From Zygnema circumcarinatum SAG 698-1b (Eukaryota; Plantae; Zygnematophyceae), in NCBI GenBank assembly GCA_037447605.1, contig CM074805.1:3009361-3073360 (forward strand): DNA of 64,000 bases, written 5' to 3'. The notes under the pieces were generated by a model. It searched no databases, was not told the origin of the DNA, and saw only the letters and a program-made list of their open reading frames with translations. Positions 1 to 64,000 of the stretch are shown in pieces. Both the position numbers and the translations under genes were made by a program. Each line of letters starts with the position of its first letter. Position 1 is the stretch's first letter.

Positions 1-1366
1 CCCCCCGGCAGTAGTGTGCGCACACTGCGCGGTGTGAGCCGACCGAGCCGCTGGCGCTCGTCGTTGCGCTGCATGGCCGGGCCGAGCCGTACCGCACGGC
101 TCTGTACGGCGGGAGCGGCACGGGCGGGAGAGCCAACGTCGCCTTCGTCACTCCTACCGTACGGTACCGTAGGTCTAGGTCTACTCTGTCGGCGTCGGAC
201 GCTGGTTGCAGGGATTGGCTGGGTTTGCTTCAGCTTGCAACGGCGACGGGCAATGCATTACGAAGGAAGAGAAATTTGCATTGGTCACGCATTGCCGATG
301 CCATCAGATAAATTAGGATTAGGTTCAGGATTATGAATCCTTGTGTGCACATTTCAGGAGTGCTAATGAAATCGTGAGTGGCATGGTACAGAGCAGACAT
401 GCGATGGTAATGGTATCGTTGAGAGGCGCCGTGCATGGGAGCCCTCCTTGGACTTAAAAGCAGCCCCAACACCAGGCGTCCTCTCTTGCAGGGCAACCGT
501 TGAAAGTTTCCAAGAACGAACGCCATTGAATTCAACATAGAAGCAGGTAGAAACCGAAGCGGAGAGCTTCGAGAATGTAAAGAGGATGGACTCCTTCGTC
601 TCATGTGGCTTCCAGCGCATGATGCGCCACCGTCGTGCACAACTGCGCATGCGGTAGCATACTACCGTATCTGGCCGGCTGTACGGCGTGTGGACGCGTG
701 AGACCGCCGCAACTCGAATCTTTGGTGCACGCTACACTTGCAATAATGTTGCACCTGCCCCGCCCCACCCTGCGCCTCACCGCCGCAGCTTCTACCGTAA
801 AGCTGGACGTCCGAACGCGCGACTCGGATCGCATCTTCATCACAAATCAAAACTGTTGCAACTACCGTACTGCGGTACGGTACTGTTGAGCGGATGTGCG
901 CCCCGAAGGACGAGGGGGTCCGCATGGGCAGTCCAGCGTTTCTGGGAACCGGCCGGCCCAGGATGAACCGCTGTTATGGAATTGAGCAATCCGTCGATTC
1001 TCCTTTTTTCAAAAAGTTCGTGGTTTGCGCACTTTCCCGCGCTTATTTACCTCCCGGGTCTCCAGCATCCTCTCGCTCGCCCCCTCACACTGTTCCGCTT
1101 CTCCCATCCTCTGCCTCCCCACGCCGCTCCTCACACTTCTTCTGCCTTTCCACTTTCCCGCAGCTCCCTCTCCTGTCCGTTCTCTCTCTCCCCTCCATTC
1201 TCTCGCTCTCACTTGCACACACACACAGACGAGAGATGCGCAGTGGGAAGTATGAGTGATAGTTGCATATGCCAGGAAATTCATGTATTGAGATCACTTC
1301 CCCAGAGTATAATCCACGGTGAAAATTGGAGTATCTAGGTCTATCCTTTTACAACAAGATTCCACC

Positions 1367-4300
1367 ATGGATATGCAAATGATTTGTCGTAAGCTTGAGC
1401 TGGAATCACCCCCAAAGGACGCCCTTCGGAAAGCAAAGGAGCTCATTCGCTTATGCTCTGCACGCTTCAATGCGGCCTCTCTTGGAATTGTTAGCTCTGC
1501 TTCCTTCCACCTAGCTTTCACAACATTTCACAGACTGCTTTGCAATACAAATTAATGACAGACAACGCTTTTGAAAGGCTGATGCTTAGTCAGTGACATT
1601 GCCACAGATCAATCACATCTTGTCGTCCCTCTTTCCTTACCTGCCCTCCTTCCGATCTTCGTTTTTTCCTTCCATTTCTCTCTGTTTCCGACGTTCTCCT
1701 TCCAATCTTTACCTCACGTCTATCCTGCCTGATCCTGTTGCCTCCGCCGCACTTCCCAGTTCTCCTCCCGCCGTTGTTTTGACAGATTTTAAGCCTGTTT
1801 AGTTGTGTATAGTGCCATGCTTTCTTGGAGAACGTCATTTATGCCCGAACTGATTTGAAGAAGCTAGAGTTCAGTATGCTTCATCCAGTTCGGTATCTAC
1901 AGATGCTCCTCTGTGTTTATGGCCGCTAAATTCCGAAGTAAACAGTTGCCATTCGCACCTACTACATTCCTGGTACTTTATTGAAACTCTTAAGGGAATG
2001 TAACCCGTTGTCGCCTCTGATTAAACGAAATGTTGGCCTGTGTACATGTGGCAGAGCGAGTATGCGAAATCTGTGATTTGCTTGGAGCTAGCGTATTCTA
2101 TGTGAGCCTACATTCTCTTCAAAAGTTAGAACTAAATTGTAGTCTTTGAACAAAGATATCTGCTTTAAGAGTCTTTTCTTATTCTTCGGTGACAGCCTTA
2201 TCTTTTCAGGAAGTCAAGATGAAAGCACTAGCTTGGTTTGTAACTTGCCTAAGTGTACAGTAATGATCTCAAGGTGCAATCCTGACAGTAGATCCTTTCC
2301 TGAATACACCTTTGATTTGTTTGGAACTTGGAGGAGGTAGATTCGTCTGGTCTTTCACTGAGATTGAGAATCAAAACAAGTGAATGCAGTCAATATACCA
2401 TATTAGCTAAATTTGGCCTTCCAGCCCCATGATGATCAATGATCAGAATCAGCAAGCATAATAGGGGATGCTGCGATACAAGGCTTATCTTAACTCACTT
2501 GTCTAGTTTTCAAAGGGCAGAATTTCAAAATTTACAGGTAGAGCTCTCACTGCTCTTTTGACCATTAGGTTCTTTCTGACACCATGGGAATCCAGCCGAA
2601 TGAAGAAGTTTGTATTGCGGCAATAGATTTGGTTCTTGCACTGAAGTATAACATCTTCATCACCTTTTGACATACCATACGTATGATGTTTGGCAGGCTG
2701 CAGATTTCATTCGACAGACAAAAGGCTATACGGGCAAGTGCCATGTCTGAGAAGGCCTATGTGCGCTCCTTCATTGCCATGAAGAATGTTCTAGGTGTCA
2801 GGTATTGAACAGATTTATATGCCATCTTATTCACATCATTTGTTTGACAATTATTCATTATGTTGTTAGTCATCTTGCGGTGAGCCAATACGTCAACCTG
2901 GATTGCTTTCAAAGCAGCTCCTTTTGGAGCTTGTGCTTGATCTGACAGCTGACGGTGAGCCCATTTGTGCAGGCCTCGACTGGATATGCGACAACTGGCT
3001 ATTCATTTTGGCTGTGCACGGCTGGTCGAGTCTGCACAGAGAACGCTTGCTCTGTAGGTGATATCATGAATCCTAATGGGATCAAGTGTGATTGCTTGCA
3101 CAAACTATTTCAGACTAGTGGTCGGATGGAAGGATGCTTTTACTCTAGCAAGTAGTGATATCGTGTTGTGCCAACAGTTGGATGTCGGTCACACTGGAGA
3201 AACATGCATGCCACAGGTTTACAATTTTAAAAGCACGGGTCAGGCCTTGCTCTCAGGGCAGTACATGATCTCCTGTGGACTCTCCCATTCACAGTCCTGA
3301 GTTGAAGCTGCAGAATGCATTGTGTGTTCTATTGGAGATAGTGTCGCAGATAACCTGGGATTGAACTTTGCGTACTTTTGACTTTTGCTCATTTCTTACT
3401 CACAAGATTTCTGTGGGGTTGTTTCCCTTGTGGCAGGCATAAGAAGCGCTTCATTGAAGGTGCGTACCATGGAAGGAAAACGTTCAGAAGTCAATCTCTC
3501 CAATGTGGAGAAGTAGTCCAGCTGCCTGGCCAGTCTGTAACCAGCGAGGTTTGCAGGAAGATTAAACTGCTCCTTCACTGACAATTCCAGTTGCCGCATT
3601 GGAACTGGACAGGCCTACCAGCGGCACGACGAGCGGGTGTTGACTTTGATCGGCCGGTGTTTACTGCTGTGGCTTTTTTTCTCACATCACGGAAGAGTAA
3701 GGTAATTAGCATTCCAGACAATGTAGCTTTACCTCTGCCTCTCGAGAATTGCAGCCTCCTCTAGATGAACAGCACAGTGCAGGGTGAGTCATCAGCAAGT
3801 TCAGGTTCAAGTTGATGCATCCTATAGTTACTTAAAGTAAGGTCTCCGAAGCAGGTATACTTGCACATTGATGTTTACGGAAAGGGAAAAAATGATAATG
3901 ATGAGACTCCGAGCCATCCATTTGCCACCTGTTACTTTAAGCGACAAAGACTCCATAGAGATTGTTTGGTGCAGTTGAAAGTGGATCATTCGTCTCTTCT
4001 GAAGATGTGTGGAGCATCCGAGCAGGAATTCGCCTCAGTAAGTCTACAAAAACGACGCTCGACACATTTGCCTTAGATGTGATTTTCAGATAATAAGGAT
4101 GAAGATTTTTGCCTATCTTTCCTGTTTCTCAGTGCTATTATCTCTTCCCATACGCTGACCAGGTAGTCACAGTGAACCGGTTCGAAAAACTGCACTTGTC
4201 ATGAGCAACCCTTGGGGGAATAAGGCATCTGAATCATTGCATTCATAGCAAATTCCTGTGCATGGGAGTTGCCGCATTTCGCGTCTTTGACCAATTAGGC

Positions 4301-5369
4301 CCAAGGGTTCAGCATTTCAATTCTACTGTTAAAACTGATGATGCGTTGTCACATTAAGTCTGGTGTTTCAATGGTTGCGCAGGTGAAAGCATCAATGGTT
4401 GACCTTTGCTTCGATGTTATAGGTGTCACAAAGAGAAAACGAAATCCAGACGATGTGAAAAGTAATCGCGGTAGGTTTCCATTCACTCAGACAGACTCAG
4501 GGTAAGTGAGGTTTCACTGCCTCTTTGGTAGAGGGTAATGCATGAATGAACTGCTGGGGATTGTAAGAAAAGGGTGTGAAAGATTGCTATAAGAATCAGG
4601 TTCATTATCGTTACGATGCCCGTGGGAAACTTTTCAGATGCTAACTGCATCGGGCCACAGGATTGTTCACAGGATAACTGATATGCTTTGATTGATAGAG
4701 TAGCTAGCAAGCTTAAATGGTATATGGAGCTACTGATGACAGTCATGGACCGTCTCTTCAGTGGAGCGTCATTCACAATTTACGCGAAAGTGTGACTTAC
4801 GAAGGGGTTGGAGGGCAGATTTACTAGACTCCCAGGAAAGGAAAATCCACCAACAGGACGTTGAAAGTGATAGTGACGAAGACGAAACGATTGGCAAGGA
4901 TGTTGACGAGGAGGCGTGCGACTTGGTGTGTTCGAGTTCTATGACCCCATAACCTATATATTTGCTATGAATTAATGGCAGCAAATTGCCTAAGCCCGGC
5001 GACAATATTGACCTGCAGCCTTGCTCCTGAACGTTCCACAGATCCCAGAGATGAAAAGGCCCCGGAAGGTTGCAATTAAACGGGATTACAACGAATGGAA
5101 GACAAGCGTTATGGAAGCAAAGGCTGTCATCGCACAGGCAGCAGGTATGCTTTTGATTATTGACCATACGGACGGAATTATAAAGCCTTATCCCCTCTAT
5201 CTGTAGCGAAACAGATCCCTCAAAAATAAAATATAAAAAAATAACGCTGGCGTTATAGTCACCTTATTTGGGTCCGCTCAGGGGAGCAGGTGCTGCAGGT
5301 GCCAGCACCAGGCACTCCAAACAGAGTGCGCTGCCGTTTGCTCCTGCCCCGCCGGGTGAGAGCGTGTGA
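1367..5369 (+). CDS. ORC6: Origin recognition complex subunit 6 (about 11 exons)
   Basis: Spliced exons read MDMQMICRKLELESPPKDALRKAKELIRLCSARFNAASLGI / SEYAKSVICLELAYSM / LQISFDRQKAIRASAMSEKAYVRSF / LDMRQLAIHFGCARLV / HKKRFIE / DFDRPVFTAVAFFL / LKVDHSSLLKMCGASEQEFAS / SMVDLCFDVIGV / DYNEWKTSV. These are colinear with plant ORC6 and have GT-AG junctions in compatible phases. The last exon is less certain. Confidence 0.93.
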
Positions 5370-6013
5370 ATTTTGGACAGGACCGGACATGCGGATATCA
5401 GACTTCCAAGACCCTCTGGATCAGCGAAAGAGTGGCAGCCTGGAATCGTAAACACGATCGAGGACGTCATTTTTTGTTTTTTGGTTGTTCATTCCATTCT
5501 AAGAGTTGTTTGTATCATTCCTGTAATGAAAGGCCGCGATGTTGTAACTTTTACCGATGGCATGCACTCGCAACGTTCAGCTGTTAGCTTGCTGTCTTGT
5601 TTGTTTGGCTGCTTGCTTCTGTTTTAGGCGGCGTGGTTGGGAATTAAGTAGTTCTCCGTGAAGGGCTGGCCGAATAAAGATATCGCTTTAGATTCAGGCA
5701 TAGTTTGAGGTCACCTTCATCCATGCAGATGTTATCGGGAGTAGTCATATGGCATTGATCTCACGATTGAGCGTGTTATCTCTTAAATAGCTATATGGCT
5801 TTCCATTAGGTCTGCCATTTTGATGAGTTGCGCATGCCCTGTACTGGTTGTATACACTTTCAGGAACAGGCACAACATCATAACAACATGATGCGACACG
5901 AAGTGTGCACAAGGGCGTGCGCCCGCCAGCAAGCAGTCGCGATATTCACGACTCGACGCAATGAGCTACTACACGGGCATCCAGTTGACGGACGGACCAG
6001 CGTGAGTACGGTA

Positions 6014-6570
6014 CAGTAGGGGGTCCTCATATTTTCCACCCTGGTTCCGGCCAATATGAGGCGAAAATATTAATTTTGCATATATAAGGTTCTGGGCGGT
6101 ATTATGTTAGAGTTTATGTTGGACCGTACATATCGTATCGTATTATATCATACCGTATCGTACTGTATCGTTTAGTATCGTATCGTATCGTATCGTGCCA
6201 TATCGTGACGCATATACAGTTTTCCGCTTTCTGTTGTTCGTCTCAGCTCGTACGGCTCGTACGGACAATACCCTATCGGGGCGTTTCGTATCGTATCGCC
6301 TCGTATCGTATAGTATCGTACCGATCGTTTCGTATCGTATCGTATCGAATCCAGGAAGCAGGGGAGAAGAGCGAGCGCCTCTTACGGCGGCACGAGCGGG
6401 GAGATTAGGTGAGTTTTGCGTAAGCCCGTAACGGCTAGTACAGATAGTACGGACAGTACGGACAGTACGGCTAACACAAGTTACCGTACAAAAAGGTGGT
6501 TTCGGCAAAATCGGGGCGAAAATATTGAGGACGCACTCCTTAGGGTGGTAAATACGAGGACCCCCCACTG
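6014..6570. mobile_element. Tc1/mariner-type MITE (557 bp)
   Basis: 29-bp imperfect TIRs (cagtagggggtcctcatattttccaccct versus the reverse complement of agggtggtaaatacgaggaccccccactg), TA on both flanks (6012-6013, 6571-6572), no ORF. Confidence 0.85.
6131..6347. repeat. Interrupted (TATCG)n pentanucleotide arrays inside the MITE
   Basis: Two blocks of tatcg/cgtat repeats are directly visible. Confidence 0.9.
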
Positions 6571-7619
6571 TAGAGGGTTCGGGAAGGTATTGTACCGTAG
6601 TGCATAAGGGGAGATCAGGACTTCGATGTGTATATGGATGGAGGGATGGATGAGATTCTGCCGTCAGCCTCCATGCCGTCCGGCATCCTCCTCGGCTACT
6701 GGTCACGGAATTGCCGCGTCTCGTCATAGAATCGGGTCTTAAGCGACCGTACAGTGGCCGACCTCGTCGTTTTTCTCTGCGGCGAAGCGTGGCCGTCGCG
6801 TAACCCGCCCGCCCGCCTGCCCGCCCGCCCGCTGCCTCGCGTCCGGGTCACGCGGTCACGCCCAGTTCCCGGTTCGGGCAGAAAGGGAAAATACACCCTT
6901 TTTGGGCTCCCCGCTCAATGCTCGCCATCCGATGCGTGCGTCACCGCCGCCGTTCGCCGATCGGACGGTGGCGCTTGACAGACAGTCTCGGCCACCGTAG
7001 CGGACGCGCGCCGGGCAGTAGTATCTTGTCCCTTCCGAAAACAATTTCTTTGAAAAGTGCTGTACCGAGTGGATGCAGCAAGGCACGTCCGAAACCGGTA
7101 CTCCGCGAGCACAACGCGCTGTGGGAGGGAACTTCCCATTTGCTCTCCGAACCTCGTTCCAAACCTTTCCCCAGCCTCCCAGCCAGTTCCTCCCCTCGCC
7201 TCGGTACACCCCCCTCTCCTATGATTGGTCCCTCGGCCCTCCAAAACGCGCGAAGCCTGCCAAACGGGATCCGGGGCTGCAACGAAGGTACACGTGGAAG
7301 TTCGGCTCGCGGAGGGCCACGCGCAGCGCTATGCATAGGCGGTAGGGTTGGGTGCACGGGGGCGCGGGCATCCCCGCGGGGGCATGCCCCCCATTTTTGA
7401 CCGTCCGTGCCCGGGGCACGCCTCGTGCGAGGATGCCCGTACATTTCGTGCCCCCCCGCGCCCCCTGTCACGTGACGCTTACCCAGTACGGCCGGGGCCG
7501 GGACGGTGACGATTGATGAGTAGCGTTCACTCTCTTTCTACCGCAACAAAAAAGAAACGAGAGAAAAGGCACTAGGTAAAATAGTGTGGCATTGATCTCA
7601 CTCGATAGAGAATGAGAAA

Positions 7620-7707
7620 GTGGCATTGATCTCACGATGGCGATGCCATCAAATGTACATGGACAAAATCAGCATGGGGAACCACGAGGAACTGGTCGCA
7701 AAAGACC
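7620..7707 (-). mobile_element. Diverged copy of CRE-type retroelement 3'-terminal motif
   Basis: Aligns without gaps over 82 nt to the 3' UTR of the CRE element at 46026-46107. Confidence 0.75.
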
Positions 7708-8080
7708 TAACTAAGCACAAAAGAAAATTACTCAATAACTTTGTGTACATTATTACTAACAAGCAACAGTTCATTCAATTTTGTTGTCTTCACGACCTAC
7801 TCAAGACACCCTCCTGCCTCTTTCTCCCTCCTCTTGTCTCCTTGCCTCTGGCCTCCACCTTCCTTCTTACCTCCTGCTTGCCTCCTGTCACTTGCCCTCT
7901 GGCCCTTGCCTCCTCCCTCCTCCCTCCTCCCCCTTGCCATGGCTACTACAACAAATAATAGAAGCCATGTCTGGAAGCATGTAATGGAAGTTTCTGTTAG
8001 TAATGGGGGGCTCTTTGGGGAAAAAAAAGAGTGGGAAAGTGAAAAAAGTGGGAGAACGTGGGAAAAAAAAAAAAAGCCGA

Positions 8081-8424
8081 AAGTGGGAGACCGATTTCCG
8101 ATAGTAGTAGAAGCAGTAGGAGTAATAGAGTAGTAGTAGTAGTAGTAGTTGCTGGGGGTGGGACATATAGTCGTAGCATTGGTGGTGTTTCTCTTAGTAA
8201 TGGGGGGCTCTTGGGAGGGTGCTGAAAGTGGAAGACCGATTCCTGCAATGAGAAGTGGGAGACCGATTTCCGATAGTAGTAGAAGCAGTAGGAGTAATAG
8301 AGTAGTAGTAGTAGTAGTAGTTGCTGGGGGTGCGACATATAGTCGTAGCATTGGTGGTGTTTCTCTTAGTAATGGGGGGCTCTTGGGAGGGTGCTGAAAG
8401 TGGAAGACCGATTCCTGCAATGAG
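8081..8424. repeat. 172-bp tandem duplication containing (AGT)n
   Basis: 8081-8252 and 8253-8424 are near-identical; the unit starts aagtgggagaccgatttccgatag. Confidence 0.92.
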
Positions 8425-8956
8425 TTTTGTTTTCATTCATTGAAGGCTATTGTGGAAAATCGTTCTTCAATTTAACTGAATCTTGTTCTGGTTCAAATTT
8501 CTCCATAATTTCTTTGATATTTTTGAGGTTTGTGCGGTCTCTGCATATTTAGAATCGGAGTGTGCAATCTGTATTGAAGTACAAAGCATTTACAGTTATA
8601 TCGGGTAAAGGTGGGGGCGGAGGAGGGTGAGAGGCGGGAGGCGGGGGGCGGACAAGAGAGACGAGGGGCAGAAGTTGAGAGATACCTACGAGAAGAGGCA
8701 CAAGGAGAGTTGCGAGGTGAGAACTAACAGTTATAAAACAGTGCTGTGCTGATCCTCAGTGTCGAGTGCTCACGGCTGAATGCTTTCTGTTCACTGCTGA
8801 GCACCGCCCATACTTTTCATATTTTCTCCGTACATTATGTACCGTGAACCGTACATTTCGTACATCCATCTGTAGTTTTCGTACCGCCAATCGTACCGTT
8901 TTTTAATATTATATTCTTTTTTTGTCCGATTGAAAATGCTCGATCTAGTCACGTCA

Positions 8957-9003
8957 CGGGGCATGAAAAAGGGGCTTGCCGCATGCCCCTTTTTCATGCC
9001 CCG
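8957..9003. repeat. Perfect 19-bp stem, 9-nt loop hairpin
   Basis: cggggcatgaaaaaggggc (8957-8975) pairs with gcccctttttcatgccccg (8985-9003). Confidence 0.92.
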
Positions 9004-9840
9004 GGGGGGAGGGGGCACGTGCCCCGGTCGGAGAAGGGCCGTGCCCCCAACCGTAGCAGGCGGGCGCTAGGGGCGGGCTGGTGGTGAGCTGGGGCTGGCT
9101 GGCGGGCGGGCGGGAGAAGGCGGGAGGGGACGCCATGGGCATGGGCATGGGCATGGGCCGCGCCTTCGCTCCTTCCGCCGCCGCGCGTCTGCACGCTCTG
9201 CTCGCCGCCGCGCGTCTGCACGCTCTGCTCGCCGCCGCGCTGCTCACTTCTGCATTCTCGGCTGCCGCGCAGCAGGTGCCGCCAAGGCTGAAGCTAGATA
9301 GGGTTGCGACAGGCTGTCTGTGGCTGGAAGGCATTACATGATTGGATAACGGCATATGGAACGCGGGGAGGCAGAGATTGGTATGGCAGGAGTTTCAGCA
9401 ATTCGGCTGCTGGTTCTTTCTGACGAGTAGTAGGATAGGCCTTTGTATGGTGATCGTGGAATTTTGAGAAGCCGTCGCTTATGCTCGACCTCAGCTGAAC
9501 ATGGAACGCCGACAATAGTCTAGCGAGTAATATGTAGGCTAGCTGGCTTCTGCAAAGTTTCCGTCAAATAGCTGTCATTTGATATTTTTCCTCAAAGATT
9601 GGACCTCGAGGGTCATCGTAGTGGCGTTAGTCATCCGTCACATTCACATTACATGCCGACTGTTGTGCACGTAATTTCGCCTATCGACATTGTTTCTTCT
9701 CCTCAGCTAGATTCCGAGCAACTAGTAAGTTTGGCTCCAAGATGTTGCAAATCTGAAGGTTTCTTGTGCATGCTCTGGAGAGTGCTGGTATAAACGTATG
9801 GACTCACGCAAATTTGGATTCTTTTTTATGGCCGCAGCAG

Positions 9841-12757
9841 ATGATGGTCGCAAGGAAAACTGCAGCTCGTGGGGCCTCGTGCACTTCAGCGTTAGCGGGC
9901 GTCTCCGGGTAACTCGCCTTTCAGAACATGCAGCCGGTTAGCTGTAGCCAGTGGGACCCTTGTCCCTTTCGACATCGAATTTCCTGAAGTGTGGCTAAGC
10001 GTGCCGTGAGCGGCCTCTAACGCTAGTTGTGGTCCTTGCAGGTATTCTGCAGACACTGCTCTGCAGATTACACCATCTTTTGTATCAGACCAAGTTTGTA
10101 AGGAGGAGTTTTCAACGACATTTTTCAAACATGGGAAAAGGTAACCTCGTCAGATACACGTCAATTTGTTCTTTTCCGTCTCTTGGTCTTGAATCCCTTG
10201 TCGCCGCAAGCTCCTCCTTTCGACAGTTCCACGTCATTGTTTTCTGCACGTTGCTGTGCTTTTGAACCACGAAACTCTCCCATATTTTACATTCCAATGC
10301 CAAATTACCCCCATCGAAGGAGAGATGAATGCAATTCTTTTTGCGATAAAGACTTCTAGATTTGTGTTGGGCAGTTTTTAAGCCGCTGTAGTTATTAGGT
10401 AGAACCAGTTTGGACAAGATGTATCAAAGGCTGAGAGCAATGTATAGCTTTCTGCCCCCTTTGGCTTTCTTTGACGTGCAGCGAATCCATTGTTTTTGGA
10501 GCTCCGAGCAGTTTGTGGTGATTTAGTGTTTCGTACTGATCATCGTCCCGTGGTCACATTTTGGTCCCTCCATCTGTCAGGCGGAGGAGTCCAACTGGGG
10601 AGATTCCGTCAAACGGTCATGGGAAGGTGTTGGCAAACTCAGAAGGGGTGAAGGACAAAGAGGTCAGCAGTAATCAGGATGGTTTGTATCCTCCCAGTAG
10701 GGGTACTGAAAGCGAAGTCATAGAAGCTAGATTAAAGGGTTTTGATTTTTCTCGAGCTGAGAGAAGCACATCGGGTTGTGAAGGTGGCCCTTTCATGGCA
10801 AGCCATCTGGAAGGGGACATGGAGGGTAATTCAGTCTCCCAAGAGCTTCTTTGTAACGAGCTACGTTGGGGTCAGAGAAAACGACTGCGCTTTGCTCGGT
10901 CAGACTTACGGAATGGGGCAGATGAGGTGGATGGAGAAGGAAAGAAGCGTTGTAGGAGTGGCACTGTAGCTGGCACAGGACATCAGCCATCGTCACTTTT
11001 CCATGCAGAAGATTTGCGTCAACGCGTTTCTTCTGGGCCATGGTTATCTAGAGATGTCGCTGGAGTGGGCCGAAGGTGCGCTCAGAGTTCCTTGTTTCCA
11101 GCTGTTATACTCTCCTTGTCTATCATGCTGCTGTTCAGATTCTGGAGCACTTGGAATCTGTGAATTGAAGGTTTAGTCTGAGGCGATCGTCAGTCTATCA
11201 TAAGCTTCATTGGTTCTTGAATGTTGGTGAGCCCTTGCGCTTACCAGAATGGGGTCTAGTCCATGCTTGCATGACCAATCCCATTCCCGCCGATCTTTTC
11301 TCCTGGAATGTTGGTGCAATCAGTGGAGAGAACTAACTGGAGGGGAAGTCAAACAAGGGCGGGAAAGTGGGAGGGAAGATAAGGGGAAAATAGTTGAATG
11401 GGCTGCCCTCGAAGTGTTAGCTTACGTTTACTCGTCATATTGTAATGTTCAGGGCTGCGGAGCGGAGTGTCGGTGCACCTTCATCTAGCCAAAAACGTGA
11501 TGGTGGGAATGCAAAGGTGAAGAGCGAAGGGAAGTCCAAGGCCTCTCAAAATGCCCGTGAAGCTGGAAACTTATCCAGTCGAGAGGAAGATGCAACTCCT
11601 GATTGTTTACGGGTGCATCATTCAAATCACTGGGCCAGCAATTCCCCAGAGCGTAGCAATGGTGGGGCTCTGGAGACGGGACTTCTTCAGGAAAGGCGGT
11701 ACATTCAGCAATGCTTAGTGAACCCCGAGCTGGTAGAATTGCCGAAGTTTCTGCTTTCGTTATCAAGAACTGAGAAAGAAGATGATTTTATGGCGATTAA
11801 ACGATCCAAGCTTCCACAGAGGCCTCGTAAGCGGCCAAAGCTTGTTGAGAAAGGACTACAGGTGAGAGCAGTCTTCCTGGGGATCCGAGTGATGGGATTT
11901 GAATACTAAGTTCAGTTGCATCGTTATCTACATTCTTTTTGAGTTAGTTGTACCTTGGCTCGTGAAGAGACAGGGAAAGAAAGCACTCCAATTTTGGGTC
12001 CTAAAGTTTTGCAGCTTTTTGCTTGCGATTAGTTCTTCAGCCTGCAGGGCCTGTATGGTTGACCAAGTGATGTGCTCTCCCCTGTCGCTTAATACATGGC
12101 CTCTCCAGTGACTAGCATGTGTGGCTGTCGTTACGCTCCTTATGACCTCTACATTGACAAAGTGGGGAGATCTTAATGTATGTTGTGAATGTGTACTGGC
12201 TTATGAAGGTTTGCTGCTGGCACTCAAACTTTGTAGCAGAAGCTGGGATTCTATTACTCTTCATTGTCTTCTTTTCGCATACAAGTAGCTTCTGCTGAAT
12301 AAAAGACGCCCTTTGACTTTTTCTGTGCAGCGCTTGCTACCCGGTGCTTGGTTATGTAATTTGACGCGGGAAAGATATGAAGTGCGGGAGCGCAAAATAA
12401 CTAGAAAGGTTTGCTGCTGCAGTCCCTTTTTTATGTCATTTCTTACATAGTCAGTTTTTTTGGATATCCTTCTCAGTTTCATCGTGTCACATTCTTCGTT
12501 CCTGCAGAGTGCTTGCTTAGTTGTTATGGTTCATTTTGGCTGGTCACCTCGGAGTTGTCCAACCGAGTCCATGTTTGCTTTGCCAGAATCCTCTATTCTG
12601 TTCATATTATTTTCGTGTCTATCGGATAAGCTCCACTCTTGTCAGAAGTCGACATACAAATTCTTCTTTGACGGTTGGACCTCTGTCACATTGCCATGTG
12701 CAGAAACCAAGAGGTCTCAAGGCTATGCATGGAAATGTAGACAGCGACACCGAATAA
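9841..12757 (+). CDS. DUF1639 family protein (exons 9841-, 10042-10140, 10581-11075, 11453-11861, 12331-12408, to 12757; possible extra first exon 9135-9275)
   Basis: ELRWGQRKRLR and LPKFLLSLSRTEKEDDFMAIKRSKLPQRPRKRPKLVEKGLQ / RLLPGAWLCNLTRERYEVRERK / KPRGLKAMHGNVDSDTE* match the plant DUF1639 C-terminal signature. Splice phases are compatible. Confidence 0.88.
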
Positions 12758-13994
12758 CCTTTTCAACAGAACTCAACCATCGATACCTCTGCTTCAGCAT
12801 TTTTATACTTCCGACTTCACTTTGACATGAAGAAGCGATGCAGGATTGATGGAGGAGCATGTGTAGAGTACAGAACTGCCTTCCTTTTAGATATGTTGAG
12901 GAGTGCACATACCCTACACGCCCAACCGCCTCAGGCCCCAGAGTTCTTGAGGGCCGATCCTAAGTAAGAATCATGATGGTCCCATGTATCCCATCTTTGG
13001 CTCTGCTAGTAGCCAGAAGTTCTTAATTCAGTCAGTTTCCTGTTTAGCCAGACAATAGTCTGGTCGGCACATCACGCTGCAAGCTGTTTGGACAGGCTGC
13101 TACGTAGAACAGTCCAGGCGGGGGGCTCAGATTTCCCGGCACTCATTTTTAGGATTCTTGCCGCATATGTTCATAGGGGCTGTCAATACACGGATTGGAA
13201 CTACCTCCTATTGACGAGGTGTAGGAAAGGTGTTAAGTTTTCTTTTTGGCATTTAGCTGTATTCAAGCCAATTTGCAACACAACGGGTCTGGATAGCAGA
13301 CCTGTTCAATGGTGTAGGCCTACCGTGAGCGGTAGGCGCAATGCATTTGCCAAATGGGATTGTTGCTGAAACAGCCCGCCAACCGCAATTACAATCCAGT
13401 ACATAACAGGACATTCTTCTAGATTGTCATTTCTGTGTCAGCACCTTTCTGAAAGGCCTCAGAAAGCTGTGTTTGTGCCCCCTTTTGTTCTCACTTGCTA
13501 TGCCTCGCTGAAGTTCAAGCAGGGTCTGCTGAGTACTGCATTCTCCATCTGTTGTCACTGCATTTGAAAGTCTCCTTCTAGCACAATGACGTAGTTCCCA
13601 AGAACAGCACAGCATCTTCTTGCATGATTCATCTGGGGGGCCTCACTCCACTGATTGGAGATACGCCACCATGAATCCACTCGTGCAAAAAGGTCACAGA
13701 CCCATCAAAACGTCAGCATATCAACAGCCTTTCAAACCAAACTTTGGCATAGTTGCGATGAATTCTATTTCGCGAGGTGAGTATTGAGGGGAGGATGTGG
13801 CATCGAGTATTGAGCATTTTATTCTCCTTTATTTTCCTCCTTCAGTTTGAGGGCGTGAAATGTTATGCAAGTCGACGTTCCATAAAGATGATTGAGGACT
13901 GAGCAAAGGCGCGTTCACGTTGCACGCTCGATCATGTCTCACTCTCCCCTCTGGCCTTCTCTTTGTGGCGAAAAAACGGGATAGCCCTGCAGCT

Positions 13995-16900
13995 AATGAC
14001 TATGGCTACCGAGGCTGCCGGTTGCCTCGGTGGCGACCTTGCATCCGCTACATGTCAGCACCTGCGCGGCCCCCTCCAAGAGCGATGCGCAGGGTCATCT
14101 GCCCTAATCTCTCTGTGGTGCCCCGACTGCGGTCTCCAGGTCGCCCCCTGCCTCGCCTGCTGCGCTCCGATCGCTGCTGCTCACAACACGTGAGCGCTCT
14201 CTCATGTCCTGCACCGTCCTCACACCACCGATAAATGAGAATGCCGCAAAACGCCAGCGCTTCTTGCAATCGAAATGCGGAAGCAGAGTTTGAGAAAGCA
14301 GGCATACATTACTTCAGAGCAGCTTGTCCTTCGCACATAGGCCGAAAGTGACTGTCATAATCAGCTAACTTCAGAATTGTGGCAATAGTCGGTTTGCAAC
14401 TGGTGCGCATCTTCCTCCTCATGGTGTCTGTTCTGCTGGCCTTTATCATTCCTTCCCCCCTTCCTCTACTCAACTTTTTCTTGAATAGGGCCTACTCTCA
14501 CTTGTTCTCTCACTTTCTCTCCTCGTGGACGGCTTGACGCGTTCTCTCAGTTTGATTTCCTGCCTCTAAAACGAGATTCGCGCACTGAAATTTTCTCCTC
14601 CCAGCACAACTTGTTTCGGACATAACAAAAAAATCCACAAATACCCTAATAATCTGTCCGTGTCCAATGTTTAGTTGGTACCATTGCCACATTTTTAGAA
14701 TCCACTTGGCATTATGACTTGTGGATTTTCTATCACCATGAATATGACCAGGATTCATCGTGCTACGTCCACGGCGTTCTACGAATGTTTTGTTTTAAGC
14801 TCTTTCATAAGTTATTGCCGACTATTCTTGCTCATGGTTACGTCTCTTCTTCTAGCTTGTTACCTGTCATTTCATTGTCTTAAGAATATTGGAGACTTCT
14901 GCAACTTCTTTCAATAGTGATATTGGGGCTCATTGAAGTATTGCAAATTTGCTATCTTTTCTGAGGTGATGTAATGTTTGCAGCCCTCAGGCCTCAGCGC
15001 CGGACAAGAATGGCGGGGATGTCGTGTATTGTGGTTCCTGTGGAGCTGTTAACCCGCGAGGCCATGCCCAGGTGGAGAGGACGCTGCTTGGCCTTCCGAA
15101 CGTGGAGGCCATGTCTTCTTCTTTGGTGAGCATACCTCAAACTTCAAACTCATTACGAACGTAGCTGAATCCCACAGGCCAACTAGAACTCATCGTTTTC
15201 TCACTGAATGGTGGCGCACCGGAGGTGATGTGACGATGGCTGTTTTCGGGATTGAGAGAGGGACGGGCAGATGACTTAACTTTTCTTTTGTTTTCATTCC
15301 GATGAGCTCTGGTCTCAGAAATATCCGCATGCACTTGCCATGCAAAGCATTTTGGGACGGGGCATATAGGAGGTATTTGATTTCTATGGTTCTCTGCCTC
15401 ACGAAGGAAAATGTTCTTGAAAAAAGGCTGATCGAGGCTGATGCTGGCTCGTGTAAGCGAAAAGTGTTTGTAGCTTCTCCAATGTGCAGATTTTGGCAAA
15501 GTCCAAATCTTGTTTCAAACTTGTGACGTTCACTTTTGGAAAATAAGCTGCTGTCGATTCCCTTGCATTGCGAACAGGCTATGAGCAAGCAAGCCTGATG
15601 TACATCGCCTGAGTTGGTGGAGATATTCGCATGTGACAGTGCTTGCATGGTGGATGGACAGGCGAGAAAAGTGCAGGAGGCAGTGTGCGGTCGCCGCCAA
15701 TACTATCTCGCAAACCGAAGAGAGCAGGCCTTGCTTAGACAGGCAAGTGGGTCATGAATTTCTTGGGTATCGATTCTGTACCATGATGTGAAAGCAGGAA
15801 TGAAAACCATTCTAATTCTGAGAAGTGTCAATGTGGATTGACAGTTCGCCAAAATACTTGCACATCAGCTAAACCCAGTGGGGAGCGGGCTCTGTTTCGT
15901 CTATGCCTGCTGTTGAAGGCCGGAACCTGCAGTTTAAGAAACTATATTCGTGACCTTGGGCAGTCTAGCAGTGCATCAGCATGTGGAAGCTTGTCCACAT
16001 GTGTACTATGTGTATGCTGACTGGCGAAAATGTCGCGCAGGTTTTAGTGGATGCCATGCAAGCTGAGGCACCCCATCCATCTCCGGAGGCCTCTCGACGG
16101 CGGCAGGGGGGCCATGGCACGGAACCCCCCGCTCCTATCATTGCTTCAGAGACAACGTCATCTCCGTCTTCTGAACAATTTTTGGGCCGCAATCCGACTG
16201 CGTCTCTTCCTCACTCCCCAGCGATAGACGCATTAGTAGAAGGAACACATCCTCTAGAGACTTCTACCCCCAGCGGTGGAACTCAACATGGGGGCTTGAG
16301 GAGAATTAGCAATCACCCAAAGCGCAAGCTATCTGACAACACGGAAAGTGGACGTGTGCCCTGCAAACAACCGCGACTATCCTCAGAGGTGCCGTGGTCA
16401 CCGCCTGCACCTCAAGCAGCGAGAAGAGATGCATCTGCCCAGGTGACGAATCTTACAGACGTTACGCTTGATGAGATAAACGAGGCTGGGTGGACCTCGC
16501 ATAATGTTGCTTCTCAAAACCGCGAGCTGCAGGGTTACCCAGCCTGCCAACGCAACGCAGTGCCCTTTGAACTGTTGCGGTGTAGTACAACGTTTTTGGC
16601 CCTTCAGAGTTGGGAAACTATGGTTGAGGACTGCCGCAGACCTGCCATGGAGCTTCCAATCTTCTGTGCAGCTTGCCCAAATAATGCCTCGCGACGCATT
16701 CAAGAGACACTGCGCCAACAACCACTTAATCCCGAGGAGATTGTTTCGCAAAAGCCTTGTGAAGCTGTTGGAAAGTCACGCCTGCTTGTTCGAGTGTCTC
16801 CCGTAGGCCCAGTGCACTTGGCCTTGCTCCGAACATCCTATTCCTGGCTCCATTCTTGTAATGCTCCGGAGCCGACCGGGATTTCTGCGTTGCTGGCCCG

Positions 16901-17684
16901 TGCTGACAAGTTTGTTCGAGAAGCGGACAGGCTTTTGGAGAGGCGGACTGTGGCAGCGTCAGTGTGCGACGCAGCAGAGCAGGCGGCGGCTGATTTTCAG
17001 GCTCTCGCATGCAAGAGGCGGACGAGGGGCTGCGGAAAACAGGGCCCTTACCTCCTGGTACGCTTGAGGGGTTAGATGTGTAGCAGTCAGTTTATATGCC
17101 TGGGATATTTTTACCCATTCTGCATTTTCTTGTTGCTTTCCTCGTTCCGTTTTCTGCTTTTCTTTGCGGATGAGAGTGAAAGAATTTTCATCGAGACGCT
17201 GTCGTCTGCTCTGTCATCTATCAAATTTGTTTGGTTGTTGGTTTTCTTACCTTCAGCTGCACATGATGATGTCTATTCTGTTAGTACTTGTTCCAGCTAT
17301 GCTTCTCAACTTGTTTCAATGCTACCGAAGGATATCTAATGGAAGCACTTGTATGGATGACAGGAGGCTGTGTTGACAGGCCTTATGCAAGAGCGCGTGC
17401 ATGTATGTGCCGCTTCAGTTAGCCCAAGCCAAGCGCAACATGCAAGTTTACTTCATGACATCAATGAGGAGCTGAAACGAATTTTGGCAAGAGCGAGGGA
17501 AATTCAAGCATCAGAGATTCGAGAAGGCAGCGGCGATGCAGGTGTTCAGATCTCGGGCCTGGCATGCTTGGAGCAGGCGAATGTTGAAGAACTGGAGGTC
17601 CTTCGATCGTGTTACCCCTTGTGGTTGCTGCTCTATCACGCTGTTTTTCATGCCACCAATGGTGTCAGCTGGCCAAAGAACTAG
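13995..17684 (+). CDS. Unidentified multi-exon protein with CxxC motifs
   Basis: Exon-like segments with splice signals: LWCPDCGLQ, YCGSCGAVNPRGHAQ (about 14983-15070), a long open frame at 15981-17075, and terminal ...LHDINEELKRILARAREIQ...GVSWPKN*. No family recognised. Confidence 0.5.
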
Positions 17685-18205
17685 ATGGACTATAAATTCT
17701 GTCTCCCAGCAGACCAAGCAGCATGTATATATGTGCAGTCCTTGCTGGACGATTACAAGGGGAGCTGCCCTTCCGTGAGCAGTTGAGCATCTCGAGTCGA
17801 TCCATTGCATGAAGTAGGCTCATTGGTCGTGATGAATGAGATGACATGGGTTATCGACATTCAATGTGCCCCGCTACGGTATGAGGTGCTTGTAGCCAAA
17901 TCACACGTAAGCGGGCGACCCAGATGCCTACTTCCAGCTGACGAGCCAGATTCAGCCAGCACGCGAACAAATATGATGTTGTAACCATAGTACAAACATA
18001 CGAATTCGCCAAATAAAGCCTGGAGCTGAACTCAATTATTGAAGGAGGAAGCGTTTGTCGTCTGGAGAATGTGTAGCCACTGAAAGCTCTGTTCAACATT
18101 TCATGTCACAGGTCGTTGTCAGGGTCTGTTTGCCCATCAGTCCCAGAGGATGGGATATGGACATGTACTGTGGTCGCATCAGAAGGAAAAGAGAAGGGAA
18201 GTAAT

Positions 18206-18378
18206 TGGCGTTGAACTCGCGATGGCCACGCCATCAGATGCCCATGGCGAGAGACGCAATGTCGGACCACTGTGAGCCGGCCACAAATGACCTACCCCTA
18301 GAGGTTGTGAGCGTAACGCTGCCTCCTAGCCCTAGCCCTAACCTCAGCCCTAGCCCTAGCCTTAGCCCTAGCCCTAGC
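18206..18378 (-). mobile_element. Diverged CRE 3'-motif copy (18206-18292) with an adjacent (CCCTAG)n-like tract (18325-18378)
   Basis: 82-nt gapless alignment to 46026-46107; cctagc/ccctag repeats directly visible. Confidence 0.65.
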
Positions 18379-18661
18379 ATTCAAACAAGGCGGGCTTCGC
18401 ACGCGCGCCTGGCCGTACCGTTACCGTTGCCACTCGCTACGCTCGCGCCACGTGGCGGCTCTCTGTCAATCGTGCCGACCAAATAACGGCTGTCCCGTTG
18501 ACAGTGAACGTCCAGAGCGTGGTTCCTTGCATGGAAAGGCTCCCTGCAACTGTGGAGGGACTGAGAGGCAAAGAGACGGAGGCGGCGAAGGTACAAGCCC
18601 GCGCCCGAAGGCTGCTCGGAACCCTAATTGTGGGACGAGGGAGGGAGGGCCGGAGGGCGCC

Positions 18662-21600
18662 ATGGCGGAGAACACGCCGGGCATGGCGACAATGCCGCTG
18701 GGGCAGCAGACGGTTTCCATGGCGGCGGTGACGCGCGCCACAGCGCAGGCGAGCTACGCGGACCTCGTAGCGCTTGCTACCGAAGGCAGTGCAAAGGGGG
18801 ACGACATAAGCAGAAAGATGGCCCTGCTCAAGTGGCTGCACCAGGCGCGGCAGAGGCTGCTGCGACTTCTTGTAGTGGCGAAATGGGCTCGGCAGGTCTG
18901 TGCTCTTCAAGGCTCATGGGCGGTAGGAGCATGGTTTTTAGTTTTTTGTCCAGACAAACATTTACCTCAGTGGGATTAGAGCTGAAACTCGTGGTTTGAC
19001 ACATACTCGTTAAGGATGGGGAATTTAACGTGGGATGGCAGCTGGCTATGTGATGGAGTGAACTTTCTAGTTTAGTGTAGATTTTTTTGGATGCCCAGTG
19101 CTTGATTAACTCATTAATTTCCCATGCATTTTCTGCGGAAGCGAGACAATTTCGGGCGTTTTTTTTTATAGCGGAAGCATATTCAATGTAGGGTTCCTCC
19201 CATCGACATAAATTTTTGCGGAGTATCCTAGTAAACGTTGAGAATAGGATTAGAATCTAAGTTATTGCAATTAACTGGTCCGGCATATGGCATATCGGGC
19301 TGGGACCTATCCATTGAGCTCGCAAATTCCGCTATGTGCTGTTTCATGTTATTTTGATTTTTATGGGAGAGGAGCGTTTTGTTTTTGCGTGGCTTGTTGT
19401 ACAGCAACTTCCGCTTGTCGAGCGCTGTCAAATTCTTTCCGGAATTCTTTCCCACCACGATTTCTGCTTCAGTCAAGCTGCGGACTCCCTGTGGCTCCTC
19501 CACCAGGAGCTGCAGCAAGCCCGGGCACCAATCTATGATGTTCCAACAGCGGCAGAAGTTCTCACTACGGGCACCTATCAACGCCTGCCCAAGTGCATTC
19601 AGGAGTTGACTACTCCACCTTATTTGGCCGGGGAAGAGCGTTCATCCACCGTGGAAAAGCTGAACACAGTTTTACGTTCGCGGCTGCTTGATTTAGCCAT
19701 GCCTGATCAGTTGTCATCTGTAGAGGTGAAGGACGGGCGTGCTATTGTGACTGTGACAGGGGAGTACAGAGCAGAGCTGACTTTAGGATATGGAGGGACC
19801 CTCGACCATTGGTGCATACTTAAGATAGACCTGCTAGTAGGCATTGGAGGTAGAAGCACTGCTAATGCATCCAGGTTGAGTAGGAGCAAAGGAAGCGGGG
19901 AGTCGGAAGAGAATGTGGAAGGACGTGATGAGAAGCATAGGGAAGCTTTGGATATTGGAAGCCAGAGGGACCTGAGAGGGGAAGGAATGGTGGAAAAGGT
20001 TAAGCTGACTGAAGGCCAACAAAAAGCCTTGGCTGAGGACTTGCAGCGACGCATGGCAAGCAAAGGAGATCCGTTTGTGAGTCTGCATGAAGTGTTACAT
20101 GAGATTTCTATGGCGCTTGTGACGGACGCTGCATTGCGCCAGGCCAGAGTGTTACGACAAGGAAGGTGGCGAGATGCCATTAAGTTCGAGTTGCTTGGAG
20201 GGAGTGGAGAAGGTACAGACCAAGGGTTCGGGACCGGGACTGTGGTGCCACCACCTGGTTCAACACTTGCAGAAGCTGATGGCTCAGGTCGTGACAGCAA
20301 AGCTGGGGCTTCTACTGGCTTGAAGATCTCGTATTGGCTCCTCTCTCATCGAAGTGACAAAGCTAGTGCTGCTTCTGCAGTAAGTGGGCAATCGGGCTTT
20401 GTATTAGCTCCTAATAGTGAAGAGAATCTGCCAACTTTGAAGATTGAGTTGGATGCGGAGCGTAACCTGAAGTGTTCTCATTTTCCAGTGGTGATTGATC
20501 CATTCACTGGGTGCGAAGCGGAGCTGGCACTTGATCCAGGCTGCATTGATGTAGAGACGCTCTTGCTACGTGCCATCCGTTGCAATATCTACACACGTTT
20601 ATTAGATGCAGAGGTTTCGATGAAGAATGATCGTCAGCTTTCGGTTTCTGACGATGACATTGTCTTGGCACGGACCACAGCTGAATTTGTGGCGAGAGGC
20701 ACTGGAGACAATGGAGCACAGTTCACAGCGCTTGGAATGACTGGAGTCAAGTCTGACGTAGAGTGGATGGGAGATGGAGGAGAGCCATTTTGGGAAGATC
20801 AGGCAACTATCTTACAGATGAACACAAGGGCCAGTAACTATTGGGAACAAGGGTTGAACAGTAGCATTCAGACTTTAGAGCCATTCAGTTTGGAGAACTC
20901 AGAAGAGCAGGAAGCTGAGATCTGGGTCCGTGCATATGGTGGGTGCTATATGGGCCTCACCATTGATTTAAGGTGAGTTTCGCTGTTATCCAACGCTCTT
21001 CAAGGTGGTGTTGAAATCAAATGGATTTAACTTCCATCTCCAGCTATTTCTAAAGACACTTTTTGTTTGACTAGTCATGGCTTTTGATGATTGACACTTC
21101 AAATAGTTTTACTGAGGGTGATGGGTATGAGCTGCGTCTCATTCTTGTGTTTGAGAGGCTGTGTGAATGGGCATCATTGCAGTCTAATCTGTCAAGTGCA
21201 TGTTCCTAATGTAAAAACTTCAAAACATAAAACGCAAAATGGTTTTCGGTACTTTTGGAATGCATTAATAGGGCGCGTTTTGATGGATGCACCAGCCTTT
21301 TCACTGTTTCGGTCATGACTCCATTGTTTCGCAGGAATGGTAGTCAACTGATGGATTCTGCATGCATTAGTTTGTCGAACTAGATTAATCTTTTTATAGT
21401 GAAACACTGAAACCATACATACAGCATCAGATGTAAGCACAAACTAGAAATGTCACACACGTGCAGTTGTATCCTCGTAATGTTTCGACTACACAGCTTG
21501 CTAATTTCTACTTTGAGGGAATAGCATGCTTGTTCTCATAATCCCCAGCATGGAATATGAAGAGTGAAGGATTACTCTATCCGCCGACAACCAAGCCCAA

Positions 21601-24600
21601 CTGGATCAGGATTAGCTGAGGCAATAGTTCGTGCTGCTGAGGTATTAGTGTGGGGCAAGTATATCCACTCTAGGATAGGTTGGTCCTGCTGAATCCTTCT
21701 TGACTTCCATGCGAAGTCGGGGTAGCAGTTTTCCCTTTTAAGTGGAAACGTATCTGTCCGCAGGGTCGTTGCCAGTCAATACGGGCGCTCCGGATGTTCA
21801 CATGTGTAATTATGAGGAGTGTGCGGCAGCAATGACTGGTCAGCAAACTTCTTCCCTTCAGGCTCATCATACAGGACAGAACGCGTGTAAGAGACGCACT
21901 TAGTTTCTGCCTTTGTCTCCCCTTGAGGCGCCCAGGCTCAGTGCAGGGTCCATGGCAAAAGCCATTGACGAAGTCTCGGATAGGTGCTTAATTATCGATA
22001 GGTGCAAGCGAAAACAGCAGCTTGTGCATGCACTGCATGTGTTTGCCACGATCGGTTAACGTCAAACCAATTATTTACTCGAGCCTTACACCCTGATTTG
22101 TAGCTATTAATATTTAACTGCTAATATCACCTCTCTTAACCAGAACAACATGCACTCTGCACCCTTTTTTTTCATTTTGCTGATTTCTCAAACTTACCTG
22201 TACAATATCTAGAATACAGTAGAACCTGTATAAAGCTTGTCTCTAGAAAGAAAGATCCTTAATAAAGCTTGGTGTCCCCACGTTTTTCCTGAGAGACAAA
22301 ATTTCTTAGGCTCAAAAGCTAAGGAAAAATTCTGTACGATACAAACCCTGCTCTCTTTGCCCCGCCGGCATTCAGTGTAGGCGACAGGTCGGCTTTCCGA
22401 TACGAGAGTTTCCTCGTTGCTCCGTTCTGCGTGCTGGCAGCAATTTGGAGCAACCAATGAGTTGTTGTCCGTCGTTTGGCTGATGGCCTATGTTGGACCT
22501 CCACTTGATGTAGCTTAGAAAATTTCTTATGTGTGTGTCCCGACGACCGCACTTTATGCAGGTTATATTGTACGTATGTCGCTATAAGTAGGTAGTGTAA
22601 AACAGTTTTAGAAAGACGCTTAGCCTCAAGGAAGTGCTCCTATAGCATGGCGGCACCTTCATAGGCCAGCGATAGGGCGCACCTCTTTGTGCTTCACTGT
22701 TGAAGCGATCTTGCGCATTTGGTTTTGCCTTTGGTTGTTGTTTGCGTTTGTAACCGTTGTTTGAAAAGGATACCCAACTGTATGGTGCCCGACTGTGTCC
22801 TAACGTTACAGCGCCCGATAATCAGTCTTAAATGAGATTGAGAAATAACTGGAGTGCTGTTCCACCCGTGTTCTTTCTTTAAAAACAAAACAAAAAGAAT
22901 AATAGTTTCACTGCACCCATAGCACGTTTTGTGTAGCAATGAGGTGCAAAATTGTTACAGGTTCGTTTTTTTTTTTGTTTTGTTTGTTTTTTTTTTTTTT
23001 TTTGTGCATTTTGAGAGCTCTTCTCCGCCCTCTACTATATGCTCTGAGGCACGCAAGTGCATTTAAATACCTTCTCATCCTTCTCATCCTCTCATTCAGT
23101 AATGCCGCTGCTTGGTTTTGCATGGTTGTGTCCAGAACTGGCCAATACAAACTGAGGGCGCCCGGAGGGCGAGGATTGGAGGCAGCTGCAAAGGAACTTG
23201 AAGAGGCTCTGAATGCGGGGGTCATGGCCCCCACAGAGGCCATGGTGGCTCTGCGATGCCACTGCTTGCTGCACCTTTATGAGTCGCTGGCCTCTGAATT
23301 GGGTCTGAAGGTCAGCCCCTATACGTTGAAGTTGATGCTGATAAGAATTGTCTGTTCTGTCCGCTCACTGTTATTTTTTTTTGAAGTGTTTCTGAATACA
23401 TGTGTCAATTCAATGTGGTTTTTTTCTGCATCGCCTCTATGGGTACCTCAAGTTGGTACTTGCAGACTGGTTTTTTTCATCTCTTAAGCGTCTGACATAA
23501 TTGAACAAAAAAACAGAGTAGTGTGCACTTTGCCTAAATGTTTACCGAAAAGAGCCACCATGAGTCTCGTTACACTGTGTAAGGCGTTTTGAAGACTTCG
23601 AATGCTCATTTGCTCAGCTCTTCATGGCTGCACAGAGTTTCCAAGATCCATTACTATCAGGATTCAGGCCAATCATTTGGGATGTGCTTATGGTATTGCA
23701 GGCTTACAATGGTGGCGCATCAATCCTGAAGATGCCTTCTGAGGGTCCCGTGCCTTCCTTTGGACCGAACACACTTATCCTCAGTTTTCAGAGCGCCCCC
23801 CCTGAGTCAACGTATTTTTTGTCTGTCCACCTATGTCCTGAGTTTCTTCCTGTCTTCACTCTCCTTCAAGCAAAAGCTCCTGGAAAAGGCGAATCTCGTT
23901 CAAAAGCTCTTTTCACGCCACACGAACTTGAGCGGTTTATGGTGATAGATGTTGGAAGCAATCTACTGGAAGAGCCAGATTCCATAAGAGCGTTTCTTGA
24001 AGAAGGATTTTGGCCAGAAAATGAGGGAGTCTTGGAGACAGATGGTGGGCAGGAGAGGATGGGAAGCTGGGGAGACGCAGAAAATAAGATTGGAGAAAAT
24101 TATGCCGCAGACACGCAGTGTCAGGAAGGAAGTGCAGCCAAAGGTGAGGATGAGACCCCTGGCAGACTAGATGGAGGGGAGCATGGAGCAGTGACGCAGG
24201 GAGAAAATGTTACAGGAGGGAATAGTGGCGTGGAAACTAGCCAGATGGGGATTGAAGCCTCCATTCAGAGTAACTGGCAAACCTCTGTGAATGCAACTCT
24301 AGATGGGAGTATGATGGATATGGATATAGATGTAGGATTTGAACCTCTGTCCGGAGATGCAGATCAAGTTGGACATGAGAGGAGTCTTGAAGAAGGGCAG
24401 GAGAAAGAAAATCTAGCAGAAATGGGATTTGGCAGAGGAATTGGGGGCGATTCTGTTGGAGCTGCACCGTTGGACCTTGATGGCATGGACTTCACTGAGC
24501 TTGAGGGTACTATGTGGGGTGCGCCAACCCTGCCGGCAGAAGGCTTTAATGTACAAGAAGGACATGATGGCGGAGGGGACATCAACTCTGTTAACGTGGA

Positions 24601-27600
24601 TGGGGAGCATGTAGGGTCTACAGTGGTGCCTTTTCCGCAGGCGATAGCTGATGAGAAATTACTGCCGCGAAAGAGGGTTTACGAGGGAGACGAGCCGGAC
24701 TTTGTGGACCATGTGTTGCCATCATTGACGAGCAAAGGGGCCACACAGGTCCGCCGGCTGCATAAGAAACGCCGAGTTGGCAGCTCACTTGTTGGACTTA
24801 CCTATGGGACACTTATTGAGTTCGCAAATCAGGGACAGGCACCTCTTGGAGTGTATTCCTTAGTTCTGGCGAAGGCGATTGAGAAGTGTGCACTGTGCAT
24901 CAAACACAGACGGGTTACAGAGCAATTTGCTGCTTTGAACATCCCCTCTGTGGAAGAAATTGGAATGGCATCCCCTTCATTTAGCTTCAAGTTTAGGTTG
25001 CCAAGTATCCCTTCGCCTAATGCTCTTCGGATAGGGATGCCGGAAGAGGCTGCAGCATGGCGCAGGCTGCGATTGAGATTGGAAGATTGCTGGGCAGGGA
25101 CTGGGGTAGTGCTCATTCCAGATCCTCATTATCAAAGGTTGAGACATTTAGCCAGTGTTCAGGGAAGTGGTTTTGGAACAGGGGAGGCTTGGAACAACTT
25201 GCCACGTAGTCAGAAGATTCGTTTTTTGCCACCTCGCGAAGAGGATGAGCATATGGTATGTACGCCGGCAGGATTGGAGCTCCATCTGAACCTTCTGGAA
25301 GGGGGTGCATTTGAGCAGATGTTAGAAGATGTGCGCAGGTTGTGGAAGGCACGTATGTTTGCAGTAGCTGTGCAGGAAATTCTCGGTGGTGAAGGCAAAG
25401 GTGCAGGAGATGGCAGCAAAAAAGGTGAAGCAAGGGAGTTGGGTGAAGAAGGGAGAGCAGAACAGATGCTGGGAGTTGGTGATGGACGGAGCAGGCAGGA
25501 AAGAGATTTGTGGAAGGAAGGATCAGGCACGATGAAGAAGAAGAAGACAGCAGACCCTGGAGAGAGGCTGCGGCAGTGGGAGATGATGAGACGCACAGTG
25601 CGAGTGGAGGCAGTGGGGCCCTTCTGCGTGTGGCTATTCGTCACGGGGGCACTGCAGGGGACATCTGTGCGAGTGGTGGTGGAGTGGAAGCGGGGGGAGG
25701 AGGGCTGCCGAATATCAGTTGCCCCAGATCCCATTTTTCCCCACACCAAAGTAAGGCCTGAGGCCCTTGAACGTATTGAGTTTTCGATATTTTGCAAGGT
25801 CTCTGGATGGAATGATGGTGAAGCATTTAATTCGTTGGGGGAAACATGAAAGTGCTTGCAAGGAAAGGTGGTAACAATGCACCAATGTATGACAAAGTCA
25901 AACGTGAAGTGTGTGCAGACGAGCCGGCTGAGCTCGACTCGGACTTTTTTCTGGTCGTGTATTGAATTGCTAATTAATTGCTTGTTTGTAGTAGTCGTTC
26001 AGATATCTGTATGGCGCTACATTTTCGACCAAACTATTTCATTCATCAATGGAATGAGTTCTTTGTATGATGTTTACATAGACTGATCAAGTTCTGGATG
26101 GCGACCTCCACTTCGGGTTCCCTGCACTGACCTTTGCATTCCCTTCGTGTGCAGTATTTGGAGGAATATGTGAACCAGGGGGAGGTAGAGATGCTGTTGG
26201 ATGCTCTTCGAATTACCTGCGGTCCCCTCTTTGCTCTGTATTCTGCGCTGCGACCTGTGCGATATATGGTCGGCAATTCGGTTGTTCCGTTCCCATTCAC
26301 GGGACTGCCAGGATTTGTTCAAACAGGGGGTCGCCCAGGCGATGCTTCAGTCGGTCCTTCCCGGGCAGGCAATGCAGGGGCCCCCTCGGGATCGAACCAA
26401 GATAGTGCAGTTAAAGGGATGACTCTTCCAACTTTGCTACCTTCGGATGTTTCTGTCGTTTTACGATCCCCGTACAAAATACGTATCATTTTTCGTGGGC
26501 AGCTAGCTCTCGATATGAGATGTTTTGCGGGGGATCAAGTTTGGTTGCAACCCGTTACTCCTGTCCGAGGAGGGGAGAGGGGCATCTCAAATGGGGCTGG
26601 TGAAAAGGGCGTTGGAGTTGTTGGGTCCCTTTGGTGTCCCCAGTTTCGGCCATTTGTGATGGACCAGGTCGCCAATCACCTCGCGCAGCTGGAAGCGACC
26701 AACAGGGCTGCCATAGAGCTTGCAGCTCAGCGGAGGGGAGCTTCAGTACGAGGAGGAGGAGGAGGGACTTCCTCGCCTGCTTCAGATGCCGCAGCAATGC
26801 CTCTCAGTTTGACGCCCACATTAACGCGGGTTCAGAGCAACAATTTATCGCAAGGAAGTGGCCTGGTTGGAGGGTTTGGAGGAAGTCCTGGCGAATTTCA
26901 AGGAACAACAGTGCAACCACGCTTATCTTCAGCTCCCTCCGGAGGGTCTCTCCTGCCCCACCTGAACCGTGTGAGCAGCGCAGCCCTTAGCGCTGTGGGG
27001 GGGGGGGCAGCTGGCAGTCTGGAATTGGCCCTGAGTCAGATAAGGGCTCTTCAGGCAGTAGGGTTGGACAGTCTCCGGGGGGAGGTCCAATCTGCCATGG
27101 TGGGGGTGGTGGACGATAGCGTGTACGGTGGAGCATGGGTGTCAGTCATGGTGCTGAAGAGGATTCTTCGGAGCACTTTGCGCTACTTGGGAACGGTGTG
27201 GTTGTTTGCACAGTTTCCTGCCACACTCGCAGAATCGTTTGCTCCAGGAATGAAGGCCGGCCTGATATCGCAGGATATGGAGCAGCCGGCCCTCCGCTTT
27301 TTGGCTAAGTGGGTTTCAATGCCTCCTGCTGCTAGAGTCGTCCCCTGTGTCAGAAGCTCTGTTTGCAAACTCTGTGTGAAAAATGACATGAAAGTTCGTG
27401 CAAACCCATTTTCCAGTTGTTGCTTTCAGTTTTTTCATCTGCGCATAAGCGACCCGTTGAAACAACGAGGGGAGAGAAGAAGACTTTACTGGATACCTCA
27501 CCTTTTTGTCTGCTACTACTCATGACCATGTTCTCCTTTCCTCTAGGTGTTAATGGCTTCCATTCTTTACATTCTTGTGTCGCTTTGCAGCGATTATGTG

Positions 27601-28566
27601 TATTCCGTGAACATGCATCGACACAAGCGGAGTCCGGGCATGGATCAGCTTCAGCTCACCCTCCAAGTGGTCAGTGCCAAGCGCAGCATTCAGGGCCGAC
27701 AGGGCGGCCCTCCTCAGGATCCAAGTGAAGCAGACCTCACGCCCGCTGAGATGGCGGAGCTGAGCGATTTCTTCAACCGTCGGGTCACATCAGAGCCCTA
27801 TGATGCCTCGCGGCTTGCCTCTTTTGTGACTTTGGTAACGTTGCCTGTTCCTGTTCTGCATGAGTTTTTGGGGCTCATAATGTGGAAAAAGGAAACTCAG
27901 AAGGAACCGTCAGTGGAAACTTCCAGCTTGGGAGCCCTCAGCATTATTGGTGGAAGTTCTGGTGCTGATGATCGCAACCAGACTTTGTCCAAACCGCGTG
28001 TAGAGCTTTGCTTGGAAAGTAGGAGTGGGCCTGGAGGACTTGGCTTAGGGCCATGGTGGCCTGCCGGAGCTGCCCAAGTGAATGATGCGCTGCCGGGTGG
28101 ACCCCTGCGAAGGCGGAGCAACATTCTTTATGACAGGGAGAAAGGCTGCGTAAAGTTCACTGTGGCCTTTTTACTGGACGGTAGTGTGGTAGGGGCCCTC
28201 AACCACGGAGCCATAGAAGGAGGAGCTGCATGGCTTCCATACTGTGTTGCAGTCCGTCTCAACTATTCCTTTGAAAAGACACTACCTCATCGAGTGAATT
28301 TGTTGGGAGTGGAAGGAAGTCACGGCGGCTGTGCATGTTGGCCCAATGTGGCCGACTGGGAAAAGGTAAAGGAAAAGCTGGCACAGACGGTGGAGCTCGT
28401 AGGAGGAGGGCAGTCGGCGGGAGGGCAGACTTCAGGCGTTCGGCTAAAGATCGTGGCAGAAGCTCTGCAAGCTGCGATTGTGGGCTCTTTGAGGCCGATG
28501 GCGCGAATGTCCTCCTGGAATTCAGGCGGAGCCACAGAGGCATCTCTCCAAGCCCCGCTGCCATAA
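18662..28566 (+). CDS. MED14: Mediator of RNA polymerase II transcription subunit 14
   Basis: LGQQTVSMAAV...LLRLLVVAKWARQ, HDFCFSQAADSLWLLHQELQQARAPIYDVPTAAEVLTTGTYQRLPKC, LTLGYGGTLDHWCIL, RQGRWRDAIKFEL, PYKIRIIFRGQLALDMRCFAGDQVWLQP, EPYDASRLASFVTLVTLPVPVLHEF, WLPYCVAVRLNY all match plant MED14/STRUWWELPETER. Confidence 0.96.
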
Positions 28567-28952
28567 GGGTGGGAAAGTCGCCGGGGCTCCTTCCGTAGTT
28601 TTGTTGCCTGGTGAGGCGGTGCGTGGCAGTCCGTTTGGGAACTGAAACCGAGCAGCTAGAAATAGTGAAGTTTTAAGGTTAGGGTTTTTGAAGGAGTGCT
28701 CATTTGCAAGTGATGCCACAGCCACGCTTAAGGCAGTTCCTCTTGCATGGCTTCAACATGCAGCAGACTGTTGGCCCAGCTTCATGTACAGTGTGTGTGG
28801 ACGCCCGCAAGCTTTAGAGACGATTGGCAGTGTCTTAGATTGCGTCCTTTTCCAATAGTCAGTTAGTTCTGACGGGTGGCGCTTGTGCGTCCTTAAATTC
28901 AAGATCCATGACCTCTGCTTGGGCTCAAGGTGCTTTGTGCTTTGCCTTCGTT

Positions 28953-31900
28953 TTATCTCTTGTTTGGTTCCGTGTTCATCTCCAGCTTTTCCCGATGTGC
29001 ATTTCCAGTTTTTGTGGCGAATGTGACCTTGCGACCTGACCAAGGCTTGAGGAAGGGAAGGGTCAGTATGGTCCAGTGCGGTTTCCATGCAGCTATACAG
29101 TCTCTGTGAAACAGTGTGTTGTTGCCGTGAAGCGGAACAGAAGGTGCTGCTGACAACATGGGAGCACGATGGCCAAGCACGATGGAAATTGTGGCTGTGG
29201 ATGAAATAGAATCACCTCCACGGTGTGAGGGAAAACCGAGGGAAAGGAAAAAACAAAAGGAAAACAAATGCGTGTTATGGCTGTGACCCATGGTGCCCTG
29301 CAACGCGGGGTGCAGCAGGCTGTGCCTATTGCAACTGTCTGCAGAAACAGCATCTCGTGACTTAAGACCTGACTCGTCAGCCTGGCAGTGTCCTGTGCCC
29401 GGTCTCCAATTCTAGCCACGGCCCCCGGCTAGTCTCGTGCTGCCTCCTTTTCACAGTCACCGGAGGCTTCAAGCGTCTTTATTTTAGCCTCGGCATCCTC
29501 CAGTCTCTTGGCCAGCTCCTCGTTTGCAGCGCGTTCTCCGTCAATCAGAGTTTGCACGAGATGGGAGAACCCGAGCAGAGGGACCTTCATCCTGCAACAG
29601 GAAAGTCACATGTTCAATTCACAGAATGAGTACTTGAGTTTTTTGACACGCCATAACGACGTACATAACGACGCTGAGTTACCTGTTTCAGAGTGCATCC
29701 AAGGAACACGCAAAAAATCTCCTGATCCCCTCCCTTGGATCAGGTCACAGTTACCAACGTCAAGGCAGTTCTGGGGAGAAGACTAACCAGACATCAGGAT
29801 TGGGAAGCCTTGAACCAGCAGGTGGGAAAACCTCCTGCATGTGCAACTTCCAGAATTAAATTCCAGATGTACACAAACCCGGTCCATCGTAATTGTGCAT
29901 ATTGATTTATCGGGAACCTATAAGAATCGGTTGTTGCGGGCAAGCCAAAAAAAAAATGACTTACCTCTCGCATGAGCCCAAGGAATGCAAGCATCTGCAC
30001 ATCACGCAACAAAACGTTCATATAGTAAAATTGAAAGGAGAACGAGCAGCGCTTTTGAAACGGCAATAGTTTGCAACCCCGAAAAAAGGGGTAAGAATTG
30101 TTGTTTCTGATACCCGCAAGTTCATTGATGGGATTGGATATCTCTACTGGTGTCGGGTATCACCTCAAGAGAGCTGCCGACCGACAGATCATTAAGATCA
30201 ATGCTACCATCGTGAAGAGTCCGTTGCTCAACTTCCTGCTTGGCAGCGATTTCAGTCATCAGTAACCAACTGACCCGACAAACCTACTGCAAAAGTGTAA
30301 ATTTGCAAATGTTTCGGATGAGCTATTCGGCTGGTTGCATTTCATAAATTGGACAACAAGCTGCTGCGAAATGCCTGTCAAGGGACGAAGAGCTATACAA
30401 AACCTTATAGAATTGCATCCTCCTTGACTCGTATTTCTCGATCGCTCTGGCAATTTCCAAGTCTCCTTCTTCACGCTTTGCCGTAGACGTTCGTGTGGCA
30501 GGGTCAGCACAAAATTCCAGTTCATCGTAATCCATGCTCTTCTTCTTCACGGCATATTCACCGTCCAAACATTTTGCTATGATGAACTGTCAAATGTATC
30601 CACACGCATGTCAAATAAGAAAACCTGACAAAGCGTCTATGAAGCCAAAGAGAATTCAAAACGAAAGCCAGTATAAAAGCGCAAGGAAAACAGTCGGAAT
30701 TTCCCAGCAAGATCAGAGAAACATTACCGCCACTCCAGCTGTTGTGCCCGTGCCTTTTGTGTCTGTCCATTCTCCGCGGAAGGAGCAGCAACGTGGAGCA
30801 AGTCAGAGCCTTGGAAAGAATCCATTGTCGAACTTATCTAAGCCCACGTTCTTGAACCACCAGCTCGTTGAGAGGGGATCATTTAACACAGCATAACATT
30901 CAAGATGCCAAAGTAGTAATGAAAGTGGAAAACACTAAAAGCTTCAGCGCATGGTTGTTGAAGGGCTTCTAATCAAGTGGTCGAACCTGTGGAACCATGT
31001 GTAGAAGCATCTACCAATTCATCGATTTGCGAGCTTTTGGAGACCTGAGCAGAGGAGCCTGAAATCGCCAAAGATATATTCCACGAATGTCGGCATGAGA
31101 ATTGTCACCCGAGAATTTGTCAATCATAAAATAAGTTCCAAAATCTATGGTTAGAACGCTCTGCCAGCAAAAGCACAATATTTTTTGAAATTTGCAAATT
31201 GGAATTGGAGCAAACCATGTTCCCATCGAGTATCATCGATCATTGCTCCTGAGAGTGCCATCATTGACAATTTCATCAGTTGTAGACTCTACGAGCTAAA
31301 GATGATCTCACTCGGTGATGTGAATGCTGTCTCTTTAGCTTCCGAAAATGACTCAGAACGTTCGGATTCACTCTGAAGATTCTTGCGCTTCCTCTTCTCA
31401 ATCTTTTTTTCTCCCCCAACTCGGATCTTGTCTGTAACAGCCAATTCCACATATTTCTGCGAAGGAAGGCAGCCAGAAACCTCAGTAGGGTCTACAAAAA
31501 TGCGAAGCCAAATCAAGCTTACCAAGGCCAGCGGTTTTGCATTACCTTCTTGCTCTGCGGACTTATGACGACCCACTCTTCAGCCAAAATCTGCACGTGC
31601 ACAAAGGGAAACGAGTTGTATGGCTAATACACAAGTCTGCGAACTGGCCGCCATTAGCCATGCATGGAAATATTATTTTTTGGAATCGTCTGTCAGCTGA
31701 AGCTACCTTTGTCACACCAGAGGCCCCCAAATCCGGATTTTTATGCTTGACCCGCTCAAAATTTTCCATCCTGCAAGGCGTATGCAGAAGTCTCAGTTAC
31801 TGGCCTGGCAGGCAACAAGCGATAAGTATAGTCGTAATTTCATGCTAACAACCAAGAATGTTTCTGAGTTTTCTTACTTGAAGAACATGTATGCTGAACG

Positions 31901-34563
31901 TGCTCTCTTGGTGGGTGACTTGAACCCTTGCAATTTCGTTGGTCGCCCTCTCTTCCTTCCCTTCGTCTGAGATGCAGCTTGCGAAGTCTCTCGCTGCCAG
32001 GTTGCTTCGGTCTCGCATTGGTTCGTAGCACCTTTCCTTCCAACGTCATTCGTCTCATCCTCTTTCAAGAACGATACACGCTCTCGCTCGAGCCCTGCGG
32101 CTGCTGTCTCTGCTTCGGTAAATACTAACTGCCGTTTGCTTGCATTTGATTCTTGGTTTTCCGATCCTGCATTCATTAGTTTGACCTCTGCCTTGTTCCC
32201 TCTTTCCTTGCGTTCATGCTCGGCCTTGTGGTTTGACTTACCGGTACGTTCACTGCCCTGTGGTTGGCAAAGGAAAACTACTGAATCAGGAGACTGGTCA
32301 AGCTCGTGAAAAACGATGGCCCGTTCCAAATGACTGGATGTACTGAGAGGAGCTTCAAGCGCAGCTCATTTTTCAAGCACAGCCAAATGGCAGGCGTCAA
32401 ACATTATATCAGCTCTATGAGCATATGGATTGGAAGCTTCGGCTCCACATCTGTGCATATAGGCCGTCCTCAGTACTACAGTTTCCTGCGACACAGAAAA
32501 TCGTTAGAAGGCCTTTTCTGACCTGTTGTTGTTTGTCGTCCATGCCAAAATGCTTCATCCGGCCTTCATCAATTTTCGTGACCGTCTCAAGTTGTTCCGT
32601 GGTTGATAGTACATTGGGCAGTTCGTCTGTGTCATGATCAAAGCAAAATGGCTGTAAGGCATTCGACTTCACGTTAAAGCTAGAAACATCAGAAGCTATC
32701 AATATGTGCAGCAATTTGTGCGTGAGCCTGCACATAAGAAACACGAAGGAAGCAGATATCAAAATGTTCTTGCATGCACTTTACCAGTGCTAAAGGCAGG
32801 GTTTTACCAAAGAAGGTTGTCACACCTGCATTCTTTGGAAGAGACTCGTCATTAGATTTCTCGGTTTCCGAATCAGAGGCCACCCTCTGGCACTCAGCCT
32901 TACAATTGCCACTCTCTGACTGGAAATTCTGCAAGCACATCCAAGTTGGCAGTTTTCAGCACCGTCGGTTTACCTTACTTCTGACTTCAAGACTGTGCCA
33001 GTCTTACTGTGATAGGAAAAGCGGTCACCAAAAATCCACATCGAGGAACAAGCCGCTGTCATTATTGATATCGGCTACAAGTGCAAGTGCAAGTACATGG
33101 AGACTTCACAAAGGAGCTTACTCTCTTCTCAGAAGCGGAATGGCCTTCTAGAACCTCGTCAGGTTTGCAGCTATCATTGGAGAGGTTGGCTACTTCCGAA
33201 ACAGGTTCAAATGCAGGTAAATCACCAACGAACCCCCAAAAGGTCAGTGTTCGAGTTCTGCGAAAAATCTTGTCATTCCATTATGTCCATTTCAACAGAA
33301 TCGCGCTGGCCTACTTGTGGTAACACGTTGTAGCATACAATTTCACAATGAACAAGCGCAACGGACGCTCGGGTGATGGTTTCAGAGCTCAGTCGGAGGA
33401 TTCGAATAGACGAAAGAATAAAAACCTGGGGTTAGTTTCTCTTGGTCAATATGTGTGCTGAATCCAAAGCACGTTTGAGTTTTCCTGATCAACCTACAGC
33501 TGTTTGGTCATTGCTAAGGAAATATAGTTGCCAGATAAAAATACAACCACACAAAAAGATAAAGAACGAGCAAAAAAGAGCTCCAAAAGAATAAGAACGA
33601 GCACATGTGCCTCGTTTGTATTTCCGAAAGTCAACACACTGTCAAGAAACGACACCAAGAGAGTAAGTAGAGTACGTTGTTGACCACAAGCCACCATCGA
33701 ATAGAATCAATTATGCGATTATAAGAAGCACAACCTTGTTATCGGTAACATTTCTACTCACATCCAACATCCACTGAAGGTTTATTTGAATATACGGACA
33801 TCTGTCATCCCTTTGTCAGCAAAACTGCAACCTCCTTGAAATGTTGCAGCCTGCATGCCACTGCTACTGTTCGAGAGACTAGGTTATTTTTTGGTCCTGC
33901 ATACTCGGAATTCGGCTTTGAACCTTTCACAGATTGTACCTGATGTTCCTCCTTCAAGCAAAGTGCCATTCTTATTCTCCCGGTCAACGCTCCCAGAATC
34001 ATCCGAGTCAGAGCTCGAGGTGGATAGTTCGCTGGATTCGCTGAATAAAAATTTGCAAGTAGCAGAATATATTCAGTACAGTGCTGCTGTCAGACAAAAA
34101 GGCGGCTTTTGGACGTGCAAGAAAATAATCCTGCAAAGCCGTTTGCAGATTGAAACGAAGGACCACAATACAATGCACTCACCTTTCTTTCGGAGTGGCT
34201 TTATTTTCTGGAAGATCATTATCAAGGGCATGTTTCACATTTTCTGTAAGAGCGTGGTTCAAATCCTGGCCTTCTTCATTGCACGTTAGTTGCCTTACGA
34301 CAATCTTAAATCCTGTTCTGCTATGAAGGTTCCTCATTTCTTGAGATGATCTCGTTGCAGATCAAAGACTCTAACGCGGCGAAAGAGGAGAGGAGAAGAG
34401 AGGAGCCTTGACTGTGCCAGCTGCTTCTTATGCGCGGCCTGCCTGCCTGCCTGCCTGCTGGAGTCGTCCCGCCCTGCCTGGAGGCCGCCCGCCCGCTCGC
34501 AAGGACCTGCTTCTGCCGGCTGCTTTCAAATTTGCGCGGAGGAGATCGGCGGCGGCGATTCAT
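28953..34563 (-). CDS. HMG-box-containing protein, multi-exon; 5' and 3' extents uncertain
   Basis: Spliced HMG box PTKRARSAYMFFK / MENFERVKHKNPDLGASGVTK / ILAEEWVVISPQSKK / KYVELAVTDKIR at about 31420-31920. Candidate start MNRRRRSPPRKFESSRQKQ at 34563. Further exon-like segments run down to about 29000, including a coiled-coil-like stretch ERAANEELAKRLEDAEAKIKTLEAS. Confidence 0.65.
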
Positions 34564-34730
34564 TCAAAATTTGCGAAGGCGGGATGGCGGGATGGCGGGA
34601 TGGCGGGATGGCGCGGCTTCAAGCCTGACCCGTACAGTCCGTACCATTAATTCGTCCGTACAGTCCGGCCGTCCGTCCGTCCCATGCTCAGGGAGGGACT
34701 CCCGCTGGCGCGGGCAGGGAGGTATGGCGC

Positions 34731-35350
34731 TATAGCTCCGTATGTATCAAACGCGTGTATTAATTAACGCGTGTATTTTCGCGGCTGCTTCTAGGGCTGC
34801 GTTGTTGTGCCTAGGCGTAGTTTTCCGCTCCTAGCTTCGTTTTATTGTGTTTCGGTCCTTTGTGACCAGTCCTTCGTGGTTCCACATTTTGCCTTTATCC
34901 ATGTAAATTTGATGGCCTCGCCATCGCGAGTTCAATGAAAGTTTGCGTTACGTGTATTAATACACTGTATAATACATGCGCAAACATTGTAAATGTTGTA
35001 AACATTGTAAATGTTGTATAATACATCCGTATTATACAACATTTAAAAATACAGTGTATTTTTAATGTATTTAACGTATTTTTTTTATTTTCGTGCTTAG
35101 TTGAACAAAGATTGATTATAATATTGAAATTCCAGCACTTGCCAAGTCACGTCACTTGCCAAACATTCAACACGTGTGACTTGGTCCGTACATGTTGGTA
35201 CACCCCTTTCGTACATAATCTCCGTACGTATCTATGTTCCGATTGTACGGCTGTTAACAGTTGCCTTAAGGTATTATACAGTGTATAATACAGTATTAAT
35301 ACTGTATTATACATTGTATCGAACCTCAAAGTGTATAATACGGAGCTATA
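34731..35350. mobile_element. hAT-type MITE (620 bp)
   Basis: Perfect 13-bp TIR tatagctccgtat / atacggagctata and perfect 8-bp TSD tatggcgc (34723-34730, 35351-35358); AT-rich interior. Confidence 0.9.
34778..34948 (+). mobile_element. 5'-truncated CRE retrotransposon 3' end nested in the hAT MITE
   Basis: 171 bp that I read as identical to the reverse complement of 46013-46183. cgtgtatt occurs on both sides (possible TSD). Confidence 0.88.
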
Positions 35351-35358
35351 TATGGCGC

Positions 35359-35443
35359 TCTCTCTCTCTCCCCCCTCTCTCTCCCTCCCTCTCTCTCTCT
35401 CGCTCTCTCTCTCTCGAAGGCAGGCAGGCAGGCAGGCAGGCAG
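35359..35443. repeat. (CT)n and (GGCA)n microsatellites upstream of ALF4
   Basis: Directly visible simple repeats. Confidence 0.85.
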
Positions 35444-35573
35444 TCGCATCCAGTAGCCGGCATATCCCGATACGATACGATCCTCGAAGCCAGCTGTGAG
35501 CCGTGACATTGCCGCGGCGCGCGCCCCCGCTGGTCTGTGGCGGGCCTGCGCCTGCACGAGGGCGCAGGGCGCC

Positions 35574-38500
35574 ATGGCTGCCGCGACGGAGCTCCCGCAC
35601 TCTGCCGTCGTAGACGCCGCTCGCCGGTGCGCGCTTGTCAGTGCCTCCTTTCCCTCTCGGGTCCTCTAATTTCCCTGTTTTCTTTTCAATCACCTCGTTT
35701 ATTCCTTTTCCCTGTTGGTCTCCTCGCCAATATCTTATAAATATTTAAGTACCCTTTCCCTCTCGATCCTTCCATTGTTTTCACTTTATTTTTTTTAAAT
35801 CTCCCGTCTATCGCGTGTACTCTTCTATTCTACCCTTCTCTCACACTATAAATTTGAATGACCTATTATTATTCACCCCCTTCCATTACATCCCTGTTTT
35901 CTTCTTCTCTTCCCCCACCTCCGCTCCCAGTTCTTGTCTACCTCCTTTTCTGGCAAGCTTGTCCTCTCCTCCTATACGTCCTCACCCTCCTTCGGGTCCT
36001 TATACCTTTTCCCCCTCGTTTCGTTTTTTTCCTCTCCTCCACTCTTCTTCTTCGTCCACCTCTCAGTTTCTCTCTAGTCTGCTCACCTTTGTCTTCCCCC
36101 TCTCTTCCTGTCGTCCGCTTTTTTTACCTCTCTACTTTTTTCTCATTGCGATGACTTTATAAGCTGTGTCAAGTATTGAATTTTTGTATGCACAGGAAGA
36201 ATAAGCATGTGTACGTTGGAATGCGGAGGTTGAGCTCAGGCTGCAGAAGGAGACTTGGCTGAAGCAGCTGCTCAGGAATTGGCGAGCTCTGTCAGCCACG
36301 TCTTGGAGTCCGCATCGCTTGCAAGTCCTGAAGCGGAAGTTGGACTCCATGATTGCTTGATGATTCTGCAGGCCATGCTGGAACCTTCGGTGGCGGCATT
36401 TGAGGTCAGCTGCATGATCTTTACCTTTAAAAGTGTCCAATATTTTATCTACTGCGAACGAGTTGTGAGCTGTTTTTGCTTCAATCACAACGAACATAGT
36501 CGTGATTGAGAATTTTCCCAATAAAAAATTGCTCGTTAAAGCTGTTAATGTGGTTCGTCGCAGGGTTGTGCAGAAAATCTTGCTGAGCGAGCGGGATGGG
36601 ACCTTTTATGCGCCCTTGCTCGCCCTTTCGGGAAGGGCCTGAGCCCGCGCTGCAAAATGGCATGTGGTGCTATCATTGTCGCAATTGCGCACTCCGGCAA
36701 GCCTCGGGAGCTTTTTACCGCCTTTATGGAGGTATCTTGCGGGTTCTGAGCCCCATTAGGTACGCAGTTAGTATCGGCAGCACTTCTGTTGAGCTTACTT
36801 CTGAGCTGCCGAAGTCCCTCTATTGTGCTACTGGGCAATCTTTTTTCAATGTAGAAGTGATTGTTACTTCCCTCCGTTTGGTGCCTCAAATGCCACGGGT
36901 TGCGTCTGCTGCTGCCACGGGTGTAGGGCATTCAGGGATTACTTGAATGTGCCATTGCAGTGGAGCGAAGCAATTTACCTGAAGTAAAGGAGCCATGGCT
37001 TCAGCTGCAATATCTACTTTCGGGTCTTGCTGTAGGTGAGGCATTCTAAATGGGAGCTTCAGATTTACGGGAAGGCGGTGCAAAGTGCCTAATGCCTTTT
37101 GATGCTCAGAAGTGATTGAATAATACAATTGTGATTGATTACGTGGAACTTTGGAATGTGTGACAGTGCTTTCCCGCATTCCACGACGAGTTGATCATTT
37201 CTTTGGCGAAGCAAGAGGACTCCTTGCGCGAGTTGGAAACGTTGTTTTAGAGGAGCTGTCTGAAGGACTTCCCAGCCTTACCATTAATGGGGATCCTGCA
37301 GAATTTGATAAGCAACCCAATGTTGAAAACATCATAAAGGGTCTCGTCAATGTTGCCAGAGTGGTTTCCAATCGCATGGTGGAGACGGAGGTGAGGGTTG
37401 GAAGCACTTGTGAATACAGATAAAAGAGATAGTTCTCCTGTTTTGATGATACATTGTTTGGAAAATGTTCGGATAAGTTTTACAGATGCAGGGGCATTGT
37501 GGTGTTGGGTGTGCTAATGCAAGCAGGGAGAACAAAGAGAACGGTTGGAACGCGAACTGGCACTTTATGCACTGTGTCTCTTGGTAGGGCCAACGATTCG
37601 TTTTTGGACAATGGGTGATGCCGGTTTAAGTTTCGTCACTGAGTTAGCAATTGGGGTCATGGGCTCCATGGCCATGTACCGCTCAATAGACAAAACGGAT
37701 TTTCAAAACAAACATTACGGCTGAGCAAGATAGCAGACTTGGTTGGCTTGCTGCACAGGCTGTAGGTTCACCGATTTGGGGAAGGAGCAGAAGCCATGGA
37801 AGGTCGAGTGTGCCTGGCGGCAATGGAGATGAGAAGGAAGAGCTGATGACAGTGCTATCCTGCTTATTGGATTGCGATATTGACCTGCATGCCCTTCTTG
37901 CAGACCGCCATGGCCGCTTATTGCAGGAGCTACACGAGTTTGCTGCAGGTGATCGCTTATGTGCTGAATGAGTTTTGTTATGTAGTTGCACGTGCAATTT
38001 GTGAAAGCTACCATGCCATCAGTTGCATTATGTGAACATGATTTATTTGGCTGCTTTCTGTTTCCCCTGGAGGCGACGACTTTCCATCAGCAGGATTCTG
38101 ATGATAGCTTTCTGCAGTGCAGATGAAAGTGAAGATATTGAAGAAATGCGAAGGCAACGAAGGGACGAGAAATTGATTGTGCAAGGCGCATCTCTGGCAG
38201 GTGGTTTATTCTCCTCAATTTCCTCCTTGCAACAGCTCCCGCATTTCCGTACTCTTGCATCCCCTCTAACAATCTGTGTGGGAGACACGCAGTTGCCCTC
38301 TCTTTGAGTGATGCACAAGTTGGGCGAATTCTCTCAAGAAAGGCTGCTGCCCATGGGGAGGAGTGTCTTCCTGGAGGTTCATCGGTATCCATGACAATAA
38401 ATTCCAGCGAGGCAGTACAAGCTCTGCGTCTGGCAGTGCCTCTCCTGAGGAATTATAGGCTCGCTGAGGAGGGGTTGGTCCTGGTGGAGGCTGTCATTGA

Positions 38501-40112
38501 GGAAATGAGCCCAGTGGAAGCATCATCCACCGCTGACCTGGCAATTCCTCTGTTTCCAACTCTCCAGGTGGTGCTTTTTCCTCATCCCGCTTGTGCAGGA
38601 GTGAAAGATGACTGTTCAGTCATGGTTGGTTTGGTCACAGGCTCTTACAAACTGACTTAGGAAAGGGTAGGATGCTCTTGCAGGCTTTACAAGAGGCCCT
38701 CCTTGTTTCTCCTCCGCAGCTTGGGAAACGCTACTTTTCCGCTCTGCAGAAGGTTGTCTTCTCCCAACTCTCCTGTTATTGGAGCTCATAGTAGCTTTCT
38801 TTTGTTGCTCAAGGCTAAAATCACACGTGAACGATTGTCCATGTCTTCCATTATCGGCTATGACAAGGCATGCCTATGAGGGCTGATAAGGCGGGGGAAA
38901 ATCTATAGGAATCTTCCTTCTGTATCTGAAGGATGCAATTGGTCAACCAATGCCAGAATGTGGTCTGGAATACTTGTCTGAAGTTACGCAAGTTCGCCTG
39001 CTGCAGGTCCTAAGAAACGCTTTACCGTCGCATGCACGGATGGACGCCCTGGAGGCTCTGATTGCCAAGTGCAACAATCCGATGCTGGTGAGAGGATCTC
39101 TTTGGTAGATGGAACTTTCATTTCGACAGTGCAAGGAGAGCGGAAGTCAGTCGACTGTAACAGTATGCTTTAAGTTGACAACTATGATTTTAGCCTCCTT
39201 GTCTATGTGCAGGTGTCTCTCCTGCTGATGTTCGCGAAAGACGAGGCACTGACGGAATGGCCAGAGCCGGGCAGCCATGAATGTGAGCTTGAAGTTCAGA
39301 AAAGTGCCTTCGCTAGTACTCGGCTGCTACACCTCATTGAGGAGACTCTTCGGCCGTCAGATGCTAGACCACCAATTCTTCCTGATGATGCAGATGCGGT
39401 GAGGGCTAAGTCTTCCGCCCCGATGGAAACTTCGGAACTGCAAAAATATCATTACTTTCTCTCCGTCATCCTCGTTTGGGTAATGAACACTCAATCTATG
39501 ATAAGCGAATATCAGCCACAGATTCAGGAGCCCAGAAAACTGGAGCCCAGACAGTTTTCACTGAACCTAATGTTGTCAGAATTAAGGTAAACCAGTGATT
39601 CAGATGGCTTTTGCTTGCTGAAAAGTAATTCGATCTGTGCAGATCCTTGGCGCGCTTAATGTATACAGATTCCTACTGCTTCGCGAGATTGCAGGTCAGT
39701 ACCCCATTAACCAACAAGCTCATATCAATGGTCAACGAAAATGTGCATGCTGATTCGACATGGCTCAGCAGCAAAGACTGACCGTGGGTAGTTCCGCTAA
39801 CTTCGTACTTCTCTTGACCCTCCAGGGGGGTCCAACCACACACAGTGCAGAACAGCCGGATGGCTCTCAAAAGTGCGCAACCAGTGGCTGCTCCCTTTGC
39901 GCCACCTGGCAGGAGCAGCTGCAGAGCAGCTCGCGGCAGGCGAGCAGCGGGAGGAGAGCGAGGCGCTTCTGATGAGCGTGCAGGCAGTGGCCAGCGTGGT
40001 GCACCGCTGTCTGCAGATAGTAGAGGCGGACATGGAGCAGAGCAGCCCCTCTGCGGTGGGGGGAATGGCAGCGCCACATTCTGCGAAGCCACAGGATGGG
40101 GAACGCAGTTGA
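35574..40112 (+). CDS. ALF4: Aberrant lateral root formation 4 / glomulin-like protein
   Basis: AGWDLLCALARPF...SGKPRELFTAFME, LSRIPRRVDHFF, and C-terminal WLLPLRHLAG...VQAVASVVHRCLQIVEADM resemble ALF4/glomulin (PRD/EM...E motif; LYRCIELVEE-like tail). The start context is gccATGG. Confidence 0.8.
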
Positions 40113-41431
40113 GTTGGGCTCCAACAGAATGGTCGCTCGTAGTGTTTGTCCAAGGACGTCACACCTTGATGTTCTTTTTGTGGGGAACGAATGCTCTTTG
40201 CTCCACATACTATTTGGCATGAACGAGGTTATGACTTGATTGGGAAAAAACCGTTACAGCTTGGATTACGTGGATGCCGGCGCTGCTGTCGCCCTGTTGA
40301 TCTCATGGGAAAGGCACGTATCTCGGAAATTTCCCAATGGGCACGGGACGATTGTCGTTTGATTGGACACATGCACTGGCACGATCTAAAGCAGCAGTGG
40401 CCTCATGCTGTCGCACTCTTAAACAAGAAGTCTATCGCACTATGGGATTTACACGGTTTTTATAAGGAACTAAGTACCAAAACCGTACCGTGGTAATTAG
40501 TTCTATCATGTTGAGGCCCACAGTGCGACGCTTCTACCAAGGTGCGACAGACGTCCCATAGTGCGACAAACAGAAAAACCAGGGTAGTAACTGCTGGCAA
40601 TCCATTACCGTACTTCGACAAGCTCCAATCGTCAATATACCTGCCACCTCTCGCCGACCTAAGGGTGCGTTTTCATGGCCCAACTTTTTTCAAATTCGTC
40701 AACTTTTGCGGACGTTGTACCGTCAGCAGCTGAAGTTCAGCCGTTGCAAAGCTTCCTTTCGGAGGTTCAAAAGCTCTCCGCCCGAGGTAGTCGCCAACTC
40801 CCGAGCTTCAACCAGCGGACCAAAGCTGCACTGCCCGCGAGCACGCGCCTAACACCCAATCCTTCCAACTTTGATGGCCGTCCAATATGAGCAGGAAACG
40901 TACGGTAGTTCCAGCCGCGAACACATCCCCCCCCTGGCGAGCGGACGCGCAGGGGCCGCGGGCGCGGCAGTCAACCGACGCGGACGAGAATGTACGGAAT
41001 GCTGGCGGGGCCGGGGAGGACCGCCATGTCGTGACGTCACGGGGGAAGGAAGGGCCGTGGCCACTCGTCCCCGGCTCCAGTTCCAAGTTCCGACGAGAAC
41101 GACGAGTTCCGTTCCTGGGGACGGACCGCGGCAACTGAAAGGGATCGGACCAACGGGCAACCATTGGTTCATGAATCATGACCCAGCCAGTCATTACCAA
41201 TGATTCGATGCCAATGGTTGCCAGCCAACCAACCAATGGCTGTGAACCATTACACGGCCAGCCATTGCTAACCAATGATTGACCAATACGTGCCGACTCA
41301 ACGTTCCGAGCTTTTCGGAACCGCCGGCAACGTCCAAAACGACAAAAGTACTGTACAACGGAACCACCCTTTTGGCGGTTGCTTGCGCCGCCCGCCCCCG
41401 CTCCGACAGTCGATCCGTCGTCAGCTGGCTT

Positions 41432-41452
41432 CACGTCACGTGACGTGACGTG
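41432..41452. promoter_or_regulatory. Cluster of four ACGT (G-box/bZIP-type) cores about 600 bp upstream of the SemiSWEET-like gene
   Basis: cacgtcacgtgacgtgacgtg is directly visible; function is inferred only. Confidence 0.35.
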
Positions 41453-41809
41453 GTTGGGTGAACGCGGCGATACCGTACAAGGCGCCGCCGGCGGCTTGTG
41501 GGGCGCGGATCGCGGGGGCGCGCTGATGACGCGTGTGGGATGTACGGCACGAGGATGGTGATGTCAGCAGAGAGGCGAGCCGCGGGCGGCCAGTCACTGA
41601 CGTGACAATGATTGCGAAGCGCCGTGATGTCAACGCCGACGCCGTGGCTGCACAGCTCATGCCATGCGGCGCATCGATGACGACAAAGAACACCGTACGG
41701 CACCGGAAGGTTGTCAAGACTTACGAGGCCGTCGGGCGAGTCGAGGCGCCCGCCGCCCGTACGTGCCGGCGGCCCGGGGTCAGCGCTCTCGAGCCAGCCA
41801 AAGTTGGGA

Positions 41810-41945
41810 GGGAGAGAGCGAGAGCGAGAGAGAAAGAGAGCGAGGAGAGAGAGAGAGAGTGAAAGAGGGAGAGAGAGAGACGAGGCAGATTGAGAGAAGT
41901 GAGAGAGAACGCACGGCGAGCGCAGAGTGAGAGAAAGAGAAAGCG
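41810..41945. repeat. GA-rich microsatellite upstream of the SemiSWEET-like gene
   Basis: (GA)n-rich run directly visible. Confidence 0.85.
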
Positions 41946-42031
41946 GGGCGAGGCGAGGCGCGCACGCGAGAGATCCCATCCGAAGTTTGAGACGAAATCG
42001 AAGAGGCGCGGGAGGATCACGGAGGGCCGCC

Positions 42032-42619
42032 ATGGCTGCCGGCCACATGTGGCACGCGATGGACACGGTCGGCCTGGCGGGGGGGGGGCTCGTCGCGCTC
42101 TCCCTCGCGCCGCAAGTGTGGAAGTCCTTCCGGACGCTCTCCACCGCCGACATCAGCTTCCACTGGTCGCGCCCCCCCCCCTCCTCCCTCTCCATCTTCA
42201 ACCCAAAATACGCGATGACATCTTTCTGAAAAGCAGCGCCCGCCTTTCTGCCGACCTAAAAACTGGCGCCCTTACCCTCTCCCCTTTGCATGCACTCGCG
42301 CAGGCTGGGCGTGTACGGCGCAGGCATCGTCATTCTGAACGTGTACGCGGCGTTCTATCAGCTGTGGGCGATCTTTGTGCCGCAGACGATAGAGCTGGTC
42401 TTCATCTTCGTCCTGGCGGGCCTGAAAGTGTACGTGGAGGTGCTGGGCGCGCGGGGAGGGGGCGGCGCCGAGAGCAAGGAGGGCGAAGAAGTGGCGGCGG
42501 GGGATGCGCTCCCCGCCTGCTGCTGCATTTGTATTGGAGCTCTTGAGGACGGAAAAGTGACGGAGTTGAAGTTGAGAGAGGGTGAACCAAAGAGTGGGTC
42601 GGGCAGTGTAGAGAGGTAG
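42032..42619 (+). CDS. SemiSWEET-like single PQ-loop (3-TM) transporter; exons 42032-42165 and 42304-42619
   Basis: Spliced protein MAAGHMWHAMDTVGLAGGGLVALSLAPQVWKSFRTLSTADISFHWLGVYGAGIVILNVYAAFYQLWAIFVPQTIELVFIFVLAGLKVYVE... has a PQ motif, a K..T..DIS motif and three hydrophobic helices. Start context gccATGG; GT-AG intron in phase 2. Confidence 0.85.
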
Positions 42620-45600
42620 TGTGTGGGGTTTATGTTTATTTGCGTAGGTTTAAAGAGGAGCGTGATCGAGAGAGGTTCAGTGAGGGCAGAAGCATGCCTG
42701 CCTGCATGTATGCATGCCTCCATGCATCATGCATGTATGCATGCATGCACGTGGCGCCATTGAGCTCCTATGAAGTTAATTAGACGGACCACAAAAGGGC
42801 CCGCCTGCCAGCGCACGATGCGCTCCCCTCCCCTCTTCGGGAACTCGTGGTTTCGGTCCCTGGAAATCTTTATCTAGTGGCTCTAATTTAGACATTTCCA
42901 TTTTTCAAACACAATTTTGTTAGGAGACTGATATTCTCACACCCTTTTTGGCTCGTTACAGACCATTTTTCGCTGGGCAGATTTTATTTTAGAAAAAAAT
43001 GAGTTAAAAACGGAAAATGCCTTTTTTCACACCTTTTTGTCTAGGTATACACCTTTTGTCGCCGGCCATATTTTATTTTAGAAAAAAAAGGGTTAAAACC
43101 CCTAAAAACCCATCTTATTTTGAGTGCGTCAATACCACCCGCACCCCCCCCCCCCCTTGTAAGCAGTTCGCGCAACGCAACAGGAGGTGGAGTTCGCTAC
43201 GCGACAAGAGGTGATCGGAGATCTGCAAGCATTGCCGAAGGGGGAAAATGGCATTGAACTGCCAAAAAAAAAAAATGAAATGAAATGACATGCGAAAAAA
43301 AAAAAAAAATGAAATGAAATGAAATGGCATTGCAAAAGGCATTAGATCTCTGGGAGAGAGTAGCCATTGCTGCGGATCATGAAAGCCATTATTGCCAGCA
43401 GCAACATGCGCAACACCGACTAAGTGTAAATTGTTAGAACTTTCCCTAGAGCTGTCCAGCAAGGCTCCGCATGAGCTCACCATTCATGCTGTTCAAGTTT
43501 TTGTTGGAAGGAGAACATTGTATAAGATGCTGGAGGAGTGCAGCCCTCACTGACCTCTCCTGACACGTTGCGCGAACTGCTTACAAGGGGGGGGGGGGGG
43601 GGGGGGGGGGGNNNNNNNNNNATCTTCAACCCAAAATACGCGATGACATCTTTCTGAAAAGCAGCGCCCGCCTTTCTGCCGACCTAAAAACTGGCGCCCT
43701 TACCCTCTCCCCTTTGCATGCACTCGCGCAGGCTGGGCGTGTACGGCGCAGGCATCGTCATTCTGAACGTGTACGCGGCGTTCTATCAGCTGTGGGCGAT
43801 CTTTGTGCCGCAGACGATAGAGCTGGTCTTCATCTTCGTCCTGGCGGGCCTGAAAGTGTACGTGGAGGTGCTGGGCGCGCGGGGAGGGGGCGGCGCCGAG
43901 AGCAAGGAGGGCGAAGAAGTGGCGGCGGGGGATGCGCTCCCCGCCTGCTGCTGCATTTGTATTGGAGCTCTTGAGGACGGAAAAGTGACGGAGTTGAAGT
44001 TGAGAGAGGGTGAACCAAAGAGTGGGTCGGGCAGTGTAGAGAGGTAGTGTGTGGGGTTTATGTTTATTTGCGTAGGTTTAAAGAGGAGCGTGATCGAGAG
44101 AGGTTCAGTGAGGGCAGAAGCATGCCTGCCTGCATGTATGCATGCCTCCATGCATCATGCATGTATGCATGCATGCACGTGGCGCCATTGAGCTCCTATG
44201 AAGTTAATTAGACGGACCACAAAAGGGCCCGCCTGCCAGCGCACGATGCGCTCCCCTCCCCTCTTCGGGAACTCGTGGTTTCGGTCCCTGGAAATCTTTA
44301 TCTAGTGGCTCTAATTTAGACATTTCCATTTTTCAAACACAATTTTGTTAGGAGACTGATATTCTCACACCCTTTTTGGCTCGTTACAGACCATTTTTCG
44401 CTGGGCAGATTTTATTTTAGAAAAAAATGAGTTAAAAACGGAAAATGCCTTTTTTCACACCTTTTTGTCTAGGTATACACCTTTTGTCGCCGGCCATATT
44501 TTATTTTAGAAAAAAAAGGGTTAAAACCCCTAAAAACCCATCTTATTTTGAGTGCGTCAATACCACCCGCACCCCCCCCCCCCCTTGTAAGCAGTTCGCG
44601 CAACGCAACAGGAGGTGGAGTTCGCTACGCGACAAGAGGTGATCGGAGATCTGCAAGCATTGCCGAAGGGGGAAAATGGCATTGAACTGCCAAAAAAAAA
44701 AAATGAAATGAAATGACATGCGAAAAAAAAAAAAAAATGAAATGAAATGAAATGGCATTGCAAAAGGCATTAGATCTCTGGGAGAGAGTAGCCATTGCTG
44801 CGGATCATGAAAGCCATTATTGCCAGCAGCAACATGCGCAACACCGACTAAGTGTAAATTGTTAGAACTTTCCCTAGAGCTGTCCAGCAAGGCTCCGCAT
44901 GAGCTCACCATTCATGCTGTTCAAGTTTTTGTTGGAAGGAGAACATTGTATAAGATGCTGGAGGAGTGCAGCCCTCACTGACCTCTCCTGACACGTTGCG
45001 CGAACTGCTTACAAGGGGGGGGGGGGGGGGGGGGGGGGGNNNNNNNNNNGGGGGGGGCAGACGCACTCAAAATAAAATGAGTTTTTAACCCATTTTTTCC
45101 TAAAATAAAATCTGCCCGGCGACAAAAGGTGTGTATCTAGACAAAAAAGGTGTGAAAATGCATTTTTCGTTTTTAGCCCCTTTTTTTCTAAAATAAAATC
45201 TGCCCAGCGAAGAAAGGTCTGTAACGAGCCAAAAAGGGTGTGAAAATATCTGTCTCCTAAAAAAATTGTGTTTAAAAAATAGAAATGTCTAAATTAGAGC
45301 CACTAGTTAAAGTTTTCCAGGGACCGAAACCACGAGTGCCCGCAGAGGGGAGGGGAGCGCATCGTGCGCTGACGGGCGGGCCCTTTTGTGGTCCGTCTAA
45401 TTGACTTCATCGGAGCTCAATGGCGCCACTTGTGCTCCTCCGCATGCATGATGCATGGAGGCATGCATGCAGGCAGGCATGCATGGAGGCATGCCTCTGC
45501 CCTCTGCCCTCACTGAACCACTCTCGATCACGCTCCTCTTTAAACCTAAGCAAATAAACATAAACCCTTAACCCTACCTCACTACGCTCCCCGACCCACT

Positions 45601-45742
45601 CTTTGGTTCACCCTCTCTCAGCCTCATTTCCGTCACTTTTCCGTTTTTAAGCCTTTTTAAAATCTGCCCGGCCGGGAAGGGAAGTTTTGATCCAAAAAAG
45701 GGGTGGAGATAACACTACCCCTCTAAAAAGCCAAAATTGCCC
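42550..45742. mobile_element. Foldback/MULE-like long inverted-repeat element
   Basis: Arm 42550-43177 (repeated at 43978-44605) is the diverged reverse complement of about 44994-45643. The inner 21-bp portion ttgtaagcagttcgcgcaacg is perfect and abuts poly-C/poly-G tracts. The right arm extends about 100 bp further, to ...aaattgccc at 45742. Confidence 0.65.
43622..45039 (+). repeat. 1428-bp-offset tandem copy of 42194-43611 (second, 5'-less SemiSWEET exon 2); probable assembly duplication
   Basis: Apparently identical sequence, bounded on both sides by 10-N gaps next to poly-G. Confidence 0.8.
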
Positions 45743-46004
45743 ATTTGGTCTGAGCAGTCAGAACGGAGGCTGCTCGTCCGTACATTTGCCGCCCGGAAAG
45801 TATCGTTTTGTCGCTTGCACCCTACCAGCTTGTCCTTATCGGACAACACGACAAAGAAGAATATGCCGTACGGCGCTCCCAGTCAACAAAATATACGAAC
45901 ACGTGTCTGTCTAACCGTCTGGCAATGACCACTGTACGGAGCCCCCTACGGAATAATTCTATGATCGGATTCGCAGTGATTTGCTTCTCCTTACATCCTT
46001 TTGT

Positions 46005-48515
46005 ACTCAACTACGCAAACTTTCATTGAACTCGCGATGGCGAGGCCATCAAATTTACATGGATAAAGGCAAAATGTGGAACCACGAAGGACTGGTCACA
46101 AAGGACCGAAACACAATAAAACGAAGCTAGGAGCGGAAAACTACGCCTAGGCACAACAACGCAGCCCTAGAAGCAGCCGCGAAGGTCACCGATGTGAGGC
46201 ACGTCGCGAGGNNNNNNNNNNGCTTGCGTACGTGCAAGCGGACCCTCCGGTCGATCGAAAATACCAGGACCCAAAAGGCGATGACATACAGAAAACAAAC
46301 GCTCATCGAAAGATTGCAATGACTCAAGGAAAGCAGGGTTAGGAGGGAGAGTTCGCAAAAGGTATGACGGACGCAAAGCAAAACAACGAGTAAGCAAAGA
46401 AAAAGCCACCTGAGGATCTGAAAGATGTGGAAGCTCATCGACCTGAGACGTATCCTCAACCAAAGCATCATCAACAAAACGATCAACATAAGATGCAATC
46501 ACCGAAAAGGGCAGCCTAAAACACCTAATACCAATTCCATCAAAGACAAGTCCGATACCACAAGGGAGCGAAAGGGTAGAAGGGATACCAACCGGAGACC
46601 AAGCAAAACACTTCGACAAATTTACCGTCAAACGCATAGCGGCCAATCGAGTAGTAAAATCAGTAAACGCGGCAACGACCTGGTCAGCAGGGCCAATGAT
46701 ATGAGTATCGCCGCCACCGATGGAAAAAGGCGTACTGAAAGCCTCGTACCGGCTCGGTTAAAGACGTATCGTGCTTCGTGCTTAACAAAGGACCTCCTAA
46801 AGGGTCGCCTTTGAGTGGTCCCGCCTAGACGTCGCCACTCCACCAGACGCATCGCCAAGAGGAAAAAGGAGCGGGCTCGAACGAGAATAAAATGTGCGCA
46901 CAAAAGGAAAAGGGACGCAATCGGTGCAGGGGCCTCTCGTAACTCGCGAAAAATCTCATGACGATCCACCGTATTAAAAGCGTTTGTCACATCAACCTCG
47001 CAAAACAACCCAATCGTGGTGAAGATCCAACGCCGCATCTAATGCCATGAACTACGGCTTCGCAGCTCTGTGGGTCGCCACACCAAACTGGTAAGGGGAA
47101 AAATGATCCCGAAGGCCCTCAGAATCGAAAAACACATAGCGAGCAACCATGCGATACAAAACCTCCCCTACGGCTATGGGGCGAACTCCCCCTGCGGGCT
47201 TGGCAAGGGCAACCAAACGAGCTGACGTAAGAATATGACTCACAGACGAGGGAACACGACCCTGCGATATTACACAAGCAAGCTGAAAAAGCAAACCAAA
47301 CCCACTATCCCCGGTGTCTGGAGAAAACACATCACGAAGCAACTCATAAACCATGCCCGAAGGCCCCCCTGCAGACAAATGAGGGGAGCGAGTAAGCGCC
47401 CGAATGAAAGCGGCACGATCAAGCACAAACGAAGTCGACAGGCCTGAAAAGTGCGTCGGCGAAGGACATCCGGCAGCTTATCCGGATGGAGAGTCCGGCG
47501 CATCCAAAGTGTCGCTTGTTGGGTCGGGCTGGGCGTAGTCGGCGAGCGCGTGAAAGCAGCGCGAGACAACTCCCCGCATCGGCCTAACTGAACTGCCCGA
47601 CGATGTCGAGCGGAGGCGTTCGAAAGGGAGGGCGGGCGAGTGGCGGCGGACGCCGACAAGGCACGAATGCAATCAGCGTGCTCGGCCTGCAAAAGCTCCC
47701 AATCCCCACCCAAAAAACGAAGACATCGCCGACGGGTCTCGCGAACGGCGCTGGCCCCACCACGAGGGGGCAAAATTAAAACCCAAAGGGGGAAAAGAAG
47801 AAGGACATGCCAAGCAGCAACATCTGATGGATCACACGCAAGACGAGCAAGAGGCAAACGAAAAGCATCACGAACACAAACACGCAAAGCCCGTGGGATA
47901 CGAGCTTAAAGACGTGGACGACGGGACCCAACAAAAAACGACCCAAGGACATCTAAAGACCGAGCATACGCCCAAGCAGCCGGACTAGGCCCAACATGCA
48001 AAGTAGACCCAGGGGTGGCAGTGACGGGTAGAGAAGAAGAGGGAGTAGAAGAAGGGTCGACAATGGGAGGAGGACGAAGAGGACACGCGCGCATATGCCG
48101 GGACAAACCCGCACCCTGACCAAAACAATTTCCACAATGATCACAAGGAACCCGGGGGAGAGGCCTGGGGCGAGCAGCGGGAGGGGAAGAAGGAAGAGGG
48201 GAAGAACGGACAGGAGGGGGAAGAGCAACAGCAGATGACAAGGCAAGGGGGTGGGAAGGGGAAGGGGAACGAGAGGAGCGACGAAGAGGCATGACGAAGG
48301 AGAAGGGNNNNNNNNNNACAAAAAACGAAAAGAAGCACAAACAACAAAAACAGAGCAATGCAGCAAGACACGCGACAGGAAAACGCAAAGACAACGACAA
48401 GAGGCTGCCACGTGGCCGCGGCAGAGGCAGCGGCAGCAGGCGCAACGGTCGGAAGCGCCGTTCGCGGGGCGGGGTTAACCAGGCTAGGTTTGAGCACCAG
48501 GCTAGGGCTGAGGCT
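46005..48515 (-). mobile_element. Degenerate CRE-clade non-LTR retrotransposon
   Basis: C2H2 finger CDHCGNCFGQGAGLSRHMRAC. RT-region motifs RRAVQLGRCGELSRAA, SAGGPSG, LVALAKPAGGVRPIAVGEVLYRMVAR, QFGV, DVTNAFNTVDR, frameshifted QGDPLGG and xADDTHIIGP, LTVNLSKC, QVAFSLLTRC. Multiple frameshifts and two N gaps. The endonuclease domain is not visible and may lie in the gap. Confidence 0.9.
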
Positions 48516-48682
48516 ATGTTCAACCCCATAGCCCAACCACTTCACGAGGTATTCGTGACGAGAAGAGCGACCCTTTCTCACAATACGGTGGGCTTGAATG
48601 GTTTCAACTTCATACTCAAGTTCACCTTCAAGTTCCACTGGTGGGGGAGGTGGTTGGATCCTCCCATCGCTACGGTAGACCT
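48516..48682 (-). mobile_element. Ty3/gypsy chromovirus integrase-tail/chromodomain fragment
   Basis: KVYRSDGRIQPPPPPVELEGELEYEVETIQAHRIVRKGRSSRHEYLVKWLGYGVEH, truncated before the usual TWEP motif. Confidence 0.85.
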
Positions 48683-48972
48683 TTACATCCTTTTGTGCTT
48701 TGCCACTTCAAGTTGGATCATTTGAGAATATTAGAATATTATTCTAGAGTCAGATTTCGCCCGGAGCGTACTAAATTCCCGAATTTAGTACACTATAAGT
48801 CAAAGTTTCGTGTACGAATTCCGGGTCGGGATCCGCGGCTCCGCCGAACACAGCCGTACCGAAATGCGTACCTGGGCCAATGCTTAATTCGCCCGACAGG
48901 CTTACTAAATTAATTTGGCCATGTGTTAAGTTTGACCCCCCCTATTTGTTGTTCCTGGAATTGGGAGGGGAA

Positions 48973-49063
48973 GTGGCATTGATCTCACGATGGCGATGAT
49001 GCCATCACATGTACATGCACAACATCATCATGGGGAACCACGAGGAAATGGTCGCAAATGACC
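48973..49063 (-). mobile_element. Diverged copy of CRE-type 3'-terminal motif
   Basis: Closely similar to 7620-7707, with a 3-nt expansion in the gatggc/gccatc hairpin loop. Confidence 0.75.
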
Positions 49064-49566
49064 TACGCTTAAAAGAAAAAAGCTAAGTGCGGAAAACGGA
49101 AATGTGCTGAGAAGAGAGACAAAGAGAGAACGAATCCAAGTGCACTCCAAGCCCTTCATCGCCGGAGGCCCTACCATCATGCATGCCTCGTATCCAACAT
49201 CGTCACACATCACACGATCTACAACCCGACTTTTCCCCCCCCCCTTTATTTTTGTATTTCAAAGTACAACCTTGCCATATTCTATTCACTCTGCCACCCA
49301 TACCGCCCTCCATCTCTACAGCGTACTTATCACCACCGTCTACGCCCTACAAAGGCCTCCCCTCCCCCCCCCGCAGCCATGTACAGTGCCCCCTCAACCT
49401 GCCGCCCTCATCCCTCGCTTCTTCTGAGCATCGCCTCTGTAGGCGGAGCGGCCCCTCCGCACGTGCCGCGTCGCCAATGGCGCCTCCCTCCCGGCGCGGC
49501 TCTCTCGCCTTCCGCCCCCGCCTCGACCCCTTCTCCCTCCGCCCCTCCGCGCTGACCTCGCCAGCC

Positions 49567-50055
49567 ATGGCGCCCTGCGGGACGGTCGCGATGGTGCTGG
49601 CGCTCGCTCTTTCCCTCTCCCTCTTCCGCGTTCATCTCCAGCAACGATGGACGGCCATGGCCATGGCGTCGCCTAGGGCTTCCATGGTGGCTGAGGCCCT
49701 CCACATGGACGGGCCTGTGTCCTTTCTCGCCTCCAAATCGCCGTGGCTTGAGTGCCACGTGGCGGGATTTCACGTCGCCAGCGAGGGTCTCTACTTCCCC
49801 AGTGGCGGGTGCGCACTCCTCCTCCTCCGCAGCGCCCAAGCTCCGTCCATGGCGGTGCCAGCCATGGCCATGACCTCCGTGGACCTTCAGCTGCTCGGCG
49901 TGGCAGCCATGGCGGAAGTTTTCCACGTGGCGGCCTCTCCGGCCGCCCCTGCAGTCCAGAGACGGAGAGGGCAGCGCGGCTGGGGCGGGCGACGTTGCTA
50001 TGGCGGACTCCATTGCGGGCTCCTGAACTGCAATGACGAATGTGCGAATTGTTAG
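49567..50055 (+). CDS. Candidate small protein with hydrophobic N-terminus and Cys-rich tail; strand ambiguous
   Basis: gccagccATGG context, MAPCGTVAMVLALALSLSLF leader, and C-terminus RCYGGLHCGLLNCNDECANC*. An in-register antisense His/Gly-rich ORF (50013-49408) is also open. Confidence 0.3.
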   Translation: MAPCGTVAMVLALALSLSLFRVHLQQRWTAMAMASPRASMVAEALHMDGPVSFLASKSPWLECHVAGFHVASEGLYFPSGGCALLLLRSAQAPSMAVPAMAMTSVDLQLLGVAAMAEVFHVAASPAAPAVQRRRGQRGWGGRRCYGGLHCGLLNCNDECANC

Positions 50056-50984
50056 CCTGTACCTTCCTCGAAGAATTCTCGAAGAAATGGCTACTCGATA
50101 TTGAGGAACGTTGAAGCATTCCGCCATTTTTTATACCCAGAGGTGGAAAGCAATAACGCGGTTTGGTAGTGCGTTACTTCCACGTCACGCTGAAACAAAT
50201 GATGAATAACGTGCACGGGAAGAAACGAACGGGGTTTTAGGGAAGAAATTCGCAAACACGTCTTTTTCCAGAGAATCTGCCCGACATTGTGTGCGCGACA
50301 CGCCACAGTGCCGTCCGAATGGCTGTCGCGAAATAACGCGTACACAAAGTCTTTGCTGGCATGCCACGTTTGAGCCACGTCACGCGCACGGACTGTGACG
50401 TACAGTGTACGTAAACAGCTCCATGTACATAAACACGTCACCATGACGTCACCATCGATCGCCCGCCCGCCCGCCCGCCCATGTCCCGTCGCGTTGCCCG
50501 ACCGTTGGCAATGGTTGGCAGACAACCCCTTTTGCAACCAATGGTTGGCCACCGTTGCCGACGTTATAAAAACCATAGAAAATCCAAATTCCAGCAGCCC
50601 GAACAGTCATAATGGCACGTGCAAGGGTTTCAGATTTTGACCGTTGGATATGCCACGTGTACCCACACAAACTACCGTACCATTTGTACGGATTTCGGTT
50701 ATTGACAGTTGGATTGACCCTTACGGCCCTCCTCCGCTTGTGGAGACTATTGAAACCCCTTAAGTGGCTCAAACCATTACTTACTGTAAGTGGGAAGAGA
50801 AAGGGGAAGGAAGGAGGAAAGAGGGTAGGAGGGGGAACGTGGCTTTGGGAAAGGACAAGAAGATATAAGAGGGCATCACGTCAATTTGCTAAATAATGGT
50901 TCAAGTACGTCGCCTCCTATCAATGCTATGCCCGAGATCGAGTCCTCCCGTCGGCAATCAAAACTATCGACTTTCTATATAACA

Positions 50985-51220
50985 CTTCCAACCATTGCAA
51001 TGATTGCCAACCATTGGATTCATCATTGGTTGCGTCCAATGGTTCCAACCATTGTCAGACCAAAACAACCATTACCATTGGCGCCAGACCAAAACAACCA
51101 TTGCCAATGGTCACAACCATCGGATGGCAATGGTTGAAAACCATTCGAGTGGTTGACCATTGGGTGTCCAACCATTGCCATCCGATGGTTGGCCAATGGG
51201 TGCCGATCCAATGGTCTGTC
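50985..51220. repeat. Dense array of CAACCATTG/CAATGGTTG motifs with a perfect 23-bp inverted repeat
   Basis: 51114-51136 caaccatcggatggcaatggttg is the reverse complement of 51169-51191. Related motifs occur at about 50500-50555 and 41155-41290. Confidence 0.85.
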
Positions 51221-52081
51221 TGAGCTGTGAAACATTCCCACTGCGCTGACGTTTTTCTTACGTCAGTTTTTCAATCAATACGCGACTCGTTACTTAGAGA
51301 GATGCTTTCGTCATGGAGTCAAGAAAGACGTGTGGGACGGGGCAGGACCTCGCCCCGCCAGCGCTGCGGCTAACCCTGAGGCCTTCCTTGAATCGCTCCA
51401 TGCACAAACTTAACAAATGTTTACTAAAGAGATGCTAAGAAAGCCCGCCCTCGCTCGGCGTTTTAAAGGCGGCCCCGTCAAGTTCCCCCAAGCCTCGCCT
51501 GCAGACCAGAGCCAATCGTCAGTTGGGAACTGTCCGTGACTCACGAGCAGGAGCTGAAACAGCATCTCAAGAAGTACCAAAGCTACTAGGGACGAGCCCG
51601 CAGGCCGCTCAGTTCAAACATGAAGTTGAGAGAAGATGGATTGCAAACACGATAGTTAATTCATCAAACCATACGTCCACCATTTTGGCAAAGTCTTTGG
51701 GGTACAGTCGTCATTCGTCTCTGTTTGTTTGACTGTTAGGCCATCATGGTGTGCTAATGGGTTGATTGTGTACATCGATCAGTGCTGAGTTTTGCGAGCT
51801 GAGCAGAACGGCCACCTTTCAGAAGGACAGGGAGAGCACTTGGCATCTTTACATGGTTAGGCTTGCTGATGGGTCCTCGAAGACAAATCAAGCATTTCAA
51901 ATTCACATGCAGATGAGAGGAGCAGGCACCAAAAGGCGTCAACACAGTTTTTGTATTTAGAAGCACCTGCGACTGTGAAATGGTAACTGTTGGGCCGGTT
52001 GTCCCATCTGACTGTTCCGACCACTGCAGTGACAAACGTATAGGAATCACGCACATGAGACATGACAAAGCTGCCACTTGC

Positions 52082-55000
52082 CTGGAGGAGGGTGATGAGC
52101 TTCGGATTCTGCTCCAAAAGCTCTTGCAACTTGCTTGGATCCCTCAACAGCTTCTGCAATATCCCCATTAACACGCCAGTTTCAGACAATGGAGGTACAC
52201 CGGATGTAAGCGACTTAGGAACGGAGAAGAAATACTACGAGACATGAGCAATGCCCAAGAGAAAAACGTCATGTCCAGCTTTCAAGTTCGAAAAAAAGCC
52301 TGATACTCTAGCCCGCATAAAAAAACACAAAACCCACTCAAAAAATGCATGGAAACAGGCTTTTGCAGCTCATAGCCAGTTGCCAGGAATGCAGCCAATA
52401 GGGAATAAATTGTGAAAAGGGTAGCACCTCGATAGCCTCCGGAGAAGTTCCGAAAAGAAGTTGAATCCCTGCAATGTTTTGCGGCTGCGGCTGCGCGAGC
52501 GGAGGAGTAACGGGAGGCCCTCCCGCGGGCCCGTGCATCGCCTGCGGAGGAGCACTTTGCATGGTCTGCTGCCCGGCAAACTGCTGCGGAGCAACTCCCA
52601 GGGTTGCTAGGGGCGGCCTTTGGGGCGGGCCCTGCAGGGCCGACCCCATTAGCTGCGGAGAGGAGGAGGGAGGGCGAAGCTGCTGCTGCTGCTGCTGCTG
52701 AAAGGGAGGTGCTACCTGGGGGGGGCGCATCTGCGAGGGGACCATCGCCTGAGGGGGGCTTTGCTGAGGAAGGCCGGGTTGGGAGAGCATCTGCGGGGGC
52801 ATCTGCTGGGAGAGGGCTTGAGGATGCATCTGGGGGTGCGGCATGGGCTGAGAAAGGGGCTGCTGGGGTGGCATTTGAGGGGGAACTTGAGGGGATGACA
52901 TCTGCTGGCCTGTAGCTTGAGAAGGCGGAATCTGCTGAGCTTGCCTTTGCGGGGGCACCTGTTGGGGCGGCATCTGCTTGGGAGCGACCTGCTGCGACGC
53001 TACTTGTTGCTGAAGTCCCATCTGCTGAGGAAGCATTTGTTGGGCCTGCATGTGTTGGGAATTCATCTGCGGAGGCATCTGTGTCTGCGGAAACTGCGGC
53101 TGCATTTGCTGCTGAAGGGAGGGCGGGCGGCTTGCAGGAGGCAGCCCGGGAGGCAGAGGCGGTGCCCCCGCAGGGAGAGGGGGGGGCCTTGCAGGAGGAT
53201 AGGGAGAAGCCCCCATGTGGGCCAATCCCATAGGCAGAATGCCCCCCCCCCCCGGGCGAGGGAGGCCGTACGCCTGCCCGCCCTGCATTGCAAAGGGGGG
53301 CCCTGCAGCTCTCGGTTGGCCCGCCCCTACCCCTCCTGGCAAAGGCAGGGCCATGCCTGCCGGCCACGAGGGAGAGATTTCGCTGAAAGATGGGTCCGAA
53401 CCCCCTTCTACAGGAAGGCGGGCCTGCCCCTGCATTTGCCATGGTGCGGGAGACCCGTTTGGAGGGCGAGTGTTGGGAGCAGATTGACCGGGAATCTTTG
53501 GAGGAGGAGGTGGAGGGAGGGTCTGTGGAACAAGAGGGGGGGGACTGCCAAGGATGGGATCTGGTAACCAGCCGCCAGGTCGTGGATGGGAGGGAGGGGG
53601 GGCGGGAGGAGGGAAAGGAAGGGCGCCTTGGGAAAGTTGTGCAGGCGAAGGCCAACTGCTTGAGGTTGGAGGCATTCCCCCTTCTGGGCGAGGTTGCCAT
53701 GCCGGCTGCTCAGGACCGGTGGGTCTGCTCAAAGGGGAGGAGACCCAATTTGGCCCGGGCGGCCCTCCTGACTGCTGCTGTAGCTGCTGGGGAGACTGCA
53801 TCTGATGGATGGATGGCATGGAAGGAGCAAGGAACTGCTGCTGATGCTGCTGTGGGGGTGGAGGGGGGAGTGGCGATTGCTGCTGTGAAAGAGGTTGCTG
53901 TTGCGGAGACTGGTGAGGTTGATGCTGCTGCATTTCATAGGTCGGCTGCAGCTGCTTCCCCTGACTCTGCTGCCCTTGCGATTGTGCCTCTGCCTCCGTC
54001 TGTGCACCAAAATGCTGCTGCTGCTGCTGCTGCAGACTGTGAGGGACAAATGGCTGCCCTTGCCAGGGCCCGGCAGGAGACATCCCTTGCTTTCCAGAAG
54101 GCTGCGCTAACCTTGGCGAGGAAGAGAACATTCCAGAAGGAAACTGTTCGTTGAGAGGCTCGGAAGGAGCGACATCCTTCCCTTGCGGATGTGCCTGCTC
54201 GTTTCCGGCTGGGGAGGTTCGCGATGATGTCGGAGAAGGTTCGACTCCGGGGGGGTGGAGAGTCTCTGCAGTAGCCTCACGCCCCGAGGGGGGAGCATCC
54301 ACCTCTGATCCTTTAACGTCTTGGGGAGGTCGTCTGCCATCGCCAGTTCCCATGTTTCCATTGCCTGCAGCGCCATGGAGGAGAGAGGGAGCAGCTTCAC
54401 CACTTGCTGTACTGCTGCTACGGACTAGATGAGCAGAGGGAGGCTGCGGGCTGGCCAAAGGCTGGCCAGAATTCTCCCCCCTTAATGAAGGTGGAAGCGC
54501 ACCTACAACCACAGGAGCAGGTCCCCCTGACTGCCGCTGGCGAGCCATGAACTCGTCCACGTGAATGGAGGGAGGCCTCCCACTCATCTGAGACGCGTCT
54601 CCCCCTCGTTCCCGAGCGACATAATCGTCGACATGCATGGATGCGGGTCGACTGCTGTTGGGCTTGCGAAGGCGGAAACTGTCTCTCCGAGTTGAACCTC
54701 CTGCTGCGGACCCTCCAAATGTCACCCCTGCTCCTTGGCGAGCAGCCAATGGGGCTTCAGGCAAAGCCTTGCCTCCCGCACCCCCAGGGTTTGGTTCAGC
54801 CTCAGTTCGCACCCGCTTGCTGTCATTCTCAAGAGAACTGCCACTGCGTTTTAGGGCTCCTTCAGCTCTCGCATCCTCACGAACAATCGGATGAAGAGGG
54901 GCAGTCGCACATTCCCATTCTGCTAGAGGTGACAAGCTCTGAGTCACGAGGTCGGCGTCATTACTATGAAGTCCCCTCCTCCCTGTAAGCGATGAAGTGA

Positions 55001-58000
55001 TCGCAGCAGGAAGGGGCTGCCGTCCTGGACGAGGCCGCAGGGCTGCCATCGCCCTCAGACGGTCTTCCACGGGTCGAGGAGGGGTTAAACTATCGACAAA
55101 CTCCTGAACCTTCTCAACAAGCTCTTTGGTGCTTGAAGGCGTTGCAGTCTTTAAGATATTCAGCAATGCTTGAGATGCTTGTGAAGCAGGAATCCATGTC
55201 TCTGACTGAAGGCTCAGCTTCTGCAGAGCATCGACCATCTGCAGTAGTACATGGCCTGTTTGGGCTGTCGTATCCAAAGGCCAAGCTGTGAGCCTGCAGA
55301 GTGCTTCTAGACCACAGAAGCTCTTGGTGAGCTCTAAAGCAACATGAATGGCTAATTCTGCACATCGCACCAACATTGAGTTCGTCTCTCCAACTTGGAG
55401 GCATGCTGTTAGTCTTGCCCAGAGGGCTTGTAAACTCGCCGATGGCACTTTTGTTTCAACTTTGTGATCCATGTTCTGGAAGCCCTGCTCCACTTTACTC
55501 ACTAGAGGCTCTTCTTTGTGTTCCTTGCTCTCCTCCATTCCCAATTCGATCTCTTCTCTCTTCACATGGTCTGCTGCCCGACTTTCCTGCAACTCTTCCT
55601 CGTCATCTGCCCTTCCATGTGGTGTAGCCGCGGTGTGTACGAGAGCTGCCTGGCCAGCCTTATGCTCAACCAGCCCTCCAAGTGCCTGCAAAGCAAAAAC
55701 TGTCTGCTCTCCAATTTCTACCTCCGCCAGGAAAGCGAGCAAGGCAGACGCTACAACGCAGCAGTCAGAAAACTCCGGTAATTTCTCTGATCCGGATTGA
55801 TCTTCAGATCGATTGGCCACATCCTGCATAAAACTTGACTTAGAACTGCAAAGATTTCGGATTGCCACGATGGCCCACTGCCTCTTCTCAGCATTAAGAG
55901 GCCCTTCTGCAGCCTTCGGCAAGTTCAGAAATTGCACCAGCAATGCGGGCACTCGCTCTTGTAATAGCAGCGCCTTCGGAACAGGATGTTGGGCGAGATC
56001 AGCAATCAAACGCACCACACAACCCACCCTCCCGTCCACGATACGTGATTCTCCTTTTGCTGAAACCTCTCCCTCCATTCCTGCGTCTTGCGTCTCGACA
56101 GCTCCTTCTCCGACAGAGACGACCCCCACCCCTTGCATCTCCTTATCACGTTGATTCCTGGATGGATTAAGAATAGAGACGGGCATCTCTTCCTCAATAA
56201 GCCCCTGCAGCCCCTCCAAAAGCCCTCCTACCAAGGCAGCTCCCACCTCCCCACTCCCACTCGCTGCCCGGGCCATCAGCCTCTCTGCGCTGCGACGCTG
56301 CCTCTCACAGCCGCCGGCCGCCGCACGCACAAGGAGACGCGTCAAAGGGGTTGTATGCAGCAGCAACACGCGGGTCAACCGCTCCATCTGTACGGATGAT
56401 GGCTGAGGGCGGGCAAGAGCGGTAGCGGAGATGGAGCCGACGACTTCTACTGCCGCCACTGCGGGGGAGCAGTCTCGAAGCAGCCCTTGCGGGCCAATTC
56501 TCGCGGGTGGGGGGCACTCGTCTGGGAGCATATCCGAAAGCAGAGAGAGAGCACCACAGGCTTCAGCGGGTGATAATAGGGGTAGCTGCATCTGGTCAGG
56601 AGTAACACTGGGGAGGCCGAGAAGTCGTGGAAGCAAAGGAGGGTGCAGACCATCCACGGGCCAGCAAGCAAGCACCGTTGCTAGCACCTGCCGAACAGCC
56701 AGTATTCCTACACTCCTTTCACTTGAGTTCAAATCGACCTCCGTGTAGAAGGTAGCCCTGTGGCTGAGCGCCTTCTGCAACTCCAAAAGGCCCTCCAGCA
56801 GTTTGGTATTCCTGTATGTTCCCGATGCAGCTTGCAGACGGCGCAGCAAGGTGAGCAGAAGCAACAGTGCAGGCACTAATAGATCTGACACCTGTCTTTC
56901 TGTCTGCTTCTCTGCCAGTTCCTTCTCAACACCCCCCTCCCTGACAGATAGAGTTATCAAATGCAGAGCTGTTGCAGAATGCTTGACAACTTGCTGGATG
57001 ACTCCCATGGCCCCGTTTGCATACAGCGCACCAGGCACTGCCACGTGCCAGCAGAGGGCAGCCATAGTCCTTAATGCCACAGTCAGCTGCACCGCTGCAG
57101 CATTTGCATAGGGCGAGTATCCAACCCCACTGTTACCCCCCAACCGCTCCCCCCCTGCAAACCCACCATTCCCATCTGCCGCGTCCTCTGAGGACGGCTT
57201 CTCCAAACTTTCCGCCAAACCCTCTGCCAGTCGCAGAAGCCCCCCCAAACCCTCCCGTTGGTACACAGCCATTGGCTCTGCGAGAGTCCTCACACGTGCG
57301 AGAGAGGACTCTGGGCCGGTGGCTCTCAAGCCCGCCCCCGAAGGGGCCGCCAAGGACTCTCCGACTGCCAGCTGTACGGCGGCCGCGTGTGGGGCCCACC
57401 GTGCCAGCGAGGCGGGCCAGGTGTCGGCGAGCAGGGCCTCCAGGATCTGCGCCGCGTGGTGCGCGTAAACCCACTTGGAGGCTGTGCCGCGAGCCGGCCC
57501 GGAGCCGGCTGCCTGCACCACCCGGTCTATGACGGAGGGAATTTGGGCAACTGTCACAACGGCCCATCGAGAGACGTCTTCCCTTGCTAACAGGGCCAAT
57601 TGCCAGAAGGATAGCAACCTTTCTTCGGAAGCAGGATCAGAGGAAAGGAGAGCATCGGCTCCACTAACAGCCATCATGGCATGCTTCAGGAGTGTGGCGA
57701 GTTGCTGAGGATGGCAGAGTAGGCCAACGGAATCGAATGCAGCAGCCCTCTTTAAGGACAGCGGTTGGTTGTAGGGTTCCCGTTCTCCTGACTCGCGTTT
57801 AGGTGTATGAGGACTCCCTCCAAGAGCGGCTATCATTAATTTTGTGGCCTCTATGTCCTCCGTAAATAGCAGGAGCCCGACGGGATCAGAGAGGAGGAGG
57901 AGCATAAGTGACTGCAGGCTGTATAAGAGACGATTCACCTCTGCTCGACTACGCAACCAGGGCAGGACGAGCAAAGCTGCCAAAAGGGCGACAATGCGCT

Positions 58001-61000
58001 GCTCCATAAGCATTGCCAGTACCGTCAGGTCCAAATCTTGAACAGCAGATGCTCCTCCAGACGCACAATATGAGGCTTTCACTGGCAGTATCTTCTCTCC
58101 CTCGTCATCACCATTCTCTGCCAGAGGATCTGAACAAAGCCATTGTGCAGCTGACAATGCAGGTGGCCAGTCTTCTTCTGCCATGCGAGGAGCTGACAAT
58201 AGGGACTCGAACTGAGTCATAAGCTCTGCTATCTTTTTCACAATCTGCGGACCCTTCTCTGGCATCTTGAATGGGTCAGCGAGAAGACTCTCACTTGCTG
58301 CTTGCAGTCTTGCAGATACTTCAAATGCACGGAGCCTTCGCAACAGTCTTGCCGCCCCAAAACTGACCTTCTTCTGCGAAGCAGACTGAAGAAGCAATGC
58401 CAACAAGGCCCCATATCCTGCACTCGCCCCCCCCTCCCCTCCCTCCCCCCCCCCCTCCTTCCCCGGCCACCATCCGAGCAACGCGTGGTTTGCGCAGGCA
58501 TGCGCGCTCGCAGTCTCCACCGCCAGTAGGGCGCGCTCCCGCACGTGCGAGGCGCCCCCCCAGGGCCGCCTTAGGGCAGTGGCCAGCAAGCTCATCCCTC
58601 CCGCGCGGGCAAAAAGAAAGCAGCGGCGAGCATCCCTGCAGATCACTTCTGTTGCCGCCATAGTCCCGAGGACGACTTCCAGCTGCAGGGGTGCCCTTAG
58701 CCCACCCCCGGGCCGGTTCAGCATCAGGTTTTACAGCTAGCTACATTGCCATGTACGTCATTTTTCTCTTATCTAGGTGACTGTAAGTGAATGCTAGGTT
58801 TGGTCGTGAGTGAGCGGAGGTTCATCCCACCTGGGGTAAGTTGGCATCGACACGCAACACTTCATGAAGCCACATAAGGACCATCGCAACTTCGTCGTTT
58901 TCCTGTGCTTCCTGCTCGTCAGCCGCCTGCGTGTTTGGCCCCATGTAGCCACTCTCCCTAATTCCAACTTTACGACTTTCTGTGACATTGCTCTGCGCTT
59001 GTACAGCCCGCATTCCCCCCCCTCTGGCAATGGCTGCCAGCTTTAGGGCGTGCACTTGCATGTCGCTGCAAGTCGCACCTGAAGCCCTCCAGTCTTGCGC
59101 AGCGCGTCGCAATGCTGATCTGCCTTCTTCATAAAAGCGCTCTTCCATCACTATCTCCCCTCTCCCTTCTAAACAGCGTTTAAAGCTAAGGCTAAGGAGG
59201 GGTCCCTTGACATCCAGCAAACAATCCTTCTCCTCGCGAAAAGGTTTTGGAAGGCTCTCGGGTGGTATCCCTCCAAGAGCTGCGACTCTTGAAAGAGTTT
59301 CGATGGGCCCTCGACAACTGCTGCCGAGCTCTGTCTTAAGAGTATCCTTTTCAGCTCGAGCTCCATAGATCACTATTGAAAGTATACAGTAACCCCCTCG
59401 AAAGATTATATGGTCAGTAAGTCTCCCCTGCCAAAGTTGAAGGGATGACATGAACAAAGAACAATTCGTCAATTTTGAGCGTCATGAAAACTCTTGCTTG
59501 TTTCGGATGCAAATGCCAAAATAAAGAGGACGAAAGACATGAGTACAGTGGATGCGAGCTAACCAAGCACCCTTTGTTGACTCAAATGCAATGCCCTCGT
59601 TTGTGCTATGATGGAATGTCAAAGATGGGATAGCCATAATGACATGACTTTAACAGTAAAACATGAAAAATTCCACCAATCAGTACAATAAAGTCGCACA
59701 TTTCTTCGCAGTGATTACAGTTTTCGGTGGAATGGCAGAGCGTGGAGGGCTGGTGTATCAAAATAGACTTTAATAACTCTGAAGAGCCCAAGTTTTATCA
59801 TTATTTTCGCTTTATAACTACATCTGTACTTCACGGGTACCTATTTCCTTTTTGCTGACATCCACCAATGGTTATCTTCTTTAGTCCTATCCTCATATGC
59901 CCAGTGCATTTCTTCGATTATGTACATGATGCGCCTTTTGTTTCAAAACAACTTAGGGATCTGACTACAAGGCAACACCTGTCTAGTAATCCCTAAATAT
60001 GGCGTTCTATAATTAAAATACCCAGCAATGGTAAGATGGCTTACCCCCAAATCCAATATACAGGTGCCATCCTCCACATATTCATGGGGCCCGAAGGCTT
60101 TCTCAAACCGATCCCCTGCTCGTCGCAAGTTATGTGCGAACACCTCAATAGCGAATGAAGAAGGGCCAGTTGCCCTGCATTCAACAACGCCACAGAAAAG
60201 CTGATAACCAGCCCTACCTCAATCTAACCATGGCTGCCATCTTCCTCGATTTCATTGCATTAGCCACAGCCTCTGGGCCTGAAAAATAGGTGCGGAGTTC
60301 ACACAATGAACTGTCAGTTCACACAGGAAGTTCCTTATGCTGTTCATACGCGTTTCACTGGCATGAACCTCGATACGATAGAGTAAACTGAGACTCCAGC
60401 ACACTCTTGGAGCACACTTAGTTGCACCGATTACGAGACAGCTCGTGATCAATCTTGAAAAGATGAAAGTTGAGAAACGACTGCAGTTAAGTCGTCTAAT
60501 TCTAATTACGATAGAACGGTTTCAATCAAATTCTGTTTCATTTCTACTTTGTGCTTGCAGGAACCACCCCCCATTAGACTGAGCTTTGCTAGTAACTTCC
60601 AGTCGATATAGCAGCAAGTTCCAGCTTAGCATATGTCAGCTATAGTCGTACGTGTTAAGATAACTTTCCGTATCTGCCTTAAAATTTTAGGGAAACCATA
60701 AGGAGATAATAGATGCATAGGTGTGGTTCAACAAGGCGATCATTATATCGCATACCCTTTAAATTGTACAAGTGAGGGATGAGGATTCTGCTGTCGGCCC
60801 ACAATACGAAAAGCCTGCACGTACACCGCGCAATCAAAGCGCACCTGCGATCCCTCAAAGCCCCCCTCCCCATCCTTCAAGTCTCACAAAACTGGAAAAA
60901 ATATCAAGGACGACCAGATGAGATGATTTTTTTGACACCAACGAGCTACTGTAGGTCAGGCTCGTAAGGTTTCTTGAGAACTTCAGCATGTCCTAAGGAG

Positions 61001-61203
61001 AAAAATAGACGCAGCAGAATGCCATATCTTCGGGTTTAGAGATGCTATGCTCATCTTCAAAAGTTCTAAATCCCAAGTTCTTTACTTCCTTAAAGTTAGA
61101 GCTAGGGGGGAAGGTATAGTCAGCTGTTCCTGGTAGGCCCTACCTCGTCGACATTATCCCCAGCTCGTTCATGCTGGAATGTTTCGCAGAGGAGAATATC
61201 CAT
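52082..61203 (-). CDS. VIR: VIRILIZER/VIRMA (KIAA1429) m6A writer complex subunit; terminal exon below 52082 not resolved
   Basis: VIR_N exons MDILLCETFQHERAGDNVDE / VRFDCAVYVQAFRIVG / IEVFAHNLRRAGDRFEK / LTDHIIFRGGYCILSIVIYG. Motifs RRDSFRLRKPNSSRPASMHVDDYVARER and RPPSIHVDEFMARQR. Tail TSPEAIE / KLLRDPSKLQELLEQNPKLITLLQ. Confidence 0.93.
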
Positions 61204-62246
61204 CGCCGAGTGGATGTGAATGTGGATGTGAATTATCAAACAAGTACCTTAGCTCCGCATCTTGCTTTCCCGCAGCCTCCCAGTACGTATGTTTTAATTA
61301 ATGTGCTTACTGCGACGCAGAACATTTTTTTTCCGCCAAGCTTGAGCAACCCTAATGCAGAGAGCTGAACGTCAGTGGAGCCCTCTACTGTAGAGAGGGA
61401 AAGCCTGAACGGAGTTCCTTGAGGTACCCGCAACGGGCGCTTCTATGATGAAGCCAGTTCGAACTGTCCGCGTCCTTCAACTCATAGAACATCTGGGAGG
61501 GCTACGAAAGGGCTTCACGCTTGTGAAGGGTGGAACCTCTCCGTTCTTGTGTACTGTAGATATTGCCATTTCGCAGTTCCATTTCTTTTTTAGAGCACCA
61601 TTGAACGACCGTAGAATTGAAGCAAGCGGCAACTTACTTTTATTGAAGAAAACCGACTTCTATAAGAACTTAAGAGTTCATTCTTCAAGGCCACGACAAC
61701 TCGAAAAGGTGAAAAGGGGAATCATGTTCACCAACTCAGACTCTTGTACAACTGTCCAAACTTCGCACACAGCTTTTTTCAGGATGTTGGTGTATGTGGT
61801 TGCGCAAACACGGGTCAGTTTTCTTTAAACCACAGCCGCCGTGTTCGAGAGAAGGTCTGCAAATGTTGACACCACCACCGTTCCTATGCACAATGTGCTT
61901 CCACCCCTCCAAGTTGTCCCCTACATATGGACTCTACAGTGTTTCATCGTCAATGGTTTAATCCCGCGCAGCATTGTCGGCACAATCACTGCTTGAAAGG
62001 CCACAATGGAGACTGATTACGATCTCATTGCAACCACACATTGGCTCAGTCAGACCCCTCCCAACTGCAGTAGAAGAACTGCTGGGGCCTTCACTCAGGG
62101 AGTCGTGAAAAGAAGATTGACATCCGAACAAAAGTGCTAAGACTAGAAGTAGAGACCTCCTTGTGGATGATGTTGTTGTGATTGACCTTTACAACTATTA
62201 GTTCGAAACCTTACAAGAAAATCCTGAGACCCGCCTCCCACTGACA

Positions 62247-64000
62247 CTACTTTGTCTTCCCGCCTCTCCCTTGCCGACCTCTACCACCTCCCCCTCTACC
62301 TCCGCCCCCCCTCCGTCCCCCTCTACCCCTTTGGGTAGTCGCGGCTTCTGGCTCTCGAGTAACACGAGACTCCTTAGAACTGTTATCTCCGACAAGCCCT
62401 GCAATGGCCCACACCACATCTTTATGGATTAGTGGAAGCTGCTGCATGATCAGCAGAAACTGGTCAGAACCTGAGGCTGAACCTGTTCATGCAGTCTGAC
62501 CACTTGCACTCAAACTGTAATACAAATGCAAGTGCAAGTGCACCCAAACTATTAGTTTCACTAATCGCAAGGAACAGCAAAATGCATCAGCATTAGGCAA
62601 AGGAAGGCAAGTCACCTGAGCCATCATTAGCAGAAGCTTCTGGCCCAGAAATCCAGAAGAACACATCCATTTACAATGTCAGCTCGCAATTCTTTCGCTT
62701 CTCTGCTGTACCGTTGAGGCATTAAAAAAAGACGAAGAAAACACCCAGCAATCAAAGTCTATGCAAGACATTTTAAGTGCGACCTCACCTTCCAAGTCTG
62801 CATCTTCCTCTTCTTCCTCTTCAGCAACTTCCTCTGCAGCCCAACAATGTTGTCACTCACCCATCTTCAGCGACTGCTGCAACAGGTGATGATGCATAGT
62901 TGAGAGCTGCTTGCCACACAGAAATTGATGCAAGGCGTTCGGTCCCAAGGAAGAGGGCTCACCTTCGATGGCTACAGGCACGTCCGCATCCGCCATGTTG
63001 CTTGCATCAAAGCCACCAATGGCCTTCTTCTTGGCTGCCTTCTTCTGCCGCATCCCGGGAACTTCCGGCAGGAGATCAGCAGCCTTCACTCTGCCCTCAT
63101 GTTTGCGGAAAGTTCGCGTCAATTGGCTCTTCACTGCGGGGGGGATGCTCGCATATGCGTCCGGCATGCCCTGCCCATAGAACAAGCAAGAGCTCTGCTT
63201 GAGAAGAAAGCACCGACCAGAGGAATTTGACATACCAGATATCGATGTTCAATGAAGGACTGACAACTTTTTGCACATTTTCTTCGCTCCTCTCCGAGAG
63301 TATAGGTGGGTGGGGGCTCAAAGTGCCGTGTTCAAATGCTGGAAATGATGTTATAAGGAGGAGCTACAACTCGCAGGAATGGAGGCTGCACGATGTTCAC
63401 CTTAAAGGTAGTAATTGCGAACGCAGTCTCGAGGTCCTCGGTGGTGAGAGAATATGCCACCAGAAGGTCCGCTGCCTCGTCCACTGCCTTGTCCTGCAGA
63501 GAAACCGTCCAAGAATTCAACGATCGTATTAGCTTGTGAAGATAAATCTCAGTGTGCTGAAGCAAACTGGATCAAGAAGATTCAGCTAAGTGTTTCAAAA
63601 CAAGAGTCGCTAGATGGAAGGGGCCAAAAAGCAGCTACAACAGTTTAGAGGGAGAAAACTGGGCTTGCTTTGAGAGCCGCAACAATTCGCTCTGTCAGGA
63701 TTGGTAGGTAGTCTAACCGAACGCCGAACCTGATATGAACAAATCCAAACAACGTGGAGAAGCCACGTGTGAGCCTTATGATCATGTCAAACTGAAGCAC
63801 AACAGCTTCACCAGAAAGAAACAATAGTCGTTCCATCCTTTGTAACTGACCTCGTTGGTTCCGATATCCTGGAAGCGAGCATGTGGGAGTGCAGGCTATC
63901 CAGCAAACGCGTGTTCTTTCCTGCAGTCGAATTCTTCCCGAGCCATCCTGGAAACCGGTTGAAGTTCATCTCTCCCTGGCCACCATGGCGGACAGAAAAA
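62247..64000 (-). CDS. RFC1: Replication factor C subunit 1, 3' part (5' end outside window)
   Basis: REMNFNRFPGWLGKNSTAGKNTRLLDSLHSHMLAS, RLDYLPIL, KAVDEAADLLVAYSLTTEDL, IPPAVKSQLTRTF...VKAADLLP, an acidic exon, and an RG-rich tail ending RGGKTK* match the plant RFC1 C-terminus. Confidence 0.93.

Follow-up and report, generated by a model that had tools for sequence, protein, structure and literature searches.

A transcribed two-exon nuclear gene of Zygnema circumcarinatum encoding a single-bundle PQ-loop protein, a putative dimeric small-solute facilitator

Canonical eukaryotic SWEET and PQ-loop proteins contain two triple-helix bundles and seven transmembrane (TM) helices, and these transporters are thought to derive from the fusion of two three-helix halves. 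In bacteria such a half stands alone as the SemiSWEET; the solved SemiSWEETs are parallel homodimers that alternate between outward-open and inward-open states around the PQ hinge, and in the Leptospira protein (LbSemiSWEET) Trp48 and Asn64 are the pair of pocket residues that binds sugar. The MPC, a relative of SemiSWEETs, functions as a heterodimer. Free halves in eukaryotes are, to our knowledge, so far mostly unverified database models. 'SemiSWEETs' of three to four helices appear in survey lists for eukaryotes, algae included (Jia et al., 2017; PMC5742349), and two green-algal single-bundle models, ApSWEET2 and MnSWEET2, were flagged by their authors as possibly partial (PMC9520054); the entries of both sources are database models, for the most part retrieved with MtN3. 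A preprint also reports a semiSWEET of a giant virus that is most closely related to eukaryotic sequences (10.1101/2025.06.17.660233). In the literature that we searched, SemiSWEETs and streptophyte algae were not found together, and 'eukaryotic SemiSWEETs' is almost absent as a phrase.

Here we examine a candidate for such a free half in a stretch of 64,000 nucleotides from the alga Zygnema circumcarinatum (hereafter, the window). The locus is a genuine, transcribed, two-exon nuclear gene for a single-bundle protein of 149 residues, which we consider likely to act as a dimeric facilitator for a small solute. The gene is made up of the following features, with positions counted from the first letter of the window:

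About 41800-41960, plus strand: GA-rich tract, promoter or 5' UTR; RNA contigs break at its core (41803-41882) and abut it on both sides.
41883-42031, plus strand: 5' UTR, continuous with exon 1 in RNA contigs (41883 is the first position of X14 record 2 and of X7 record 27).
42032-42165, plus strand: coding part of exon 1, 134 nt, with the start codon, TM1, P27-Q28 and the K..RT.ST.DIS loop.
42166-42303, plus strand: spliceosomal intron, GT..AG, 138 nt, in phase 2 inside codon W45.
42304-42619, plus strand: coding part of exon 2, with TM2, TM3 and a 55-residue hydrophilic tail containing CCCIC; TAG at 42617-42619.
42620-43112, plus strand: 3' UTR, about 490 nt, in which a 67-nt dispersed repeat occurs twice (42943-43009 and 43032-43098).

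The start codon at 42032 lies in the context ggccgccATGG. Scanning for ATG and stop codons, we find no ATG between 41677 and 42032, and in-frame stops precede the start at about 41912 and at 41924-41926. The joined exons amount to 450 nt and 149 codons, and the GC content at third positions (0.82 over the whole reading frame and 0.91 in its membrane part, against 0.46-0.64 at the other codon positions) is a clear coding signature. Further upstream there are ACGT palindromes at about 41430-41455 and at 41597 together with a cluster of CCAAT boxes, though a CCAAT-N10-CACG module has no match in the window; the core of the GA-rich tract is a repeat that was skipped in contig mapping. The elements on which a preliminary description of this DNA had based its case for a nuclear gene, namely a gccATGG start, a GT-AG intron and upstream GA and ACGT elements, are thus all present, and the TM prediction it called for yields three hydrophobic helices by hydropathy (residues ~10-30, 43-66 and 67-93), followed by the hydrophilic tail.

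TM1 ends in Pro27-Gln28, and the loop that follows carries Lys31, Arg34, Thr35, Ser37 and Asp40-Ile41-Ser42. When aligned, residues 26-42 (A-P-Q-V-W-K-S-F-R-T-L-S-T-A-D-I-S) fall in register with the SemiSWEET of Thermodesulfovibrio yellowstonii (TySemiSWEET, 4rng_A), and P27-Q28, K31, R34 and D40-I41-S42 are invariant in all four full-length members of the family described below. The charge distribution suggests that the N-terminus would face the outside or a lumen, with loop 1 and the tail in the cytosol. As to the membrane in which the protein would reside, the N-terminus is short and appears to leave no room for a transit peptide. The CCCIC of the tail is conserved in no homologue and is unique to the window protein; since the tail as a whole is not conserved either, S-acylation at this putative site remains a guess.

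To follow transcription we use public sequencing data. A search places the stretch in 20 public runs of one organism, and contigs from four of them (X7, X14, X19 and X20) were mapped onto 39700-45600. In all four runs an upstream-gene intron (39695-39825) is absent from the contigs and intergenic DNA has no coverage, and for this reason we treat them as RNA; contigs of this kind carry no information on transcription start, strand or expression level. The splice of the present gene is seen in RNA contigs from two studies (X14 and X7). In X14 a 616-nt contig joins 41883-42164 to exon 2 with at least 255 letters on the shorter side, and only the spliced form occurs, with no intron-retaining branch; X7 holds the spliced joint 42164->42303 (GT..AG) as well as an intron-retaining contig (42137-42332). 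Past the stop codon, exon 2 runs on unspliced to about 43112 (X7 contig 42303-43112, record 29). No further coding exon appears in the spliced contigs that span 41883 to ~43112. The preliminary description had named additional exons giving seven TM helices, or a lack of expression, as the outcomes that would speak against it; because the RNA is spliced and adds no coding exon, this comparison favours the finding. Its claim of a single triple-helix bundle holds on the same grounds, together with the in-frame stop at 41924-41926 and a homologous mRNA, introduced below, that codes for 131 residues only. Depths are low in X19 and X20, and expression of the gene looks modest.

The surroundings of the gene complicate the picture of its transcripts. 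Contigs of X7 and X14 are continuous from the last exon of the upstream gene (stop at 40110-40112) to 41802, so that part of the RNA may be read-through. The transcripts running on from the upstream gene carry a spliced intron of their own at 40665-40893. A contig of X19 matches the locus over ~38 nt starting at 42026 and is preceded by at least 255 unlike letters; neither these letters nor the loose end at 40239 have a match in the 64-kb window. The loose-end sequence at 39823 is the previous exon of the upstream gene. The neighbours in the window are MED14 and retrotransposons, and a transposon flanks the 3' region of the gene. With its intron removed in RNA, its MED14 and retrotransposon neighbours and no close relative among 185,579 prokaryotic species genomes (GTDB, pattern scan and tblastn at E<=1e-3), the gene is nuclear and not a contaminant, as had been proposed from the sequence. 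Pattern scans and tblastn (E<=1e-3) of IMG/VR and the JGI metagenomes likewise return no relative. These null results argue against contamination or recent transfer and are mute on ancient events.

We next consider the relatives of the protein. An exhaustive HMMER search of 1.84 billion protein representatives (E<=0.001) returns seven proteins, all of 88-135 residues (P0001-P0007, phmmer), and a profile search raises the count to 14 clusters; at least 15 exist in all, unnamed and drawn solely from Logan and ENA assemblies, which fits the little-studied lineage that had been suggested. The runs behind the homologues are SRR8128902-08, SRR23272293/98 and SRR23274493. Every relative found is an unnamed reading frame or transcript from unannotated assemblies, and the family thus seems to be passed over by annotation pipelines. 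All database relatives are 86-149 residues long or are intron read-throughs. In a word-index search, exon 2 as query has no match and P0001 finds only itself.

P0001, the best match, has 131 residues and lies on contigs of 0.9-1.5 kb from six runs of one series, whose source is AT-rich (GC 0.39). In several of these runs the contigs share one 5' end, directly next to sequencing adapter; stops precede the reading frame in phase with it, and it is the only sizeable one present. From this we conclude that the contig represents a complete mRNA. The spliced window protein and P0001 share 51.7% identity over residues 7-95, and since this alignment runs ungapped across the exon junction, it validates the splice in the window independently. 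Most of the remaining matches begin at the acceptor, that is, they are exon-2 reading frames called on genomic contigs that still bear the intron. For two genomic members of a second clade, L015 and L019, we find exon 1 at 1302 nt and 1171 nt upstream, respectively; both introns are GT..AG, and the reconstructed proteins have 138 and 141 residues. Their intron sits within 4 nt of the window site (phase 0 after the next codon, as against phase 2 in Trp45). The proteins encoded by the L015 and L019 exons share 68% identity, dN/dS is ~0.4 and the introns show no detectable similarity, a comparison that puts the second clade under purifying selection. The two clades of the family are divergent (30-34% identical to each other), and the second ends in a conserved QPLMSSW motif that is absent from the window protein and P0001. 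In L007-L014, L017 and L018, searches for exon 1 by regular expression, with tblastn and with a local HMM gave nothing; either these contigs are too short or their exon 1 is more diverged.

Family scores for the window protein are obtained from exon 1 alone and by transfer from P0001, at 52% identity. Measured against the 22-bit gathering score of the Pfam PQ-loop profile (PF04193), exon 1 by itself reaches 20.3 bits (E=4.5e-4) and covers profile positions 3-35 of 61, the rest of the window's domain being in exon 2. P0001 passes with 29.9 bits and one repeat, and exon 1 of L015 and of L019 passes unaided (22.3 and 26.0 bits); the HMM search that the preliminary description had proposed as a check is in this way positive for the homologues. 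On NCBIfam SemiSWEET_2 (NF037968), P0001 reaches 44.8 bits (E=1e-11, model positions 1-74 of 76), which is below the 80-bit cut-off, and window exon 1 reaches 19.6 bits (E=7.4e-4, model positions 1-30). By these scores the protein falls outside the curated bacterial SemiSWEET_2 subfamily, to which it is homologous. Pfam MtN3_slv (PF03083) matches neither exon at E<=10 and does not match P0001 at E<=1, Pfam MPC matches neither the window exons nor P0001, and the cystine-transporter model TIGR00951 scores P0001 at 13.6 bits (E=0.042) against a cut-off of 192.

Structural comparison leads to the same placement. Searched by sequence against the PDB, P0001 matches 5uhs, 4qnc, 4rng, 9kax and 5uhq (E 6.5e-6 to 1e-4, collinear over three helices) and, at E 0.03, the SemiSWEET of E. 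coli; no SWEET, cystinosin, MPC or KDEL-receptor chain is among these matches, and a PDB search with a profile of the TM2-TM3 part only gives matches at noise level. The AF2 model of P0001 (alignment A3) has helices at 2-36, 44-64 and 68-98 with a mean pLDDT of 76, and the top 15 PDB structures that Foldseek returns for it are SemiSWEETs without exception (TMt 0.44-0.66), with rice SWEET2b lower. In the ESM Atlas, PQ-loop clusters score 0.90 with exon 1. A seven-TM transporter would carry two PQ-loop repeats in ~230-400 residues, and here we find one repeat in 131-149; exactly one three-TM bundle, as expected of a SemiSWEET, is what hydropathy, the RNA contigs, the upstream stop and the P0001 model all give. 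The window protein is thus a single-bundle PQ-loop protein whose nearest characterised relatives are the bacterial SemiSWEETs. It adds to an existing protein class and is not a new kind of protein.

Comparison with the bacterial SemiSWEETs of Leptospira biflexa (4QNC/5UHS), Thermodesulfovibrio yellowstonii (4RNG), Bradyrhizobium (9KAX) and E. coli (4X5M) makes both the likeness and the differences concrete. Shared features are the single triple-helix bundle with a membrane core of ~85 residues, a PQ dipeptide at the hinge in TM1 with the basic ..K..(K/R)T.S..DIS loop after it, and the conserved Pro that starts TM3, in addition to the collinear sequence match over three helices and the best structural matches. 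Unlike these proteins, the window gene is nuclear with a spliceosomal intron, the family has a hydrophilic tail of 35-55 residues, the Trp/Asn pair is replaced by Leu or Phe and Gln or Thr, there are family-specific invariant Tyr, Trp, Phe, Lys and Glu residues, and P0001 scores below the NCBIfam cut-off. The PQ-loop proteins of giant viruses and phages (Bathycoccus sp. RCC716 virus 1, A0A7S6NY12; ChoanoV1; Hokovirus; phage SemiSWEETs) are likewise single-bundle, with 83-145 residues, but are only ~20-30% identical, and the window gene differs in having an intron and cellular neighbours. With seven-TM SWEETs (MtN3_slv), cystinosin, PQLC2 and plant PQL the protein shares the triple-helix-bundle block, the PQ hinge and a tail on what is presumably the cytosolic side, where SWEETs have theirs; it differs in having a single bundle in place of a pair connected by TM4, and SWEET structures rank below all SemiSWEETs as matches to the P0001 model. 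MPC1 and MPC2 belong to the same clan and are likewise small half-transporters of eukaryotes, for which dimerisation is obligatory. The window protein has no presequence-like N-terminus, MPC lacks the PQ..K..T.S..DIS signature, and no MPC structure occurs among the PDB matches of P0001. Finally, the listed eukaryotic single-bundle models differ from the window bundle, for which spliced RNA contigs and the complete mRNA of a homologue provide support.

How might such a protein work? Since three helices alone cannot enclose a pathway, it most likely pairs. Pairing with itself or with a paralogue would create a six-helix unit, and this unit may facilitate the passage of a small solute by a rocker-switch mechanism like that of SemiSWEETs; since the protein keeps the PQ hinge, the basic loop and the Pro with which TM3 begins, a dimeric facilitator is the best-supported mechanism. 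The substrate is a separate matter. In the phmmer alignment of P0001 with 4qnc_A, Leu58 and Gln74 occupy the Trp48/Asn64 positions, which correspond to Leu56/Gln72 in the window protein and to Phe/Thr in the second clade. Because the canonical pair is absent, sugar is not an assured substrate, and because the family has invariant residues of its own in its place (Tyr59, Trp66, Phe69, Pro71, Lys86 and Glu90 in window numbering), the solute carried may be other than sugar. The C-terminal tail would be a lineage-specific, cytosolic addition.

The observations on transcripts also bear on two readings in which the gene would not be a functional half. It could be a fragment of a longer seven-TM SWEET or PQ-loop gene whose other exons were missed. 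The unlike letters at the start of the X19 contig could be another 5' exon, and transcripts do reach upstream of the GA tract; that contig, however, matches over ~38 nt only and its loose sequence is not in the window, while X14 and X7 contigs read without a break from 41883 into exon 1, across in-frame stops at 41912 and 41924, and exon 2 continues unspliced past its stop to 43112. Tblastn with four family members detects no other bundle in the 64-kb window, and neither the homologous mRNA nor the lengths of the database relatives leave space for a second bundle, so we regard a missed seven-TM gene as extremely unlikely. The gene could also be decaying, or young and non-functional, and transcribed mainly as read-through from the upstream gene. 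Such a history would fit the continuous X7 and X14 contigs from the upstream last exon to 41802, the 3' end that is tandemly duplicated, partly inverted and transposon-flanked, the unconserved tail and the low depths in X19 and X20. It is hard to reconcile with an intact reading frame whose GC3 is 0.82-0.91, with 52% identity to a homologue encoded in a compositionally very different, AT-rich genome, with the retention of all family-invariant residues, and with an intron that is precisely removed and, in X14, seen in the spliced form only. We consider a non-functional gene very unlikely, and a functional single-bundle protein remains our preferred reading.

Granting a functional half, its partner and its ancestry can each be questioned. 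Instead of pairing with itself, the protein may be the obligate subunit of a heterodimer with another half-size PQ-loop protein, in the manner of MPC1 with MPC2. The family does contain at least two divergent clades, at the 30-34% identity given above, and MPC offers a precedent among SemiSWEET relatives, but every solved SemiSWEET is a homodimer; obligate heterodimerisation is in our view unlikely, if a serious candidate, and the six-helix unit that we propose accommodates a paralogue as well as a second copy of the same chain. As to ancestry, the gene may have come from, or been exchanged with, a giant virus (Nucleocytoviricota) rather than being of ancient eukaryotic or bacterial inheritance. 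The ESM Atlas clusters nearest P0001 are PQ-loop proteins of 107-145 residues, mostly from Nucleocytoviricota (scores 0.90-0.91). In BFVD the best structural match to the P0001 model is a Bathycoccus virus PQ-loop protein (30% identity, E=2.6e-3), with ChoanoV1 and Hokovirus next, among single-bundle PQ-loop proteins of giant viruses and phages. Together with the preprint on a giant-virus semiSWEET nearest to eukaryotes (10.1101/2025.06.17.660233), these leads make exchange with algal giant viruses worth testing. Against such an origin, the IMG/VR pattern scans contain no relative, the identity to viral proteins (~30%) is no higher than the 22-28% of bacterial SemiSWEETs, and the gene has an intron, a host-like codon bias and cellular neighbours, and we judge a viral origin improbable.

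The significance of the locus is that spliced RNA and the complete mRNA of a homologue now stand behind a free eukaryotic half. It provides a concrete set of eukaryotic half-transporters in which dimer assembly, substrate choice by a non-canonical pocket and a possible exchange with algal giant viruses can be studied. A bolder interpretation, which we offer tentatively and would not yet favour as a whole, is that these proteins form an overlooked family of nuclear, intron-bearing half-transporters, missed by standard gene prediction in eukaryotes, with a remodelled pocket and a non-sugar substrate, working as homo- or heterodimers, possibly traded with algal giant viruses and representing a living pre-fusion state. 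If this is true, the family would be a living example of the state that preceded the presumed fusion behind the seven-TM SWEET and PQ-loop transporters.

One last aspect of the locus is its 3' region, parts of which occur in further copies:

43622-45039, plus strand: tandem copy, 100% identical to 42194-43611 (1418 nt, 0 mismatches).
45083-45651, minus strand: inverted partial copy, 88-91% identical, holding the last ~22 codons and the 3' UTR; a truncated fragment.

The tandem copy extends from the 3' part of the intron through exon 2 and the 3' UTR up to and including a hairpin element. Both copies close with a poly-G run, after which come exactly ten N (43612-43621 and 45040-45049). An exact copy set between N gaps beside homopolymers is most simply read as a scaffolding artefact, and 43622-45039 is probably that, or else a very recent duplication. 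An X14 joint 42164->43731, likewise GT..AG, at first offers an alternative 3' exon at 43731; we reject it since, the copies being identical, the joint is the same splice mapped on copy 2. Another X14 contig (record 4, 44002-44540), with exon 2 and 3' UTR sequence as in X7, is also placed on copy 2. The inverted copy, traced by inverted repeats I1-I4, blastn, tblastn and translation, is cut off by repeats. The hairpin element, with poly-C and poly-G ends, lies at 43135-43608 between the two arms. Taken together, the tandem and inverted copies and the hairpin mark the DNA around the gene's 3' end as unstable and rich in repeats.

The 3' end of the PQ-loop gene, which encodes a putative SemiSWEET-like half-transporter, lies in a part of the window rich in partial copies and repeats; another gene lies upstream:

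43622-45039: tandem copy of the gene's 3' part, 1418 nt, counterpart 42194-43611, zero mismatches
45083-45651, minus strand: inverted partial copy of the gene, 88-91% identical
43135-43608 and 44563-45036: MITE-like element of ~470 nt with terminal inverted repeats
42943-43098, 44371-44526 and 45081-45247: short dispersed repeat, 67-79 nt
39695-41802 region, plus strand: upstream gene, intron 39695-39825, stop 40110-12

The tandem copy doubles exon 2 and the 3' UTR of the PQ-loop gene, and it leads read mappers to infer a false intron of 1566 nt. Both copies end in poly-G followed by exactly 10 N, and the assembly gaps are located at the poly-G end of the MITE-like element, whose 52-nt terminal inverted repeats end in poly-C and poly-G. 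The tandem copy probably reflects an error in assembly or scaffolding. The inverted copy covers the last ~22 codons and the 3' UTR, and together with the PQ-loop gene it forms a large palindrome with a hairpin element at its centre. Around 45095-45159, within the short dispersed repeat, summed contig depth reaches 160-280 and many contigs continue into unlike sequence, which shows that this repeat is high-copy and occurs in many different transcripts.

Contigs from two public RNA runs also depart from the window sequence at the PQ-loop gene itself. The contig of run X19 matches for ~38 nt from 42026, the match of the X20 contig stops at 42190, and in both the remainder (at least 172-255 letters) is foreign to the window. 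This sequence could come from a paralogue, from another allele or strain, or from an alternative 5' exon. In these same two runs the upstream gene ends at ~40240-40272. Contigs from runs X7 and X14 extend beyond its stop as far as 41802, and a GT..AG intron at 40665-40893 is optional in this stretch. Either transcription reads through towards the PQ-loop gene here, or the extension is a long alternative 5' UTR. The region ~600-900 nt 5' of the PQ-loop ATG holds at least four CCAAT boxes plus an inverted ATTGG inside ~130 nt (41150-41290) and, downstream of this cluster, a run of overlapping ACGT/CACGTG motifs (41430-41455). A fixed CCAAT-N10-CACG module has no match anywhere in the window.

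Within the putative half-transporter family, a second clade (genomic loci L015 and L019; proteins P0003, P0005 and P0011-P0017) carries a conserved C-terminal motif, QPLMSSW, preceded by a variable acidic and basic tail. This motif may act as a signal for sorting or for interaction. Unlike these proteins, the window protein and its closest homologue, P0001, lack it.

A further exon and a long ORF lie elsewhere in the window:

19336-20973, plus strand: long exon coding for the domain of Mediator subunit MED14 (Pfam E=7e-34)
52341-58724, minus strand: uninterrupted ORF of 2128 codons, no Pfam family

Additional long ORFs as far as 28566 may be part of the same MED14 gene. The N-terminal two-thirds of the 2128-codon ORF resemble an ordinary protein, probably a helical-repeat protein, and Gln and Pro are very abundant in its final ~600 residues.
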